A stretch of DNA of 64,000 bases, taken from IMG/VR virus record IMGVR_UViG_3300033998_000095, positions 48,007 to 112,006 of that record. One strand, 5' to 3'. Position numbers and translations under genes: made by a program. Of this stretch, positions 1-64,000 are shown one piece after another. Each line of letters begins with the position of its first letter. Position 1 is the stretch's first letter. Source of the DNA: a virus. The notes below the pieces were generated by a model. That model did no database searches and was not told where the DNA came from. It saw only the letters and a list, made by a program, of their open reading frames with translations.

Positions 1-265
1 ATTCATCTACTTCAGTATTACCTGTAAGCACAGGATGATCCAGTTCTCCAAGCAATGTCCTTGCTTGAATAAGTGGTTGTAAGGAATTAATCGCTTTCTC
101 AACTAGATATTTAGGATACATACGTTTATTAAAATTAACATCATCAGTAGTCTGCAATACAGTTCTAATTTTAACTTTTGGCATCCTGGCACCCATATAC
201 TTTGAATCAACTACTTCAGTATATAGGTTAGTTTTATCTATACCATTATCCAAATATATATACAT
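1..265 (-). CDS. Prohead core protease (T4 gp21-like), 5' part; runs off the window
   Basis: Hand translation from ATG at 265 (RBS GGAGG at 278-282) gives MYIYLDN...VNFNKRMYP...LLGELDHP. The NxNxRxYP and GELDHP motifs are typical of gp21, and the gene lies next to the portal. Confidence 0.85.
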   Translation of the reverse strand, partial: MYIYLDNGIDKTNLYTEVVDSKYMGARMPKVKIRTVLQTTDDVNFNKRMYPKYLVEKAINSLQPLIQARTLLGELDHPVLTGNTEVDE

Positions 266-281
266 TATGTTTTTGAACCTC

Positions 282-1049
282 CTAACCAATTGTATTTAAT
301 AAAGAGTCAATATCATCATCTTGTTCTTTTGGAGAACTAGATAATTGATTATCCTTATCAGATATATTATCTTCTTCACTATTAGTTGCACTGTTATCCT
401 CATCACTCTTTTTATCATCATTATTATCATTATCCTGATTATCTTGTGATAAGGTTTCATCATCAGAATTATATTTCTTCAATATCTCTATAGCCTGTTT
501 TACAACTTCTGCAGAAAATTCCTCCAGTTTTTTATTAACTTCATCTAGATTATCTTTCTCATATATGCTATCACCAATAGTTGCAATTGTTTGTAAAACT
601 TTGTTTACATACTTTATTAAAGGAGTAAAATCAGCATCTCTTGTTTTAGTAGATGCCATATTGAGCAAATCTCTGATTCTGATTAATTGTTTAAGATTAA
701 ATAAGAATTTATCTTTGATACTCTCAGCATCTTGTTCATCTCCAGAATCTATCTCAGGAGTTTCTGGAATGTTTTGATCATTGGTGTTTAAGATATCTTC
801 TGGTGTAATATCGTTGATATTAGAATCTGGATTATCATTCTGACCAGTAATATCAGAAGGTTCATTATTTAACTCATCATCATTAATTTGTTGATCATCT
901 GTTTCATTTTGATCATCATCTTCTTCATCTAACAAATCATCTACTTCAAATAAAACATCGTTTTCAGTATAATTATCGATATCATATATCTTATTCAATA
1001 ATTCATCAATATTCTCATACTTACTATATAATATATTGTCAATAGTCAT
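282..1049 (-). CDS. Acidic prohead core/scaffold-like protein
   Basis: Very D/E/N-rich; lies between portal and protease like the T4 core genes. Confidence 0.45.
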   Translation of the reverse strand: MTIDNILYSKYENIDELLNKIYDIDNYTENDVLFEVDDLLDEEDDDQNETDDQQINDDELNNEPSDITGQNDNPDSNINDITPEDILNTNDQNIPETPEIDSGDEQDAESIKDKFLFNLKQLIRIRDLLNMASTKTRDADFTPLIKYVNKVLQTIATIGDSIYEKDNLDEVNKKLEEFSAEVVKQAIEILKKYNSDDETLSQDNQDNDNNDDKKSDEDNSATNSEEDNISDKDNQLSSSPKEQDDDIDSLLNTIG

Positions 1050-1090
1050 TTTATACTATAACCTCCATCAATATTACTTATAATATGTTA

Positions 1091-3142
1091 TTAAGGAGTC
1101 TCTGGAGCTGGTGTTTCTTCTCCTCCAAACAGATCTGATGAGAGTTCTCCACCACCCATGTCTTCTTCATTGGATTCTTCTCTTGATTTCTCCATCTGTT
1201 CTAGATAGAATTCATCAAAATCATATTCTGGTAAGAATCTCCTTAATATTTTCTCTTCAGGTACATTCATTTCTTTAAGTGAATTGTATATATCTCTAAT
1301 TTCAGTGTACATCTTTGACAATGCCTCAGTAATAATGCCTCTTGGTGGCATAAACGTTAGAGATATATTATGATAATTACTATTTAGATCATCATCATCT
1401 GAATGTACTAATATATATATTTTGTGCATTAACTCTGTAAAGTATTCAGAAAACATCTTTTGATATCTGATAACTGATCTCGCAAATAACATGCTTTCTT
1501 GTGCTAGGGTTGCTTTGGTTGAATTGAATTCTTCTATACCTAGATAAGATGGTGGAATTTCAATACCAGTTAATATATTCTTTATGAGTGTTGTATCTTC
1601 ACCCTGTCTGGTATCTGAATAGGATCCCATATCAAGTGTATCCATTTCAACATATCTTTTTCCATCTTTAGCAGGTAAATAATAATCTTCAAATGTAGAC
1701 ACAATAGAAGGAATAGTTTCTATATCATTTAAATCAGATACCTTTACTTCTCTACTCTTAACTGCTCTTTTAACATTTTCTATTCTACTAGATGCATCTC
1801 TAGTACCTGAAACATCTACAGTAAATATCATATGCTTTCCTGCTCTAGAAAGCATATATATCGTAGATGATACTAATCTAGCAAGATACAGTCTAAATAT
1901 AAACTCAAGATCTGCAAATATAGACTCTCCATATACTTCATCTTTAAGACTTATATTCTTAAAATGAATCATATTGCTTTCAGGCACATATCTTACATTG
2001 ACAGATTTAATAGAACTAATTTTATTATAACCTTTTATAATATTAATTAAAACATCCTTTATATCATCAGATAATGAATTTACATCAATTTGTTTGAGAT
2101 ATGAAGAAATAACAGCATACACTTTGTTTATAATAGTATTAAATGCCTCTTTTTCAGAGTCCATCTGCATCTTAGAAAAGGATCCTACATTACCCATTCT
2201 TGGACCTGCTGCTTCTTGAGCACTTGTTTCACTATCAATGACTAAATAACCAAGGCATATATTATAACGTTGTATCTTAATTACATTATGTGGTTGATGA
2301 AATATTAACGAAACATCATCATATGTTATATCATCTTTATTATTTTTTGCATCATCTTTATTTGATTCATCTTCAGTGATAAGATAATCTTCTGTGATGT
2401 TATCATCATTTTTATATTCTCTTAATTCCTTTGATACTAAATCATTTTCTATTAAATTATGTCTGCGAATATGCTTTATATCCTCTGTTTCTAATAACTT
2501 GACTGATATCTGTTTATCTTTAAATAACTTATTATTTATTTCAGATAGATTGATCTTTTCCTCTCTTATGACACCACCAAACACATTCTCCATTTCACGC
2601 TGTCTGGTAGTTAATTCAACAAAGAAATCACCAAATAATAAAGTATTCTGAATAATATAATCAGCTTTCTTATCTATAGCTAATACTTTCATAGCATTTC
2701 TAAATTCTTGTTTAAGAAGATCTATTTCAGTCTCTATACCTTCAATATCATCCAACTCAGATATTACATTCAAAGATCGTTTATTAATATCATCAGGTGA
2801 AAGAATATTATCAGCCCATATACGTAAAGCTTTTCCTAATATTGGTATTCTATCTTTAACAGCAAGTATATTCTTATAACTATCTAATCTTTTCTTAGAT
2901 GGTGTAAATTGAGAATATCCAGCATTAAATGAACTCAATACATTGTCTATAACATCTGATTCTTTTCCATTGTTAGATTTATTAACAACAGCATTAACCA
3001 AATCAATCCAATCTTTTTTCCTATAGGGACTTAATAAATCAGCACTATTAACATCATCTAGATGACGTTCGAAGTCAATAGTTAGATCTCCACTTTTGTT
3101 AATACTATATAGTAAATTTCTAAATGTATCTTTAATAGACAA
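1091..3142 (-). CDS. Portal vertex protein (T4 gp20-like)
   Basis: 683 aa; FGDFFVE, YGESIF, EDYYLP and GIEIPPSYLG motifs; acidic tail; head-gene context. Confidence 0.85.
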   Translation of the reverse strand: MSIKDTFRNLLYSINKSGDLTIDFERHLDDVNSADLLSPYRKKDWIDLVNAVVNKSNNGKESDVIDNVLSSFNAGYSQFTPSKKRLDSYKNILAVKDRIPILGKALRIWADNILSPDDINKRSLNVISELDDIEGIETEIDLLKQEFRNAMKVLAIDKKADYIIQNTLLFGDFFVELTTRQREMENVFGGVIREEKINLSEINNKLFKDKQISVKLLETEDIKHIRRHNLIENDLVSKELREYKNDDNITEDYLITEDESNKDDAKNNKDDITYDDVSLIFHQPHNVIKIQRYNICLGYLVIDSETSAQEAAGPRMGNVGSFSKMQMDSEKEAFNTIINKVYAVISSYLKQIDVNSLSDDIKDVLINIIKGYNKISSIKSVNVRYVPESNMIHFKNISLKDEVYGESIFADLEFIFRLYLARLVSSTIYMLSRAGKHMIFTVDVSGTRDASSRIENVKRAVKSREVKVSDLNDIETIPSIVSTFEDYYLPAKDGKRYVEMDTLDMGSYSDTRQGEDTTLIKNILTGIEIPPSYLGIEEFNSTKATLAQESMLFARSVIRYQKMFSEYFTELMHKIYILVHSDDDDLNSNYHNISLTFMPPRGIITEALSKMYTEIRDIYNSLKEMNVPEEKILRRFLPEYDFDEFYLEQMEKSREESNEEDMGGGELSSDLFGGEETPAPETP

Positions 3143-3174
3143 TTAATAATACACCTCTCAGTGTGAAATCAATC

Positions 3175-3549
3175 TTATCTAATAACGTTATAAATCATAT
3201 TCAAATGTCTATATATTTCTCTAGATATAAAATCAAAGTATTGATCCTTGGTCATAAATACCAAGGATTCTCTTTGTAATTTTCTAGGTATATTTTTCAC
3301 AATATATGCAAATGCTTCTTTGTATATCATAAAGTATTCTTCAGTATTTAAATCCAAATTATTAACAAGTGCATCATGTACACCTTTTTCTTGCATGAAA
3401 AAATCTATCAATGATGATATTGTATCTGAAAGCATAAAAAGAGTATTTCTCATTGATTTAATTCTATTTCGCTCTCTTATTGATGACAATAATCTAGACA
3501 ACATGAATGTTAAGTATAATAACATAAAAATTATAATATATTTTATCAT
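3175..3549 (-). CDS. Hypothetical protein with N-terminal TM helix
   Basis: ORF with RBS (GAGGAG) and hydrophobic N-terminus. Confidence 0.6.
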   Translation of the reverse strand: MIKYIIIFMLLYLTFMLSRLLSSIRERNRIKSMRNTLFMLSDTISSLIDFFMQEKGVHDALVNNLDLNTEEYFMIYKEAFAYIVKNIPRKLQRESLVFMTKDQYFDFISREIYRHLNMIYNVIR

Positions 3550-3600
3550 TTATGAAAAACTCCTCTCTCTTATTATCATAATCAATCGAGTTGCAATGAT

Positions 3601-3736
3601 GTGAACTACCCCCACCTATAGAGGTGGTGGCTTCGTGGTCAATGCTCCCATCGGAGCAAGATTACCCACGCTCAAAGGGCTGTTCCTTCCCCAGCTTTAC
3701 CAATTACATGGCTAATTTTAGCAGGTTCTTTGATGC
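3601..3736 (-). ncRNA. TnpB-type omegaRNA (reRNA) scaffold
   Basis: GGGGAAGGAACAGCCCTTTGAGCGTGGGTAATC...GACCACGAAGCCACCACCTCTATAGGTGGGGGTAGTTCAC, a typical TnpB right-end RNA. Confidence 0.65.
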
Positions 3737-3794
3737 AGTCAAGCGACATTCATCACCCACTTATAGAAGTGGGCGACTTCTGTCGTTAATTAGG
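3601..3794 (-). mobile_element. Non-autonomous IS200/IS605 MITE (internally deleted TnpB element)
   Basis: Both subterminal hairpins resemble those of the IscB elements. Minus strand has the last tnpB-like codons (ASKNLLKLAM*, 3704-3736) and the right end ...GGTGGGGGTAGTTCAC. TTAA lies at the other end. Confidence 0.8.
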
Positions 3795-3850
3795 TTAATT
3801 TGACATTGCAACTCGATTGATTACAAATGAGAATATTTTATTTTGTTTTA

Positions 3851-4159
3851 CTATTCATTTTCAGAACATTCATCATCAGAATAGTCTTCAGCCCCACCTC
3901 TTACATGTTTCTTAGTGGTAGCATAGAAAAACACAAGATCTTTCTTATTAAGTAATAAGACGTCTTGCTCTCTGGTTGGTATATCAAGCAACACAAAATC
4001 AGTTTGACTCTCTGCTATCTTTTCAGCTATACGATGAATGTCTTGTTTGGTAACATTCTCTGCAGTGAGAACTGATTTGGTGTTATTAATATACCCAAAT
4101 ACCAGCCTAATAGAACACGTTTTTTCCTTAACCTGATTTTCCATAATTATACCCTCCAA
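3851..4159 (-). CDS. Hypothetical protein (likely start at ATG ~4144)
   Basis: ORF with GGAGG RBS and an upstream TTGATT-17-TATAAT promoter. Confidence 0.6.
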   Translation of the reverse strand: MEGIIMENQVKEKTCSIRLVFGYINNTKSVLTAENVTKQDIHRIAEKIAESQTDFVLLDIPTREQDVLLLNKKDLVFFYATTKKHVRGGAEDYSDDECSENE

Positions 4160-4233
4160 TATTCTTAGAATGATTTTATCTTTTCTTTTTGATTATAAAT
4201 GACATTTTGTGAAAAATCAAGTAGTTAATAAAA

Positions 4234-4458
4234 CTACTTTCCAATTTCTTCACTTTCTGGTTGTAATGATTTAGATTTCTTACCAGTGCTTTCTTGAGTA
4301 TTATCTATAATCTCATATTGTACTCCTTGCACATCCAAAAGCAATAGCTGGTGTTCATATAATTCAACAATAGCTGGAGTTCTAAGGGAGTTAAATCCAA
4401 ATGCATTTAATGTGCCAGGAGATTTTATATTGACAAGTACCTTCTTTCTAGTATACAT
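4234..4458 (-). CDS. Hypothetical protein
   Basis: ORF with AAGGAG RBS. Confidence 0.55.
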   Translation of the reverse strand: MYTRKKVLVNIKSPGTLNAFGFNSLRTPAIVELYEHQLLLLDVQGVQYEIIDNTQESTGKKSKSLQPESEEIGK

Positions 4459-4497
4459 GGCTGTAATCTCCTTTTATATAATGATGAACAAACAATA

Positions 4498-5946
4498 TTA
4501 CTTATTATCATTTGCAAGTTTACGCAAGACCATAGCTGGATCAAATTCTTCATATGTGCTATAGATGCTCAATAATCCAGAAGATTCTCTAAACTTAAGA
4601 TTACCTTCCTGCGATTCAGCTTCCTTCCAAGGTATAAGCATACCAAGCTGTTCGAGATATTTCTCCAGCTTTTGCCTCACTTCTTTAACTACATTTTCAT
4701 TAACCTTTAAAGCTTTAAGGGTAGCATCATTAGCAAATACATCAGTTAAGGTTTTAATAGCACCAGGTATTGCATAAAGTTTTCCATCAATAATATCTGC
4801 TATGGGATACTGATATGCATCTATATCATTTTCCTTACCAGGTTCAACATATAGATGGGCTTGTTTTATTAATTCAAAATTTACAGTATCAGTCTTAACT
4901 GCAGCTTCAAGTATTCTCTTACTAGAATTGACAGGAGACCAAGTAGCATTAACAGCAATTGGAAGTGGAACATAAGATTCAGTCTGTTTTTCTGGAGTTT
5001 CTGCTTCTTTATCTGGTGCTTTTTTATTTACTTCTGCTTCTTTTTTCTTACATTTTGCCTCTTCAGGCATCTCATCACTTACATCTTCTAGTTTGTCAAT
5101 ATCTCTTAATACAGTATCCAAATCAGCATCTTCTGCTTCAGTTGTTTTTACCATATCTTTATCATTTTTCATTTCAGCATCAGGATCTTCAAAATTCTTT
5201 GCTACTTTTTCCATAGCTTTATCTACACTAGTTTTTGCTGCTTCAACCTGATTTATGAAATGCTCTACAGTAGAAAGTGTTTTATCAAGATCAAATTCAT
5301 CTTCAGATCCAGCTTCTGGTTCTAACTCAGCCTCAGGCTCAGTTTCCTGTTCTGGTTCCACTTCTTCAGGCTCTTCTGCTGGTTCTTCTTGAGGTTCCTC
5401 TAAAGATACAATTTTATCTAGAAACTCACTTATAATAGACATAAGTATATCTATATCATTGTCCTCATATACATCTACATCAGATGCATCTGCAGGCTCT
5501 TCAACAGATACTACAGATTGAACTACATCATTCTCATCATCTACAGGAGTATCAACTGTAGAAGCAACAACAACAGGTTCTTCCTCATCTTCCTGTTCTT
5601 TTAAAGCTGTAAGTAAATTACGTAGTTCAGTAACATCATCAGATTTCTTGCTTACTGACTCTTTGATAGCGTTGTCAACTTGTTTAGCACTCTTTTTAGG
5701 TTTAGACTCAGCAACAGAGACCATCTTCTGAGAAACTATATCCTCAACCATAGCATTAAGTTTCTCAGCTTCCTTTGTTAACTTTGCTTTAAGATCAGCA
5801 GTAATATCAACAGGAACTATATTACTCTTTTCAAGATCCTTAATAATCCTACTAGAAAACAATTCACTTGCAATATCATTCATTGCAGGTTCCTTTGAAA
5901 ACTCCATTTCTTGAACCATTTTATTCTTCTTCTTCTCGTTTGTCAT
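4498..5946 (-). CDS. Prohead scaffold/core-like protein with C-terminal head-associated domain
   Basis: Acidic low-complexity centre (EPEE repeats). C-terminal LPIA...W...YQYPIADIIDGKLYAIP...PW domain, recalled from phage head-maturation proteins. Confidence 0.55.
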   Translation of the reverse strand: MTNEKKKNKMVQEMEFSKEPAMNDIASELFSSRIIKDLEKSNIVPVDITADLKAKLTKEAEKLNAMVEDIVSQKMVSVAESKPKKSAKQVDNAIKESVSKKSDDVTELRNLLTALKEQEDEEEPVVVASTVDTPVDDENDVVQSVVSVEEPADASDVDVYEDNDIDILMSIISEFLDKIVSLEEPQEEPAEEPEEVEPEQETEPEAELEPEAGSEDEFDLDKTLSTVEHFINQVEAAKTSVDKAMEKVAKNFEDPDAEMKNDKDMVKTTEAEDADLDTVLRDIDKLEDVSDEMPEEAKCKKKEAEVNKKAPDKEAETPEKQTESYVPLPIAVNATWSPVNSSKRILEAAVKTDTVNFELIKQAHLYVEPGKENDIDAYQYPIADIIDGKLYAIPGAIKTLTDVFANDATLKALKVNENVVKEVRQKLEKYLEQLGMLIPWKEAESQEGNLKFRESSGLLSIYSTYEEFDPAMVLRKLANDNK

Positions 5947-5981
5947 TTTTAAATGACCTCCTATTTTAATATTTTCTTATT

Positions 5982-6869
5982 TTATGAAACAAGAGCAGAT
6001 GTTGCTCCTGATCCCAATAGTGCTAAAATTGAAGATATTGATAATATTATACCAACTGGTTTAAACAATGCTTTAAGATACATAAGTTTCTCATTAAGTT
6101 CTTCACTTAATCTATAAGCTATAACTGCCTTAAGAAATAAAACAAATAAACCACCCATGATTATATTAAGACTAGCTTGCTCATTAACAGTGTCTTCTTT
6201 AACAATAGTAAATGATATATTAGGTACTTCTGGTACTGGAGGAGTTAATTCTTCAGGAAGTGGTTCTGGTTCTTTTCCTAGTAGATTATTGTATATTTCT
6301 TTTGCATAATTTTTAATTTTACCCAACCAACTCTCTTTATCCTTAACATTGATAGATGTTAATTTTTCATTAGCTCTATTTAACCATATTGAAAGTGCTA
6401 TCATTATAACACAAGCAGTCAATCCTCCAGTTAATCCAGCAAGCGATAAAGAAATTCCTGTTACTAATCCACCTACTGCTAATCTATCTACTATACCACT
6501 TTTAGATAATTTATCACCAATATATCTACCTACACTTTTAATAATATTATAAGCTAAATTAAGAGCAGCTTTGGCTGATTTTAAAATTAAAGTAAGAATT
6601 GACTTAAACCATTCTTTGTCTACTACATTTTCTATTTCTGCACCAACATGAGCATGTTTAATATATTCCTTTATTATGTTCTTAGGATTTTCAAGAACAT
6701 TAGTAACTATTTTTTTACTGCTTGGGTATTTGTTTACAACATCATTTACAAATTCCTTAAAATTAGGAAGATCTACATTTAAGTATTTGCCTTTTTGTTT
6801 GGCATTCAATTCTACCTGTTGCATAATACGACTGCGTTCTCTTTTATCTGGTAGTGACATTTTTATCAA
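5982..6869 (-). CDS. Hydrophobic multi-helix protein, possible internal virion/ejection protein
   Basis: Several Gly-rich hydrophobic segments; head-region location. Confidence 0.4.
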   Translation of the reverse strand: MIKMSLPDKRERSRIMQQVELNAKQKGKYLNVDLPNFKEFVNDVVNKYPSSKKIVTNVLENPKNIIKEYIKHAHVGAEIENVVDKEWFKSILTLILKSAKAALNLAYNIIKSVGRYIGDKLSKSGIVDRLAVGGLVTGISLSLAGLTGGLTACVIMIALSIWLNRANEKLTSINVKDKESWLGKIKNYAKEIYNNLLGKEPEPLPEELTPPVPEVPNISFTIVKEDTVNEQASLNIIMGGLFVLFLKAVIAYRLSEELNEKLMYLKALFKPVGIILSISSILALLGSGATSALVS

Positions 6870-7068
6870 TGATTCCTCCCCTTTTCATTATATCAAAATA
6901 ATAATCAGTATTGTAATTCATATTTGGTTATGATATAGTTTATTTAATTATATCATATTGTATCATTTATTTGTTACGATTTCTTTTAGAATATGGAACA
7001 AATAATTGAATGAATGGGAACGAAATATAACCCAAAATAACAATAAATAATATAGGGGGTAATAAATA

Positions 7069-7842
7069 ATGGAAATGCAGGAAAGATTTTATGGAAATTT
7101 GGATAAGATACTTGTTGATGTAAAATCAGGAGATCTAGAAAAAATGCTCCAATGGATGAAAGAGTTTGGATTGACTACATTTGCTGCTATATCAGGTTTT
7201 CTAACAAGCATAATTAGTTCTTTAAAAGATATAGCAAGTAAAGGATTGGATACTATAAGTGGCGTCATCCCTGTGGATCAAATACCTAAAGGAATAGCAA
7301 CATTCTTTCAAAATGCATATGCTAGTCTTATGCAGGTACTAAGTAATGTAGTATCTCATCTAACTGGTGCTGCTAAAGCAATAGCTACAAACGTACCAGC
7401 TACTGTAACTGTTGGTGCTGTAACTATATCAACTGCTCATCTTATCCTTGGTGGTGTTGCAGCTTCTGTAGTATTGCTAGCATTGTTTAAACTATTTAAT
7501 AATCTTAAGGCACAGCCATCTGAAAATACGTTTAGTGATGCTATGGATATATTTAATGAGATGCCTCTATTTGCAGAGAGTATTAGCAAACATCTATCTG
7601 AAGAAAATGGAGAACCATCCAAGATGGGTAAAGTTATTTCTACCATCCTTAATAAAGGTAAACAAATAGCAGATAAAGTTGTAGATATGCTCTCTTCTGG
7701 TGTAGATAAGTTGGAAGGTGCAGCAAAAGTACTGCTCAGTTCCAAAGCAGTGCGTATCTTGTTAGGAGTATGTGTTCTGTTGATTTCTGTTGGTTTTATG
7801 CTATTATTTAGTGATCAGGTCCAGAATTTAACTGCTGTCTAA
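7069..7842 (+). CDS. Hydrophobic Ala/Gly-rich protein, possible internal virion/membrane protein
   Basis: RBS GGGGGT; amphipathic helices plus 2 TM-like segments; own terminator. Confidence 0.45.
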   Translation: MEMQERFYGNLDKILVDVKSGDLEKMLQWMKEFGLTTFAAISGFLTSIISSLKDIASKGLDTISGVIPVDQIPKGIATFFQNAYASLMQVLSNVVSHLTGAAKAIATNVPATVTVGAVTISTAHLILGGVAASVVLLALFKLFNNLKAQPSENTFSDAMDIFNEMPLFAESISKHLSEENGEPSKMGKVISTILNKGKQIADKVVDMLSSGVDKLEGAAKVLLSSKAVRILLGVCVLLISVGFMLLFSDQVQNLTAV

Positions 7843-7867
7843 ATTACTGTAAGAAGTAACAAAAAAT

Positions 7868-7902
7868 AATATAGCACTCAGGAAATACCTGAGTGCTATA
7901 TT
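7868..7902. terminator. Bidirectional hairpin terminator
   Basis: 15-bp stem AATATAGCACTCAGG/CCTGAGTGCTATATT between convergent genes. Confidence 0.8.
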
Positions 7903-7910
7903 TATTTGTT

Positions 7911-9644
7911 TTATATTAAAGTATCTATATCAACTTTCCATAAATCCTCTGTTTCCTCTTCATCAGTTGTGACTACTTCTTGCTCTTCTTCATTAATATC
8001 TTGAGTATTAACTGAAACTTTATACTTAGCTAATTTAACTGTGCTAGGATCTTCATCGAATATGATACTAATCCTCTCTGGAATATCAAACATTCTACAA
8101 ACAGTATAATCAATCCTCATTAAAAATCTTATATTGCTAGGACCATCTCTATTTTTATCTATAATACCCCAAACTTCTTTATAGTTCTTATAGTTATCTG
8201 TATTGTTTAATATATCATCCACATCTAATGTATTATAATCAATTACAGTTTCTTCAACTTTAGAGAAATCAAATAGAACTAATACATCAGCATTTTCTCT
8301 CTTCCTAATAGAGCCAGCTATTTTATCTCCTTTTATGTTTTCACCATATCCACTTCTATTTACCTGTGTAACAGTTACAACAGGGATATTAAATTCAACA
8401 CTCATGGCTTTTAAATCATCTACAATCTTTCCTAGATCTATCCATTCTTGTCCAGTCTTACTCTCTGTGGTTGCTGCCAATTTATCAGCATAATCTATAA
8501 ATACTATCTTTATTTTAGTACCATATGTGCGTTCAATATCATTTATTAATGACATAATATCAAAAGTATTAATTGATCCAGGTGATCTCCATACTATGAA
8601 TATTTCAGTACTATTTGGCTTGACAAATACCTGATCATATTTTTCTTTCACATAATTATAGTTGTTTAATCTATAAGATGATTCAAATTCATGTTTGGCT
8701 ATTCCAGTGGCACAACTTACAAATCTTGCCTGTGTTTCCTCTTTACCATTTTCTAATGTTAAATACAATACACCCCATTTTTCTGATTCAGGTATATTGT
8801 CCAACTTTCTTCTTTCATCAAGAGATATCTTAGCAGTGTAAGCTAAATTAATTAATACTAGAGATTTACCTCCACCAGAAATACCTCCCATAATGTAAAC
8901 CCTTCCATTTTCAAAGCCACCATTAAAAGCATAATCAAATACTTTGTATCTAGTGGGTATATGCTCTTTATTAAGTTCTTGGAGAATATAATCTTCAAAA
9001 TTAGAAGTAGAAAGACTTAGAATATCTCCTCTTGATAATTCACTTATTTTAGTTTTGACTACAGTCTCATCTATAATCTTATTAAAGATGCTCATATATT
9101 CATCTAAATCTTTACATGTCTTGTAATCTTTAATGATGAAATTCATTAGCACTTGATGTTGTTCAAATATATTAAATAAACATTTCCTATATGTAAATTT
9201 CTCTTCAATAAGATTAATGACATCCATGGAAAGAACATCTTGAGCTACACAATATCTGGAAAGAATTTCGTTTTGAATAGATGCTAATCTTGAATCTGAT
9301 TGGAGTATCTTTTTGAAATCCTCTAAACATATATCTCCATCTATATACTTCTTTCTACTATCTATGCATTTATCAAGGATATTGACTGTAGCTGAAGCTA
9401 TATCATCAAAAGCCAAAAATTTAATATTATATTCCTTTTCCTTTGATTTAATCATATTGATAAAGGTCTTGAATTCTTTGGCCAAAAGGGAAGCTATCTC
9501 CATAACATCTTTATCTGGTTTCTTACCAAAAGCACATCTAGTATAATATGCTACAAACTCATTACCCATAAATACTTTATCTGTTTCTATTATTCTTTTC
9601 AGTTCTTGAAACAACATATCTGGTGATATATTATCAGTAATCAT
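7911..9644 (-). CDS. Replicative DnaB-family helicase (T4 gp41-like)
   Basis: Walker A GISGGGKS, LTLEN, IDYAD, TVTQVNR and DKNRDG motifs. Confidence 0.92.
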   Translation of the reverse strand: MITDNISPDMLFQELKRIIETDKVFMGNEFVAYYTRCAFGKKPDKDVMEIASLLAKEFKTFINMIKSKEKEYNIKFLAFDDIASATVNILDKCIDSRKKYIDGDICLEDFKKILQSDSRLASIQNEILSRYCVAQDVLSMDVINLIEEKFTYRKCLFNIFEQHQVLMNFIIKDYKTCKDLDEYMSIFNKIIDETVVKTKISELSRGDILSLSTSNFEDYILQELNKEHIPTRYKVFDYAFNGGFENGRVYIMGGISGGGKSLVLINLAYTAKISLDERRKLDNIPESEKWGVLYLTLENGKEETQARFVSCATGIAKHEFESSYRLNNYNYVKEKYDQVFVKPNSTEIFIVWRSPGSINTFDIMSLINDIERTYGTKIKIVFIDYADKLAATTESKTGQEWIDLGKIVDDLKAMSVEFNIPVVTVTQVNRSGYGENIKGDKIAGSIRKRENADVLVLFDFSKVEETVIDYNTLDVDDILNNTDNYKNYKEVWGIIDKNRDGPSNIRFLMRIDYTVCRMFDIPERISIIFDEDPSTVKLAKYKVSVNTQDINEEEQEVVTTDEEETEDLWKVDIDTLI

Positions 9645-9677
9645 AATATAAAAATACCTCCCTTTTATTTATCTTTC

Positions 9678-10667
9678 TTACCAAGTTAAATTATCCATAT
9701 GATCAATATTAATTCCAAATATATCTATAATTGGTTCTAGTCTCTTATAAATTGCAATATCAAGCATGGCATCTATATCTGGATAAAAAATAGAGGTATC
9801 TAAATTAACTCCTTCAGGTACTGTAATAACATCAATCTGATCGTTTTTAATTAGCAAACCCTCAACACGCATTTGCTTTAATTTCTTATCATAATCTTTG
9901 ATCTTGCTACCATCTACTTTACTTATAGTAAATGTATATCCTCTATCTCCTTCATAAAAGGTAGGACCATATATGACATTGTATATTTTCATGCCTCTTA
10001 TAGTCTTTGTCAATACTTTATATTCTCTAGCACCCCATCCACCAGGAACTCCTAAAGTATAATCACCAGCCATAAGTCTGGTTTTATATTCATCTATATA
10101 TTTGTCTATTAGATTTAAAATTTGAAAAGAGCTGTATTCTTCTCTTAATATCTTATCTATAACATCTTGTAACATCTGTTTAGTAAACCTTGGGAAATCT
10201 GCTCTAACCACCTCCATACCAGTGATACTTAGATTATCTATTTTCTTTCCTTCTTTGTTGATGATCCATAATGCATACTTCTTCTTTGCATCTAAGAACA
10301 TAGCTCTCTTAATAACTAATTCCTCTTTAAATGTAAAGTTATATTTAGTGGCAAGCTCAGAATCACCAGCATTATGCCTTTTAAGCATTTCAGGAATGAT
10401 ATATTTATTAATATATTCAGAACAATTTCTAACAATCTTTAAAGTGGTTTCTGTCTTTTCATCTTCACTTATTGAATCATATTTATCACCATATAATGAC
10501 TTGAGCACTGGTTCAATAAAGAGAAACATTGAGTCAGTATTATGTACTAAAATGTCATTAGCAAAAAACATATGGTTATTATCAACTTCAATATCATATA
10601 CATACTCTGGTACATTATTTTCAATTTTCTCAACAGATGCTATTCTTTCCTTTACTATAGGCATCAT
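9678..10667 (-). CDS. Family B DNA polymerase, C-terminal fragment preceded by a split-intein C part
   Basis: YVYDIEV..NHMFFANDILVHN|TDSMF, then KKKYA and ITGMEVVRAD PolB motifs; own RBS GGGGGT. Confidence 0.95.
   Translation of the reverse strand: MMPIVKERIASVEKIENNVPEYVYDIEVDNNHMFFANDILVHNTDSMFLFIEPVLKSLYGDKYDSISEDEKTETTLKIVRNCSEYINKYIIPEMLKRHNAGDSELATKYNFTFKEELVIKRAMFLDAKKKYALWIINKEGKKIDNLSITGMEVVRADFPRFTKQMLQDVIDKILREEYSSFQILNLIDKYIDEYKTRLMAGDYTLGVPGGWGAREYKVLTKTIRGMKIYNVIYGPTFYEGDRGYTFTISKVDGSKIKDYDKKLKQMRVEGLLIKNDQIDVITVPEGVNLDTSIFYPDIDAMLDIAIYKRLEPIIDIFGINIDHMDNLTW
10539..10667 (-). other. Split intein C fragment (43 aa, blocks F/G, ends His-Asn, +1 Thr)
   Basis: VYDIEV and FFANDILVHN motifs. 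Confidence 0.95.
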
Positions 10668-10834
10668 CTAGTACCCCCTATTCAAAATATCCATATATAT
10701 TATTATAATGATATGGAGTAAAATCCATATCGATCATATAGCATTGCCACAGCAGAACCACCAGGCTCCCTAAATAATATATCACATCAGGAGATATATA
10801 TCTCCAAATATTTTTTAACTGTCTTTGTGGATTA

Positions 10835-10863
10835 AGTATAGCATAATATCTCTCACTTATCAA
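10835..10863 (-). promoter_or_regulatory. Sigma70-type promoter for the PolB C half
   Basis: TTGATA-17-TATACT with extended TG. Confidence 0.6.
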
Positions 10864-10905
10864 GCATATTAATATTAATAATCTCTTTAATGATATAAAA
10901 ATTTA

Positions 10906-10929
10906 CATATATATTATTATAATGAAAGA
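10906..10929 (+). promoter_or_regulatory. Repeated promoter motif CATATATATTATTATAATGAAAGA
   Basis: Identical 24-mer at 50532-50555 and a 20-mer copy at 10692-10711; contains TATAAT. Confidence 0.6.
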
Positions 10930-10999
10930 AGAAGTTTGTAGCTGTGTTTTACAGGCTTTTTCTTTCAAATATTTTTTTTACTTTTAGGGGGGTATTATT

Positions 11000-11218
11000 A
11001 TGTTTAAGGTTGTAATTGAATCTTTATTTAATGATAGGTATGGGAAAGGTAAAAGGAAAGAATTCGTAGTATTAAGTAAAGCAGTTGCTATTCAAAAAGC
11101 AACTGCATTTAGTAAGCATTCTTGTGTAGAAGTTATCGATCACCATAAACAATGTATTGCTTATGGAGATCCAGTAGTAGGATTCAAGGAGATTGAGAGT
11201 TATGAGCACAATTTGTAA
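11000..11218 (+). CDS. Small hypothetical protein
   Basis: RBS GGGGGGT; first gene after the repeated promoter motif. Confidence 0.65.
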   Translation: MFKVVIESLFNDRYGKGKRKEFVVLSKAVAIQKATAFSKHSCVEVIDHHKQCIAYGDPVVGFKEIESYEHNL

Positions 11219-11534
11219 GATATATAAAGCAGTACTGTCAACTACAGTACTGCCAAATGATGGAATTTATCAGGTAAGAACTCTTGAAACCTTACCTGAT
11301 ATCACAGGGGTGCCTCATTATATAGGACACCCTGCAACAAAAGCAATTGTAGAACAGCTTGGAGCAGTTGAAGCTTCCTCCAAGCTGTTCCAAGGATTAG
11401 ATGTTGGAGAAGCAGCTGTATGCTTTGCCATCAAGCAAGGGAGAAGTACTAGAAAGGATGAAGGGTTCACAACTCCTCATCAAGAAGTTAGCATTGATGA
11501 TCTTTCTGTAAGAGAGATCATCAGATTAGAGTAA
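11193..11534 (+). CDS. DUF1874/YddF-family protein (AcrIII-1-like cA4 ring nuclease); likely start ATG ~11202
   Basis: ~110 aa; AVLSTTVL..DGIYQV, YIGHPAT, AVCFAI..R...EG and C-terminal IIRLE align by eye with the YddF/B116 family. Confidence 0.7.
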   Translation: MRVMSTICKIYKAVLSTTVLPNDGIYQVRTLETLPDITGVPHYIGHPATKAIVEQLGAVEASSKLFQGLDVGEAAVCFAIKQGRSTRKDEGFTTPHQEVSIDDLSVREIIRLE

Positions 11535-11540
11535 TAGAAA

Positions 11541-11576
11541 ATGGAAATGATCTGAGAATACTCAGGTCATTTCCAT
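11541..11576 (+). terminator. Hairpin terminator
   Basis: ATGGAAATGATCTGAG/CTCAGGTCATTTCCAT stem. Confidence 0.7.
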
Positions 11577-11600
11577 AAATACATAATTAAGAATAAGGAG

Positions 11601-12110
11601 ATGATAGTGATGATATCAATGAAAAGGTTAACAAAATTATTTGTTTTATCTTTTATTATAAGCTACTTCTGTATAAATACAGGATTAGCATATGGGAATA
11701 ATCTACATTTAGGAACAATTCCAAATGTAGATTATAAAATAGCTGAAAATAATGGTAATAATACTATCACCATCAATGAAAGTGGCTCATCTAACATTGA
11801 TGTAATATTAGATGAGTATGGTGATGTTTGTTTTAATATCAAAAAGATAAATCTCTATTTTACTGCAAATATATTTGCTGTATTAGATATCCTAACACAG
11901 CTTGATGTTATTGAACCAGGTACATATAGAAATATGATTTTGGATGACAATGGAGTGACATTTGAAGTTGGTGTTAGCTCTGTGAAAAAAGATAACGTCA
12001 TGATGTGCATTAGTAATCAAGATATATCACTAATTCTAGACATTAAAACACCTAAACAGTTTCAATGTCTAGAAGATATAGAAAACAATATTCGCTCCTT
12101 ATTTAAATGA
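11601..12110 (+). CDS. Exported/membrane hypothetical protein
   Basis: Signal-peptide-like N-terminus (MKRLTKLFVLSFII...GLA). Confidence 0.6.
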   Translation: MIVMISMKRLTKLFVLSFIISYFCINTGLAYGNNLHLGTIPNVDYKIAENNGNNTITINESGSSNIDVILDEYGDVCFNIKKINLYFTANIFAVLDILTQLDVIEPGTYRNMILDDNGVTFEVGVSSVKKDNVMMCISNQDISLILDIKTPKQFQCLEDIENNIRSLFK

Positions 12111-12116
12111 ATAGAT

Positions 12117-12159
12117 AAAGATATCAAGCGTGATTAAACGAATCACGCTTGATATCTTT
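12117..12159. terminator. Bidirectional terminator between the cassette and the PolB N half
   Basis: Perfect 19-bp stem with A/T tails. Confidence 0.8.
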
Positions 12160-12187
12160 TATTTAAGTAATATATTTCACTATATAT

Positions 12188-15100
12188 TTATTTTTGGTTT
12201 GTCAATACAAGATCAGAATCCAATATTTCATTTGGTTTAACTTGCATTAATTGTCCATCTCTCTCAATCATAATAGAATGGTCTTCAGTTACAATTAATT
12301 CTTTTCCACTTTCAGTTCTAATTCTATACATTGGTTTATTAACTTTATGTCGTGATATATTATTTATTGATCTATATACAGCATCAGAATCTTCATATGT
12401 AAGTACTTTGTCATTTGCAAAGATATATTCTCTTCCTATATAATTCATAAGTTTGTATTCCTTATGCCTTTCAAATAGATCTTTGATTGGTATACCTTCT
12501 GGATATTGTTCAGTATTTATTTTTGTATTTTCATCAACAGAATCACCATATACTATATTCTCCAGTACATCAGCATCGAGAAATCTTGTATCAAATTCAT
12601 ATGGTTCAATATCCATCTTGTGAGCATCTCTCATTTTATTTAAATACTGATGAATATGATATGCACCCATTGTTACTATTTCTCTTCCAGATGCAGTTAT
12701 AGTCTCTGCAGATGGAAAATGAAACAGTCTAAAATATTGATTAGCAATTCCACCATATAGTGAGTTAGTAAGAACCTTATAAGTAAATTGCCAGTTATTA
12801 TATCTTTCTGCTAACATATGATTATTATTCTCAATAGCTTTAAACATTTCATTTTTATATCGTTTACGTTCTCTAATAAGCATATCTATAATTTCATAAT
12901 AAACTGACAATTTCGTGTTATGATTGACATACATTGTACCCATTATTGTTATTATCAAATTGTGTTTCGTTATAGTCTCATGCAATTTCTGTACTGTTAT
13001 CTGTTTAACATTTAAGTTCTTATCTTCATAATTAATAAGTCTATCTGGTTGAGGTAATAATTCATCTCTATTATAGATATACTCACGAGCTATATATTCA
13101 TCTACCTTACCAACATAGGTGTCAATAGAAATATTATATCGTGCAATGATATATGGATACAGAGAAGAAAGATCCAAATCAGCCAACCAGTTATATAATC
13201 CTTTTAATGGTTTTCTTACAAAAGCACCTTTAAGCTTTTCTGTTTCCTGATCATTATCTTTATCATATTCATATTTTTTACATATAACTGTCTTATTTTG
13301 TTTATCCAATGTTGTAAATAGAATACCATCTATAATTGGAAGTGTGCTGAATGATTCCTCCCAACTGATGTTGGTAGCTCTTATAATGTTAAATTGAATA
13401 TCAATATATTTAAGTTTATTGTCCAACTTTCTAACAAGATGAACATCATTAATATTATAAGCAATGAATCTATTGGGATCTGATAACCACATATCATCAA
13501 ATCGTTTGTCAAGAGACAATTTCTTTATACCAAGTTCGAATTCAGCAATAAATCCAAGTGTATATGATTCTCTTTTACTGAATGTTCTTTTCTTATACAA
13601 TGTTAAATAATCACATTCCACGACATATGGAATGTATGGTTTATTAGTTCTCTCATTAATAAAAATACGACCATATTTGTTTTTACATTCTATTCCAAGA
13701 TATTGTGATCTATTAATAATAATTGGCCAGTCAAATGCTGATGAGTTCCATCCTGTTACAAGATCAGGATCTATTTCATCAAATTTTTGAATAAACCCGT
13801 TCAACATCTTTCTCTCATCATTATATACAAATATTTCAATATTACATTCGTCTTTATATTCAAGATGTTTGATTATTTCTTGTTTATCAATGTTCAAATT
13901 GAATGAGTTGTTTATAAATGTATAATAAGTATCAGTATAGTTATCATACAGGGTTATCAACGATATAGCATATCTCTTTGCAGCTGCCATCATGTCATCA
14001 AGAAGCATCATATTGCCATTGAGAAACAATTCGATATCTATAGCAGCAATTCTTAATGGTTGTTCAGTCTCAGTATAAGTATTTCTAAACTGAATATTCT
14101 TATATACTGATAGATTCATATCTCCAAAGACATTAAACCCTTTACTCTTCAAATCATTTATTACATTTACTCTATCTTTAAACTGTATAACCTTGAGCTT
14201 TAGTTTATCCTTGTATTCAACAGTATTATTTGATTTACCATAATATAGAGCATATTTATCATCTGTAGTATGAATTATTTTATCTTGTCCTCTTCTTAAT
14301 ATATAATTAACTTCAGATTTAAGATAATTGTATACTGTATTGACTAACATTATATTATCTGATGTATTACTTGTGGTATCAGTATCACTCTTATTGTCAT
14401 TAACTGTTTCATATTTAGTATTGTTAGGAATAGGAAATAACTTCCTCACATCATCAGTAGTATAAGACATATGTGGTTGAACATTATCTTTTGATTCTAC
14501 AGCATATCTTATTTGTTTTAACCTATTAGCAAAAATATCGTATCTGGACATATTTCTGCATATTGCTGATGGATGAATACATGGCAATAATAGATGATCA
14601 TTATATTTATATATCTTTGTCATAGCATCAGTTATCTTATCTGTTATACCAAATCTACTACATGGATAATTACCAAGTGGAACTATAACAGCATCAGCAG
14701 GTAATTTAGAAATGATTAACTCTAGATTGTCAAAACAATATGCTATCTCATCTTTCATTGGTGGGTTTGATGGTTGATGAAAACATAAACAAACATTCAT
14801 AACACCCCAATGAATATCATTAAAACCAGTATTATCTAATGTTTGTCTTAATAACTGTCCTGCACGTCCAACAAAGGGTTTTCCTTCTTTAATTTCATTG
14901 ACAGCTGGTGCTTCTCCAACAAATAATACTTTAACTTGAGATATATCATTTGTTGTAAAATCAAAAATAGTTCTTTGTATATCATCTTTATTATTAGATT
15001 TGCATAATGCACATTGTGTAATGAGTCTCTTTTCTATCTCATCTTTCAATGGAGAGATAGTATCTATAGTATCTTCAACATTGCAAGAAACAATAGATTC

Positions 15101-15478
15101 TTGATTAAGATTTTCAGTATTATTATTTTTTGTCAATGTAAGATATGTTTTAATATCTTCTTCTGATAAATAGGGATGTTGGTGTTTTAATTGATTTATT
15201 TCATCAGTAACTTTCTTTGATTTGTTTGACATATATTGTATCTGTTTAGATCTATTAATATTTCTGTGAAATTCAGATAATTTATCAAAAGGTACATTTC
15301 GTGCAAGTATAGGATTAGTATTAATTAACTGATCTAAGTATATACAAGATAACACATCATCTTCAGATATATTTAATATCGTAGATATATTAAGTTGTTT
15401 AACTGAATCATCCAATGAATCAGTCTTATGTTGTATATAATAAATGTATTTAGTTAGTGGTGATAACTCTTTTGCCAT
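12188..15478 (-). CDS. UDG family 4-PolB (exonuclease and palm N part)-split intein N fusion
   Basis: UDG: CALC, VGEAP, PFVGRAG, HPSA. Exonuclease: DIE, GWNSSAFD, YNIND. Polymerase: DLSSLYP, KVLTNSLYG, YGD. Followed by intein SVDENT...TEDHS. Confidence 0.95.
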   Translation of the reverse strand: MAKELSPLTKYIYYIQHKTDSLDDSVKQLNISTILNISEDDVLSCIYLDQLINTNPILARNVPFDKLSEFHRNINRSKQIQYMSNKSKKVTDEINQLKHQHPYLSEEDIKTYLTLTKNNNTENLNQESIVSCNVEDTIDTISPLKDEIEKRLITQCALCKSNNKDDIQRTIFDFTTNDISQVKVLFVGEAPAVNEIKEGKPFVGRAGQLLRQTLDNTGFNDIHWGVMNVCLCFHQPSNPPMKDEIAYCFDNLELIISKLPADAVIVPLGNYPCSRFGITDKITDAMTKIYKYNDHLLLPCIHPSAICRNMSRYDIFANRLKQIRYAVESKDNVQPHMSYTTDDVRKLFPIPNNTKYETVNDNKSDTDTTSNTSDNIMLVNTVYNYLKSEVNYILRRGQDKIIHTTDDKYALYYGKSNNTVEYKDKLKLKVIQFKDRVNVINDLKSKGFNVFGDMNLSVYKNIQFRNTYTETEQPLRIAAIDIELFLNGNMMLLDDMMAAAKRYAISLITLYDNYTDTYYTFINNSFNLNIDKQEIIKHLEYKDECNIEIFVYNDERKMLNGFIQKFDEIDPDLVTGWNSSAFDWPIIINRSQYLGIECKNKYGRIFINERTNKPYIPYVVECDYLTLYKKRTFSKRESYTLGFIAEFELGIKKLSLDKRFDDMWLSDPNRFIAYNINDVHLVRKLDNKLKYIDIQFNIIRATNISWEESFSTLPIIDGILFTTLDKQNKTVICKKYEYDKDNDQETEKLKGAFVRKPLKGLYNWLADLDLSSLYPYIIARYNISIDTYVGKVDEYIAREYIYNRDELLPQPDRLINYEDKNLNVKQITVQKLHETITKHNLIITIMGTMYVNHNTKLSVYYEIIDMLIRERKRYKNEMFKAIENNNHMLAERYNNWQFTYKVLTNSLYGGIANQYFRLFHFPSAETITASGREIVTMGAYHIHQYLNKMRDAHKMDIEPYEFDTRFLDADVLENIVYGDSVDENTKINTEQYPEGIPIKDLFERHKEYKLMNYIGREYIFANDKVLTYEDSDAVYRSINNISRHKVNKPMYRIRTESGKELIVTEDHSIMIERDGQLMQVKPNEILDSDLVLTNQK
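12191..12541 (-). other. Split intein N fragment (117 aa, Ser1, block B TEDH)
   Basis: Begins right after YGD; contains LIVTEDHSIM; ends at the stop codon. Confidence 0.93.
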
Positions 15479-15557
15479 GAATTAAAATCCCCCATCATAT
15501 AATAATCATATAGACAATGTTTTATTTAACTAAACTTGGCAAGAAGTCTCCCATCTT

Positions 15558-16823
15558 CTACAAGTGGGAGATGAATTGCCAATTATTGTTATGATTTATG
15601 AACTCTATATGCTTAAAACTAACTTGTTTATAAGATTTATTTGGTATAGTGATATAATTACCTTCTATATCTTGTATATATGCACCACCATTAGTAAAGC
15701 CTGTTATAAAACCAACTTTACCAAATACCTTCACTTTATCATTAAGATAAAAGCCATTTCTATATTTAGTGTTTTTACTGTTTCTTTTTTGAGTTCGATT
15801 TGGTTCTTTTCTACCTTTTCTTGGTATTGCTTCATGTAAACTACGCTTCTTTTTTCTAAATTGCTTTATTTTGAAGTAGTTGTCTGGATTATGCTTTATA
15901 CTTTCTATTCCTGTTATAGCTATCGCATCATTATAATGAGTTTTTTCTAAGCCTAATTCTTTTCTTCTTATAGTTGTATAACTGCCATAGACTATATTGG
16001 CTTCTGGGTATTTTTCAAAAACTCTACGTCTTATAATGTTCATTAATGGAGTTTCTTTATAACTTGGCATCTTTTTCTTTTCCATCATCCATTTGTAAAA
16101 TATGCCACCTTCTTGATGATTTTTATGTGTATGACAATCTGTGCAAACTGTTATTAAATTACTTGGTCTATCTGTACCACCTTTAGACTTATATACTATG
16201 TGGTGAGTTTGCAAAATCTTGCCTTTCTTCTTACATACTTGACAAGTATAATTATCTCTTGCAAATACATAATATCTCACATCATAGTAACCATAAGTTT
16301 CCCCTTGCTGGTATTCTACACCTTCTATGTCTGGATTCATCATTTTTTGAACATCAAATTTGCCTACTTCAATGCACAACTTAGGGCTTGGCAGTAAATT
16401 TATAAAGTTGTCTATCCATCTAAATGTATTATCAATTCTACTTTGAATTGAAGGTGGTAGCCAATCTTCTGGTCTCTTTCGGTTATTAAATCTAGGTTTT
16501 CTATATTTAGTTTTTCTATATCTCCTACTTCTACGATACTGCCTTCTTATATCTAAATTTTTCTTTACATCATTTCTTAGTTCAATTTCTCCTTTTATAA
16601 GAACTTTATCTTCACTTGTTACTGCTATTCCTATGTGTTTAGAGCCTAAATCTACACCTAAAGTTACAGGTTGTTTATAGCCACTACTTCCGTATAAAAG
16701 CTGAATTGTAAAAGGTTTATAACTAATTATCTTAGCTTTCTTTTGTTGTAGTAATTTTCTAGCTTTACTAGGTTTACATGGCATTAAATTTTCACCATGC
16801 TTATTTTTTACGAACACTAACAT
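15558..16823 (-). CDS. iscB: RNA-guided endonuclease IscB
   Basis: NLMPC (PLMP), RuvC-I GVDLG, Arg-rich bridge helix, WLPPS, RuvC-II IEVGKFD, HNH (THHIV...SNLITVC..CH), RuvC-III HYNDA. Confidence 0.95.
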   Translation of the reverse strand: MLVFVKNKHGENLMPCKPSKARKLLQQKKAKIISYKPFTIQLLYGSSGYKQPVTLGVDLGSKHIGIAVTSEDKVLIKGEIELRNDVKKNLDIRRQYRRSRRYRKTKYRKPRFNNRKRPEDWLPPSIQSRIDNTFRWIDNFINLLPSPKLCIEVGKFDVQKMMNPDIEGVEYQQGETYGYYDVRYYVFARDNYTCQVCKKKGKILQTHHIVYKSKGGTDRPSNLITVCTDCHTHKNHQEGGIFYKWMMEKKKMPSYKETPLMNIIRRRVFEKYPEANIVYGSYTTIRRKELGLEKTHYNDAIAITGIESIKHNPDNYFKIKQFRKKKRSLHEAIPRKGRKEPNRTQKRNSKNTKYRNGFYLNDKVKVFGKVGFITGFTNGGAYIQDIEGNYITIPNKSYKQVSFKHIEFINHNNNWQFISHL

Positions 16824-16839
16824 AAAGTGCTCCTCCTTT

Positions 16840-17059
16840 CAGGAGTTGTTGCCCTTCGCCAATGTTATCTATCCTTACATGTGAAGCCGACTATCCCTAC
16901 CCCTTAGGATTGTTTACGTACTCCACGACAGAGCTTGGAACTAGGGCATCATTCCAATGTGTCATAAGATAGATAACGTAGCTTTCGCTTAGGCTAGTCA
17001 ACTAGGGCTTACAAGCCCCCACTTCAAGCACCTATGGTGCTAAGTGGTGGGTAGTTGAC
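16840..17059 (-). ncRNA. IscB omegaRNA (HEARO-like)
   Basis: GTCAACTAC...GTTGACTAGCC...CTACGTT...AACATTGGCGAAGGG upstream of iscB. Confidence 0.85.
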
Positions 17060-17093
17060 TTGAAGTGGGAGATACTGTTTTAGCTATTTATTA

Positions 17094-17474
17094 TTATTCT
17101 GTTTTCTCTGTAGTAGTTTGCTGAGATTCAGCAACGTGTTCAGTATATCCAGGTATATCTTTTACACTATCAGCTATTGGTACGCACATAATGAATTCAT
17201 CATCACTAATAAATTCTAGATTTTCCAACTTTACCATAAAATACTTAGCTAACTCATTAGATCTAATACCAGTTACAGTTTCAAATGCAACCATCTTTAT
17301 ATCATCGATACTTCTAAATGCATTTGGTACTAATACCTTAAAAGAAGAACCATGTCTAGATATCAACGATACAACTGCAGATACATGGTCATTGTCTGCT
17401 CCTTCTGTAAAAGCACTATCTTTACATGAAATATTGATTGTTACTAATATAGAACTTGCACCTTGATATTTCAT
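17094..17474 (-). CDS. Hypothetical protein
   Basis: RBS GGAGGT; promoter at 17519-17547. Confidence 0.7.
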   Translation of the reverse strand: MKYQGASSILVTINISCKDSAFTEGADNDHVSAVVSLISRHGSSFKVLVPNAFRSIDDIKMVAFETVTGIRSNELAKYFMVKLENLEFISDDEFIMCVPIADSVKDIPGYTEHVAESQQTTTEKTE

Positions 17475-17518
17475 TTTAATACCTCCTGTAGTTTATGATA
17501 GGTATCTCTATCAGTATC

Positions 17519-17547
17519 ATTCTACCAAGTAAGATAATAACTGTCAA
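17519..17547 (-). promoter_or_regulatory. Sigma70 promoter, probably driving the 17474 gene-IscB-PolB N transcript
   Basis: TTGACA-17-TAGAAT with extended TG. Confidence 0.7.
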
Positions 17548-17554
17548 GTCTATT

Positions 17555-17648
17555 TTTTTAGAAATATTCAGTGGTTAGAAGTCCGCTACGCAGCCCTCTA
17601 ACCACTGATGAGAAGATACTATAATCCTATCTGATGATGAGTAATACC
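17555..17648 (-). ncRNA. Candidate ~90-nt small RNA
   Basis: Promoter TTGACA-17-TATTAT (17655-17683) followed by no ORF and a 12-bp stem hairpin (17568-17608). Confidence 0.35.
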
Positions 17649-17688
17649 TAGTATATAATAACATATATTATAAACAATGTCAAATAAT

Positions 17689-18255
17689 CTATGGTACTAA
17701 AGTTACATATGATATAGCTGCCATTATAATGGAAAATGCAACACTGATAACAGTTAATACCAGTTTATTATGATGTTTAAGCTCTTCAATATCAGATGTT
17801 ATTTTCATTATTTTGTCATATAATGGACTACCTACTTGAAAGACAGATTCTAATATATCTTGAGTATATTTATTTTGTAATATATCTTTTTCATTACGCC
17901 ATGTCTTAAGTTGCTCTATCATTTCTTTATTATCTTCAAACATTTTTTTAATTTCAAGTAGCATATTCTTCTCATTATCAGATATAGTATTTATTTTCTT
18001 TTCCAATAATACATCTAAAGTTTTAATACATTCATCAATTTTTTCTGATATAACTTCTCTATTTTTCATGATAATATCATAAAGTTGTGATCGAGAGGGT
18101 GGTGCAGTTACATATGTTAATAACTCATTTATTGATTTGGTAAGTTCTTTAATGGCTTCAAGGTTGTCTTCCTGAGGTTTGATGATAGTAGCTAGTATAG
18201 TCTCAACAAACTTAGCTGGTATATATTCATCTTGTGCCACGTTATGCACCACCAT
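17689..18255 (-). CDS. Coiled-coil protein with C-terminal TM helix (XhlA/holin-like architecture)
   Basis: Heptad-rich body and C-terminal LVLTVISVAFSIIMAAISYV; overlaps the upstream gene. Confidence 0.45.
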   Translation of the reverse strand: MVVHNVAQDEYIPAKFVETILATIIKPQEDNLEAIKELTKSINELLTYVTAPPSRSQLYDIIMKNREVISEKIDECIKTLDVLLEKKINTISDNEKNMLLEIKKMFEDNKEMIEQLKTWRNEKDILQNKYTQDILESVFQVGSPLYDKIMKITSDIEELKHHNKLVLTVISVAFSIIMAAISYVTLVP

Positions 18256-19690
18256 TTCTTGTTTTTATAGCTGAAAGTTTTTCCTTCATCTTGGTAAATT
18301 CTCTTTTCATATCAGCATAAGTTTTACCATTATTTATAAAATACTGGTTAGTAATAAGTTCTACATCTTTTTTAATTTTTTCAAATTCTCTTATTTGTTC
18401 TGTTATATCTGTACCTATAGAAATAATACCAATTATGTCTTTATTAAAAAGTAATGGTGCATGTGTAAAACTGTACCAGTCATTACTATTAGTTTTAATT
18501 GTGTGTTCTATTGGTTTTCTATGTTCAAGTATTAATTTATCTATACGATACAATGCATCTACAAATTCTTTGTTATTTGCAAATATATCTTTGTAATGCT
18601 GTCCTATAATATCCATGTAAGTTAACTTAGATGTGACCAATGAGGATTCTACTAATTGTTTATTTGAGTATATTATAATACCTGTTTTGTCGTGTACAAA
18701 TAATAAGTTTGGTATTTGATCTGTAATAATCTTGAGGAGAGTATCCATTTTATAAAGCTCTTTTTGGAGGGCTATATATTCTGTTAGGTTTACAGCATGA
18801 CCTATTATTCCTTCTGCATTAATACCATCACTGCTAAGTATTGGTGCTTTATAGACACTATATGTTTCATATTTGTTTTTATTATATCCAGATTCAACAT
18901 AATTAACAGATTCTTTATTTTGAATTACTTGTTTATCTGTTTCATTAACAGTATCTGGTTTAAAGTTCTGGAGTTTATATTTCAAAAGTTTTGTATTATA
19001 AAAGTAATCATATGTTTTGTTAAGTACATCTTCACTATCTTGGGCGTCTAAAAATTCCATTACTTTTTCGTTTATATATGTATATTTACCATTAGCATCT
19101 TTTGTCCAAAGATAATCAGGTATAATATCTTGGATGGCCCTAATAAATCTGCTTTTCTGTATAACTGTGCTTAAATATAATATTTTAAAAACAGCAGAAG
19201 ATATTAATCCTGCAAATAACGCTAATGTATCAAAAAATATATCAGGCATATTGTTATTAATCTTTATAATTAATAAGGCAGTAGGTATATTAGTATACAA
19301 TATTGGGGCTATAAATAGTTTATTATTATCATCTAATGTTTGAATAGTATATTGATCATCTTTAATAGATTCAGAATTAAATAGGTTAATTATATCATTC
19401 TGAGAAATATAATCTTCTGGAATTGGAATTTCTAACTCCTTTAATAACATAGATGGATATATAACACTTTTATCTATTGGGTCGATAATAGAAGTATTAT
19501 TAAATACCAACCATATATTTTCAATATTTTCCACCATTTGTTTTAATTCATTAAATATATATAGTATATTATTTTTTAGATTAGTGATCACTGTCTCTTT
19601 AACAAAAGTTGTACTATACTTGGAAATAAGATAAAGTAATCGTATTGTTGGTACATTATTGATAAAATCATTATCGTTAATCTTACACAT
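18242..19690 (-). CDS. GAF-like + 2xPAS sensor protein without output domain
   Basis: IPDYLWTKDANGKYTYIN, IPNLLFVHDKTGIIIYSN and PAC ends (GIIGHAVNLTE, GIISIGTDITEQ). Confidence 0.8.
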   Translation of the reverse strand: MCKINDNDFINNVPTIRLLYLISKYSTTFVKETVITNLKNNILYIFNELKQMVENIENIWLVFNNTSIIDPIDKSVIYPSMLLKELEIPIPEDYISQNDIINLFNSESIKDDQYTIQTLDDNNKLFIAPILYTNIPTALLIIKINNNMPDIFFDTLALFAGLISSAVFKILYLSTVIQKSRFIRAIQDIIPDYLWTKDANGKYTYINEKVMEFLDAQDSEDVLNKTYDYFYNTKLLKYKLQNFKPDTVNETDKQVIQNKESVNYVESGYNKNKYETYSVYKAPILSSDGINAEGIIGHAVNLTEYIALQKELYKMDTLLKIITDQIPNLLFVHDKTGIIIYSNKQLVESSLVTSKLTYMDIIGQHYKDIFANNKEFVDALYRIDKLILEHRKPIEHTIKTNSNDWYSFTHAPLLFNKDIIGIISIGTDITEQIREFEKIKKDVELITNQYFINNGKTYADMKREFTKMKEKLSAIKTRNGGA

Positions 19691-19756
19691 TTATATAACC
19701 CTCCATTTTATATCTCTAACTAGATAATAAGGTAAGAATAGTAACTTATATACTTA

Positions 19757-20122
19757 TTACATATTTTGTTCTGATCTTTTATATTTGTTTCGAATAATAA
19801 TAAGATTGGGTTTAAATACTAGTGATTCACATTGTTGTAACATTTTGTTGAAAGTATATAATTTATCTAACATATCTAAACTAATATTGCTGCATCGAAA
19901 AACAATAGTAAATTGCTTATTTGGCCTGGCCATAATAACTCTAACAGTTTCAGCATATGGGTCAATAATTGAGCATATGTTGTTTATTACATTTACTATT
20001 GAATCATAACTTATATTATTTTCTAAACATAAGATGATAAGTTGATTAAACGTATCATCATCAATATTAGCTTGGATACAATCATCAGGTAATAACATGT
20101 ACTTCCTCTGTGCAGTAATCAT
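19757..20122 (-). CDS. Hypothetical protein
   Basis: ORF downstream of a consensus promoter. Confidence 0.55.
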   Translation of the reverse strand: MITAQRKYMLLPDDCIQANIDDDTFNQLIILCLENNISYDSIVNVINNICSIIDPYAETVRVIMARPNKQFTIVFRCSNISLDMLDKLYTFNKMLQQCESLVFKPNLIIIRNKYKRSEQNM

Positions 20123-20177
20123 AGTAAATTCAGTTTTAACCTCCTAAAGATATGTGAAGATATATTACATTAAAATA

Positions 20178-20206
20178 ATTATATTATACAAATTTATACA
20201 TGTCAA
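20178..20206 (-). promoter_or_regulatory. Consensus sigma70 promoter (leftward arm)
   Basis: Perfect TTGACA-17-TATAAT. Confidence 0.75.
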
Positions 20207-20209
20207 CCT

Positions 20210-21190
20210 AGTTAAATCAAACTAAGTTAACATTGTATTTGCCAATAATTATAAACTTGAGTTTATTTTGAACTAATATTAAAATAAACTAATTGGTGTA
20301 AGAAAGTTTACTAGTATATATTTTATGGTTATAATTAAAGAGTACTGTGCTTGTTTAAACTAATGTATCAAATTAATGTGAAAATTATATTATATATCAA
20401 AATTATTTTATATAATATAAAAATATATAACCTAGAAATTTTATATTATATATAATCTTTTGAGTAAAAATGAGTGAAAATCATAAATAATATAAATTTT
20501 CTTGGTGGTGAAATTATAAAAACATTGATGCTAACTGGTGTCTCCCAAATTTGAATTTTATATTATATACGTAAACGTAAATTAGAAATTTATATAATAT
20601 AAAATATTTGATATGTTAAATATAAATAATATAAATTTCCAGAACAAATGATTTTATATAATATATATTTTACCTGGCGATAATACTTTAACTTGCAGAA
20701 TTGGGTCATACCTACTTTGTGAAAACAATAGCTTGCCTATATATTTATAATATTATAATATATTATATAACCTGAGTATATTAAAATAAAATATTATAAA
20801 TACTAGTATTTTATACATAGCTAGATAATATAATAATATTAAATACTAGTACTAGATACTAGTATTATTATTATAATATTAATATTAAAATACTAAATCT
20901 AATAATTTTATTATTTTTATAACACACACACCCTAACTCTCTTTACAGAGTTAGGGTGTGTGTTATAATTATTATAATATTACTAGTGTCTAAATATATT
21001 AATATTAATATTATATTATTATTTTAATACTAATACTAATTCTTGTATTAATAATATTATTTTTAAATATACTATTCCCTAATAACTCTTTAATATATTT
21101 AATATATCGAGTGGGTGGGCTAATATCAACACCAGTTATAGGTCTAGAGACCTAATTTTGCATAAAATTAAAACACTAAAATTAAAACAC
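20210..21190. other. Putative replication origin/control region
   Basis: ~1 kb non-coding and extremely AT-rich, at the gene-orientation switch; repeated motifs and a large hairpin. Confidence 0.55.
20917..20968. repeat. Long inverted repeat
   Basis: TTATAACACACACACCCTAACTCT-ctttac-AGAGTTAGGGTGTGTGTTATAA (22 bp with a 2-nt bulge). Confidence 0.9.
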
Positions 21191-21194
21191 ACTG

Positions 21195-21294
21195 TTGACA
21201 ATTCCAAGATAAAAGGCTATGCTTTAGTAGCATCAGACCTGGTTTACAAATCTCCAAAAGGGTATTGACAGAATTAAACCAGCTGGTGTAGAAT
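21195..21294 (+). promoter_or_regulatory. Tandem sigma70 promoters (rightward arm)
   Basis: TTGACA-17-TATGCT (21195-21223) and TTGACA-18-TAGAAT (21265-21294). Confidence 0.65.
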
Positions 21295-21391
21295 TAAAAT
21301 ATCCTTGGCCAGGGGATAAGCAGTAGCACCACAAGCAGTAAAGCAAAAGCAACAAAAATTCTAAACACGAAGGAGGACATCAATCACAATC

Positions 21392-23701
21392 ATGATAAAT
21401 CAAAGATTTAGCCCAGATAAGAATGCAGTGGAGGAGGAACTGATAGAGGAGTGGATGCCTGTTGAAGGCAGCAGATGTGATTTTCAGTCTTCAACTAGGA
21501 GTTTAAAGTATTACATTGAGCACGTGATTCTTCTCAAGAAAGGCAGATACACTGGTACCATTGCTGAGTACAAGCCATTTTTCCACATGTTCATGTTCAC
21601 GATAGACAATGTGAAATTCAATGTGTACATCCCAATTGAGCATGCAGTAACCTTTGCAACAATGCTGAAGTACGTCATATCCAACAGCACAATCAACAAA
21701 GTTTTTGCATCATCAGTTACACAAGGTTGGACCATTGCACAAGATCAAAGAGATAAATCAATCATCAGGAAAGCATTTAACAAAAAAGTCATACTTGAAG
21801 TTATGCCATACATTGAGCCAGTCAGGAAGATACCTGCTTTCCTGTTCAAGTGGACAAATGGGACAACCACTTTTGACATGGTCACCACAGCAGGTGAGAT
21901 TTCAATCCTGATAGAGAGACTCAATGGATTCATCAACAACGCACCAGTATACAATGCTTTAATTAAGCAAGAGATTAGAGACAGCTACCTTGAAACTAAG
22001 CTTGAAAAGCTTGACAGCCTATATGCTATGCTACTTGAAAACAGCAAAAAAGTTGACGAACAGAGTAATAGGCTTGACAATTTCACATCCAACATCAAAC
22101 AGGAGATATCAACAGCATTCAGTGCAGCAGTTGGTTCGCTGATGGCTTATTTTATTAACACACAAAACCATTCAAATGCTTTGATTAGTCAAACTAATAC
22201 ATTAACAGGAGTGCTCACTGAAAATACAATTGGCACTATCCATGACAGTGAAAAAAATACAGAGACTGAAAGTGAGCATGATAATATTCCAGTTGAAGTT
22301 GAAATAGATACTGAGCAGTCATATGTTGACGCTAGTGAGATTAAAGAAACTCAGACAAATGAAGCTGGTGATGATGATCTAATTTCAACAGAGTTTTTAT
22401 CTGATGAAGAGATAGAACGTGAAATACAAACAATGGATAAAGATGCCTTTTTGGCTGATTTGCTCAAAGATGAGTTTAATGTTATTGGCGTAAGCAATAG
22501 TGATGTAACCAAAGAGGACATCAAATCAATTGCACAAATTGAACGTGAAGAGCTAGACAAAAATGATAAAGGACTTCATGACGATTTAGCTAAAAAGATA
22601 TCTCTAGTTAAAAATAAACCAGTTGTTGAAAATGTCCATAATTTTGAGAAGGAGATACCCTTGACAGAAGTATATCCTAAGCCCTTAATTGAATTGCTTA
22701 CTCCAGAATTAAGTGATGCTAATGTTCCTCATTCAACATTTCCTGAGGAGGTCAAAGAGTATTATTCAAGAATCAATCTTAAGAAAATCATTGAGACTAT
22801 AACCAAGGAACGTCCTAGATTAATTGATGATTCACTCTTATGCAACATGCTTGGCAATGTTTTCACCAAGAGAAATTTATCAGCAATGATGATTAATAGA
22901 GGAAACGTTGGTATACCTGCAACATCAGTACTTTATACTGCATCTTTGTTTGCAGCTGGTTATGAAGAAATGTATATGACCAAAGATAAAGATGAACGTA
23001 AACAAATTGCGTTTAAATATGGTCGCCTTGCTATGAAATCATTTCTGGAACTATATTCCAATAAAGCAGATACATCTATTGCTTCAAAGTATCATAAAGC
23101 ACTATGTGAAGATATATTTAAAGAGCAAGATGAGAAATATGTGTGGAGATTGTTTGTATTAGATAAGATGCTGGCTAAAGATAAATATGATTATAGCTAT
23201 ATTGACTTATCCCTTTCAACTTTAAAACCACAAGAGAAATACTGTCTTGTAAAAGCATTGACTGATATATATTTGCTGTTATGGTACTCTGAGGCTAAGC
23301 ATATTGCCATTGGAAGTAACACACCAGGCTTAAATATGGTAGATGCATTTACTTTGATAAATAAACCCATGTACAGATTCACCAGAATGCTAATTGTAAA
23401 TATAATAGCTAGTGCTACAACTAATGAAGAACGTAATACATTAAAATTAGCAGTGAGTGAATCAGTAGTGGCATTTGTTAAAGTATTAAAAGTACTTAAT
23501 TGGGATTTGGATGTATATAAAGATGCTGTTATAACATTACTGGGTTCTATATCCTATATTAATCAATCTGATATTAAAAATAGACCAGTTGATTCAGATG
23601 GATTCATTGAAGGTACACCTATATATGCTGGAATACCTTATGGTGATATATACTCTATTATTAAATCAACATGTGATAAGATCAAAGAGAGGTCTAGTTA
23701 A
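21392..23701 (+). CDS. Large hypothetical protein (beta-rich N domain, coiled coil, acidic linker, helical C domain)
   Basis: 769-aa ORF with strong RBS AAGGAGG; 5' part rich in C-ending codons. Confidence 0.8.
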   Translation: MINQRFSPDKNAVEEELIEEWMPVEGSRCDFQSSTRSLKYYIEHVILLKKGRYTGTIAEYKPFFHMFMFTIDNVKFNVYIPIEHAVTFATMLKYVISNSTINKVFASSVTQGWTIAQDQRDKSIIRKAFNKKVILEVMPYIEPVRKIPAFLFKWTNGTTTFDMVTTAGEISILIERLNGFINNAPVYNALIKQEIRDSYLETKLEKLDSLYAMLLENSKKVDEQSNRLDNFTSNIKQEISTAFSAAVGSLMAYFINTQNHSNALISQTNTLTGVLTENTIGTIHDSEKNTETESEHDNIPVEVEIDTEQSYVDASEIKETQTNEAGDDDLISTEFLSDEEIEREIQTMDKDAFLADLLKDEFNVIGVSNSDVTKEDIKSIAQIEREELDKNDKGLHDDLAKKISLVKNKPVVENVHNFEKEIPLTEVYPKPLIELLTPELSDANVPHSTFPEEVKEYYSRINLKKIIETITKERPRLIDDSLLCNMLGNVFTKRNLSAMMINRGNVGIPATSVLYTASLFAAGYEEMYMTKDKDERKQIAFKYGRLAMKSFLELYSNKADTSIASKYHKALCEDIFKEQDEKYVWRLFVLDKMLAKDKYDYSYIDLSLSTLKPQEKYCLVKALTDIYLLLWYSEAKHIAIGSNTPGLNMVDAFTLINKPMYRFTRMLIVNIIASATTNEERNTLKLAVSESVVAFVKVLKVLNWDLDVYKDAVITLLGSISYINQSDIKNRPVDSDGFIEGTPIYAGIPYGDIYSIIKSTCDKIKERSS

Positions 23702-23703
23702 CA

Positions 23704-24654
23704 ATGTTAAAGGAACTTATAGAATTATGGAAGAGGACTGTTATATTCACAGATAATAAAATACAATTAAGTGCCTATATCTTTGCGCCTGTTATAAAAG
23801 AACTTATAGATTATCTTTACATTAAAGATACCAGAAAGATGTATGATAAACTGTTTGAATTAGAAAAGGACAGCATCATTGATGAGTTTAGATTTGCAGA
23901 AAGCACAACAAGAGAAGATTATTTGGATTACGATAGAGACATTAAAAATATGCTTCTTGAAATTGATTGGGAACAGGTATTGTTGTTTATAGTTGATCAT
24001 TTAGATGAGTTTAAAGAAGTACTTGATAGTAATACATATAGTATATTAATTAACAAAAAAAGAATATTGGGAAAAGTAAGCAACTATAAGGAAAGCAATA
24101 AAACACCAGAACAAATAAATAGGATTAATGTTTTTCTATTAAAGGTATCAGAATATTTACCTAAGAACCATTGGTTGATATATATCCTCAAAAACCATTG
24201 GATGGGTTCTGTATTTGATTGTTTAAACAGTATTCTAATAAGTTTTGTCAAATTAAATAGTTTGATTATAGATGTTATTGATGAAGTATCCAATCTGTTA
24301 TATGAACTTGATAATAGAACTAAATTATCATCATCTAACTTACTAATATTATTAAGAAACGCATCAAAATATTATGATAAATATGCATTGGATATAATGG
24401 ATATGCTGATTGATGGAAAGACTATAAGATATATATCTAAGATATTGGAAGAAAAAGGATTAAATACCAAAGAACGTCTATTATTAACAGATGCTGTATT
24501 ATGGATAATAACAGCAGGTAGTCTTAAATCACTAAATAATGAGAAAGATAAAGATGACAATATAATTCAATTATTGAAAGTATATTATGAAAACTTTGTT
24601 TATCCTTCTGGTAAGAGGATGTTAATTGATTATCCAATAGATTTGTCTCCTTAA
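23704..24654 (+). CDS. Helical hypothetical protein, possible HTH
   Basis: DMLIDGKTIRYISKIL resembles an HTH. Confidence 0.5.
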   Translation: MLKELIELWKRTVIFTDNKIQLSAYIFAPVIKELIDYLYIKDTRKMYDKLFELEKDSIIDEFRFAESTTREDYLDYDRDIKNMLLEIDWEQVLLFIVDHLDEFKEVLDSNTYSILINKKRILGKVSNYKESNKTPEQINRINVFLLKVSEYLPKNHWLIYILKNHWMGSVFDCLNSILISFVKLNSLIIDVIDEVSNLLYELDNRTKLSSSNLLILLRNASKYYDKYALDIMDMLIDGKTIRYISKILEEKGLNTKERLLLTDAVLWIITAGSLKSLNNEKDKDDNIIQLLKVYYENFVYPSGKRMLIDYPIDLSP

Positions 24655-24739
24655 AATCTTTTATGTAATGGAAATGTATTTCCACTAGAATAATCACTAG
24701 TTATATTTTGTAATATGGTATAAGGAAAGGTAGATTAAT

Positions 24740-25885
24740 TTGTCTTATAAGAAAGTATCTAAAAGAGTTCCATATATACATACTACTTTTGGACCATTTA
24801 TAAATGCGCTTAGATCGTTCTTTAATACAAATGTTTATAAATTTAATTTTACAATGGTAGGAACAATGGATAAAGCAATTCAATTAATTTTTCAATCACA
24901 AGCTGATCCTAATGTGACATTACAGGGTCCATTAATGCCTATGATTGTATTTACTCCAAATTTAGTAGAACAGGTAAAAGAACTTGATTTTCCTTTTAGA
25001 TATACTACATATCATCCATTTCAATCTAAATGGTTTCAGCAACCATTTATTTTTCAAGATGGATCAGCATTGGATATAGTAACAAGACGTATGACTGGTA
25101 GTGTTGATATTAGAGTATTTGCACATTCTTTGATGGAAATACATGATATTCAGATGGCTTTTCTGGATGCTTTTAGAGGTTATGGAAAGTGGATAATGTT
25201 AAATCATATTAAGCAATTTTTAGTAATTGAAGATAATGTTAGATTATTTACAGATGAAGGTGTTGAGTTTTTAGATTGGTCTAAAACTAATTTAAGTAAT
25301 ATGCTAATAAGATCAATAAATAAAAATAAATATTACTTACAAGTTGATACTGATGTTCAAATTAGATTGGAGAGTTTAACAGATGCATCTGAATTTTATG
25401 GTGGTACAGGTTTAAGTGATTATGCATTAACTGGAGAATTAACATATGAAATAGAACTACCTGCATTATATAATCTGTATACTGATCTTGACATAGTAGA
25501 TTTTGATGTTAGTATATATAATGTGTTTGTTCCTAATTATAATCTAGATATACCACCAACAGCATCATTTAAATTAATTGGTATATCTAAAGAAGAACGT
25601 AATGATAGAGTTGCATATATGTATGCTGATGAAGATCGTTCTTTATCTTTAGCTCAAATATTAAACAGAACAGTATTTGAAGTAGAATTACCAGAAGCAG
25701 GAGAAATAGTACCATTAATATTACAGAGTAATGAAATGGACTTATCTAAAGATTTTATAGTTTTAATTAATGGTGATATCTTTGAGGATATAGAAGTTAT
25801 AGATAATCATACGATAAAAGTTAATTATACTAAACCAAACACTGAACCTATTGTAATAGAAGTAATGGAAATTAATAGATTTTAG
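24740..25885 (+). CDS. Tail completion/terminator-like structural protein
   Basis: Beta-rich fold pattern and location before PAAR; assignment tentative. Confidence 0.4.
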   Translation: MSYKKVSKRVPYIHTTFGPFINALRSFFNTNVYKFNFTMVGTMDKAIQLIFQSQADPNVTLQGPLMPMIVFTPNLVEQVKELDFPFRYTTYHPFQSKWFQQPFIFQDGSALDIVTRRMTGSVDIRVFAHSLMEIHDIQMAFLDAFRGYGKWIMLNHIKQFLVIEDNVRLFTDEGVEFLDWSKTNLSNMLIRSINKNKYYLQVDTDVQIRLESLTDASEFYGGTGLSDYALTGELTYEIELPALYNLYTDLDIVDFDVSIYNVFVPNYNLDIPPTASFKLIGISKEERNDRVAYMYADEDRSLSLAQILNRTVFEVELPEAGEIVPLILQSNEMDLSKDFIVLINGDIFEDIEVIDNHTIKVNYTKPNTEPIVIEVMEINRF

Positions 25886-25919
25886 AAACATTATTTTATT
25901 CTGAAAGGAGATAATAATA

Positions 25920-26237
25920 ATGCCAAAAGTTACAAGAATTGGAGACGAAGAAGAAAATACTTGTAACCCTGGTTATGATTGTTGTCCACATCATAGAGTG
26001 GGTACAAATGCTACTGGATCACCTAATGTTTTTGTTAATGGTAAGAAAGTACATAGAGTAGGTGATACTGGACCAACCAATTGTCCACATGGTGGTACAT
26101 TTGAATCAATTTCTGGATCACCCAATGTATTTGTTAATGGTAAAGCAGTTACAAGAATTGGTGATAGTACTAAGTGTAAGAAATGTGGATTAGTTGGTAA
26201 GCATATAAGTGGATCTCCAGATGTGATAGTAAATTAA
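25920..26237 (+). CDS. PAAR-family baseplate spike tip protein
   Basis: Three repeats of GSP(N/D)V(F/I)VN and (T/H)R(I/V)GD; Cys/His ligands. Confidence 0.93.
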   Translation: MPKVTRIGDEEENTCNPGYDCCPHHRVGTNATGSPNVFVNGKKVHRVGDTGPTNCPHGGTFESISGSPNVFVNGKAVTRIGDSTKCKKCGLVGKHISGSPDVIVN

Positions 26238-26271
26238 ATACTATTTTTAGTAGGGAGGTTAATTATTTATC

Positions 26272-27171
26272 ATGATTAAACCTGAAGATGTATTAAAATA
26301 TATAGATGAAATGAAAACAATAGAAGCCAAAGATGTAGAGAAACTTAAGAAGGATGTAAATAGTGATAATATTGCTTGGGTTGATAATAAACCAGCACAA
26401 GCTCCATTAGATATAAAGCAACAAGCTAATACTGATACAATTATTAGTAATAATAATATACCTACAAAGATTACAAAAGAACTACTTGATGAATATTTGC
26501 GAGACTATTATATGGAACATGTTAAACAACGAAATTCCTATCAAAAAGAAAACCTCTCTGTTACTGATTTAGTTAATTGTATAAGAATGGTTTATTTTGA
26601 TTTTGTCAATACTGAGCGTAAACGTAATTATATATATCCTTATGAAGAAATAGTTACTGAAGTGGGAAATACAATTCATTCTATCATTCAGAAAAGAATA
26701 CCATGTATTGATAAAGAAGAAAAGATAAAAATTACAGATATATTTGCTTTTCCTATTAGTTTTAGGATGGATATACATCTTAATGATAAAACTTTAATTG
26801 AAATAAAAAGTATAGATGCATTGCCAGATAAACCTAAACCAGAGCATATGAAACAAGCTATCATGTATGCATACTTTTTAAATAGATTTAAGAATTATAA
26901 TATTGATTTAGTTCAATTGTTGTATGTCAGTAGGGGTAAGATAGATATAAAAGTATTTGATATTCCTATTACTGTACAATTGCTCGATAAAGTTGATATT
27001 AGTATAAAAGAATATATCAATGATCTCAAACGACATATAGATATGAATGTACCACCACCATTAACCAACAAATATATAGACAAAAGTAAATGTTTCTTTT
27101 GTGATTATTCTTATATATGTCAAACAACATCAAATATTAGATATAAAACATATTCAGAAAAAATAAATTAA
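26272..27171 (+). CDS. Solo Cas4-like PD-(D/E)XK exonuclease
   Basis: SVTDLVNC, GNTIH, D...IEIKS, QAIMY and C-terminal CxxC-x5-C; no cas1 or array nearby. Confidence 0.85.
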   Translation: MIKPEDVLKYIDEMKTIEAKDVEKLKKDVNSDNIAWVDNKPAQAPLDIKQQANTDTIISNNNIPTKITKELLDEYLRDYYMEHVKQRNSYQKENLSVTDLVNCIRMVYFDFVNTERKRNYIYPYEEIVTEVGNTIHSIIQKRIPCIDKEEKIKITDIFAFPISFRMDIHLNDKTLIEIKSIDALPDKPKPEHMKQAIMYAYFLNRFKNYNIDLVQLLYVSRGKIDIKVFDIPITVQLLDKVDISIKEYINDLKRHIDMNVPPPLTNKYIDKSKCFFCDYSYICQTTSNIRYKTYSEKIN

Positions 27172-27186
27172 GAGGAAGGTAAATAA

Positions 27187-27816
27187 ATGTTAGATATCTT
27201 AAACTTTTATGAGAAAAACTCATTTAAAAAGATTAAAAAGCTTGATAAAGAAGATATCGATCGTAATTTAACAAAATTAGATGATAATATATTATGTTGG
27301 AATAATGAAGTGTATGTACCTAATGATAATGATATGTATGACTTGATTAAAATAAGATATTTTTATTCTAATGTTGATTTCTCCAAGTTAGATACTGATA
27401 TGATAATTATATTTAATGATAAATATGGAATATTATATAATTTATTACCTAAAGATATAACGATATGTATAGTAAATGATGATGATATGCTAAATGATGA
27501 GGATGCGATATATATTAGAGAGTTAAATGGTGTAGATGAGCAATTACTGCTTTCATGTAATGATATTGAAAATTTTTCTACTAAAAAGACTGTTATATTA
27601 TTAGATGATAATATAATAAAACTTTATGATATTCAAAATGCTAAGTATGGATTATTTATATCCAAAGTGAGTAATTTTGTAGTGTATTCTTTCTTTGATT
27701 ATGCTTTATCTATGTATTCAACTCTTGGTGAAAATAAAAAAGATGTATTTAGGATGAAAGAGATTATAACTGATGATGATTGGTGTTTAATAAAGACAGA
27801 GGTGGAAACGATTTAA
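27187..27816 (+). CDS. Hypothetical protein
   Basis: ORF with RBS. Confidence 0.6.
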   Translation: MLDILNFYEKNSFKKIKKLDKEDIDRNLTKLDDNILCWNNEVYVPNDNDMYDLIKIRYFYSNVDFSKLDTDMIIIFNDKYGILYNLLPKDITICIVNDDDMLNDEDAIYIRELNGVDEQLLLSCNDIENFSTKKTVILLDDNIIKLYDIQNAKYGLFISKVSNFVVYSFFDYALSMYSTLGENKKDVFRMKEIITDDDWCLIKTEVETI

Positions 27817-28388
27817 AGATGATTACTAACAATCCTACTTTAGAAAGTCCTATATATGGTGAAGAATCATTTTATACAGATGATTTTTTAACTGAGAAAG
27901 AAGAAAAGAGATTTATTAGAGAAGTTGAGAAAATAGTGAGAAAATCTCCAGAGTATGATAGATGGGTAAGATTTGTACATGGTGCATTAGGGACTGGATT
28001 TGTTTGTTATTTAACAGGACATACTAGTGATGAATGTAAAATTGAATTACATCATTATCCAATATCATTATATAATTATATCCAGATAGCTATATATAAT
28101 AATGACTCTTTTACTTCTTTTGATATAGCTCATCAAGTCATGAAATGGCATTTTGAAAATATGATTGGATTTATACCATTAAGCCAATCTGTTCACGAAA
28201 TGTATCATAATAATTATCTAAAGATACCTATAGATATTGTTGAAGGTGAATGGGAAGCTATATTAACAGCAGTGGATATTCCTGATAAAATAAAAGCACA
28301 AATTGATATATTAAAAACAATTACATTAGATTCTGTCAATGAAAATTGGGAAATTAGAGAAAGACAATATGATTTAAAAAATAACTAA
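27780..28388 (+). CDS. HNH-like conserved large-phage protein
   Basis: VRKSPEY, CYLTG, IELHHYP, IPLS..VHEMYH. Confidence 0.55.
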   Translation: MVFNKDRGGNDLKMITNNPTLESPIYGEESFYTDDFLTEKEEKRFIREVEKIVRKSPEYDRWVRFVHGALGTGFVCYLTGHTSDECKIELHHYPISLYNYIQIAIYNNDSFTSFDIAHQVMKWHFENMIGFIPLSQSVHEMYHNNYLKIPIDIVEGEWEAILTAVDIPDKIKAQIDILKTITLDSVNENWEIRERQYDLKNN

Positions 28389-28495
28389 TATTTTATAAAG
28401 TTAATTGATAAATATATTTTGATTGTGTTTAGAGTATAAGAAAATGTAAAATTAATTAACAAATACTATAAATGTTAAGTAAAGGAGAAGAATAA

Positions 28496-29476
28496 ATGCT
28501 TAAAATACAATGGTTTATGATGACTAAACAAATTGAGTATATTCCATCTGTTTATTATTATGGTACTATTACACCATTAAGTGTAGCTAGAGGTTATTTT
28601 GCAGCTACTACTGTAGGTGATTATGCTCTATTTGGTGGTGGAAATCCTACATCTAATGTAGTAGATGCATATGATACATCTCTTACTAGAACTACACCTA
28701 CTGCATTAAGTGTAGCTAGAAGATATTTAGCAGCTACTACTGTAGGTAATTATGCTCTATTTGGTGGTGGATATACTGATAGTGCAAATTCTAATGTAGT
28801 AGATGCATATGATACATCTCTTACTAGAACTACACCTACTGCATTAAGTGTAGCTAGAAGATATTTAGCAGCTACTGCTGTAGGTAATTATGCTTTATTT
28901 GGTGGTGGATATCCTATAACTAATGTAGTAGATGCATATGATACATCTCTTACTAGAACTACAGCTCCTGCATTAAGTGTAGGTAGATATTATTTAGCAG
29001 CTACTACTGTAGGTAATTATGCTCTATTTGGTGGGGGTAGTGGTCCTTCTAATGTAGTAGATGCATATGATACATCTCTTACTAGAACTACACCTACTGC
29101 ATTAAGTGTAGCTAGATATAATTTAGCAGCTACTGCTGTAGGTAATTATGCTTTATTTGGTGGTGGATATACTGGTAGTGCAAATTCTAATGTAGTAGAT
29201 GCATATGATACATCTCTTACTAGAACTTTACCTATTGTATTAAGTGTGGGCAGACGTTGGTTAGCAGCTACTACTATAGGTAATTATGCTCTATTTGGTG
29301 GTGGATCTACTAATGGTAATGTAGTAGATGCCTATGATACATCTCTTACTAGAACTACACCTACACCATTAAGTGTAGCTAGAGGTTATTTAGCAGCTAC
29401 TACAGTAGGTAATTATGCTCTATTTGGTGGGGGAGATCCTACATCTAATGTAGTAGATGCATACTATGTATTTTAA
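28496..29476 (+). CDS. Seven-bladed kelch beta-propeller, putative receptor-binding protein
   Basis: 7 repeats of LSVAR..LAATTVGNYALFGGG...NVVDAYD. Confidence 0.88.
   Translation: MLKIQWFMMTKQIEYIPSVYYYGTITPLSVARGYFAATTVGDYALFGGGNPTSNVVDAYDTSLTRTTPTALSVARRYLAATTVGNYALFGGGYTDSANSNVVDAYDTSLTRTTPTALSVARRYLAATAVGNYALFGGGYPITNVVDAYDTSLTRTTAPALSVGRYYLAATTVGNYALFGGGSGPSNVVDAYDTSLTRTTPTALSVARYNLAATAVGNYALFGGGYTGSANSNVVDAYDTSLTRTLPIVLSVGRRWLAATTIGNYALFGGGSTNGNVVDAYDTSLTRTTPTPLSVARGYLAATTVGNYALFGGGDPTSNVVDAYYVF
28571..29465 (+). repeat. Near-identical tandem DNA repeats (~129-138 bp x7)
   Basis: TAATGTAGTAGATGCATATGATACATCTCTTACTAGAAC recurs almost unchanged. Confidence 0.95.
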
Positions 29477-29578
29477 TTATAAATGTTTTTTTTAAATTAT
29501 TTATAATTATAATAATATTGTTTAAAATCAATATTTATTTATCATGTTCTTAATTTGAAAAAGGAGGACTAAACATAA

Positions 29579-29795
29579 ATGCCAGTAGAAAAGACATTGT
29601 TATCTAAAGATCAATTGAAATTAACCATTGATTGGGTGAATTATCAGGAGATATTCGCGATCAATATGATTTAATGCGTAATATTATTGATAATGCAATA
29701 AACAGGCAGGAATTGCCCAAAGTTATGCATATGAATATCATATAAGATCTCAGATTTTTGGAACAACAGTCGACGAAGCAGGAAGAAGCCTATGA
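29579..29795 (+). pseudogene. Degraded ORF remnant
   Basis: RBS AAGGAGG and ATG at 29579, early stop; a shifted frame continues IRDQYDLMRNIIDNAINRQELPKV. Confidence 0.35.
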
Positions 29796-29891
29796 CTTTA
29801 GATTTTAATTAATTATAGATAGTTCACGATAAAAAAGATAAAACAGGAGGTGAATAATAGACAATATATACTTTATTGTCTATTATGACAA

Positions 29892-30335
29892 ATGATAGGT
29901 GATATTATTAATTATGTGATTTCTAATGATATTATATTGAGCTTGATAATAATAGCTGTCATTGCTCTTAGTATTTATAGTTTCAGTAAGCATAAAACTC
30001 TAAAAGATATAGTTATTGCTTTGCTAGGTGTCATTGCATTTATCCTACTTTTATTTAAGAAATCAAATAAAGATATAGATGAAAAGATAGATGAGCTTGA
30101 AGAACAAAAAGAACAGTTAAAAGATGAAATGCACAAAGTAGATGAAGAAGTAAAAGAAAATAAGGAACAATTTGATCAAGTAATGGATGAAAGAAAAGAT
30201 ATAGAAACTGATTTAAATCAGAAACTGGAAGATGCTCAGAAAATTGAGCCAAAACCAATTGAATCAGATCAAGATATACTAGATGCTTTTGACTTTGCTG
30301 CTGATGTAGCTAAAAAGAAGAAAAAAGCAAAATAG
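29892..30335 (+). CDS. 2-TM + coiled-coil membrane protein (holin/spanin-like)
   Basis: Two N-terminal TM helices, long coiled coil, basic tail. Confidence 0.45.
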   Translation: MIGDIINYVISNDIILSLIIIAVIALSIYSFSKHKTLKDIVIALLGVIAFILLLFKKSNKDIDEKIDELEEQKEQLKDEMHKVDEEVKENKEQFDQVMDERKDIETDLNQKLEDAQKIEPKPIESDQDILDAFDFAADVAKKKKKAK

Positions 30336-30378
30336 CTTATTTGGATATTATTATGTCATTGTTATGAGGTGAATATAT

Positions 30379-30846
30379 ATGAAGAGAATGGTATTATTAA
30401 CTATATTTTGTTTAATATTTGTATTGACAATAGTAAGTCCCTCTCTGGCATTAGGTATGAAAATAGAGAGTGGTATACTTTCTTTACCTGATGGAAAAAG
30501 CATTAAAGTAGGACCAGGTTTTTATTTGACTCAAAATGATGCAACAGATGTTGCTTCTGGTATAGAAATATTAAAAGCAGATCTCCAACGTATACAAGCA
30601 GAGCGTGATGCATATAAAGAAGCATATGAACGTGAAAAGGAGACCAATGATAAAATTGCACAGATATATAAAGATCTATATCTTAAATATGAACAAAAAG
30701 CTGATTTATTGGAGCAATATATAGCAGCAACAGAGAAAGAGATAGCCTTACTTAAAAGTGAAAATAATGTCTTAAAGTTTGAATCTAAAGTATATAAAAC
30801 ATCTACGTCTATACTGGGTATAGCATTAATAATAGCTTTGCTATAA
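30379..30846 (+). CDS. Signal peptide + coiled coil + C-terminal TM (spanin-like)
   Basis: Domain architecture; adjacent to the previous gene. Confidence 0.45.
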   Translation: MKRMVLLTIFCLIFVLTIVSPSLALGMKIESGILSLPDGKSIKVGPGFYLTQNDATDVASGIEILKADLQRIQAERDAYKEAYEREKETNDKIAQIYKDLYLKYEQKADLLEQYIAATEKEIALLKSENNVLKFESKVYKTSTSILGIALIIALL

Positions 30847-30870
30847 TATGATGGGAGAGAATGATACAAT

Positions 30871-32772
30871 ATGGCAAATTTAAATCTAGATTATGCGTGT
30901 GTTGGATTAAATCCATCACAGTATATAGTCATAGCATATGTTACAGATATAGAACCCTGGGAATATAGAGAGTATATATTTTCTGTAGATAATCCAAATG
31001 TAGTGTTTAACGCAGAGCAAAATGCAAGTAAATTTATCTTTTATTTAAAATATAATCAAACTGTAAATGTAACTTGTACTGTTAACCTTTATGATTATAA
31101 CTATAATATGCAAAAACATATTTATAGTACGATTAGCAAAACTATTACAATTGAATCTATTGATGATGGCACATTGTTTAGAACTAGACCACGTATTAAA
31201 TTAAATAGAGCAGAGACTAGTTATATTCCCAGCTATGCTTCTTTTTCAATCGATATACCAGATTGTGGTATTCCACCTTTTGAATATTCCTGGAATGTAT
31301 TTTCAGAACATCCATATATGTTTTTTGCAGAAGATGATAGATTGTTTTTAATTGCAATGGGTAATGGTACATATAGAATATCATGTAGTGTAACTGATGC
31401 TGGTGGTATAACTGTATCTGAATCATTAAATGAATATGTATTATTGCATAAAGTATATAAAACAGCAGAAGCCAATCAGAATATATTCGATATATCAGAT
31501 TGCTGTGAATCAAGCAGTATATATTTTGATATATATCATAATGGGTTGCATATGATTGAATCATTAGATTATACTATAGATGTTATTAATAAAAAATTGA
31601 TTTTCAATTTTCCATGTAGGAAAAATGATGTAATAACAATATATAATTTCTATAGAAAATATGATGATATTACTACTGTAAATGTGAATACTAAGACGTT
31701 AATAGCAACACAAAATCAAACAGTATATGATATAGCAGATATATATGTTGAAGGAATGTCTAATATAATTGTATTTAGAAATGGGTTGCAACAAGTAGAA
31801 GGATTAGATTATATTTTTGTCTTTGATACCAAATCAATTGTATTTAATTATGGATGTAATGAAAATGATATTATAACAATTAATAATTATGTGAATATAA
31901 ATCCTAATTATGCATGGTTGGATATGAAAAGAATAACATCTGTCGCTGATTTGGGACAATATATATTTGACATAAGCGATGATTATAACAATAATGTTTT
32001 TGATATTATGGTATTCAGAAATGGTTTGCTGGAGATCTATGATGCAGCATATACTGTAGAAAATGAACAAATTAGATTCGTATATCCATGTGATAAAAAT
32101 GATGTAATAACAATATTAATACTATATCAAAATAGTGTAGCATCAGAATACGTTTTAGAAGTTGATGGAGTTCCTATAGAAGAAGATTCATCTGCTATAT
32201 ATAAACGTAAATCCAATGTATTCAAAGGTAAGTTAAGTGTTCCATATGATGTACCTGATGCTGATAAAGATGCTTTACTTGCTGAAATTAATTTACTTAA
32301 TAGTTATGATATGCGTCATATACTATTGTTTAAAAGAGATAAAGCTTCAGATAGTAATTTCTTTAATGCAATCAAAAACCTAGATGCTATATATTCAAAT
32401 GCTCAGTATAGGTTATGTGCTGTTGCGTTTGATAGTGATAACTATTTGTATTTTTATGTAAAATGTACATCTGATTATGCTGCAAAGACAGCAGCTAATA
32501 GATTGATTGAAACAGTATCATGGGTAATATATAAACATGGATATAGAGCTAAAGATGACAAAATAGCATTTACTTATGAATATGAACCTGCATTATATTC
32601 AGAACAGGTGGTAAGTGATATGACAGCATATTTGGAGCATGTAATGCAAACAAAATATAACAGGATGGATCTATTGGAAGTTCATGATGCTCTGAAAGGA
32701 GAAGTTGCAATTTTCTTAGAGTCTCTTAGAAATACTGATCCTATAATTATGCCTGGGTTGCAAAAGATATAA
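30871..32772 (+). CDS. Virion structural protein with Ig/PKD-like and repeated beta domains
   Basis: PPFEYSW...VTDAGG; three repeats of (V/I)(F/Y)(R/H)NGL...Y...C.(K/E)ND(V/I)ITI. Confidence 0.6.
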   Translation: MANLNLDYACVGLNPSQYIVIAYVTDIEPWEYREYIFSVDNPNVVFNAEQNASKFIFYLKYNQTVNVTCTVNLYDYNYNMQKHIYSTISKTITIESIDDGTLFRTRPRIKLNRAETSYIPSYASFSIDIPDCGIPPFEYSWNVFSEHPYMFFAEDDRLFLIAMGNGTYRISCSVTDAGGITVSESLNEYVLLHKVYKTAEANQNIFDISDCCESSSIYFDIYHNGLHMIESLDYTIDVINKKLIFNFPCRKNDVITIYNFYRKYDDITTVNVNTKTLIATQNQTVYDIADIYVEGMSNIIVFRNGLQQVEGLDYIFVFDTKSIVFNYGCNENDIITINNYVNINPNYAWLDMKRITSVADLGQYIFDISDDYNNNVFDIMVFRNGLLEIYDAAYTVENEQIRFVYPCDKNDVITILILYQNSVASEYVLEVDGVPIEEDSSAIYKRKSNVFKGKLSVPYDVPDADKDALLAEINLLNSYDMRHILLFKRDKASDSNFFNAIKNLDAIYSNAQYRLCAVAFDSDNYLYFYVKCTSDYAAKTAANRLIETVSWVIYKHGYRAKDDKIAFTYEYEPALYSEQVVSDMTAYLEHVMQTKYNRMDLLEVHDALKGEVAIFLESLRNTDPIIMPGLQKI

Positions 32773-32790
32773 ATATATGCTATTCTTGTA

Positions 32791-33258
32791 TTGATGATAT
32801 TAAATAAAGGAGCCATTATCCCAATGATATCTGTTTTTGATATAGCCAAATATATTTTAGAAAAGTATGAATCATTACCAAATATGAAGTTGCAAAAGCT
32901 TGTATATTATTCACAAGCATGGAGTCTAGCTTGGGATAATGAACCTCTTTTCTTCGAGGAAATTAAAGCGTGGGCTAATGGACCTGTTGTTGAAGAGTTA
33001 TATGAATTACTTAAAGGAAAATTTGAAGTAAATTCAGGTATGATAGAATCATTTAATACATTAACAGACGAACAAAAGGAAACAATTGATGCAGTATGTG
33101 AATTTTATGGAGTTAAAGAACCTCAAGAACTTAGTGATATGGTTCGTCTAGAAGATCCATGGATTAATGCAAGAATAGGGCTTGAAGAATATGAACGTGG
33201 TGATAGAATTATTCTAAAGGAAGCAATGAAGGAATATTATAGCAATATTGATATATAA
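32791..33258 (+). CDS. Panacea/SocA (DUF4065, GepA-like) antitoxin
   Basis: MKLQKLVYYSQAW, AWANGPVV, EDPW motifs. Confidence 0.88.
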   Translation: MMILNKGAIIPMISVFDIAKYILEKYESLPNMKLQKLVYYSQAWSLAWDNEPLFFEEIKAWANGPVVEELYELLKGKFEVNSGMIESFNTLTDEQKETIDAVCEFYGVKEPQELSDMVRLEDPWINARIGLEEYERGDRIILKEAMKEYYSNIDI

Positions 33259-33288
33259 TAATATCTAGTTGGGAGGTAAATCATTATT

Positions 33289-34248
33289 ATGGATATTCAG
33301 AATTATTTATGGGTAGCTAAATATAGACCAAAGCAGTTAGATGATATTGTATTGAACAATACAATTAAAACTGCTGTCAATAGTTTTATTGTGCAAGATA
33401 ATATGCCTCATTGTATGTTTATTGGTAAACCTGGTACAGGTAAGACAACATTGGCATTGATCTTAATGAATCATTTTACCAATAATGACAACGATAGGTT
33501 GTTTTTGAATGCATCTGATGATAGAGGCATTCAAAGTATGAGGGATATTGTTATTGAATTTATGAAAACACCACCATATTCTTCTAAATATAAAGTAGTT
33601 GTTATGGATGAGTGCGATAATTTAACTAACGATGCTTGGTTAATCATTAGAAATCCAATTGAGAATGATCAAATAAATGCAGATTATCTCACTAGATTTA
33701 TATTTACAGCAAATTATGCTAATAAGATACCTGATTTTATGAAATCAAGATGCGCTGTATTTGAGTTTACTAGTATTCCAAAGAGTATCATGATTGATAA
33801 GATCAGATATATATTAGGTAATGAAAATATCTCATATGAAGAAGAAGATCTTGTGAATCTTGTAGACTACTATTATCCTGATTTTAGAGCAGTTATAAAT
33901 AATCTCCAATCAATGTGTATAAATAATGTGTTTTCATTTTCTACTGGTATAGAATCAATTTCTACCCTTGCAGAATTGGTATTTAATACAATAGAAAATA
34001 ATAATATAGACCAACTTAAATACAATATAACTCAAATTAGAAATATAATGCATACTTCAGAAGTGAATCCAATAGAAGTCATCAGATATATTCTTAACGA
34101 AAAGGATGTTTCATTATCAAGTTATATTGTTTTGAACAGATACATGAATACCTTTAATAATGTAATAGATAAGGTAGCACATTTTATAGCTATGATATAT
34201 GAATGTATATTATTCAATCAAAAAATTGGTAAATTATCATGCAATTAA
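33289..34248 (+). CDS. Clamp loader AAA+ subunit (T4 gp44/RFC-S-like)
   Basis: WVAKYRP, GKPGTGKT, NASDDRG, DECD and SRC motifs. Confidence 0.93.
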   Translation: MDIQNYLWVAKYRPKQLDDIVLNNTIKTAVNSFIVQDNMPHCMFIGKPGTGKTTLALILMNHFTNNDNDRLFLNASDDRGIQSMRDIVIEFMKTPPYSSKYKVVVMDECDNLTNDAWLIIRNPIENDQINADYLTRFIFTANYANKIPDFMKSRCAVFEFTSIPKSIMIDKIRYILGNENISYEEEDLVNLVDYYYPDFRAVINNLQSMCINNVFSFSTGIESISTLAELVFNTIENNNIDQLKYNITQIRNIMHTSEVNPIEVIRYILNEKDVSLSSYIVLNRYMNTFNNVIDKVAHFIAMIYECILFNQKIGKLSCN

Positions 34249-35138
34249 AAGACATATTAAAAACTAAATTAACTTATATTAAATCAAATACAAGGCACCA
34301 TATATTTAGATGTCCATTTTGTGGAGATTCAAAAGATACCACACATGGTCATCTATATATTGCTATAGATAAACCTGTCTTTAGATGTGTACGCTGTGGT
34401 ACTGGTGGCCATTTATCATATTTAATAAGAGAGATAGGTTTACAAGATGATCTTAATATTGAAGACTATTATGACAATGTATCATCAGATAGAAGTATTA
34501 CATCAACTTCAAATTTGTCCTTTAATATAAATGATGAACAATATGAAGAGTTTATATACGAATACATTAAGCAGAGACTTGGAGTAGATACTATTCTTCC
34601 AGAATATAACATATTCTCATATAAAACTTATGTTGATATAGTTCAAAATAAGTTAAAAGATATTGTTTTTGAAAAGGGTATTTGTTTTTTAACTTATTAC
34701 AAAAAGAAAATGATATTTAGAGTATTGAATGATGATAAGTTATTTAGATATTATAATTATTCCCTTGCAGATGGTAATGATACTTTTATTGTTAATAATA
34801 CAATTGATATATTTAAATTCAGACAGCATAAAACAGTTGTAATAGCTGAAGGTATATTCGATATACTTAATGTTTATATACATGGATATATTGATATCCC
34901 CGATGATGCTATCTTTGCAGCAGCACTTACTAGTACGTTTTCTAATACCTACAAATTGATAAAGTCTTTGACATTATGTAATTATCCCAATATAATAATT
35001 GTAGCAGACAATGATAAAGATGATAATAATTATTTAACTGGATTAAATTATAATAGCGTTAAAGTAGTGCGAAATAAAATTGATAAAGATTTTGGACAAT
35101 ATGATAAAGTTGATCCATATATTAGTTTAGAAATATAA
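34239..35138 (+). CDS. DNA primase (T4 gp61-like)
   Basis: Zn finger CPFCGD...CVRC; TOPRIM AEGIFD and ADND, KD. Confidence 0.85.
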   Translation: MQLKDILKTKLTYIKSNTRHHIFRCPFCGDSKDTTHGHLYIAIDKPVFRCVRCGTGGHLSYLIREIGLQDDLNIEDYYDNVSSDRSITSTSNLSFNINDEQYEEFIYEYIKQRLGVDTILPEYNIFSYKTYVDIVQNKLKDIVFEKGICFLTYYKKKMIFRVLNDDKLFRYYNYSLADGNDTFIVNNTIDIFKFRQHKTVVIAEGIFDILNVYIHGYIDIPDDAIFAAALTSTFSNTYKLIKSLTLCNYPNIIIVADNDKDDNNYLTGLNYNSVKVVRNKIDKDFGQYDKVDPYISLEI

Positions 35139-35171
35139 TTAATCATTATAATATACAGGAGTGTGATATAA

Positions 35172-35903
35172 ATGATCTTTTCCAAAGAAGATTTTAAACA
35201 ATTTATTTCATTGTGTGGATTCATTAAAGGTTATTGTGATGATCTTCATATTAAAAATGCAAAGATACATCAAAAGAGTAATAATAGTCTGTTTGTCATT
35301 GATGCTGATTTATCAAGTATATTTAATGCTGATATTGATGAATTAAGACTATCAAATTTACAAAAGACAAATAATATGTTATCAGTATTTTCTGATGCTG
35401 AAGAAGTCACATTAACTAAAGATGAGAAATCCTATTATTTAAGCGATAAATCATCTACATTAGAAATAAGAATCCCACAAGATTCTATATTGACAAACAG
35501 ATATGATGAACAACTTATGACATCATATAATCCAGAATCTTACTTTTTAACATATAAATTAGATGATTATATATTAAAGAAAATAAAGAAGATATCTGAT
35601 GTTGTAAATACCCAAAATATTGAATTCAATATATCTTCTGATAACATATCTGCATTATTAACAGATACAGCCAAAAACATAACCATGACTGTATTTACAC
35701 TTCCCTATGAAGGTAGTATAGTTATTACAGAACCATACTCACTTAAATTAAATAATGCTTGTTTTTTAAATATACCTGCAAAAACAGATCCTACGCTTTC
35801 AATCTTTTATGATGAAAACACCAATATAGCTATCACTCTAGTTAGTATTAAGTTTTCAGATGTCATTAACATAGATATATACCAACGTACCAGAATACGA
35901 TAA
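35172..35903 (+). CDS. Sliding clamp (gp45/PCNA-like)
   Basis: 243 aa, two-domain alpha/beta pattern, next to the clamp loader. Confidence 0.55.
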   Translation: MIFSKEDFKQFISLCGFIKGYCDDLHIKNAKIHQKSNNSLFVIDADLSSIFNADIDELRLSNLQKTNNMLSVFSDAEEVTLTKDEKSYYLSDKSSTLEIRIPQDSILTNRYDEQLMTSYNPESYFLTYKLDDYILKKIKKISDVVNTQNIEFNISSDNISALLTDTAKNITMTVFTLPYEGSIVITEPYSLKLNNACFLNIPAKTDPTLSIFYDENTNIAITLVSIKFSDVINIDIYQRTRIR

Positions 35904-35918
35904 GGAGTTGAGCATACA

Positions 35919-36953
35919 ATGATCTTCATAGGATATTATCCATCTTGGTCTGATTTGGATTCTGTTATAGATCCTTCCAAACAAGTTAATATATTTGTAG
36001 ATCTTAAGAACTGTTTGACAGGGTTATTTATAAAGGAAGCTGTACAGACTGCTATAGATGTAAATAGAGGTTCGAAACAACCAATAACAGATATATTTAT
36101 GTCATGGTTAGACTTTGTACTTTTTCATTTTAAATATATGCATAAAAACAATATAAATATGAATTTGTTTCATATATCTGATTCTGGTGATTCTGTATAT
36201 CATAGAAGCATATATAGTGATTATAAGAAAAACAGAGTAATCACGAAGTTTAATACTGTATCAGAATTAGAAACAGATGCAGTAAAAAAAGTTATAAGAC
36301 AAAATTTTGAAGCAATACATAAAGCAGCCAAGAAAATGTATAACAATTATAGTATAAATTTATCACATTTTGAAAGTGATTTTGCAGCACATTATTTAAT
36401 AAAAACAGAGTTTAACGATGATAAATATATTAATATAATTTACTCAAGAGATACTGATATGTTTCAGACTTTAAAGTTTAAAAATACTAAGATATTTTAT
36501 AGAAACTCAAAAAATAATAAATGCTTTTATGATCATACTAATTGGTATACTAAATTTGAAAAACAGGTTGATATAGATCCAACATTTCCAGTAGAAAATT
36601 ATATTTATGTTAAATGTATAGCTGGAGATAAGAGTGATGATGTGCCTGGTATTAGAGGATATGGATTTAAGAAAACATTTGCATTCTTAAATCAAATTAA
36701 AGAACCAATTAACAATATTAAAGTTTTAAGAGAGATAATAGAACTAATGGATACTGATATAGCTCATAAGATGTTAGATAATTGGGATATAATTGAACGT
36801 AATTATAAGTTGATGTGCTTTGATGAAATTATTAATTCAATACCATTATCAGTTTTTAATGAGTTCAATAAATTAGATCAGCAAAAGAAATTATCCTTTG
36901 GAGAGACAATGTTATTTATAGACAAGATACATCAAATGTGGGGAGGAGTATAG
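35919..36953 (+). CDS. 5'-3' exonuclease/flap endonuclease (T4 RNase H-like)
   Basis: YKKNR, FESDF, SRDTD, GDKSDDVPGIRGYG (H3TH). Confidence 0.9.
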   Translation: MIFIGYYPSWSDLDSVIDPSKQVNIFVDLKNCLTGLFIKEAVQTAIDVNRGSKQPITDIFMSWLDFVLFHFKYMHKNNINMNLFHISDSGDSVYHRSIYSDYKKNRVITKFNTVSELETDAVKKVIRQNFEAIHKAAKKMYNNYSINLSHFESDFAAHYLIKTEFNDDKYINIIYSRDTDMFQTLKFKNTKIFYRNSKNNKCFYDHTNWYTKFEKQVDIDPTFPVENYIYVKCIAGDKSDDVPGIRGYGFKKTFAFLNQIKEPINNIKVLREIIELMDTDIAHKMLDNWDIIERNYKLMCFDEIINSIPLSVFNEFNKLDQQKKLSFGETMLFIDKIHQMWGGV

Positions 36954-36959
36954 AATAAG

Positions 36960-37673
36960 ATGCTTTCAATGCAGAAAGTCTTATATTATATAAAAAGACA
37001 ATTAGGTTTTCCATATGTTGGCATAGAATTATCTGATAATGATATAGAGATGGAAATAAAGATGTTTGTTTTACCAAAATTTTCCAAATATGTTCCAAAT
37101 GTTAATTGGGTTACAGTAAATCCTAATATTCCTCAGTATTTGGTATCACCAGGATCAAACATGTATTATATATTTGATCCTGATGGATGTTCTATATTAA
37201 ATGTAGTTGCTGTGCATTATGAAGAAACAGATTATTTGGTGCATAGATATCCTTATACATATACATTAGCTAATGAAGAAGAAGTTATTGCATATGTTGA
37301 AGGAATAGAACGAGCAGAAACTGCAATGATATTCTCAGGGGCAGCTAGAACATTTATGTATATACCTCCTAATATAATAAGAGTATATCCACATAGAGAA
37401 CCACCAGCATCTTTTATAGTTAAATATGAAAGAGTACATCCTGAGCATTTAGCTACTATCCCAGCTGAATTTGAAATAGATTTTCTAGTATTATCACTAG
37501 CACATATTATGACAATTTGTGGCAATATACGTAATAAATATCAGACTATAACAACTCCATTTGGTGATATTCCACTCAATGCTGATTTGAGAGAAAGAGC
37601 TGAGACACTAGAACAAAATGTTATATCTAGACTTGAGAGTTTGCCACCTAATATACTAATAGATGTTTACTAA
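36960..37673 (+). CDS. Neck protein (T4 gp13-like)
   Basis: YIKRQLGFPYVGIELSD and G.IR.KY motifs. Confidence 0.65.
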   Translation: MLSMQKVLYYIKRQLGFPYVGIELSDNDIEMEIKMFVLPKFSKYVPNVNWVTVNPNIPQYLVSPGSNMYYIFDPDGCSILNVVAVHYEETDYLVHRYPYTYTLANEEEVIAYVEGIERAETAMIFSGAARTFMYIPPNIIRVYPHREPPASFIVKYERVHPEHLATIPAEFEIDFLVLSLAHIMTICGNIRNKYQTITTPFGDIPLNADLRERAETLEQNVISRLESLPPNILIDVY

Positions 37674-37696
37674 TCAATAATTGAAGGTGATTCTTA

Positions 37697-38170
37697 GTGA
37701 CATCAAAGCAGAAGGCCAAAGGTAAATACTTTGAATCTAAGATAGCATCACTCATATGTGAAGGTTTAAATCTTGATGAATATCAATGCAAACGATCTCC
37801 ATTTTCAGGCAACGAACGTCTTGAGTTTGGAGATATTTATTTTTCCAATCCTGAAAAATATGGTATAATTATAGAGTGTAAATTCCATAATGATTGGGAT
37901 ATGAGATCTATATGGCCAACTGTTGGTTCTAAGTTTCTATCTTTCTTGGATGAATTATATGAAGCATATAATAAATATAAACATAAATTTAATAGAGAGC
38001 CTATATTTGCAGGTGTAGTATTCTCTAAACCATATTATGATATTTATGTTTTAACATGGTATGAGTTAAATATTCCAGTAAAAGTTGTATGTGCTAACAC
38101 ATATAATAATAATATATTATACTTATATCTGTTTAAAGATGTATTAAATGAATTAAAAGATATGATATGA
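37697..38170 (+). CDS. Holliday junction resolvase (PD-(D/E)XK)
   Basis: KAKGKYFE, RSPFSG, GDI, IIECK. Confidence 0.8.
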   Translation: MTSKQKAKGKYFESKIASLICEGLNLDEYQCKRSPFSGNERLEFGDIYFSNPEKYGIIIECKFHNDWDMRSIWPTVGSKFLSFLDELYEAYNKYKHKFNREPIFAGVVFSKPYYDIYVLTWYELNIPVKVVCANTYNNNILYLYLFKDVLNELKDMI

Positions 38171-38197
38171 TTGGACTGATATTTAAAAGAAAATATC

Positions 38198-38226
38198 TTG
38201 ACAAACGTTAGTAGTAAGGATAGTAT
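38198..38226 (+). promoter_or_regulatory. Sigma70 promoter
   Basis: TTGACA-17-TAGTAT. Confidence 0.6.
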
Positions 38227-38254
38227 AAAGCCACAATACTGGAGGGTATGATAA

Positions 38255-38659
38255 GTGGATGAGAAAAATTCCAAATATACTAAATCTATAGAAAGTCTTA
38301 ATTCTATAATAGAAGAAAGAAATAAATTAGCTGAACTATGTGAAGAAATTAAGGATGTTAGAACAGAGGTTCAAAATAGAGTATTAGGTTATATTAAAAA
38401 TAGTGCTAAGAATTTACCTAACTTTTATTCAACTAAAGAGATACTTGATACATTATCTTCTTTGTTTAAAACTGAGTTGGATATACATGATAGGATAATA
38501 CGTTCACATGAAAAGACTATAGAGATAACAGCTAAATATATTCCAAGTTCTGAAGATGAAGAAACACCATATGAATTGAATTTTGAGAAATTAAGTGAAT
38601 TAAAAAGAATGGTTTTTGCAACACCAGATCCAGATGATGGAGGTAATGATAATGGATAA
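38255..38659 (+). CDS. Helical hypothetical protein (possibly small terminase-like)
   Basis: Two long helices and suitable size; weak resemblance only. Confidence 0.35.
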   Translation: MDEKNSKYTKSIESLNSIIEERNKLAELCEEIKDVRTEVQNRVLGYIKNSAKNLPNFYSTKEILDTLSSLFKTELDIHDRIIRSHEKTIEITAKYIPSSEDEETPYELNFEKLSELKRMVFATPDPDDGGNDNG

Positions 38660-38897
38660 GGCAATACAGCTTACAATAAGATTGGATAATGGAGATATTA
38701 TTGTTGGAACATTAGCTAAAAGAGATAGAGATTTCATTTATCTTGATGATGCTGTTGTATCTACAAAGAGTGATACATCAACTGCATTTAGCGTATGTAT
38801 ACCTAAATCTAAAATAGTTTACATGTCATCTCAAGAGCAGATATCATTTAAACCAAATAAATCAAAACAATCTGGCAGACAATTATTAAGAGAGTGA
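38652..38897 (+). CDS. Sm/LSm-fold-like protein
   Basis: IRLDNGDIIVGTL...FIYLDDA...VCIPKSKIVYM; start chosen by the GGAGG RBS. Confidence 0.55.
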   Translation: MDKAIQLTIRLDNGDIIVGTLAKRDRDFIYLDDAVVSTKSDTSTAFSVCIPKSKIVYMSSQEQISFKPNKSKQSGRQLLRE

Positions 38898-39169
38898 TAA
38901 TCATGGATAAAAGAGATGGTTATACAATTAAAATTATAGGACAGGATAATAGACCAGATGATAAGTATGATCCAGAAGAACTAAAAGCTGGAATTGAAGT
39001 AGAGAAAGAACATACTGATCAAGAAGAACTAGCAAAAAGTATTGCTAAAGATCATTTGGATGAATTGCCAGATTATTATACTAGACTTAAAAAAATGGAA
39101 GATAAAAGCCAACTGGAAATAGAATCATTAATAGATAAGTTTTTGTATAAAGATGAAATAGATAATTAA
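38894..39169 (+). CDS. DUF5661-like protein
   Basis: GIEVEKEH...IAKDHLDELPDYYTRLKKME. Confidence 0.7.
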   Translation: MIIMDKRDGYTIKIIGQDNRPDDKYDPEELKAGIEVEKEHTDQEELAKSIAKDHLDELPDYYTRLKKMEDKSQLEIESLIDKFLYKDEIDN

Positions 39170-39193
39170 ATAATTATTATTTAGAAGGGGTGT

Positions 39194-40363
39194 ATGATTA
39201 TGGGTGATATTTATGAACTGGTAAAAGAGATTGAAGAGGATTTGAAAGAGACTGTTGAGGATATTAGTTTTAATGAAGATATTGAAACCATACCAACTGG
39301 TATAGATCTATTTGATACTATACTTGGTGGTGGAATACCTGTTGGTAAGTTGGTGCTTATAACAGGTGCTCCTGGTGGTGGAAAGACAAGCTTAGCAATA
39401 AGTATGATATCATCTTTGCAAAAGAGATATAAAAATGCTCTTGCTTTATATCTTGATGCTGAACAGTCTATGGGAAAGAAGAGATTGGAAGAATTTGATG
39501 TTGATACTGATAGGACTATTCTCATTTCCCAAGATCTTACAGTAGAAAAGGTTAGCAAGATAATATCTAAAGCAACTGCATATAGAGAAAATAAAAAATA
39601 TAAAGATATTAATGATCCTTTCTTTGTGGTATGGGATAGTGAATCTGCTACCATGACAAATAAACAGTTAGCAGCAAACGATGATCCATCTAAAGTACTT
39701 GGACAAAAGTCAAACATGTTATCATTAGTTATCCCTAAACTGGTAAATGTTGCTAATAAGTATAAAATGACATTTATAGTTATATCTCAATTGAGAGATA
39801 AGATAAGTATGAATCCATTTGCATCTAACTCTCCTGATTTGAAAGGATTAGGTGATAAAAGAATAACTGGTGGAAATGTGATGCGTTTTCATCCATTTCA
39901 GATCATCTATATGAGACCAAAGGAAGATGTAGATATAGATGTTTATGGATTCTCAGGTGTTATATCTGAAGTTAAATTGATAAAGAATAAGTTGTTTAGA
40001 CCAAACATTAAAATTAACATAGTCTTAGATTATATACGTGGTTATAATGATTTTTGGACTAGAGAGTATCTAATAAGACAACATAAAGGTATAAAAGGTA
40101 CAGCATGGCAGTATTTAGATAATTATCCAGATGTTAAGTTTAGAAAAAGCGATATCCTTAATATGTATAATACAAATGAGACATTTAGACAGAAATTTGA
40201 TGAATTGTATTATACCTATAAAGAAGAACTTTTGAAATCTACACTTCTAGATACTGCTGTTGTTGATCTTGATGATTCTGAAGAAGCAGATGAAGAAGAT
40301 GGTGTTTCTGATGTCAACTACCCACCGCTTATAGAAGCGGAGGCTTGGAAAAGCCTTAGTTGA
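39194..40363 (+). CDS. uvsX: RecA/UvsX recombinase; last 16 aa come from the IscB element
   Basis: GAPGGGKT, LDAE, VWDS, SQLRDK, TGGN, KNK. Confidence 0.9.
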   Translation: MIMGDIYELVKEIEEDLKETVEDISFNEDIETIPTGIDLFDTILGGGIPVGKLVLITGAPGGGKTSLAISMISSLQKRYKNALALYLDAEQSMGKKRLEEFDVDTDRTILISQDLTVEKVSKIISKATAYRENKKYKDINDPFFVVWDSESATMTNKQLAANDDPSKVLGQKSNMLSLVIPKLVNVANKYKMTFIVISQLRDKISMNPFASNSPDLKGLGDKRITGGNVMRFHPFQIIYMRPKEDVDIDVYGFSGVISEVKLIKNKLFRPNIKINIVLDYIRGYNDFWTREYLIRQHKGIKGTAWQYLDNYPDVKFRKSDILNMYNTNETFRQKFDELYYTYKEELLKSTLLDTAVVDLDDSEEADEEDGVSDVNYPPLIEAEAWKSLS

Positions 40364-40540
40364 CTACCCTAAGTCTTAACTGACTACGTTGGAATAATTA
40401 TCTTACCCTGAAATGATGCCCAAGTTTCAGGCTCTAAGGTGGCTCTGTAAAAGTTCTGATGGGTAGGAACGGTCAACCACAATTGGCAGTTATACTGCAA
40501 AGTTATTCCAACATTGGGGATGGGCAAATAACTCCGAAAG
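40313..40540 (+). ncRNA. IscB omegaRNA (HEARO-like)
   Basis: GTCAACTAC...GTTGACTACCC...GACTACGTT...AACATTGGGGATGGG. Confidence 0.85.
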
Positions 40541-40556
40541 GAGGGCTTAAAGCCAA

Positions 40557-41870
40557 ATGTTAGTATATGTTATTTCAGTTGATGGGAAACCTTTAATGCC
40601 TTGCAAGCCTGCTAAGGTAAGAAAATTGCTGAAAAACAAGAAGGCTAAAATAGTAAAATATGAACCATTTACAATTCAATTATTATTTGAGTGTGAAAAC
40701 CAAGTGCAAGATTGTATATTAGGAATTGACGCAGGAAGTAAACATATAGGAATAGCAGTTATAACTGAACAAGGTAATGTGCTTTATCGTGCCGAAGCAG
40801 AATTAAGGCAAGATATAAAAGAAAATATTGAAACAAGGAAACGGCTTCGGCAAGCAAGACGTAATAGAAAAACAAGATATAGAAAACCTAGATTTCTAAA
40901 TAGAAAAAGGAAAGAAGGATGGTTACCACCGAGTATACAATCAAGAATTAATGCTCATATAAGACTAGTAAATGATATTGTAAAAATTTTACCTATAAGC
41001 AGAATAAGAGTAGAAATAGGGCAATTTGATACACAGGCATTAGTTAATCCAGATATTAATGGTATAGAATATCAACAGGGAGAAATGTATGGATATGATA
41101 GCGTAAAAGAATATGTAAAAATAAGAGATAATTTTACTTGTCATTATGCAAAATTAAGACCAGACATACCTTGCAATGATATTCTTGAAGTAGACCATAT
41201 TATACCAAGAAGCAAGGGTGGTAGCAATAATCCAAGCAATTTGGTATGTAGTTGTGAAGCACATAATAAAGCAAAAGGCAACATGGAATACAAAGAATTT
41301 ACAGGTAAAAATCTACCTAAGATAAAGCAATTTCAGGAAACGGCATTTATGAATGTTCTTAAAGATTATCTTGTGCCTAAACTACAAGAAATAATACCAA
41401 CGCAGTATACTTTTGGACTATACACACGCAGAAAGCGTAAAGAGTGGAATATAGAAAAGTCGCATATAAACGATGCAGTAGTAATTGCAAATATAAAACC
41501 AATGAAGTATAGCGATAATATATATTATATAAAGCAAGTACGCAAAAAGAAACGTAATTTGCATGAAGAAATACCGCGTAAAGGTAGAAAAGAACCTAAT
41601 AGGAAAGCAAAAAGAAATAGCAAAAATACAAAAGAAATAATTGTAAAAGAAAAGAAGTGGTGCTTGCGGGATAAAGTGTATATACCAGAAATAAATAAGA
41701 TTGGTTTTATATCGGGATTCGCTGGTAATTGGGTATATGTGCAAGATATACAAGGCAATTATTTACAAACAACATCTAAATATAAGCAAATTAGCACAGA
41801 AAAAATTCGATTGGCGTGTAGAAACAACAATTGGATAACCGATTCATCCTCCACTTTCGCTTACGCTTAG
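40557..41870 (+). CDS. iscB: RNA-guided endonuclease IscB
   Basis: PLMPC, GIDAG, bridge helix, VEIGQFD, VDHIIP..SN..HN, SHINDA. Confidence 0.95.
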   Translation: MLVYVISVDGKPLMPCKPAKVRKLLKNKKAKIVKYEPFTIQLLFECENQVQDCILGIDAGSKHIGIAVITEQGNVLYRAEAELRQDIKENIETRKRLRQARRNRKTRYRKPRFLNRKRKEGWLPPSIQSRINAHIRLVNDIVKILPISRIRVEIGQFDTQALVNPDINGIEYQQGEMYGYDSVKEYVKIRDNFTCHYAKLRPDIPCNDILEVDHIIPRSKGGSNNPSNLVCSCEAHNKAKGNMEYKEFTGKNLPKIKQFQETAFMNVLKDYLVPKLQEIIPTQYTFGLYTRRKRKEWNIEKSHINDAVVIANIKPMKYSDNIYYIKQVRKKKRNLHEEIPRKGRKEPNRKAKRNSKNTKEIIVKEKKWCLRDKVYIPEINKIGFISGFAGNWVYVQDIQGNYLQTTSKYKQISTEKIRLACRNNNWITDSSSTFAYA

Positions 41871-41915
41871 AAGTGGAGGACTTCTCGGTAATTTAGTTAA
41901 ACAATAATTATATAT

Positions 41916-42401
41916 GTGGAGGATATTGTCATGTTAAGTATTAATCAGACAAAAGCCAAAATAGCAATAATCTTTAAAGATAAAGATATAGCTCAGGAAA
42001 CATTAAATGATATATGGGAAGCTTTTATAGCATTCATGGATGATGAGCTTCCCAGTAGAATTGGTAGTAAGATATTTACCAATCCAATATTTCATTCTTC
42101 AGCAGCTGGTGAGAAAACAGGCAACATTGAAACTGAAGAATTAAGAGAGCCTATGTTCATAACTAGAAAGTATATAACAGATGTTGATGATTTTATTCTT
42201 GTACTAAGTGCTTTAAGAAAGTGGAAACAAATGCAAGATAAAGATATCCATATTAGCATTGAAGTACTTGTTAATAAACTAAAATTTCCTTTATATTTAC
42301 GTAATAATAAATATATACCACCTGACACATATTATCACTTGAAAGTTATTACTAAACAAGAGGAAGAATTTATTAATAAATTGAATGAAAGTTTACTATA
42401 A
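41916..42401 (+). CDS. Hypothetical protein (likely start ATG 41931)
   Basis: GGAGG RBS at 41918. Confidence 0.6.
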   Translation: MEDIVMLSINQTKAKIAIIFKDKDIAQETLNDIWEAFIAFMDDELPSRIGSKIFTNPIFHSSAAGEKTGNIETEELREPMFITRKYITDVDDFILVLSALRKWKQMQDKDIHISIEVLVNKLKFPLYLRNNKYIPPDTYYHLKVITKQEEEFINKLNESLL

Positions 42402-42422
42402 AATAATTATTTAAATAGATAA

Positions 42423-43808
42423 ATGGGGGTTAATCCAATTATGATCAAAAATAATAATTTTATCTTGGACATGTTTTATACTTCAGAATTAGATAGCGTG
42501 GATGCTCAAAAGTTAGTACTGTTTAATGATGCTGATGTATTATGGTTTTATGAACAAGTAGAGTTTAATGGTACTATAATGTATAGAGTTCCACGCTATT
42601 ATTTTACTGATAAACAGGCTACAGATCTAACTACACATGGTGAAGATATTGATTTAAAAATTAAATCAGATTATGCTCCTCAAAGTGAAGCTCAAAGGTT
42701 AGCAATAGAAGCCATAGTTAATAATGATCATGGTTTAATAGCAGCTAAGGTTGGTTTTGGAAAAACATATGTTGCTATAGATGCTATATCTAGAATCAAA
42801 AAGAAGGCATTGATTGTAGTCAATAAAACAGCACTTATAGATCAGTGGATTGAGAGAATAATCCAATTTACATCTCTCACTGCTGATGATATTGGTATCA
42901 TATCTGGCAGAAAGCAAGAATTTAATAAACCCATTTGTATTGCTACTGTTCAGACTCTATTTAGAAGAGTTAAAAACGAAGATAAAGCCTTTATTAAAAG
43001 TATGTATGAAGCTAATTTTGGTGTTACCTTTTATGATGAATGCCATATAACAGCAGCAGCTCCAACATTTTCAACAAGTATTAAGACTATATTCTCTAAA
43101 AGACTATATGGATTGTCTGCTACGCCATATAGATCAGATGGTCTTGGACAATTATTGAATTGGTTTATAGGCCCAATTATATTTGATGATAGTAAGTTAA
43201 ATGTTCCTGTATATGTTGGACTAGTAGACATACCATTGTATATATCTCAAGGATATAAGAAGTATATTGAGTGGTCTAATGACAACAGCATAATAACACG
43301 CTATTGTAAGTTTCTTAAGAAACAGGATGTTTATATACGTCAGATAGCTAAGACAATAGATGATTTAATAAAATTAGATTTACAAATTTTAGGATTGAGT
43401 GCAATGATAGATCTTTTGTATATGATATATGATAAATGTCAATATAAACATAAGATATCTATAGTACATTCTTCTGTAGAGGAAAAAGATTATTCTAAAC
43501 AATGTATACTAGCTACATATGGAATGTTTAAAGAAGGAATGGATGTTCCACGTTTGAATACTTTAATTTATATAACTCCTATAACTAATAAGAACAGTTT
43601 AATGCAAAGCATAGGGAGAATCAGTAGATATACATCTGCAGATAAAAAGGCGTTTGTAATAGATATAGTTAATAGTGAATATGAACCATTGAAGAAGATG
43701 AGAGAATATAGGCTTCGCTATTACAAACAATTTGGATTTAAATATGTTAATGCTGATCTGGATAATATAGATAAGTTTATAGAGTATGCACGAGGAGGTA
43801 TTATATAA
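42423..43808 (+). CDS. uvsW: SF2 helicase (UvsW-like)
   Basis: GFGKT, DECH, GLSATP, EGMDVP, QSIGRISR. Confidence 0.85.
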   Translation: MGVNPIMIKNNNFILDMFYTSELDSVDAQKLVLFNDADVLWFYEQVEFNGTIMYRVPRYYFTDKQATDLTTHGEDIDLKIKSDYAPQSEAQRLAIEAIVNNDHGLIAAKVGFGKTYVAIDAISRIKKKALIVVNKTALIDQWIERIIQFTSLTADDIGIISGRKQEFNKPICIATVQTLFRRVKNEDKAFIKSMYEANFGVTFYDECHITAAAPTFSTSIKTIFSKRLYGLSATPYRSDGLGQLLNWFIGPIIFDDSKLNVPVYVGLVDIPLYISQGYKKYIEWSNDNSIITRYCKFLKKQDVYIRQIAKTIDDLIKLDLQILGLSAMIDLLYMIYDKCQYKHKISIVHSSVEEKDYSKQCILATYGMFKEGMDVPRLNTLIYITPITNKNSLMQSIGRISRYTSADKKAFVIDIVNSEYEPLKKMREYRLRYYKQFGFKYVNADLDNIDKFIEYARGGII

Positions 43809-43809
43809 A

Positions 43810-44742
43810 ATGGATGGACAGAAGAAAGTAAAAAAATGTTTTGTACAGGGTGATATTGAGAGTAATAATGTATATATGACTTCTGGTTTACAACCACCAA
43901 CTGATGCTGATTTGATATATAGAAGTGAGATATCAGCATATACACAACCTTTCAGTAGTGGTGGTTGTTATGATGACAAAACAAAAGTCAGAACAGATAA
44001 TGGATGGAAGTATTTCAAAGATGTAGATATTGATGAAGATCGTTTTTACACTTTTAATATAGATAGTAATAGGATTCAGTTACAGCATGCTATAAAAAAA
44101 TTTGATTTCGATATTGATGAAGAATTAATTCATTTTAAAAGTACTGTATTGGATATAATGGTTACAAAAGATCATAATATGGTAATAATAGATAAAAATG
44201 GAAAATATAGAATTGTACAAGCATCAATGGTAGAAGAAATGTTTCAAAAAGGGGAACATATATTTATCCCAACTGCAGAAACAGAGCATGCTTCTTTAAA
44301 AGTACAGAGTATAGAACGAGTACCATATAAAGGAAAAGTATATTGTGTTGAAGTTCCCAATCATGTTTTGTATGTTAAAAGAGAATGTGGTATCCCTGTT
44401 TGGTGTGGAAACTCTATAGAACATGTCTTTCTTGGAGCTAAAGTGTCTGAAAAATTAAAAAAGGATATAATTGATAAGTTATTCGATATGCCAATTAATT
44501 ATATTACATTGTCACCAGTATTGAGCGTATGTAATAATTGTCATTCTAAGTTTGTAGGAGAACATTATGTATGCCCTAATTGCAAAGACGCTGATCATAT
44601 GATGATATATGCTAGGATAATTGGATATGTAAGACCAATCATATCAGGACATATACGCATAGAGAATAATATGATAAATGGTGATGAAAACTATTGGCAA
44701 GATGCTAGACGTGTTGATTGGGTAGACAGAAATAAGTTATAA
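43810..44742 (+). CDS. nrdD: Class III ribonucleotide reductase NrdD, C-terminal (glycyl-radical) fragment with mini-intein
   Basis: YMTSG, TQPFSSGG|intein|SIEH, YITLSP, CxxC...CxxC, YARIIGYVRP; RBS GAGGAGG favours ATG 43810. Confidence 0.88.
   Translation: MDGQKKVKKCFVQGDIESNNVYMTSGLQPPTDADLIYRSEISAYTQPFSSGGCYDDKTKVRTDNGWKYFKDVDIDEDRFYTFNIDSNRIQLQHAIKKFDFDIDEELIHFKSTVLDIMVTKDHNMVIIDKNGKYRIVQASMVEEMFQKGEHIFIPTAETEHASLKVQSIERVPYKGKVYCVEVPNHVLYVKRECGIPVWCGNSIEHVFLGAKVSEKLKKDIIDKLFDMPINYITLSPVLSVCNNCHSKFVGEHYVCPNCKDADHMMIYARIIGYVRPIISGHIRIENNMINGDENYWQDARRVDWVDRNKL
43966..44412 (+). other. Cis mini-intein (149 aa, C1...TKDH...WCGN, +1 Ser)
   Basis: CYDDKTKVRT..GWK, VTKDHNM, VYCVEVPNH, WCGN|S; no endonuclease domain. 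Confidence 0.93.
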
Positions 44743-44766
44743 TAAAGGAGCGTATGAAAAGAAAGA

Positions 44767-45174
44767 ATGGGTGAATGCAATTTGTATCTGATTAAAGCTA
44801 TATCTATACTAATTGAAGATGAAATATATCCAGATATACTATTACGCATAATGGCATCAGCAAAGACCTCTACACCCATTCTTTATTCATTAGTAAATAT
44901 ACTTAAAAGAGCAGAATTTATAGATGTACCAGATAAACAGTTGCTATATTTTATTAGTAAACATATAATTAAGTTATCTAAATATATACAAAGTAATACA
45001 TCATCTCGTGAATTAATACATGCTAGCATTAAAGATGAACTAGAGTCATTATCAATTTGGATTGATGTTGATAATAATCTTAGTAATTTAGTTTTAATTC
45101 TTTATAAGATGTTTCCAGAAGATCATGATATAGAAAACTTAGTAAAAAAAGTTAATAATATTCTTAAAGACTAA
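44767..45174 (+). CDS. Hypothetical helical protein
   Basis: ORF inside the RNR cluster. Confidence 0.55.
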   Translation: MGECNLYLIKAISILIEDEIYPDILLRIMASAKTSTPILYSLVNILKRAEFIDVPDKQLLYFISKHIIKLSKYIQSNTSSRELIHASIKDELESLSIWIDVDNNLSNLVLILYKMFPEDHDIENLVKKVNNILKD

Positions 45175-45216
45175 TTCTGTAATAGTAGAATAACTTTTAT
45201 TGGGAGGTAATGTTAC

Positions 45217-45840
45217 ATGCGTGAACCAATGTTTTTTAATTTACAATGTTCTTTAGTTGATCATCCTGAGACAATTTCTGCTGTTGTTTATACCAGATTC
45301 TGTAATTGGAATTGCTGGGGTTGCCATAATATGAAGTATTTATTAAAAGGCAAAGATCTGGTATCATATACAATGGAAGATATAATTCAAGCTGCTAAGA
45401 ACCCACTTGTTGAATTATTAATTATTACTGGTGGAGAACCTCTTATTCAGGGTGATGAATTTATAGATGCTTTGAGATATCTTAGGCGGAATATAGAGAA
45501 ACCAATTAGATTAGATACCAATGGTACTTCTCCTGAATTAGTGAAACAGGTAAAAGAAGAAGGATTAGTAGATGGGTTTGCTGTAGATGTCAAGTTTCCA
45601 TATTGGTTAGAAGATCATGATAATATTTTACAAAAGATAACTGGTACAAAAGATATTGATAAGAGTGCTATACTTAAGACTATGAAGCTGGTTGATGGTA
45701 TGCCTTTTAGTTTATTTAGGACAGTTAAATATCCTATATTGTCAAATGAGCTTTTATCTTGTATAACTACATATATGAAGGATAATTTTACGTCACCACA
45801 TTTTGTGAACACATATTATACGTTTAATAATGTACAATAA
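45217..45840 (+). CDS. nrdG: Anaerobic RNR activase (radical SAM)
   Basis: SLVDHP, CNWNCWGCHN, ITGGEP, LDTNG. Confidence 0.92.
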   Translation: MREPMFFNLQCSLVDHPETISAVVYTRFCNWNCWGCHNMKYLLKGKDLVSYTMEDIIQAAKNPLVELLIITGGEPLIQGDEFIDALRYLRRNIEKPIRLDTNGTSPELVKQVKEEGLVDGFAVDVKFPYWLEDHDNILQKITGTKDIDKSAILKTMKLVDGMPFSLFRTVKYPILSNELLSCITTYMKDNFTSPHFVNTYYTFNNVQ

Positions 45841-45869
45841 TAAAATTATTTAAGGAGGATATAATTATC

Positions 45870-47423
45870 ATGTCAAAGTATACTGAAATAGTTGACAAAT
45901 ATCTTAATAGGGATGACATTTCCAGGCATAATAGTAATTTGGTTTATTCTTTACCTGCACTTAATTCAACATTATATGGTGAAGCAAGTAAAGAATATTG
46001 GTTTGAAAAGGTGTACCCATCATATGCCAGTAAATTGCATGAAGAAGGATGGCTATATATACATAATTTGAGCATATTAGGTCCATATTGTTCTGGATAT
46101 TCTGCTGAAGATATAGCTATGAAAGGACTTAATTCCACTGCTGTAAATGGATTAAAGACAGCCCCTCCCAAACATGTACATAGTCTTTTAGGTCAGTGCA
46201 GTAATTTTATTGCATTAATTTCTCAAGAAATACATGGTGCATGTGCTATAAATGATATTACAACAGTAGTGGCAGCCTATCTGTTTGTTGAAAGAGAGTT
46301 ATTAAACAGAAATGTTGATTATCAAGATCTAATTAATGCATGGCAGCATTTTATATTTGAAATTAATGTTCCTTTTAGAGCAGGTAATAGTTCTTTTTCT
46401 AATATCACAATGGCATTTGGAGGACCAGATGCTGCTTTAAAGGATGAATTTATTGTATTTGGTGGAAACCATTTAATTAAAAATACTGTTATACGTTCTG
46501 GAAATACAGAGATTAAACTTGATAGAGATTATAAGTATTCAGATGTACCTGCAAAATATTATGATGAAGTGAATAAAGCATTTATAGAGACTTTTGCAAA
46601 AGGAGATAATAGTGGAAAACCATTCAGTTTTCCTTTGATTACAGTTAATATAACTGATAATTTTGATTTTGATAATGAAATATTTAATATGCTACTTGAA
46701 GAAATGGATAAATGGGGTGGAGTATATTTTGAAAATTATAGAACCAAACCATTTCTTGAAGATAGCAAATATAAACAATTAAACAAGTATATTAAAGCTA
46801 GAAATATGGAGATGCAGAAATCATTTTGTTGTAGATTTCAAGTCTCTTTAGAGGATATATTGAAAATAAATAGTGGTATATTTAGAAGTGGTTCTGGTGT
46901 GGGTGGTGTTGGTGTATTTAATATTAATCTAAATAGAATTGGATATATAGCTCAAGGTGATTGGGATATATATTTCACTATTTTAGATGATCTTATGGAG
47001 AAAGCTGAAGAATTAGCACAGGCTAAGAGATGTTTTATAGAAGCGCATAAAGAACTATATCCTTACTTTTTCTTTTATAACCAATCTCTAGATTCTTATT
47101 TTAATGTTATATCTATTTGTGGTGGACATGAATCTCTTATGAATATGGGTTATTCAAAGGGATTACTTTCTGAAGATGGTATTGTTGCTGCTACTAAAAT
47201 AGGTGATTTTATGTGCAAGAAAGTTAATGCACTTATTAAGAGAGATAATATTCCTATAAATTTAGAATATGCTCCATCAGAATCTGCTGCTCCAAAGATG
47301 GCTAAAGCTGATTTGAGTTTCCAGAAATGGATAGAGAATGAGATGCAACCTGAAGATAAGTTTTCCTTTTTCAAGGATATCATAAAGCAGCAGTATGAAA
47401 AGGGAGTATTCTTTGAGGATTGA
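45870..47423 (+). CDS. nrdD: Class III RNR NrdD, N-terminal catalytic barrel fragment
   Basis: LHEEGWLYIHNL...YC, PFSFP, SFCCR, NINLNR, EYAPSES; lacks the Gly-radical C-terminus. Confidence 0.9.
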   Translation: MSKYTEIVDKYLNRDDISRHNSNLVYSLPALNSTLYGEASKEYWFEKVYPSYASKLHEEGWLYIHNLSILGPYCSGYSAEDIAMKGLNSTAVNGLKTAPPKHVHSLLGQCSNFIALISQEIHGACAINDITTVVAAYLFVERELLNRNVDYQDLINAWQHFIFEINVPFRAGNSSFSNITMAFGGPDAALKDEFIVFGGNHLIKNTVIRSGNTEIKLDRDYKYSDVPAKYYDEVNKAFIETFAKGDNSGKPFSFPLITVNITDNFDFDNEIFNMLLEEMDKWGGVYFENYRTKPFLEDSKYKQLNKYIKARNMEMQKSFCCRFQVSLEDILKINSGIFRSGSGVGGVGVFNINLNRIGYIAQGDWDIYFTILDDLMEKAEELAQAKRCFIEAHKELYPYFFFYNQSLDSYFNVISICGGHESLMNMGYSKGLLSEDGIVAATKIGDFMCKKVNALIKRDNIPINLEYAPSESAAPKMAKADLSFQKWIENEMQPEDKFSFFKDIIKQQYEKGVFFED

Positions 47424-47448
47424 CATTGAAAGTACATAATGCTATAAT
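47420..47448 (+). promoter_or_regulatory. Consensus sigma70 promoter
   Basis: TTGACA-17-TATAAT with extended TG. Confidence 0.8.
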
Positions 47449-47514
47449 CAAAATGATATATATTACATATTAACTTAATAAACTATTTTTTAATATTTTA
47501 AATTATGATTATCT

Positions 47515-48198
47515 GTGGAGGTAATTGTAATAATGGCTTCCAATTCCTATATACAGGACAGAACACGTAGAAAGAATGTTAGCAGAATTATTGATAAAGT
47601 AATTATACGTGATTATGTCTCCAATCATTTTCAAACAGCTGTCTTTAGCTTAGAAGATATGGATACTCAAGATAATATATTTTCTAAGTTTGATATTATT
47701 TATGGTATTGATCATTTTCACTTTGCAAAGAATGAGCGTGCTAAATTGACAACATTTGCGACATCTAATAGAATATGTTTTTATACCAGTACACCAAAGT
47801 ATTATTTTCAGATTAAATTTCATCGTAGTACATATGAAACAGAATATGAAAAATGGAAAAGATATATAGAGAATTCAAAACAATTTCAAAAAGAGTTTCT
47901 CATTATACCAACCTATTTTATTCAATCTATTGTACAAGAGGATTTGAGACGTTTAATTGAATGGTATCTTGCAAAAGATTGGAAAGTAGAAGATATAGAA
48001 CGTCATCTTAAGAAGAATATGGAACGTTTTAAAATCAATGAAAAGATTTCTCATATAGCAGTTGCTAAGATAAAGGATATAATAGATGCTATTGATAATG
48101 GTCATTATACTACAAAAAAAATAAAAGATGGTTCAAGTATTCTTGTTTGGGCAATGGTACCTTGGACTGCAGTTAATGATCTAGAACTTATTAAATAA
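47515..48198 (+). CDS. Hypothetical protein
   Basis: ORF with GGAGG RBS (likely ATG 47533). Confidence 0.65.
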   Translation: MEVIVIMASNSYIQDRTRRKNVSRIIDKVIIRDYVSNHFQTAVFSLEDMDTQDNIFSKFDIIYGIDHFHFAKNERAKLTTFATSNRICFYTSTPKYYFQIKFHRSTYETEYEKWKRYIENSKQFQKEFLIIPTYFIQSIVQEDLRRLIEWYLAKDWKVEDIERHLKKNMERFKINEKISHIAVAKIKDIIDAIDNGHYTTKKIKDGSSILVWAMVPWTAVNDLELIK

Positions 48199-48241
48199 TT
48201 ATAATATCATCATATTATTAAAAGGAGAGAGATAAATCCAA

Positions 48242-49174
48242 ATGCTGGTAACTAATTATGGTGTTGATTGTGCATTCTCACAGGTTATATACTATCACAT
48301 TACAAGTAAGATGGATTTCTATACAGTTTCTCCAAGAAATATAAATATATTCCTTGTATCAGCTGAACCAGATATAATAATAGGATATTCTCATATAAGT
48401 GTTCCAATTCCAGATAATATAGTTATTATTAATAATACAAAAACAAGTAAAGAATTCTTTGATGGGTTTAATAACTTCATTTATGGTGATAAATCTAATA
48501 CTAGATTGTTATATGAATACCTATCTAAAACAAATAAGGTAGATGATAACATTAGAAAGATAATACTTCCAATTTGTAATATGGCTGATAATTGTGGATT
48601 TACATACAATGAAATAAGTCAAGATATTAAAGAATTATATAATGTTTTAGGTAATGATCAGTTCATTTACAGATTTATAATTAATCCAGATTTGACATTA
48701 AATAAACATGAACAACATCTTATATCACGTAGTATAAAAGAGAAAGAGCTAATAGTAGAACAATATTGTAATAATTTTTTAACATATGATGATGGAATTG
48801 TTATATGTAGATCACATTATAATATCAATGATAGGGTTGTGGATAAGATATTAACCAAATATGAAACAGAAGTCATCTTAATAACATTGTGGGATTATTC
48901 CCAAGATGGTAAAATAAAAATAAATATGTATTCCCAGTCAGTCCTTGCTGGTAAAATAGCAGAGCGTTTCGATGGTAATAACTTTTTCTCTAAAGGTGTT
49001 TTTCAATTAGATATACCTAAAGATATTAATGATATCAATATGTGGCTTCTAGAAATAATGAAATCTAATAAGGCTAAGATATATGAAGATATGATAGTAG
49101 AGAATTACAATAATAATCAATATATCAATTATGATCAGGCTACTATAGATGATATATTTTCTGGAATAATATAA
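48242..49174 (+). CDS. Degenerate DHH/DHHA1-like protein
   Basis: Overall layout parallels the 61857 gene (KINMYS...IAERFDGN) but the DxD, DHH and GGGH motifs are missing. Confidence 0.45.
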   Translation: MLVTNYGVDCAFSQVIYYHITSKMDFYTVSPRNINIFLVSAEPDIIIGYSHISVPIPDNIVIINNTKTSKEFFDGFNNFIYGDKSNTRLLYEYLSKTNKVDDNIRKIILPICNMADNCGFTYNEISQDIKELYNVLGNDQFIYRFIINPDLTLNKHEQHLISRSIKEKELIVEQYCNNFLTYDDGIVICRSHYNINDRVVDKILTKYETEVILITLWDYSQDGKIKINMYSQSVLAGKIAERFDGNNFFSKGVFQLDIPKDINDINMWLLEIMKSNKAKIYEDMIVENYNNNQYINYDQATIDDIFSGII

Positions 49175-49197
49175 GAGATAATTGGAGATGATCAATA

Positions 49198-49968
49198 TTG
49201 CCAACTAGAGAATATTTTGACAAGATAGCAGCAAGTAACGCTCAAGACTTTAAAAGAGAAATTAAAGCAACTAATCTATATGCTGCTAAAGTTGTAGATG
49301 TAAAAGATCCAAAGAAACAAGGTAGAATTAAAGTATGGATACCTGCATTAATGATGGATTCAGTAGATGAATCTCAAGGTATATGGGCTATGCCTGAAAA
49401 CAATTTCTTTACAGGCAATTCAGAATCACAAGAGACTGGTATAGATGATTGTGGGTCATGTTTAATACCACCTAAAGGGAGTTATGTATTAATTAGATTT
49501 GATGAAGGTGATTTTAATAGGCCCAAATATATTGCAGGTCTTAATTTGGTAGATAATCCAGCTTCTATTCCAGTAGAAAATACATATGGATCTGAATACT
49601 GGAATAAATGGACTGTGATAAAGACACCTAAAGGTAGACAGATTCTTATATCTGATGATCCTGATGATGAAGGTATAATAATACGTGGTAAATATAAGAA
49701 GAGAGGTAAACGTAATCAAACAAATGATCCTAGATTACCATCTGATTCAGCTTATATTGAGATATGGGAGAAGGCAGGTCAGGAATATGTTATAATGAAA
49801 GATCAATCTGGACAATTTGTTTTATTAGATTCAGCAAATAAAGAGATAAGGATAAAACATGCATCAGGAAGTTATATAAGATTTGCAGCATCAGGAGATA
49901 TTTATATACAAGCTGCAAATAATATATATCTAAATTCAGCAAGTGCTAGTAATGAGACACATTTATAA
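49198..49968 (+). CDS. Baseplate spike (gp5/VgrG OB-fold)
   Basis: VVDVKDPKKQGRIKVWIP, WAMP, PPKGSYV.I.F..GD...P. Confidence 0.85.
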   Translation: MPTREYFDKIAASNAQDFKREIKATNLYAAKVVDVKDPKKQGRIKVWIPALMMDSVDESQGIWAMPENNFFTGNSESQETGIDDCGSCLIPPKGSYVLIRFDEGDFNRPKYIAGLNLVDNPASIPVENTYGSEYWNKWTVIKTPKGRQILISDDPDDEGIIIRGKYKKRGKRNQTNDPRLPSDSAYIEIWEKAGQEYVIMKDQSGQFVLLDSANKEIRIKHASGSYIRFAASGDIYIQAANNIYLNSASASNETHL

Positions 49969-50001
49969 TAGAAATATAATAATAAGAGGAGGTTATTATT
50001 A

Positions 50002-50526
50002 ATGCCTATAGATATATCTGAAATTAAAGGTATTGGTGATAAGAGAAGGGAAATATTACGCAAACATAACATACTTACAGTTGAAGATTTGCTTGCTGTT
50101 TGTGATAGTGATGCTCATATAGAAGAACTGAGTACTAAAATAGGAATCAGTGTTCCTACAATACAAAAATGGATCAATAGGGCCAATTTATTACTTTCCA
50201 ATATTGCTGATGAAGAAATAAAAGAAGAGCCAGAACAATTAATGGAAAAAAAGGAAGAACCAGTAAAAGAAATTAAAATCACAGCTAATGAGAAAGAAGT
50301 AAAACAACCCGCTCAACCAAAAACAATAATAAGAGAACCATATTGGCGTGTATTGCAGCTTGCTGGTATTAAAAATGAGAAAAATATTGTTGCATATACT
50401 CCAATGCAAATATTACAATTAATATATGATACCAATATTAAAAAGGCATGTGGAATTAAATCAATGCCTACTATAAATGAGATAATATATTGGATAAATA
50501 TGATAAAAATTAAATATAATGTGTAA
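50002..50526 (+). CDS. Helix-hairpin-helix protein (DUF4332-like)
   Basis: IKGIGDKRREIL...TVEDL...IQKWINRA. Confidence 0.7.
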   Translation: MPIDISEIKGIGDKRREILRKHNILTVEDLLAVCDSDAHIEELSTKIGISVPTIQKWINRANLLLSNIADEEIKEEPEQLMEKKEEPVKEIKITANEKEVKQPAQPKTIIREPYWRVLQLAGIKNEKNIVAYTPMQILQLIYDTNIKKACGIKSMPTINEIIYWINMIKIKYNV

Positions 50527-50531
50527 ATTCT

Positions 50532-50555
50532 CATATATATTATTATAATGAAAGA
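50532..50555 (+). promoter_or_regulatory. Second full copy of the repeated promoter motif
   Basis: Identical to 10906-10929. Confidence 0.6.
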
Positions 50556-50599
50556 GTAAGTATTGTTGTATCACTTTTCATAATCTCACAATAAAAAAA

Positions 50600-50794
50600 T
50601 TGGGGGGTTGTGAAATGTGGTACAAAGATAGCAATGGCAATTGGTGCCTAGTGTCTGTTGATCAAATAAGATCTTCAGATGCTAGGCACCAATTATTTTG
50701 GATTAAAGATGAAGATGGAAATTGGGTTTCATCTTCATCTTTAAACATATACCTTAAAGGGAGGAATGGAAATGGACATAAAGAAGTTAAATGA
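50600..50794 (+). CDS. Small protein with an internal WxKDxxGNW repeat
   Basis: WYKDSNGNW / WIKDEDGNW; RBS GGGGG suggests ATG ~50615. Confidence 0.55.
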   Translation: MGGCEMWYKDSNGNWCLVSVDQIRSSDARHQLFWIKDEDGNWVSSSSLNIYLKGRNGNGHKEVK

Positions 50795-50912
50795 TTTACG
50801 TTGGAGAATTAAGAATATTAAAAAAGCTATATACATTGATATATGCGCTTAATAGCTATGAAGAATTTACATCTTCTACTGATTAATTCTTTCACTAAAT
50901 ATTTATCTAAAT

Positions 50913-50985
50913 AAAAATCAGATACTTACACTATGTGGGATATATTTAAATGATATCTCTTGCATAGTGTAAGTATCTGATTTTT
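50913..50985. terminator. Long hairpin/terminator
   Basis: Perfect 23-bp stem. Confidence 0.75.
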
Positions 50986-50988
50986 GTT

Positions 50989-51522
50989 GTGTCCCTGGTA
51001 CATTATTTATTGTTTCTTGTATCATCAAAATTATTATATTTTAGAGGAGGTAAAATAATGGCTAAGAGAGAATTGTTACAGAAGTGGAATGATGTTTCTT
51101 TTCATAACTTTCCATTGAGGTTATGGAAAGAAACAAAGAAGGGGTACATTTACATTATGGATGGTATTAGCTTAAGCAATGATAATACTAATGCCATCTG
51201 TGTTGGGCGATATCGCTTTCATACACCTAAGTTGTCTACAGATGATATTTGTAAGTATATTTGGGATGTTAGAAAAATGAAGGAGAGGGTGTTTGTTGGA
51301 GAGAATAAAGAAGAAAAAGAACGAGAATATTTTTGTCTTGAAAACCCTCGTCCTTTATCATCCTCAGTAGCAAAGCATTTCATGTTATTTACCAGCAATA
51401 AATATGAAAAAGTAGCTGGTAAAGCAACATTGATAGCTAAAGTATTCTGTATTAAAAATAATGAAAAAGTTAATTTGAAGTTATTAGTAGCGACTGCACC
51501 ATTTATAGTAAATAAGAATTAA
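50989..51522 (+). CDS. Hypothetical protein (likely start ATG 51058)
   Basis: GGAGG RBS. Confidence 0.6.
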   Translation: MSLVHYLLFLVSSKLLYFRGGKIMAKRELLQKWNDVSFHNFPLRLWKETKKGYIYIMDGISLSNDNTNAICVGRYRFHTPKLSTDDICKYIWDVRKMKERVFVGENKEEKEREYFCLENPRPLSSSVAKHFMLFTSNKYEKVAGKATLIAKVFCIKNNEKVNLKLLVATAPFIVNKN

Positions 51523-51598
51523 TCTAATTTATCACGTACTTTTGTGTATATGATAAATTAGATTAGTTATATTTTATTCTTTTATAAGGAGGGATAAT

Positions 51599-51925
51599 AT
51601 GATATTATCTACTAATGGTTTAGAGATCTTGATTAAGTCTATGACATCTGTATTACTTGCTGCTTTATCTGATGATAAACAAAGATTACTTGAAAATTTT
51701 AAAACATTACACAATGTTCTTATCAATATTGCTAATTCTCTTGAAATAAATGAGCAACCTCAACAGGATAATCTACAAGTAGATGATAATACATATATGT
51801 TAAAAGAGTTAGAGAATAAATTGACTGATCCTAATCTTTCTATTGAGCAAAAAACTATTGTTTTATCAAAAATATTTGAATTAAAGAAGTATTTAAATGA
51901 TATAAAAAGAAATGATAAGGAGTGA
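51599..51925 (+). CDS. Hypothetical protein
   Basis: AAGGAGG RBS. Confidence 0.6.
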   Translation: MILSTNGLEILIKSMTSVLLAALSDDKQRLLENFKTLHNVLINIANSLEINEQPQQDNLQVDDNTYMLKELENKLTDPNLSIEQKTIVLSKIFELKKYLNDIKRNDKE

Positions 51926-52566
51926 TAATTATGTTTGTTGATTATGATGATATACGTATCAAATTGTTACATTATACACCAATCCATATAGCTGTAGAAG
52001 CAGCTTTGGTATGTACTGACAATGATGATAGGTTTGATGAATATAAAAAGGATAGTCAGACCTTTTTATTGAAACTATTAGAACATGGACATGAGAGTAT
52101 TTTTGAACATATAAATTACACTTTTAAAGTTCAAAACATATCAAGAGCTTTATTACAAGAATTAGCAAGACATAGACATATCTCATTAAGTGTTATGTCA
52201 ACAAGATATACTCTTAAGAAAGTAATTGATAGACAACAGTTGATATTTAAATTGCCTCATTTTTCTTCTAGAAATGATGAAGAAACAATAATGTATAATA
52301 AGTTAATAAACACTTTAGTTGAGCTTGAGAAGGTGGTAGCAGATGCAGTTGATACTGGAATAAAGAATGATGTATTAAAATATTTTATACCTGAAGCTCT
52401 TGTAACCAAACTAATGCTTACTATTAATTGTAGAGAATTAAGACATATTTTTCAATTAAGATTGAGCAATAGAGCTTTAGAAGAGTTTAGATGTCTATGT
52501 AGGAGTTTATATAATGCATTGCCAGAGGATCATCAATTTCTGTATAAAGATATTGTTTTAGTATAA
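51922..52566 (+). CDS. thyX: FAD-dependent thymidylate synthase
   Basis: GHESIFEH, SRALLQELARHRHISLSVMSTRY, NCRELRH. Confidence 0.95.
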   Translation: MIIMFVDYDDIRIKLLHYTPIHIAVEAALVCTDNDDRFDEYKKDSQTFLLKLLEHGHESIFEHINYTFKVQNISRALLQELARHRHISLSVMSTRYTLKKVIDRQQLIFKLPHFSSRNDEETIMYNKLINTLVELEKVVADAVDTGIKNDVLKYFIPEALVTKLMLTINCRELRHIFQLRLSNRALEEFRCLCRSLYNALPEDHQFLYKDIVLV

Positions 52567-52607
52567 AATGTCCTTTTTATTATCTATAAAGGAGATGAAG
52601 ATATATT

Positions 52608-53060
52608 ATGATGATGTTATTGATTAATATACTAGATATTGTGATGACAATAGTAGTGGTTATTGCATTACATGTTTTGTCACCTACAAATGCCACCTTT
52701 TTTGTATTTGTAATGTTTTTCTTGTTTATTACAAGACTAATAATAGATTCTATATTAAATATAATTTCAGAACTCAATAGCGAACCAATTCAAGCACCTT
52801 TATTGAGGTTACAATATGCTTCTAGATTGATGCGATATAGAAAGTTCTTTTCAAAATTTAATAGAAAAATAATAGAATACATTAAATCTACATCATATTG
52901 GTGTTTATTGATAGTTCTTTCTTTACATTTATTTAGTTTTATGCAACATTTGAGTTATACAATAGCGTGGATAGCAATTATATTGTATCTAATTTATATA
53001 AGTTGCAGATGTCTGTTATATCTGTTATATATGATACATAATACAATTGAGGAGGTATAA
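52608..53060 (+). CDS. 4-TM membrane protein
   Basis: Hydrophobic segments. Confidence 0.55.
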   Translation: MMMLLINILDIVMTIVVVIALHVLSPTNATFFVFVMFFLFITRLIIDSILNIISELNSEPIQAPLLRLQYASRLMRYRKFFSKFNRKIIEYIKSTSYWCLLIVLSLHLFSFMQHLSYTIAWIAIILYLIYISCRCLLYLLYMIHNTIEEV

Positions 53061-53520
53061 ATATATGTTTAAAGCATGTATGCGTATAGCATCAATGTTA
53101 AAAATAATATTAATAGGTATAGTACTAACATCTTTTATTAAACTATCTAACATTAATGCTGATTATTATTTCTCTTTATATTCAGGAATATTTGTAAGTA
53201 TATTACTATTGTATATAATAGCAGCTATATCATCGATATATAATGAAAAAACTAATACCATGAAAGACGATGATCCATATTTATCATTGTTTAATGCTGC
53301 TAAGAAGGCTGAAGCAAAACATGATAAAGCATATATATTTGTTATAACTCTATGGACATTTATTTTACAATTGATTTTATTGATAATATATTATCTGTTT
53401 AATATGCATCATTACGCATATTTCTTTATACGATTAGCGAGTATTCTATATATTGCATATATATGTGCTAGTACTATATCACATCATATTATGAAAGAGG
53501 GGGAGAGTAATAATGGATAA
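53047..53520 (+). CDS. 4-TM membrane protein
   Basis: Hydrophobic segments; same topology as the previous gene. Confidence 0.55.
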   Translation: MRRYKYMFKACMRIASMLKIILIGIVLTSFIKLSNINADYYFSLYSGIFVSILLLYIIAAISSIYNEKTNTMKDDDPYLSLFNAAKKAEAKHDKAYIFVITLWTFILQLILLIIYYLFNMHHYAYFFIRLASILYIAYICASTISHHIMKEGESNNG

Positions 53521-53743
53521 TCTAGAAAAAGAAATCAATGATATAAAAGAAATGCTCATTACCATTAATAAAAAGATAGATATTCTAGTTGGAGAAAAGG
53601 TTGCATATGAATTAAAACGTCAGCAAATACTGAAACAATTGGACGAATACTATAAGTACTTAGAAGAACATCCAGAAGAAAAAGCAGAAATGCAAAAGGA
53701 AATAGATGAATGGATGTATGGTTTTAGAAGAAATGATAGATGA
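53513..53743 (+). CDS. Small coiled-coil protein
   Basis: ORF with RBS. Confidence 0.55.
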   Translation: MDNLEKEINDIKEMLITINKKIDILVGEKVAYELKRQQILKQLDEYYKYLEEHPEEKAEMQKEIDEWMYGFRRNDR

Positions 53744-53773
53744 TAAACATAATAATAAAAGGAGGTTATTAGA

Positions 53774-54289
53774 ATGAAAAGAATATCTAGAGTACTTGGG
53801 GTAGTAATAATAGCAATATTAATTGGTATTACTCCAGTATTAGCACTTAACTTCAATCAAGATAAGTTCACTCAAGAAGAAACAGAATATATGATGTTTA
53901 CTTTAGTAAATATGCAGAGTATGATGAAAACATTGAGTAATCTTGATCAGTTATTTCCAATGTGTCCAGATCCTTTAGATACTAAGAGATATCAAGAATG
54001 GTACTATGTTATGCATGTACAATTTCAAGCAATAGAAGCAATTGGAAATGAATTCTTTGATAATACAAACATTCCAGAGTATTTCTCCACGATAGATGAA
54101 GAATATAGAGTATGTTTAGATAATCTAGTCCAAGCAGCACAATATTTTGATGCTGGATATCAATCATTGAATCCAGAGATTATCAAGATGGGTATGCCTT
54201 ATTGGATTGAAGGTTGTAATCAAATTGGACAGATAGTTCCAGCTTTCGTTAAAATATTGGAAAATAAAAATGGTGGACCATTAATGTAA
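53774..54289 (+). CDS. Exported helical-bundle protein
   Basis: Signal peptide ending VLA. Confidence 0.6.
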   Translation: MKRISRVLGVVIIAILIGITPVLALNFNQDKFTQEETEYMMFTLVNMQSMMKTLSNLDQLFPMCPDPLDTKRYQEWYYVMHVQFQAIEAIGNEFFDNTNIPEYFSTIDEEYRVCLDNLVQAAQYFDAGYQSLNPEIIKMGMPYWIEGCNQIGQIVPAFVKILENKNGGPLM

Positions 54290-54331
54290 CTAAGTAATAT
54301 AATTAAATATAATAAATAGGAGGTAATAATT

Positions 54332-54637
54332 ATGACCATGGATTTTATTACGTTAAAGGATAATATTAAGATTTTAGCAGGATTACAGAAAATAGCTAAA
54401 CAGAGGGTTAAGATACTCTATAGTATTCAAGATACTGCATTAGCTACAGAACTACAGAAATGTGTAAACAAAAATAGAAAAACTTTACGTTTGATGCACG
54501 TACTTTATTCTATGAAAAAGGGTAGATCCTATAAAGAAGTAGAACCAAATGCTAAAAATGAATTAGATGTAAAACAACTTAAGCGTTTAGTTAAGAAGAT
54601 TAAAGATAAACCAGTAGTTGAATCTATTAATACTTAA
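54332..54637 (+). CDS. Conserved phage hypothetical protein
   Basis: R.MHVLY...KGRSY.EVE motif. Confidence 0.55.
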   Translation: MTMDFITLKDNIKILAGLQKIAKQRVKILYSIQDTALATELQKCVNKNRKTLRLMHVLYSMKKGRSYKEVEPNAKNELDVKQLKRLVKKIKDKPVVESINT

Positions 54638-54665
54638 AATTAATATTTAATTTGGGGTGAAGTAG

Positions 54666-55133
54666 ATGAAAAAGAGAATAGTATTTGGGTTATTAATAAT
54701 ATTGTTGTTACCCTTGTTTATTGCTGTTAAAAGTGAAGCTTTAACAAACGAAGAAAACACATATATTACACAAAAAGATATTCTTGGTGCTAAAATGATC
54801 GCTAAACTAGATGATTTATCTAATGCTTTACAAGATATATCAGATACAAAGAATATCGATTATGATTATCTTATTAAACTAGCTAAAGATATAGATAAAA
54901 TTACATATGATGCTTATGATATAGATTGTCCACCTAGATTTAAAAGATCACACAAGTATTATCTGCTGGCAATGGATTATATTCATGAATTCGCTCAACT
55001 ATTTATCTCTGCATTATATGAGAATGATACTATAAAATTGAATAATGCTTTTGCTATTATTACTGAAGCTTCTCAAAATATGGATAAATCAAATGAACTG
55101 TTTGCCATGGAGCTGAAAGAGAAGAGTATATAA
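54666..55133 (+). CDS. Exported helical-bundle protein
   Basis: Signal peptide ending SEA. Confidence 0.6.
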   Translation: MKKRIVFGLLIILLLPLFIAVKSEALTNEENTYITQKDILGAKMIAKLDDLSNALQDISDTKNIDYDYLIKLAKDIDKITYDAYDIDCPPRFKRSHKYYLLAMDYIHEFAQLFISALYENDTIKLNNAFAIITEASQNMDKSNELFAMELKEKSI

Positions 55134-55153
55134 CATCTAAACAGAAATGGTAA

Positions 55154-55208
55154 AATCGTTCTCTCATAGAACGAATATAATCCAATGTCGTTCTATGAGA
55201 GAACGATT
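55154..55208. terminator. Long hairpin
   Basis: Perfect 21-bp stem. Confidence 0.7.
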
Positions 55209-55330
55209 AGTGTGGTTGAATGTATACATTTTTAGGGTTACTTTATTTTTAGTATATTATGGTGTATTGTTAGGATAATCTAATCTAATTAATCTTATCT
55301 AAAAAAATAGAATAGGAGGATCTTTAATTC

Positions 55331-55825
55331 ATGCAATCAGACAAGTACTATGCTGAGATTATATTTGAAGCTGATTTTAAAACATTATTAACCATAATGA
55401 ATAAGATAACAACTTATATCTATAAAAAAGGTATAACAGCATTTTCTAAAATAATACCATATAATTATCATGTTATTTTTAATAATTATTCATTAGACAA
55501 ATTTAATCAATATAAGTTAAATGTTAATCAGCAATCAACAGAAATGATACCAAATAAACAATTTACTGAGTTTATGAATAGATGTTTATCAGATAATAAT
55601 GTTATTAATATAGGCTTTTATCCACAATATCAAACACACAATGATAGCATTATTAACGTATACAACAGTAATACTATCTCAAAACAAGTTCGTCTGGTAG
55701 TGTCTTTTATTTCTGATCTTGCCAATCTAACTCATTTAATAGATAAGATACGTGAAAAGTTTCCTAGTATAAAATTCAGTATCAATATGGTAAACGTTCA
55801 AGAATATACTAATAATGTATTATAA
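55331..55825 (+). CDS. Hypothetical protein
   Basis: AGGAGG RBS. Confidence 0.6.
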   Translation: MQSDKYYAEIIFEADFKTLLTIMNKITTYIYKKGITAFSKIIPYNYHVIFNNYSLDKFNQYKLNVNQQSTEMIPNKQFTEFMNRCLSDNNVINIGFYPQYQTHNDSIINVYNSNTISKQVRLVVSFISDLANLTHLIDKIREKFPSIKFSINMVNVQEYTNNVL

Positions 55826-55890
55826 AATTAAGAGGATAAAGGACTTCCATTATAGTAAATTACATCTTATGACTAACTTAGAATTGGTCG

Positions 55891-55922
55891 TAATTGCACA
55901 ATAATTGCACATTATTTGCACA
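55891..55922 (+). repeat. 3x TA(A/T)TTGCACA with 11-bp period
   Basis: Read directly from the sequence. Confidence 0.8.
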
Positions 55923-56020
55923 TATTGTCTTTTATATTTTAATTATTTATAGAGATTTGTCTAGTACTTATTGCTTAATATGTATAATAAAATAAATCTA
56001 AAATAGGGAGGTAATAAATT

Positions 56021-56596
56021 ATGAAGAAGTTATTAACAATCCAAGTATATACTATAAATGAATTGGATGAGGATACGAAGGATTATGTTTTAGAAAGATT
56101 TATCAATGAACATTGTGATGATCTTATGCCAAACGACTGGAGTGATCCTATATTAAGAGAAGCTAATGACTTTTATGGATTAGATATCTTTGTATATAAT
56201 TTGTATAGTGGATATATTAAAGCTAAATTAGTTAAAGATCCAGAGGAATGCATCAAAGCTATAAGAGAAAATTCTCAATCGAAAGAACTATTAGATTTAG
56301 CAGATTTTTATGAAAAAATAATGACTAAATACTATTATGAATATGGTGATAGTGATGATGAAGATGAAGAAGGTAGAGATGATGCTAATGAGGAATATGA
56401 AGCAATTAGAGACAATTTACAAAGAGATTTGTCTGAATACTTTCTTAAAGAATTAGAAAAAGAGTATTATTATTATTTTTCTAAAGAATATGTTTACAAT
56501 TTTTTAGAGAGTAATGAGACCTATTTTACTAAAGATGGTACAATGATACCATATAGTTATGTTGTCAAAGGCAAGGTGACATGTAAAGATGAATGA
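56021..56596 (+). CDS. Highly acidic hypothetical protein
   Basis: VYTINELDED...YFTKDG; D/E-rich. Confidence 0.6.
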   Translation: MKKLLTIQVYTINELDEDTKDYVLERFINEHCDDLMPNDWSDPILREANDFYGLDIFVYNLYSGYIKAKLVKDPEECIKAIRENSQSKELLDLADFYEKIMTKYYYEYGDSDDEDEEGRDDANEEYEAIRDNLQRDLSEYFLKELEKEYYYYFSKEYVYNFLESNETYFTKDGTMIPYSYVVKGKVTCKDE

Positions 56597-57446
56597 GATT
56601 GGACTACAGTTAGCATATGATACAGAAAAACTTACTAAACATATATCTCATCTATCTAGTTTTCCAGAAGACTTTATAGTGGAACCTAAATACGATGGGA
56701 TAAGAGTAGCCTGCTTTGTATATGATAAAGATGACATTAGATTTGTAACTAGGTATGGTAATAAAGTATATAATATTAGTTATATAGAAGATGATATTAA
56801 AAAGCAGGCTGATAAGCTTAAAGGATATATGCTGGATGGAGAAATATATGGTAAAGATTGGAATGAAACTGTATCTACTACCAGAACCAGAACATCCAAG
56901 AAAGAGAATCCAGATTTAGTATATTATGTATTTGATATTATTCCAATTGAAAACTTTAAGAAGAAGTCATATGATGCTACATTAGATGAAAGAAAAAAAT
57001 TGTTAGATAAATTATTATCTAATACCAAGCATGTTAAGAAAGTCAAATATCATAAGATAAAAGATGTGGATGAAGCGTTAGATATATATAAAAATGAAAT
57101 TGAAAATGGTCTTGAAGGTATTATGTTAAAGAGAATTGACACTCCTTATAGGTTCAGAAGAACTCCTGATTGGCTCAAAGTTAAGAATATATTATCAGAT
57201 GAATTTGAAGTTGTTGATGTGTTTGAAGGTAGTGGCAAGTATAAAAATATGCTTGGTGGTATTGTAATTAAATTACCCAATGGGGACACTATGAAAGTGG
57301 GTTCTGGTTTTACTGATGAAGAAAGGGACAGGTATTGGAAGAATCCCAAATCTATCATAGGTAAGACTATAGAAGTAGCATATCAGGAGAAAACTAAAGA
57401 TGGTAAACTGAGGAATCCAAGGTTCTTAAGAATACGAATGGATTGA
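56589..57446 (+). CDS. ATP-dependent DNA ligase
   Basis: EPKYDGIR, LDGEI, FDI, EGIMLK, WLKVK, VGSGF, LRNPRF. Confidence 0.95.
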   Translation: MNEIGLQLAYDTEKLTKHISHLSSFPEDFIVEPKYDGIRVACFVYDKDDIRFVTRYGNKVYNISYIEDDIKKQADKLKGYMLDGEIYGKDWNETVSTTRTRTSKKENPDLVYYVFDIIPIENFKKKSYDATLDERKKLLDKLLSNTKHVKKVKYHKIKDVDEALDIYKNEIENGLEGIMLKRIDTPYRFRRTPDWLKVKNILSDEFEVVDVFEGSGKYKNMLGGIVIKLPNGDTMKVGSGFTDEERDRYWKNPKSIIGKTIEVAYQEKTKDGKLRNPRFLRIRMD

Positions 57447-57527
57447 TAATAAATTAACTAAATAATTTGACTTAACATTTGATCTTAAAACTTATGACTA
57501 TATGATAATTATCTGGAGTAAACTTCA

Positions 57528-58145
57528 ATGTTTAGATTTAATAAGGATATAGGATTATTTACATTAGATAGGGGCAAAGATACATGTAAATATTCTACTG
57601 AATTTTGTAGATTACATTGCTATAATAATAAAATGTATAAAGCATTTGGAAAGCGTATGCGTGAAAGGGATATAAAAAATGAACAGTATTGGCAAACAGC
57701 TATAGGTGAAGATATTTATAAAACTCTTCAACATAAACAATATGATATCTCTAGAATAAGATTATGTTCAAGAGGTGAAGCATTTCTTGATACCCATGAT
57801 GTTGAAAGAGTAGCATCATGGGCATCTTATCTTTCTAAATATAATATTGACATTTTAGTATTCACTAAAGCATGGAGAGATGATGATATTAGGTCTTTAA
57901 TAGAAAAAGATCTGTTTTTATACCCTAATTTATATATCATAGCTTCATTAGATCTAGATACTCTGCAATACTATGATTCTTTAAAAAATAATAAATGGAT
58001 AGTATCTTTCTTTGGAAATGATTCATTTGAGCATCCAAATTTTATCAAATGTCCAAAAACATGGAAACATTTAAAGAGTTATTGTATTAAATGTAATGAA
58101 GGATGCTTCTCGAGATGTAAAGATATACATTTCAAGATGCATTAA
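57528..58145 (+). CDS. Gp88-like (radical-SAM-related) protein
   Basis: TC......C...CY, IRL...GE, FTK and a C-terminal Cys cluster. Confidence 0.55.
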   Translation: MFRFNKDIGLFTLDRGKDTCKYSTEFCRLHCYNNKMYKAFGKRMRERDIKNEQYWQTAIGEDIYKTLQHKQYDISRIRLCSRGEAFLDTHDVERVASWASYLSKYNIDILVFTKAWRDDDIRSLIEKDLFLYPNLYIIASLDLDTLQYYDSLKNNKWIVSFFGNDSFEHPNFIKCPKTWKHLKSYCIKCNEGCFSRCKDIHFKMH

Positions 58146-58185
58146 ATGGATTATTATTATAATTAATTAAAGGGGGTTAAAGATA

Positions 58186-58455
58186 ATGTTGGTTATTAAG
58201 ACAGAACATGTGTATTTAAATAATAAGGATGCTGTAAAGCGTGTTGTTGAGATAAAACATGATACTACTTATACTAGCAATCGTTCATTATCATCTGATG
58301 TTGTTATTACATATAATGGTATACTTCTCAAAGATATAGATGATACATATCTTGTTGTTAAAGATCAAATGTATGATTATGCATATTTAAAGAACGTAAT
58401 ACAATTATTGCGACAAAAGTTGAAAGAAAAAGTATATATGATAAAAGTAGAATAA
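58186..58455 (+). CDS. Hypothetical protein, paralogue A
   Basis: Similar to the next gene. Confidence 0.65.
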   Translation: MLVIKTEHVYLNNKDAVKRVVEIKHDTTYTSNRSLSSDVVITYNGILLKDIDDTYLVVKDQMYDYAYLKNVIQLLRQKLKEKVYMIKVE

Positions 58456-58488
58456 ATTATAATAGTAAATAATTATTATCATTATGGA

Positions 58489-58773
58489 ATGGAGGATGAT
58501 AATATGATAGTTATTAAGACAAACAATGTTATGGTTAATAATAGTCTGATTTTTAAGAAAATTATTGATATTAAGCATATTGAAAGCAAGAAGAAGCAAC
58601 CTGCTATGATGAAAAATCAATTAGTAGTATCAGATAGCATGATCTTATTGGTAGATGAAGATAAGAGTCATTATTTGATTAAAGATAGTATATATGATGA
58701 TGTGTATATGCGACAAATTGTACAACTACTAAGGAATCACACCAAAGAAAAGGTAAGAGTAATAAATATTTAG
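58489..58773 (+). CDS. Hypothetical protein, paralogue B
   Basis: Shares VIKT..V..NN...IKH...YL.KD..YD..Y.....QLLR...KEKV. Confidence 0.65.
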   Translation: MEDDNMIVIKTNNVMVNNSLIFKKIIDIKHIESKKKQPAMMKNQLVVSDSMILLVDEDKSHYLIKDSIYDDVYMRQIVQLLRNHTKEKVRVINI

Positions 58774-58802
58774 ATATCTAATATTTAATTTAATGGAGAG
58801 AG

Positions 58803-59099
58803 ATGACCTGTCTCTCTCCATTGTATTTATATTTCATAGTGTTTATAATGGGAAAGGAGGAAAAGCGAATGAGTGTGAAAATATTAGGAGAATTTGCATC
58901 AGATGAAGAAATAAAGGACTTCTTACTTTATCATATGGATGAGGCAGATGATAAAAAATCAAAGACAAACCCAGCATTAACTAGACAGCAAGTATGGGAT
59001 ATAAATATGGGGGCAGTAATGCAAGGAGATATTACAAGAGTTAGATCCTTAATAACTAAAAATGTTACTAAGGAGTTTGGAAAGTATTACGAAGTTTAG
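58803..59099 (+). CDS. Hypothetical protein (likely start ATG 58869)
   Basis: AAGGAGG RBS. Confidence 0.55.
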   Translation: MTCLSPLYLYFIVFIMGKEEKRMSVKILGEFASDEEIKDFLLYHMDEADDKKSKTNPALTRQQVWDINMGAVMQGDITRVRSLITKNVTKEFGKYYEV

Positions 59100-59208
59100 G
59101 TGAACATTCCATAGAAAATGCGAAACAGACAGGAGGGTCCAAATGAACTTACACCATATTGGGGTAATTAGAAAACAAACATTAATAAATAATTAGGAGG
59201 TATACTTT

Positions 59209-59406
59209 ATGCAAGATACTGATAGAAAATCATTAAAATTAAGCTTGTCATTTTCTTGTGATTGGATAGATATGATCAGAGCAATTAAAGATAAATCTTA
59301 TGTCTTTGATCTTACTATTGTGAATTTCTCATGGTCATATGATCCAGGTATATTGGCATTTTATATAAGTCTGCTTGGGTTTGGTGTTTTGATTGAGATT
59401 TTTTAA
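59209..59406 (+). CDS. Small hypothetical protein
   Basis: AGGAGG RBS. Confidence 0.55.
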   Translation: MQDTDRKSLKLSLSFSCDWIDMIRAIKDKSYVFDLTIVNFSWSYDPGILAFYISLLGFGVLIEIF

Positions 59407-59452
59407 AAAGTGGTGATACTGATATGATAAACGAAGAGGATGATGATTAAAT

Positions 59453-59779
59453 ATGCGTATTCATACGAGTAAGCACAATATATACGAATGGTTAACTATA
59501 TCTTCAAATGATGGACACAAGTTTATTGTGCTGGGATGGAACAATCCTTTCAAAAAAACAGCAATATTATTTAATATATCATGTTCTTTTTCCAAATATA
59601 CTGAGTTCGTAGAAATAATATTGATATTTTTACATATATTCTTTAGATATAATACTAAGGAGGGGAGTAAAGCAATTGATGAATTAATAGAACAAGCTAA
59701 TAAAGAATATGAAGAAGGGCAATATGTTACTTACGAAGGTAATGATTATATTACTTTTAAGATAGGAGGTAGTGATTAA
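59453..59779 (+). CDS. Hypothetical protein
   Basis: ORF. Confidence 0.5.
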   Translation: MRIHTSKHNIYEWLTISSNDGHKFIVLGWNNPFKKTAILFNISCSFSKYTEFVEIILIFLHIFFRYNTKEGSKAIDELIEQANKEYEEGQYVTYEGNDYITFKIGGSD

Positions 59780-59970
59780 TGAAATATGTTACTATAGTTG
59801 TTGATGAAATACCTGGTGAGTATGAATGCCCCATATGCAAAGACATAGTAAGGGTAGAAGAAAGCATGGATGATGATGAAAACTACGTAGAAGTTATAGG
59901 ATGTAAGCATGCATTTATAAATGTAGATATAAATGATGATATCATTTTAGAGTTTTACGATGATGTTTAA
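59779..59970 (+). CDS. Small acidic Zn-ribbon protein
   Basis: CPIC...CKH. Confidence 0.55.
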   Translation: MKYVTIVVDEIPGEYECPICKDIVRVEESMDDDENYVEVIGCKHAFINVDINDDIILEFYDDV

Positions 59971-59991
59971 TTTTAATTAACTGAGATTGGA

Positions 59992-60738
59992 GTGATTTAC
60001 TTGAGCAGAAAGACTATCAAAACTGGGGATGAGAATGAAAAACATACTGAGGTAAAACATAAGACAAAGAAAAGAAAGATATTAAAAGTTATTGCTTTTG
60101 TATTTATAGTGGTAGCTGCATTATTTGTATTTTTTATATATACTACACAAGATATACCATTAATACAAACATTAAATAAAGATGTTCCTTTAAAACCTAA
60201 TACTACAGTAGCAGTAGTTGAGGAACAACCAATTTCAACTATAGAAGATCAATTATATAAGATATCACATAATATCATTGTTAATTATTTCTTGAATAAA
60301 AATGCATTCCTACCAGTACAGGAAGCTGAGGAATATGCTACATATGTAATTAAACATGCCCAATATTACAAATTGGATCCATTTATTATAGCAGCTATCA
60401 TAGGAAAGGAATCTACAGTTAATTTTATGGCTAGATCAAAAGTAGCACATGGTTTGATGCAGATTCATTGGAATGTACATAAAGACAATATATTAAAATC
60501 ATTTGGTAGTAGAGTGAAGACTTTACGTGATATTTATTATCCTCCTACTAACATTTTAATAGGTTGTTGGATATTTGCAGATTGTATGAAAAAATCTAAT
60601 AATAAATTACCAGATGCATTAAGCAGATATTATGGTGCTAAAAGCAACGAATATATAAATGCTATCTTATCTGATTACTCAGAAATGGCTTCTTCATTTT
60701 ATAAAAAAGCCAGTAATATAATAAAACAAACATCATAA
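59992..60738 (+). CDS. Membrane-anchored lytic transglycosylase (SLT)
   Basis: N-terminal TM; AIIGKES, AHGLMQI, NILIG, ALSRYYG. Confidence 0.88.
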   Translation: MIYLSRKTIKTGDENEKHTEVKHKTKKRKILKVIAFVFIVVAALFVFFIYTTQDIPLIQTLNKDVPLKPNTTVAVVEEQPISTIEDQLYKISHNIIVNYFLNKNAFLPVQEAEEYATYVIKHAQYYKLDPFIIAAIIGKESTVNFMARSKVAHGLMQIHWNVHKDNILKSFGSRVKTLRDIYYPPTNILIGCWIFADCMKKSNNKLPDALSRYYGAKSNEYINAILSDYSEMASSFYKKASNIIKQTS

Positions 60739-60768
60739 ATAAAATTAATAAATAGGAGGTAAATTATT

Positions 60769-61716
60769 ATGATTAAAGATTATGATTTTGATGTTAAGTT
60801 AGTTCCTGCATTTATCAAGGATGCTGAAGGAAAGCTTGTACAAATCTCTAATAGGCAATTTGTGTATTCTGATATACTTGATAATGAAGTATATGATTGT
60901 GTATCGCCACAGTATGAATTAATTCATCACAAGGATGTTGTAGATATTGTTAAAAATGAATTAATCCCAGCACTTGGATGGAAGATAAGCAAAGAAAACT
61001 TATATCTTTATGATAAAGGTGCTATTCTCTTTAATATGCTTACAATAGATAAAACCTATAATCTTGATGATCTTGTATTGCATCCTGTAGTAACTGCAGT
61101 TAATTCATACAATAGAGTTACAAGGGCTGGTGTTCATGTATCACTTGTTGATTCCAACAATAACTTATTAGTTCCACCTTCTAAGCAAATTATCTATGTA
61201 TTCTCTGGATTGGTGCATAAACATGGTACAGCAAGTATATCTAATTTTAAGAACTTAGCTAATACCATTCCATCAATAATCAACAATGCTATTGAGCAAT
61301 GGTCTAAATGGTCAAAAGATTATATTCATATTGACAGATTAAAAATAATGTTGCAATTGTTTAATGTTAGATTAGCTAAGAATATATTATCTACAGCAGA
61401 GTATAAAAATATTACTAGATTTGGTTTGTATCAGTTGATTTGTAATTATATGTTAAATCATGAGAACATGTCTAAAAGTGGATTTTATTATATGATGCAG
61501 GTAAACAAAATATTAAAATTCATTCAAAATGATAATCTTTTTACATGTTCATTATCTGAATTGACAAATTATGTTGAGAAACATTCTAAGTTTGATTGGG
61601 AGCGTGTGAATGATAAAAGTAAAGATAGTAATGATATAATCATCGATAATTCAAAGGAGAATAATAATGATAATAAACCAGTATTGGATGACATATTGTC
61701 TATTCTAAATATTTAA
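60769..61716 (+). CDS. DUF932/DUF945-like protein
   Basis: VSPQYELIHH...GA...NSYN pattern. Confidence 0.55.
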   Translation: MIKDYDFDVKLVPAFIKDAEGKLVQISNRQFVYSDILDNEVYDCVSPQYELIHHKDVVDIVKNELIPALGWKISKENLYLYDKGAILFNMLTIDKTYNLDDLVLHPVVTAVNSYNRVTRAGVHVSLVDSNNNLLVPPSKQIIYVFSGLVHKHGTASISNFKNLANTIPSIINNAIEQWSKWSKDYIHIDRLKIMLQLFNVRLAKNILSTAEYKNITRFGLYQLICNYMLNHENMSKSGFYYMMQVNKILKFIQNDNLFTCSLSELTNYVEKHSKFDWERVNDKSKDSNDIIIDNSKENNNDNKPVLDDILSILNI

Positions 61717-61856
61717 AAAACATAAAGATAAATACTATTAATCTATGATGATTATTCTAGTATAATATTTGATATTTGGGACAAGATGGGTGTATAACAT
61801 TACTCATCTTGTCCCAGGTTATATTATTTGATGAACATCATTGGAGGTAAGATACT

Positions 61857-62843
61857 ATGATCATTCATTTATCACATAATGATTTGGATGGTATAACATC
61901 AATTCTCTTATCAAGACAGTTTAACATAAGGCATTATTTCCCTTGTTCATATGATAAAAGTACTAAAACATATTTTTTAAATATTATGAATTATTTTATA
62001 TCCAAATATGGTTCCAAGATCACACATATCATCATTACAGACATTAATCTCTCAAAGGAAATGTTAACCTACTTGGATAATAGTATGAATTCTATAAACC
62101 CATCATATAAATGTTTATATATTGATCATCATAGTAATACAATAAAAGATTTAATAGAAACTAAAACAAATTATATTTGTGTAATAAATAAAGACTATTC
62201 TGCTACAAAGTTATATGCAGATATGCTTTCTTCTATTAATGATGAAAGAATCTTTAAATATAAAGATCTAATTAATGCAGTTGATGGATGGGATATGTGG
62301 GACTTTAGTAGATCCCCATTCTCTTTGGATTTACAGAGAGCGTTTTATTATCATGTTTTTAGTAGAAATACATATGAAAAGTTTCATGAACGTTTGTATT
62401 CTTTTATAAAATTACTTGAGAAAGACCCACCAACAAACGATTATAAACCAAATTGGTATAATAAGTTATTAGACTTATATCATATTGCATATCAATATAC
62501 AATTGACAAAGCCATGGAACACGTATATAATGTTGATAATATATATTGTCTTGAGTTTTTTAATGAGATGAAGTATATTCCTGCATTTGAAATAACATTG
62601 AGATTACAACAAATGAATCCAAATATAAAGTATTTCGTTTATGCATTTGAGTCAAATAACGATCATATAAAAATATCTTTGAGAACAAATAATAGTAATA
62701 ACAGTACTTTAAACCTATCCTCTATTGCTGAAGTTTATGGTGGGGGTGGGCATGAGGACGCAGCTTCTTTTGTTATCTTAAAATCAGATTTTCGTTTAAC
62801 ATTAGAAAAGATAATAAAAGAGCTGGAGTCCACCAATGTTTAG
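61857..62843 (+). CDS. DHH/DHHA1 phosphoesterase
   Basis: SHNDLDG, ITDI, IDHH, SLR, GGGGHEDAA. Confidence 0.9.
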   Translation: MIIHLSHNDLDGITSILLSRQFNIRHYFPCSYDKSTKTYFLNIMNYFISKYGSKITHIIITDINLSKEMLTYLDNSMNSINPSYKCLYIDHHSNTIKDLIETKTNYICVINKDYSATKLYADMLSSINDERIFKYKDLINAVDGWDMWDFSRSPFSLDLQRAFYYHVFSRNTYEKFHERLYSFIKLLEKDPPTNDYKPNWYNKLLDLYHIAYQYTIDKAMEHVYNVDNIYCLEFFNEMKYIPAFEITLRLQQMNPNIKYFVYAFESNNDHIKISLRTNNSNNSTLNLSSIAEVYGGGGHEDAASFVILKSDFRLTLEKIIKELESTNV

Positions 62844-63186
62844 TGCGTTATTATTAATAGGATTGATCTTTATACTATATATGAGTTTAAGATCTAAAAC
62901 ACATGAAGGACTATCATTATATAATATTGGAAAGAAACATCAGAAGTTCGTTTATGGATATTATATAAGTTCTTTTTGTTCTTCATGTGTTAGTTTTATA
63001 TCTAAACGTTCCTCTCCACCATATGAGCTCAATGGGATACAGCATGAAGGAATTGGTATTATAGTATATGTGTATGAAATGCGAGATGGGTTATATAAAC
63101 ACGTTGTTAAAATATATGCCAATCAAGAATATATTGATTATCTTCCAGCTATATGTGAATATATTTCGTCTTTATATTTATATTAA
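62836..63186 (+). CDS. Hypothetical protein with N-terminal TM
   Basis: ORF. Confidence 0.5.
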   Translation: MFSALLLIGLIFILYMSLRSKTHEGLSLYNIGKKHQKFVYGYYISSFCSSCVSFISKRSSPPYELNGIQHEGIGIIVYVYEMRDGLYKHVVKIYANQEYIDYLPAICEYISSLYLY

Positions 63187-63228
63187 GAGAAATAATTTAT
63201 CATTAGTATTTAAAAGGAGAGAAAACTT

Positions 63229-63810
63229 ATGATCATTAAGACGTTTTTCGATAATAGTGGAGCAATACAGATGAAATTTGATGTTCTTGAAGAGCGTATT
63301 TATATTGCAGTTGCAAGACCATTACCCAATCAATCTGCCAAATCTAAGTATGATTGGAAGAATAGTTTAGTATTTACGTTATCTACAGAAAACTATATTC
63401 CTTTCCTTGCTGAGATTAAACAAGTGCTTGATGGTAAAATGAAAAATACTTCTGTATTAAGTTATAATACACCAAATGCTAAGAAGGGTATGGCATTTGG
63501 TGAACGTCAAGCATCATATTCGCTATTAATATTTAAGGACAAAGATAAAATAATGGTTAATATAACCAAACCAAATGTCATTCAAATGTGTCACTATATA
63601 CAGACATTCTTTCAAAATAATCTAATAGTTAGATTGATCATTGATGCCTTATCTACATCCAAATCATCTCAACAAACAAATCCTTCTCAGCAAACTTCTA
63701 CTGCTGAAGTAGAAGAAGAGCCTAGACCTAATGCTGATCAAGATACGAATGTATTATCATTATTTGAAGATAATGGGACAAATAATGTAGTACCACCAGA
63801 ATTATTCTAA
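63229..63810 (+). CDS. Putative ssDNA-binding protein, Whirly/PC4-like fold
   Basis: KYDWKNSLVFTLS motif, S/Q linker, acidic tail ending ELF. Confidence 0.55.
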   Translation: MIIKTFFDNSGAIQMKFDVLEERIYIAVARPLPNQSAKSKYDWKNSLVFTLSTENYIPFLAEIKQVLDGKMKNTSVLSYNTPNAKKGMAFGERQASYSLLIFKDKDKIMVNITKPNVIQMCHYIQTFFQNNLIVRLIIDALSTSKSSQQTNPSQQTSTAEVEEEPRPNADQDTNVLSLFEDNGTNNVVPPELF

Positions 63811-63816
63811 AAGATA

Positions 63817-63852
63817 AAGTGAGCAGTAGATTTAAATGTCTACTGCTCACTT
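63817..63852 (+). terminator. Hairpin
   Basis: 14-bp stem AAGTGAGCAGTAGA/TCTACTGCTCACTT. Confidence 0.7.
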
Positions 63853-63874
63853 GTCTGGAGGTTAAATGATAACA

Positions 63875-64000
63875 GTCAACTACCCCACCCTATAGAGGGT
63901 GGAGCTTGTAAAAGCTCAAGTTGACTACCCTAAGTCCTTCGAGGACTACGTTATATAGGTCATAACACCTACGGGCGTTTCTCCTAACTCGTAGCTCTGT
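63875..64000 (+). mobile_element. Third IscB-type element end and omegaRNA 5' part (truncated by the window)
   Basis: GTCAACTACCCC...GTTGACTACCCTAAGTC...GACTACGTT, as in element 2. Confidence 0.8.

Follow-up and report, generated by a model that had tools for sequence, protein, structure and literature searches.

Of the means by which viruses counter cyclic-oligoadenylate signalling, AcrIII-1 is the best known, and cyclic tetra-adenylate (cA4) is the alarm signal of type III CRISPR. The AcrIII-1/Crn2 ring nucleases are characterised by an absolutely conserved His in a G-H motif as general acid (H495 in Crn2), by an Arg and a Glu on the lid loop (the Glu being E88 in gp29 and E536 in Crn2), by a homodimer that buries cA4 at its interface and by cleavage of cA4 to A2>P that needs no metal. 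SIRV1 gp29 uses H47 as its general acid and R85 to lock the lid, with N8, S11, N13, S49, T50, R66 and Q81 in contact with cA4. In Crn2, the substitutions N451A, H495A, R514A and E536A each markedly diminish activity, N451 being equivalent to gp29 N8. The AcrIII-1 protein of Thermoanaerobacterium phage THSA-485A abolishes cA4-based immunity experimentally (bioRxiv 10.1101/778746). Together with the bacterial DUF1874 group (PF08960, including YddF of B. subtilis ICEBs1), this protein resembles the one described here in its fold, its length of about 100 amino acids, its GH(x)DT motif, its Q-x4-R-x2-E-G lid motif and its carriage by phages and mobile elements. Here we examined the relative encoded in the window (the whole 64,000-nucleotide stretch that was analysed), which belongs to an IMG/VR virus record of 112 kb with an estimated completeness of 41%.

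The gene is a plus-strand ORF that a first-pass annotation, made from the letters alone, had placed at 11193-11534 with a product of about 110 residues. The ORF is there, with two candidate starts, TTG at 11193 and ATG at 11202. The sequence makes the ATG the likelier start and the TTG unlikely, because a Shine-Dalgarno sequence, AAGGAG, lies ten bases before the ATG (11184-11189, plus strand) and because close homologues begin MST. The coding sequence would then run from 11202 to 11534 on the plus strand, with the stop codon (11532-11534) included, and yield 110 amino acids. YIGHPAT, AVCFAI and a C-terminal IIRLE can all be read in the product, as first described; the string then written 'AVCFAI..R...EG' was approximate and in fact reads AVCFAI-KQG-R-ST-R-KD-EG. 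The AAGGAG falls inside the 3′ end of an upstream 72-aa ORF (11000-11218, plus strand; no family match, found only in two close relatives), whose stop codon (11216-11218) lies within the first codons of the DUF1874-like gene; this arrangement makes translational coupling possible, and translation of the gene may be coupled to that of the smaller ORF.

We regard the ORF as a genuine gene and no chance frame, judging by its conservation and composition. A word-indexed search at E≤0.01 yielded 104 clusters of homologues, most of them 60-70% identical, and a filter-free profile search of 1.84 billion representatives returned 122 clusters at the 50% level. Codon changes relative to a 92%-identical sibling phage comprise 14 synonymous and 8 non-synonymous differences. 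The gene has a GC content of 0.40 against 0.29 in its surroundings, and it is GC-richer than its flanks in almost every other locus too. The excess resides in codon positions 1 and 2 and spares position 3, and therefore reflects constrained amino-acid composition. Recent horizontal import as the source of the GC bump was ruled out, since GC3 of the gene (0.27) is near that of the genome (0.16-0.30) and the bump recurs in almost every locus. In two other loci, L022 from a Saccharibacteria MAG (8001-8336; gene GC 0.57, locus 0.32) and L024 (158-481; gene GC 0.68, locus 0.43), the contrast is seemingly beyond what amino-acid composition alone needs.

The protein gave no match in Pfam, NCBIfam or PHROGs. 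The first-pass annotation had called it DUF1874 and proposed a search with the corresponding HMM; the PF08960 model itself did not match it at E≤1. When 36 family members were scanned with this model (gathering cut-off 26 bits), one of the 36 homologues, P0081, lay above the cut-off with 28.6 bits, P0075 scored 16.9 bits and one further sequence matched at E≤1; P0094 had no match on re-scan. Searches of PDB sequences with phmmer and with the family profile found no DUF1874 match and returned only chance FeoB matches at E of about 1, and the ESM Atlas held no usable match for the DUF1874-like protein or for orf169, the ORF downstream of it. Polyubiquitin profile matches of two members (P0221 and P0223) were rejected as false positives. 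Profile-profile comparison gave a much stronger link to the bacterial than to the archaeal proteins: hhalign aligned the family to the bacterial DUF1874 group built around THSA-485A with 90.7% probability (E 1.3e-6, 85 columns) and to the archaeal gp29 group with 15% probability. BLASTP linked the 110-aa protein directly to a PF08960 member (99 bits against that model) in locus L019, with E 5e-11 and 29% identity over 109 residues. This L019 protein (7995-8312, plus strand) is a bona fide PF08960 protein that bears the sister clade's N-terminal TTVLPNDGLY; in the tree it branches off basally on the canonical side, and it is a natural intermediate between both branches.

The predicted structure agrees with these links. 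An AlphaFold (AF2) single-chain model built on the family alignment reached pLDDT 89 and pTM 0.80, and it has the characteristic alpha/beta fold of the DUF1874 superfamily. The only Foldseek matches in the PDB with a probability of at least 0.85 were Csx1-Crn2, SIRV1 ORF114/AcrIII-1, AFV3-109 and B116, the next E-values exceeding 2. VIA-align gave Z scores of 8.8, 8.4, 8.3, 7.2 and 6.3 to all solved DUF1874 family members over 90-103 residues; the first three cover 95-103 of the 110 residues and the next best score was 2.4. In an unbiased scan of 48,161 representative PDB chains, DUF1874 chains were the only ones above Z 2.5. The best structural match is the Crn2 domain of Marinitoga Csx1-Crn2 (8Y7F, 8Y7G) in its cA4-bound form (Z 8.8, 103 residues), a domain joined to a CARF-HEPN effector within a type III locus, whereas the 110-aa protein stands alone. 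The archaeal virus proteins SIRV1 gp29 (2X4I, 6SCF), STIV B116 (2J85) and AFV3-109 (2J6B) share the fold at Z 8.4, 7.2, 6.3 and 8.3, with 12-15% sequence identity to the 110-aa protein. Among viral models, the THSA-485A protein ranked second (E 0.012, probability 1.00).

That the protein is a homologue of DUF1874/AcrIII-1/Crn2 is well supported by fold, profile-profile alignment and BLASTP. In a maximum-likelihood tree with 29 rows in the query clade and 24 canonical archaeal and bacterial DUF1874 rows, a branch with SH-aLRT 100 parts the two sets. Since the strict PF08960 cut-off is missed while homology, fold and the fully supported split all hold, we place the protein in a sister branch of the DUF1874 superfamily, outside Pfam's PF08960 model. 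The original identification as DUF1874 accordingly stands in the wider sense given by fold, hhalign and BLASTP, and fails for strict membership of PF08960. The sister branch has no characterised member among its tree rows, and standard profiles are blind to it, so surveys of anti-type-III genes undercount it.

The residues on which catalysis depends in the known enzymes can be followed into this branch. The histidine of the GH motif had been taken as catalytic, and its position fits this: the Gly42-His43 codons (11325-11330, plus strand) specify an invariant GH motif whose His43 corresponds in the alignments to catalytic H47 in SIRV1 gp29 and to H40, likewise invariant, in the THSA-485A group. 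G42 and H43 are invariant in 36 of 36 sequences. All distant clade members inspected keep H43 (the preceding Gly is Thr in P0227), along with the lid Arg and the Gly that follows it. No other histidine is retained throughout the wider clade, distant members having lost H39 and H93. Further correspondences to gp29 are T46 (T50), R84 (R85), E87 (E88), G88 (G89), K61 (R66) and S13 (S11), and Q79 aligns with Q74 of the THSA group; H47, T50, R85, E88 and G89 of gp29 thus all have counterparts. Within the family, the invariant or nearly invariant residues include S13, T14, T15, G21, Y23, G36, P38, H39, G42, H43, P44, T46, K47, L62, F63, G65, Q79, R84, G88, H93 and Q94; of the lid residues, R84 is invariant, the E87 position varies among D, E, N and Q, and G88 is nearly invariant (at least 90%). 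The first-pass annotation had described the spacing around the Arg/Glu region as divergent. This did not hold for the bacterial proteins, as the hhalign alignment gives the motif Q79-x4-R84-x2-E87-G88 a spacing identical to that of bacterial DUF1874; it differs from the archaeal gp29 group only, the gp29 lid being four residues shorter.

The true differences from the known enzymes appear instead to lie in the N-terminal NAFS motif and in the Asn/Arg pair for the scissile phosphate. Where the known enzymes have NAFS(L/I)(Q/N)ML, the 110-aa protein has AVLSTTVLP; more generally, bacterial DUF1874 NAFSLQML contrasts with (A/I)VLSTTVLPxDGxY in the query clade, NR with (S/T)K, and GGRLPEG with (K/R)STRxxxG. 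The phosphate-binding Arg (R66 of gp29, R514 of Crn2) aligns with Lys61 here, and N8, Q81 and S49 of gp29 appear unconserved. At the site of the scissile-phosphate Asn there is a Ser-Thr-Thr cluster. At the N terminus the alignment can shift by one to three residues and its register is uncertain; hhalign places the invariant A10 at the position of gp29 N8, while BLASTP via L019 places S13 there. The clade has invariant residues of its own, namely P38, Y40 and K47, and in the query subgroup also H39 and P92-H93-Q94; from such clade-own invariants the sequences hint at a rebuilt pocket.

On balance we favour, with somewhat better than even confidence, His43-dependent cleavage of cA4 by a dimer, acting as an anti-type-III CRISPR device. 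The protein would form a homodimer with cA4 at the dimer interface and cut it to A2>P without metal. In this scheme His43 would supply the general acid. The lid-loop residues Arg84 and Glu87 would shut over the bound cA4 and set the histidine in place, and Lys61, together with the cluster Ser13/Thr14/Thr15, would bind the phosphates. cA4-activated type III CRISPR effectors would thereby be switched off during infection, the gene being expressed, as we envisage it, from the short plus-strand cassette that lies between the two parts of a split-intein PolB gene. The first-pass interpretation was right on family resemblance and is probably right on function.

The changed pocket could also be read as the mark of a different substrate, the same fold and chemistry serving to degrade or sequester another ligand such as cA3, cA5, cA6, or a CBASS-type or other cyclic oligonucleotide. 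The apparent replacement of N8 by Ala and of R66 by Lys, the loss of Q81 and the clade-own invariants would fit such a change, as would the long, fully supported branch between the clade and every assayed enzyme, and the literature describes other ring nucleases with broad specificity. However, the cA4-specific bacterial DUF1874 proteins have exactly this catalytic His, this lid Arg and Glu-Gly, and this Q-x4-R-x2-EG spacing, and all DUF1874 enzymes assayed so far are cA4-specific (bioRxiv 10.1101/778746), so that we hold another ligand to be rather unlikely. A third reading is that the protein is a non-catalytic or moonlighting relative, which binds a host protein or soaks up ligand and has no anti-CRISPR effect in real infections. 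The precedent is SIRV2 gp37, a true DUF1874 protein that showed no anti-CRISPR action in native infection and inhibits a host lysine methyltransferase (bioRxiv 10.1101/2023.01.10.523387); the scissile-phosphate Asn moreover has no identical counterpart here, and the sequences are very highly conserved among phages whose hosts are unrelated. Against this, the general-acid His persists without exception down to the most distant members, where other histidines go, as is expected of a catalytic residue, and we think a non-catalytic role very unlikely. If the branch does act as we propose on cA4, the range of the cA4-degrading counter-defence strategy is wider than known members suggest. The changed phosphate-binding residues also provide a natural experiment on the contribution of the Asn/Arg pair, or else a route to new substrate specificity.

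The distribution of the family also separates it from the CRISPR-locus enzymes. Members are carried by 17 IMG/VR viral loci and by two cultured phages, of Parageobacillus and Moorella, but among 185,579 species genomes just 7 contain one. The hosts of the phages in which the branch occurs extend from Firmicutes to candidate Saccharibacteria and Gammaproteobacteria MAGs. Neighbours in the other loci include integrases, resolvases, RusA, ERF, RecT, HNH and RNR, and there was no cas family among the 25 most frequent neighbour families (of 78 matched). No conserved gene partner was found outside two sibling phages, the gene otherwise travelling alone. The carriage by a phage that had been proposed at the outset is thus seen in the virus record itself and in relatives from phages, viral contigs and mobile elements, and the gene is of the viral or mobile-element type (AcrIII-1) as opposed to the CRISPR-locus Crn2. 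Homology, fold, the kept His, Arg and Glu-Gly, and carriage by phages are what the analysis establishes. A Pfam scan of ten fused or long family members detected no CARF or HEPN domain. Several members (P0196; P0015, P0044, P0031 and P0098) have a fusion to a WDGH domain (PF25311) or Cys-rich, zinc-ribbon-like N- or C-terminal extensions.

As regards the host, which the first-pass annotation had supposed probably to have cA4-signalling type III CRISPR, the phage's replicative helicase shares no more than 24-30% identity with the helicases of large Firmicutes phages. A Cas10 search of the one MAG that holds a sibling contig gave no match, which is uninformative as to the phage host, and the same search of five MAGs holding relatives gave one weak 55-bit match that is equally uninformative. 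The latter, Cas10/Csm1-like in the palm region, lies on a 121-kb Firmicutes MAG contig about 45 kb from a clade member (locus L028, contig C33 of G002, 42446-43102).

The gene sits in a three-gene plus-strand cassette between two minus-strand pieces of a family B polymerase. This polymerase, which has an N-terminal UDG domain, is split at an intein, with its halves on separate ORFs 1.5 kb apart: 12188-15478 (minus strand) encodes the UDG, the PolB exonuclease and the N-terminal part of the polymerase followed by the N-terminal intein splicing half, and 9678-10667 (minus strand) encodes the C-terminal splicing half followed by the C-terminal part of PolB. Two sibling contigs have the same layout of split polymerase and cassette. 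Besides the 72-aa ORF and the DUF1874-like gene, the cassette holds orf169 (11601-12110, plus strand; likely start ATG 11619), a 169-aa orphan with a hydrophobic N-terminal segment for which the AF2 model was unusable (pLDDT 34). Just before the cassette, at 10898-10977 (plus strand), a promoter-like 28-mer that contains a perfect TATAAT is followed by an 18-bp hairpin and a T-run, and a second copy of this unit lies at 10684-10816. The promoter-like sequence CATATATATTATTATAATGA, with its perfect TATAAT, occurs in three exact plus-strand copies (10692-10711, 10906-10925 and 50532-50551) where 0.39 are expected by chance, and two of the three head short units that end in a hairpin and then CAAATATTTTTT. 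Adjoining the polymerase gene is a 421-aa ORF (window 15558-16823, minus strand) with RRXRR (E 2e-66) and HNH matches, an IscB-like nuclease of the OMEGA type.

The coding sequence of the DUF1874-like gene is dense in hairpins. It folds at -111 kcal/mol against -79 ± 5 for dinucleotide shuffles (z -5.8 to -6.9), compared with z of -2.8 to +1.9 for 42 control tiles from 17 other genes of the window. The first 333 nt of orf169 have a z of -6.3, and the upstream orf72, at -1.7, is within the control range. The structured zone covers the whole insert between the polymerase halves and consists of many near-perfect hairpins of 10-19 bp with short loops. Four lie inside the DUF1874-like gene on the plus strand, with perfect stems of 10 bp (11229-11253), 11 bp (11268-11301) and 13 bp (11352-11390) and a 13-bp stem of 92% complementarity (11495-11523); in the second of these, all three differences from the relative L003 fall in the loop. 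Directly 3′ of the stop codon is a 16-bp hairpin (11541-11576, plus strand; -23.9 kcal/mol, z -7.1), which has no U-run on the plus strand and is followed by TTTTCT on the minus strand, and a 19-bp perfect hairpin (12117-12159, not assigned to a strand) closes the cassette. Rfam gave only sub-threshold noise on the cassette.

The feature recurs in the family. Homologous coding sequences from other loci had z of -3.8 or lower in 13 of 21 cases, down to -9.9. Hairpin-dense islands (z -4 to -10), comprising the gene and co-oriented small genes in otherwise ordinary phage DNA, are found at 10880-12200 of the window and in L015 (7900-8400), L017 (7700-8500), L005 (7300-8300) and L027 (1399-2863). 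With protein and codon usage both held fixed, the native sequences kept a stability advantage of 2.8-6.8 SD in 11 of 11 tests, which locates the signal in synonymous choices. Hairpin positions are common to a subgroup of seven closer homologues; in this subgroup the RNAalifold covariation term is unfavourable, and double changes at 12 of 76 pairs do not amount to convincing covariation.

These hairpins may, with low confidence, reflect selection for a long-lived or nuclease-resistant transcript. In its full form the idea is that phage ring-nuclease genes and their co-transcribed small genes have a hairpin-dense code, selected synonymously, by which anti-defence mRNA would survive or escape the collateral RNases of Csm6/Csx1 type that cOA activates, or RNA-guided complexes; we put this forward tentatively and consider it quite unlikely as it stands. 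In the papers searched we found no link between ring-nuclease genes and structured mRNA. Hairpins that have nothing to do with mRNA protection could arise as a DNA-level feature of a mobile cassette in recombination or replication, from a mutational bias that perfects quasi-palindromes, or as a means of hiding a widely shared gene from RNA-guided targeting. Such origins would fit z-scores that are alike on both strands in the window, hairpin positions that differ in distant homologues, and a cassette located where an intein is split, in a stretch that has several mobile elements. Yet in 10 of 13 homologues folding is stronger for the sense than for the antisense strand, and long stems contain more G-U pairs (77 vs 43), a sense-strand excess that hints weakly at RNA-level selection; and in both L015 and L017 it is the gene, and not the element ends, with which the structured zone coincides. 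We hold these alternative origins to be highly improbable. If the code was instead selected for a protected transcript, it offers a new idea on how counter-defence genes are expressed under attack, and, were that reading true, an RNA-level layer of counter-defence would lie atop the enzymatic one of the protein. Among the described relatives, the DUF1874 gene of THSA-485A and its neighbours have z of -3.0, -4.7 and -7.2, and the archaeal SIRV1 gp29 gene has a z of +1.7, with no excess structure.

What the first reader, a model, noticed from the sequence alone, without database searches (positions are those of the whole stretch)
43810..47423. Split and order-permuted class III RNR with a separate glycyl-radical subunit
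Seen: the C-terminal NrdD part (YMTS...GG/SIEH, Zn ribbon, RIIGY) is a separate gene upstream of nrdG. The catalytic barrel comes last and stops shortly after EYAPSES..MAKAD, where the other fragment picks up. There is no intein at this junction, and no ATP cone is visible. Inference: a non-covalent two-chain NrdD. Because O2 cleaves glycyl-radical enzymes at the Gly, a replaceable small chain would resemble the GrcA/YfiD spare part of pyruvate formate-lyase.
Basis: partly seen in the sequence, partly recalled or inferred. Interest (0 to 1): 0.82.

Follow-up and report, generated by a model that had tools for sequence, protein, structure and literature searches.

The report
Two-gene, order-swapped anaerobic ribonucleotide reductase
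This large phage from anaerobic digesters encodes its oxygen-sensitive DNA-precursor enzyme (class III ribonucleotide reductase) as two separate proteins whose genes are in reverse order; both pieces are conserved and under selection, so it is most likely a working two-chain enzyme, a layout I found in no paper I could search.

Summary
NrdD is encoded as a 517-aa body (45870-47423) and a 310-aa precursor of the radical-bearing piece (43810-44742, with a 148-aa mini-intein). The gene order is C piece, orfX, nrdG, N piece.

It is not an assembly artefact or a decaying gene. The same order occurs on at least 19 fetched contigs (six distinct sequence groups, several assemblies), down to 50% protein identity. 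dN/dS is 0.04-0.09 for both pieces. All catalytic motifs are kept, and every gene has its own ribosome-binding site.

The same break point, in normal gene order, occurs in Desulfurobacteriaceae bacteria. In two of these genomes I found no other ribonucleotide reductase. An AlphaFold model of a natural read-through form places the break in a low-confidence stretch of the model (read as a loop).

The small chain is not only the radical domain. It also carries the last two conserved barrel motifs and the zinc ribbon.

The "GrcA-like spare part" idea is not: the body has no radical domain of its own, so the small chain is an obligate subunit, and only one copy is present.

This scan has reported two-piece NrdDs on other DNA, but broken elsewhere (46-100-aa radical peptides). 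Verdict: a new variant of a known kind.

The parts
43810..44742 (+). nrdD-C: precursor (310 aa) of the small, radical-bearing chain; 162 aa after intein removal
   Evidence: Pfam NRDD positions 469-545. Aligns to FA67 NrdD 475-634. SD GAGGAGG then ATG 43810. dN/dS 0.085 and 0.036 for the two exteins.
43810..43965 (+). Extein 1 (52 aa): head MDGQKKVKKCFVQGD and the conserved YMTSG(L)QPP barrel motif, ending in GG
   Evidence: Alignment of stand-alone C pieces, T/S/G/F/Q/P invariant. Coordinates.
43966..44409 (+). Mini-intein (148 aa, C53...TKDH...WCGN200, +1 Ser), no endonuclease domain, inserted at the invariant GG|S(I/V)xH motif
   Evidence: Sequence. Weak Pfam Intein_splicing hit, 18 bits, below cut-off. 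Present only in the closest relatives (61-99% id) and absent at 50-73% identity.
44410..44742 (+). Extein 2 (110 aa): SIEHVF strand, Zn ribbon C241/C244/C255/C258 (44530-44583), glycyl-radical motif RIIGY with Gly272 (44623-44625)
   Evidence: In the model of a homologue this part folds as in solved NrdD.
44767..45174 (+). orfX (135 aa), unknown function, conserved between nrdD-C and nrdG in the subclade
   Evidence: A profile of seven members finds it only in this slot, in relatives down to 62% identity. No Pfam, PHROG or Atlas lead. dN/dS 0.27.
45217..45840 (+). nrdG, radical-SAM activase (CNWNCWGC cluster motif)
   Evidence: Pfam Radical_SAM and Fer4_12. Best NCBIfam hit is NrdG2 TIGR02495, 100 bits, below its 131-bit cut-off. 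SD GGGAGG. dN/dS 0.076.
45870..47423 (+). nrdD-N (517 aa): barrel body with finger loop FCCR (46824-46835) and EYAPSE strand (47265-47282); no ATP cone, no radical domain
   Evidence: Pfam NRDD 2-428, E 8e-70. AF2 model pLDDT 89.9, pTM 0.90. SD AAGGAGG. dN/dS 0.058.
47316..47420 (+). C-terminal tail of nrdD-N (last ~35 aa, ...PEDKFSFFKDIIKQQYEKGVFFED), conserved across the clade
   Evidence: Consensus YxxFxDIIKKQYxxGxFFE, W487 and Y509 at least 90% conserved. Helix 502-510 modelled at pLDDT 96. The equivalent helix in the Desulfurobacterium model has pLDDT 93-98.
42423..43808 (+). Upstream ResIII/DEAD helicase gene, directly abutting nrdD-C; synteny partner in every relative with enough upstream sequence
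   Evidence: Pfam. Helicase then C piece on the relatives' contigs.

Best explanation
The phage makes a class III (anaerobic, glycyl-radical) ribonucleotide reductase from two polypeptides.

NrdD-N (517 aa) is the barrel body. It has the double-cysteine finger loop but lacks the end of the barrel and the whole radical domain. NrdD-C is made as a 310-aa precursor. A mini-intein must first splice out, giving a 162-aa chain. That chain supplies the last two conserved barrel motifs (YMTSG and GG-SIEH), the zinc ribbon and the radical glycine (RIIGY).

The two chains assemble non-covalently into a complete NrdD fold, and NrdG installs the radical on the small chain. The four genes (nrdD-C, orfX, nrdG, nrdD-N) look like one operon, each with its own ribosome-binding site.

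The break is an old gene fission at a stretch that models with low confidence, read as a surface loop. It is shared with Desulfurobacteriaceae and other phages, where the order is nrdG, N, C. In this phage clade the C gene was later moved in front of nrdG.

Shown: the split, the order, conservation, selection, motifs, and the fold of homologues. Inferred: assembly, activity, splicing, and the order of evolutionary events.
For: Split and order.

The order helicase, C, (orfX), nrdG, N recurs on viral contigs L004/L005 and metagenome contigs L024-L038 and L045, from several assemblies, at 99% down to 50% identity.

Purifying selection against the 87% relative: dN/dS 0.058 (N), 0.085 and 0.036 (C exteins), 0.076 (nrdG), with dS above 1.

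In 11 stand-alone C pieces from three lineages the TSGFQ.P, A.GG..H.F, CxxC...CxxC and R.IGY.RP motifs are invariant, and all start 6-10 residues before (C/I)(F/Y)V(Q/N)G. The N-piece tail is conserved and modelled as a confident helix.

Colinear split in Desulfurobacteriaceae: about 25 of 178 Aquificota genomes, with a GGGAGG SD and ATG right after the N stop. Two of five of these genomes searched have no class I/II catalytic subunit.

An AF2 model of the natural read-through Desulfurobacterium sequence has pLDDT 89.9 and pTM 0.91, with only the junction (residues 511-540) at low confidence. It matches solved class III RNRs 8P2S, 4U3E and 1H79.

There are no RNA intron families in the region and no flanking repeats. 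An AU test does not reject a single origin of all 42 split forms (p 0.54).
Against: No direct evidence of assembly or activity exists: no complex model could be run, and there are no proteomic or biochemical data.

The record is only about 41% complete, so a second RNR or a second C copy elsewhere in the phage cannot be excluded.

The intein's Pfam score is below cut-off and its penultimate residue is Gly rather than His, so splicing competence is assumed.

The free tree shows three split clades, so independent fissions at the same loop remain possible.
Confidence: 0.8

Rival explanations
1. Exchangeable 'spare part'. Because O2 cleaves the chain at the radical glycine, keeping that glycine on a small separate chain lets the phage or cell replace only the damaged 18-kDa piece and re-use the large body, as GrcA/YfiD does for pyruvate formate-lyase.
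For: The radical glycine is on a separate small chain. The 2026 GRE review says spare parts are known only for formate lyases and that the question is open for other GREs (PMC13450708). T4 encodes a GrcA homologue, Y06I (reference list). The C gene comes first in the operon and has a strong SD.
Against: The large chain has no radical domain of its own, so the small chain is an obligate subunit and not a spare. Only one copy is in the record. The small chain also carries two conserved barrel motifs and the Zn ribbon, which suggests an intimate, slowly exchanging interface. Here it must also be matured by an intein, which is not what one expects of a fast-turnover part. No homology to GrcA/PFL Gly_radical was found.
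Confidence: 0.1
2. The pieces are joined into one chain after transcription or translation, by a split intein, RNA trans- or back-splicing, or read-through.
For: In some Desulfurobacteriaceae the two ORFs are in frame, separated by one stop.
Against: The N tail has no Cys/Ser-initiated intein N-part, and the C head is only about 9 residues before conserved extein sequence; about 45 residues in all is far too small for an intein. No intron family was detected. The helicase stop abuts the C start, leaving no room for an intron half. With the order swapped, read-through cannot join N to C. Other Desulfurobacteriaceae have the two ORFs in different frames (L023). Each gene has its own SD and start.
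Confidence: 0.03
3. Dead remnants: a rearrangement broke nrdD and the pieces are decaying, or the order is an assembly artefact.
For: Fragmented nrdD genes of unknown status have been reported in phages, for example Aeromonas phage phiAS4 (PMC3653736).
Against: dN/dS is 0.04-0.09 with saturated dS. There are no internal stops in any relative. Motifs are invariant. The layout is identical on contigs from several independent assemblies and at 50% identity.
Confidence: 0.02
4. The phage pieces do not pair with each other but with host proteins. For example, the small chain could serve the host's NrdD, or the large chain could use a host-encoded radical piece.
For: Stand-alone radical pieces occur without a visible partner on some viral contigs, according to earlier notes.
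Against: N and C are always found together with nrdG in this clade and evolve at similar low rates. The conserved N tail and C head meet at the same structural position.
Confidence: 0.05

Closest known systems
Single-chain class III RNR NrdD with activase NrdG (phage T4, PDB 1H79; Thermotoga maritima, 4COI/4U3E; Prevotella copri, 8P2S)
   Same: Same family and fold. Finger-loop cysteines, C-terminal Zn ribbon, RxxGY radical glycine and an adjacent radical-SAM activase are all present. The double-cysteine finger loop without the upstream Met (FCCR) resembles the N. bacilliformis/T. maritima type discussed in PMC9669993.
   Different: Two polypeptides instead of one. The break lies after the EYAPSE strand and its following helices. 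The gene for the C-terminal part lies upstream of nrdG and of the N-terminal part. There is no ATP cone, and a mini-intein sits in the small chain.
Split class II RNR NrdJa/NrdJb of Pseudomonas aeruginosa and other gamma-proteobacteria (Crona et al. 2015, PMC4520616; discussed in PMC9669993 and PMC3267527)
   Same: The catalytic subunit is naturally encoded as two genes, with the C-terminal functional module (there a Zn-finger/IscU-like tail) on the second chain. The first chain carries an extra C-terminal element proposed to dock the second, which parallels the conserved N tail here.
   Different: A different RNR class and radical chemistry. The genes are colinear. The second chain is not the radical carrier.
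Aeromonas phage Aeh1 NrdA-a/NrdA-b (class I alpha split by the mobE homing endonuclease; Friedrich 2007, Crona 2011, cited in PMC3267527 and PMC3653736)
   Same: A phage RNR catalytic subunit in two genes that still forms an active (alpha-a + alpha-b)2 beta2 enzyme.
   Different: Class I. The split was caused by an inserted endonuclease gene that is still present. The order is colinear and it is a single known phage, not a conserved clade.
GrcA/YfiD of E. coli and Y06I of phage T4 (autonomous glycyl-radical cofactors for pyruvate formate-lyase)
   Same: A small separately encoded protein carrying a glycyl-radical loop that is activated by the parent enzyme's activase.
   Different: GrcA is an extra copy that replaces a damaged domain of a complete enzyme. 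Here the small chain is the only radical domain, belongs to the NRDD family and not the PFL Gly_radical family, and also carries barrel elements and a Zn ribbon.
Two-piece NrdDs noted earlier in this scan (46-100-aa radical peptides next to or away from nrdD)
   Same: Class III RNR with the radical glycine on a separate gene product; no description was found in the literature.
   Different: The break point there is just before, or inside, the Zn/glycine tail. Here it is about 100 residues earlier, giving a 162-aa chain, and the gene order is swapped. I did not test those cases.

Membership tests
Class III ribonucleotide reductase (NrdD) | Barrel homologous to NRDD (Pfam PF13597 / TIGR02487) | tested here: met
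   N piece 236.6 bits and C piece 49.8 bits against a 26.2-bit cut-off, covering model positions 2-428 and 469-545. The NCBIfam full-length equivalog cut-offs are not reached by either piece alone, as expected for fragments.
Class III ribonucleotide reductase (NrdD) | Finger-loop cysteine(s) for the thiyl radical | tested here: met
   FCCR at residues 319-322 of the N piece. C320, C321 and R322 are invariant in 83 homologues.
Class III ribonucleotide reductase (NrdD) | C-terminal Zn ribbon (CxxC...CxxC) followed by the RxxGY glycyl-radical motif | tested here: met
   CNNC...CPNC and RIIGY on the C piece, invariant in all 11 stand-alone C pieces.
Class III ribonucleotide reductase (NrdD) | Cognate radical-SAM activase NrdG encoded nearby | tested here: met
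   45217-45840 has Radical_SAM, Fer4_12 and CNWNCWGC. Its best NCBIfam hit is NrdG2, below cut-off.
Class III ribonucleotide reductase (NrdD) | Glycyl radical formation and NTP reduction | not testable with these tools
   Needs anaerobic biochemistry and EPR.
GrcA/YfiD-type spare-part protein | The parent enzyme keeps its own radical domain and the small protein is an additional copy | tested here: not met
   The N piece ends before the TSG motif and has no Zn ribbon or RxxGY. Only one C-type match occurs in the record.
GrcA/YfiD-type spare-part protein | Homology to the PFL C-terminal Gly_radical domain | tested here: not met
   Pfam finds only NRDD and a weak intein hit in the C piece.
GrcA/YfiD-type spare-part protein | Restores activity after O2 cleavage | not testable with these tools
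   Needs biochemistry.
Split intein (protein trans-splicing) at the break | N-intein starting with Cys/Ser at the end of the first gene product, and a C-intein ending in Asn before a nucleophile in the second | tested here: not met
   The N tail is about 35 aa of conserved helix with no Cys or Ser at the homology boundary. The C head is about 9 aa with no Asn-nucleophile junction. No intein Pfam hit occurs in the N piece.
Naturally split RNR catalytic subunits (NrdJa/b, Aeh1 NrdA-a/b) | Catalytic subunit encoded by two conserved genes that together cover the full-length protein | tested here: met
Naturally split RNR catalytic subunits (NrdJa/b, Aeh1 NrdA-a/b) | The two chains form an active complex | not testable with these tools
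   No multimer modelling was available. The proxy is a confident single-chain model of a natural read-through homologue.
Mini-intein (HINT domain) in the C piece | Cys1, block B TxxH, terminal Asn, +1 nucleophile, inserted in a conserved host motif | tested here: met
   C53, TKDH, N200 and S201, inserted at the invariant GG|S. The Pfam Intein_splicing score of 18.1 is below the 35.8 cut-off, and the penultimate residue is Gly, not His.

The most novel reading that the evidence does not exclude
Placing the O2-labile radical glycine on a separate 18-kDa chain could be adaptive. NrdG could activate the free small chain off-enzyme, and after oxygen cleavage the damaged chain could be swapped for a fresh one. 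That would make this the first spare-part-like repair logic for a glycyl-radical enzyme outside pyruvate formate-lyase, with the conserved orfX acting as an assembly or exchange factor.
Probability: 0.1. Interest if true: 0.8.

Novelty: new variant of a known kind. Interest (0 to 1): 0.6.

Why it matters
Split catalytic subunits are documented for class I (Aeh1) and class II (NrdJa/b) RNRs. In the reviews and full-text searches available here, I found nothing on a class III RNR made of two gene products. One analysis explicitly treats split domains as possibly particular to class II (PMC9669993).

A natural two-chain NrdD, conserved in phages and in culturable thermophiles, would be a ready-made system for three questions:
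- How NrdG reaches the buried glycine. An 18-kDa substrate is tractable by NMR and EPR.
- How the radical domain docks into the barrel.
- Whether any glycyl-radical enzyme other than PFL can renew its radical-bearing part. The 2026 GRE review calls this question open.

There is also an annotation lesson. Neither piece reaches NCBIfam's NrdD cut-offs, so genomes with this layout can be mis-scored as lacking, or as having a broken, anaerobic RNR.

Tried and rejected
I obtained gene contexts through the search for related loci and the genome search instead.

2. A single-sequence scan of viral contigs found nothing. The alignment-based scans worked.

3. A word-indexed search with a stand-alone C piece found only 2 proteins. 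The full HMMER search showed more, but short hits further down the list cannot be told from gene fragments at contig ends.

4. Duplication-deletion origin. I suspected that the N tail (..KDIIKQQYEKGVFFED) and the C head (..KKCFVQGD..VYMTSG) both retain a copy of the same strand of the full-length protein, which would be a footprint of a tandem nrdG-nrdD duplication. Evidence in favour: tblastn and HMM alignments overlap by 6-15 positions. Evidence against: in a shuffle test only 2 of 14 tails beat 95% of shuffles. I treat this as not significant and dropped it as evidence.

5. Independent origins of the split. The free tree needs 3 changes, but the AU test does not reject one clade of all split forms, so I cannot decide.

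6. RNA-level joining or DNA rearrangement sites. Rfam found only the IscB-associated HEARO RNA upstream. No meaningful repeats flank the block. Promoter and terminator scans were at shuffle level, apart from one perfect promoter after the N stop.

7. The function of orfX. Pfam, PHROGs and the ESM Atlas gave nothing.

8. No complex (multimer) model could be made. A fused N+C sequence of the window is not a natural translation, so I did not build one.
Full report
**What is there**

The window is part of a 112-kb IMG/VR virus record, about 29% G+C, estimated 41% complete. On the + strand, tightly packed, lie five genes:
- a ResIII/DEAD helicase gene (42423-43808);
- a 310-aa ORF starting at ATG 43810 (the longest ORF call starts at 43786, but SD GAGGAGG and the helicase stop at 43806-08 favour 43810);
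- a 135-aa ORF, orfX (44767-45174);
- nrdG (45217-45840);
- a 517-aa ORF (45870-47423).

Pfam places the 517-aa protein on NRDD model positions 2-428 of 562 (E 8e-70). It places the end of the 310-aa protein on positions 469-545. nrdG is a radical-SAM protein, and no ATP cone is found. These are the only two NRDD matches in the record. No class I/II catalytic subunit is present in the part that is held.

**Fit of the two pieces**

The nearest named phage relative, Clostridium phage vB_CtyS-FA67, has an unsplit 656-aa NrdD.
- Its residues 24-482 align with the N piece (43% identity).
- Residues 475-523 align with the first part of the C piece.
- Residues 523-634 align with the part after an insert.

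The pieces therefore abut, without a gap. The insert (C53...TKDH...WCGN200, then S201; 43966-44409) is a 148-aa mini-intein sitting in the invariant GG|SxxH motif, not at the break. The C piece carries YMTSG, GG-SIEH, a CNNC...CPNC zinc ribbon and the RIIGY radical motif, with Gly272 at 44623-44625. The N piece carries the FCCR finger loop and the EYAPSE strand, followed by a 35-aa tail.

**Not an artefact and not a wreck**

Alignment-based scans fetched relatives from viral and metagenome collections. A tblastn map of every locus shows the order helicase, C piece, (orfX), nrdG, N piece in:
- L024-L027 (98-99% identity);
- L028-L030 (87%);
- L031-L035 and L045 (62-73%);
- L004/L005 and L036-L038 (50% identity, a much G+C-richer phage).

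These contigs come from several different assemblies. The intein is present only in the closest relatives, and a 284-aa ORF is inserted between nrdG and the N gene in L028-L030, so the block evolves while keeping its order.

Against the 87% relative, dS is above 1. dN/dS is 0.058 (N core), 0.085 and 0.036 (C exteins) and 0.076 (nrdG), compared with 0.18 for the intein and 0.27 for orfX. Each gene has its own Shine-Dalgarno sequence. There is no convincing internal promoter or terminator, and a perfect sigma-70-type promoter follows the N stop. The four genes therefore look like one operon.

**The same break elsewhere**

Among 120 close homologues of the N piece, 42 are about 505-565 aa long. 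These end 40-75 residues after the EYAP(S/A)E motif and lack the radical motifs. Some are named Desulfurobacterium, Thermovibrio or Desulfurobacteriaceae.

In those genomes the order is nrdG, N piece, C piece. In L021 the N gene ends in ...GGGAGGTAA and the C gene starts at an ATG 6 nt later, which is a textbook coupled gene pair. About 25 of 178 Aquificota genomes show the split pattern: model positions 2-427 plus 436-547. The two ORFs are in frame with one stop in some genomes and in different frames in others. Of five such genomes, two have no PF02867 (class I/II) match, one of them with a contig above 1.27 Mb. There the two-gene NrdD appears to be the only RNR. A colinear split with two inteins in the N piece also occurs on a viral contig (L006/L047).

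All 11 stand-alone C pieces, from the three lineages, start 6-10 residues before (C/I)(F/Y)V(Q/N)G and keep every functional motif.

A full HMMER search with their profile finds a handful of 155-195-aa clusters at the top, ahead of full-length NrdDs. NCBIfam has no model for either piece, and both fall below the NrdD cut-offs.

**Where the break lies in the fold**

I read the natural in-frame Desulfurobacterium pair through its single TAA and modelled it with a 92-row alignment.
- Mean pLDDT is 89.9 and pTM is 0.91.
- The N tail forms a helix (residues 491-509) at pLDDT 93-98.
- Residues 511-540 fall to 46-53. These are the last residues of the N piece, the stop, and the first about 22 residues of the C piece.
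- Confidence returns at the FLTSG motif.
- Foldseek matches the model to solved class III RNRs: P. copri 8P2S, T. maritima 4U3E/4COI and T4 1H79.

The window's N piece modelled alone is equally confident (89.9, pTM 0.90), with its tail helix 502-510 at pLDDT 96.

Counting strands, the N piece holds the first eight barrel strands and the finger loop. The C piece holds the last two conserved barrel segments (TSG; GGSxxH), then the zinc ribbon and the glycine loop. The strand assignment is my inference from order along the chain. I had no coordinates to measure contacts.

**How it most likely works**

Two chains assemble non-covalently into a normal NrdD protomer, after the small chain has spliced out its intein. 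NrdG then puts the radical on Gly272 of the small chain. Whether NrdG acts on the free small chain or on the complex is open. The FCCR finger loop, which lacks the upstream Met, is the type associated with thioredoxin-dependent reduction in PMC9669993. I did not test the reductant type further.

**Evolution**

The window's clade (15 rows, SH-aLRT 97) is sister (98) to a full-length clade. Members of that clade carry 7-30 in-frame TGA codons, so they are Absconditabacteria-type organisms with a recoded TGA, and their order is nrdG-nrdD. The free tree needs three split/unsplit changes. A tree holding all 42 split forms together is not rejected, and is even slightly better (p-AU 0.54).

Together with the identical break point, this favours one old fission (nrdG-N-C) followed by relocation of the C gene in this phage clade. 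Repeated fission at a permissive loop remains possible. My alternative idea, tandem duplication plus deletions leaving an overlapping strand on both pieces, did not survive a shuffle test.

**The spare-part idea**

GrcA/YfiD (and T4 Y06I) is an additional copy of a domain that PFL itself retains. The 2026 GRE review states that spare parts are known only for formate lyases, and that it is undetermined whether others exist.

Here the large chain has no radical domain, so the small chain is the regular subunit. There is one copy in the record. It carries barrel elements and a Zn ribbon, and in this phage it needs intein maturation. Exchange after oxygen damage is conceivable but nothing supports it. 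I give it about 10%. An earlier checked note in this scan reached the same judgement for another split NrdD.

**What is known**

Split RNRs are described for class I (Aeh1 NrdA-a/b) and class II (NrdJa/b). Phage nrdD genes interrupted by introns or inteins, or fragmented with unknown status, are listed in PMC3653736. I found no paper describing a conserved two-gene NrdD. The searchable library is incomplete, so this is absence of evidence.

This scan has noted two-piece NrdDs on other DNA before. Those have a different break, a 46-100-aa radical peptide. The present case differs in three ways: the break lies about 100 residues earlier, the gene order is swapped, and there is an intein in the small chain.

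**Verdict**

The two-chain interpretation is supported and the spare-part analogy is not. This is a new variant of a known kind, of moderate to good interest for RNR and glycyl-radical enzymology and for genome annotation.

Noticed in passing
window 40313-41870: An IscB-type element lies just upstream of the block. A HEARO/omega RNA (Rfam RF02033, 135.8 bits, 40313-40532) is followed by a 437-aa RRXRR+HNH protein (40557-41870).
   Followed up: partly
window 44767-45174; L031:1223-1717, L032:4870-5349, L033:4888-5373, L034:2668-3156, L045:1618-2097: orfX is a 135-165-aa protein of unknown function, always between nrdD-C and nrdG in relatives down to 62% identity. It has conserved motifs (..TP.LYS..N.W.. 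and ..EL.D...Y.D..EKLS..). It has no Pfam, PHROG or Atlas lead. L004 has an unrelated 307-aa ORF in the same slot.
   Followed up: partly
window 47420-47448: A perfect sigma-70-type promoter (TTGACA, 17 nt with TG, TATAAT) overlaps the nrdD-N stop codon, ahead of the next gene (47515-48198, no family hit).
   Followed up: no
L040:5935-7971, L041:1356-3365, L042:1569-3578, L043:5971-7971: The closest full-length NrdD relatives carry 7-30 in-frame TGA codons, so those contigs use a TGA-sense code (Absconditabacteria/Gracilibacteria-like, code 25 or 4). The public protein versions show W at these positions, often where relatives have G.
   Followed up: partly
L006:6621-9953 (same as L047:4621-7953): On a viral contig with the colinear split, the N piece is 1110 aa because of two large inserts. 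Both are flanked by Cys and HN/SN junctions. One interrupts the PYC motif and one sits inside the CC finger loop (NCC|YYP...GSN|CRM). They are probably inteins, the first large enough for a homing endonuclease.
   Followed up: no
L028:1570-2424, L029:5123-5977: In the 87%-identity relatives a 284-aa ORF of unknown function is inserted between nrdG and nrdD-N. The block therefore tolerates cargo insertions while keeping its order.
   Followed up: no
P0126 (509 aa): A C-piece homologue of 509 aa matches the profile in two stretches, the second at residues 391-500. This suggests a much larger intein, possibly with an endonuclease, at the same GG|S site.
   Followed up: no
L021:3619-3645; G165-G168: In some Desulfurobacteriaceae the two NrdD ORFs are in the same frame, separated by a single TAA or TGA. 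In others they are in different frames or overlap by about 11 nt (L012: 7544 against 7554). This would be a natural test set for read-through against true two-chain expression.
   Followed up: partly
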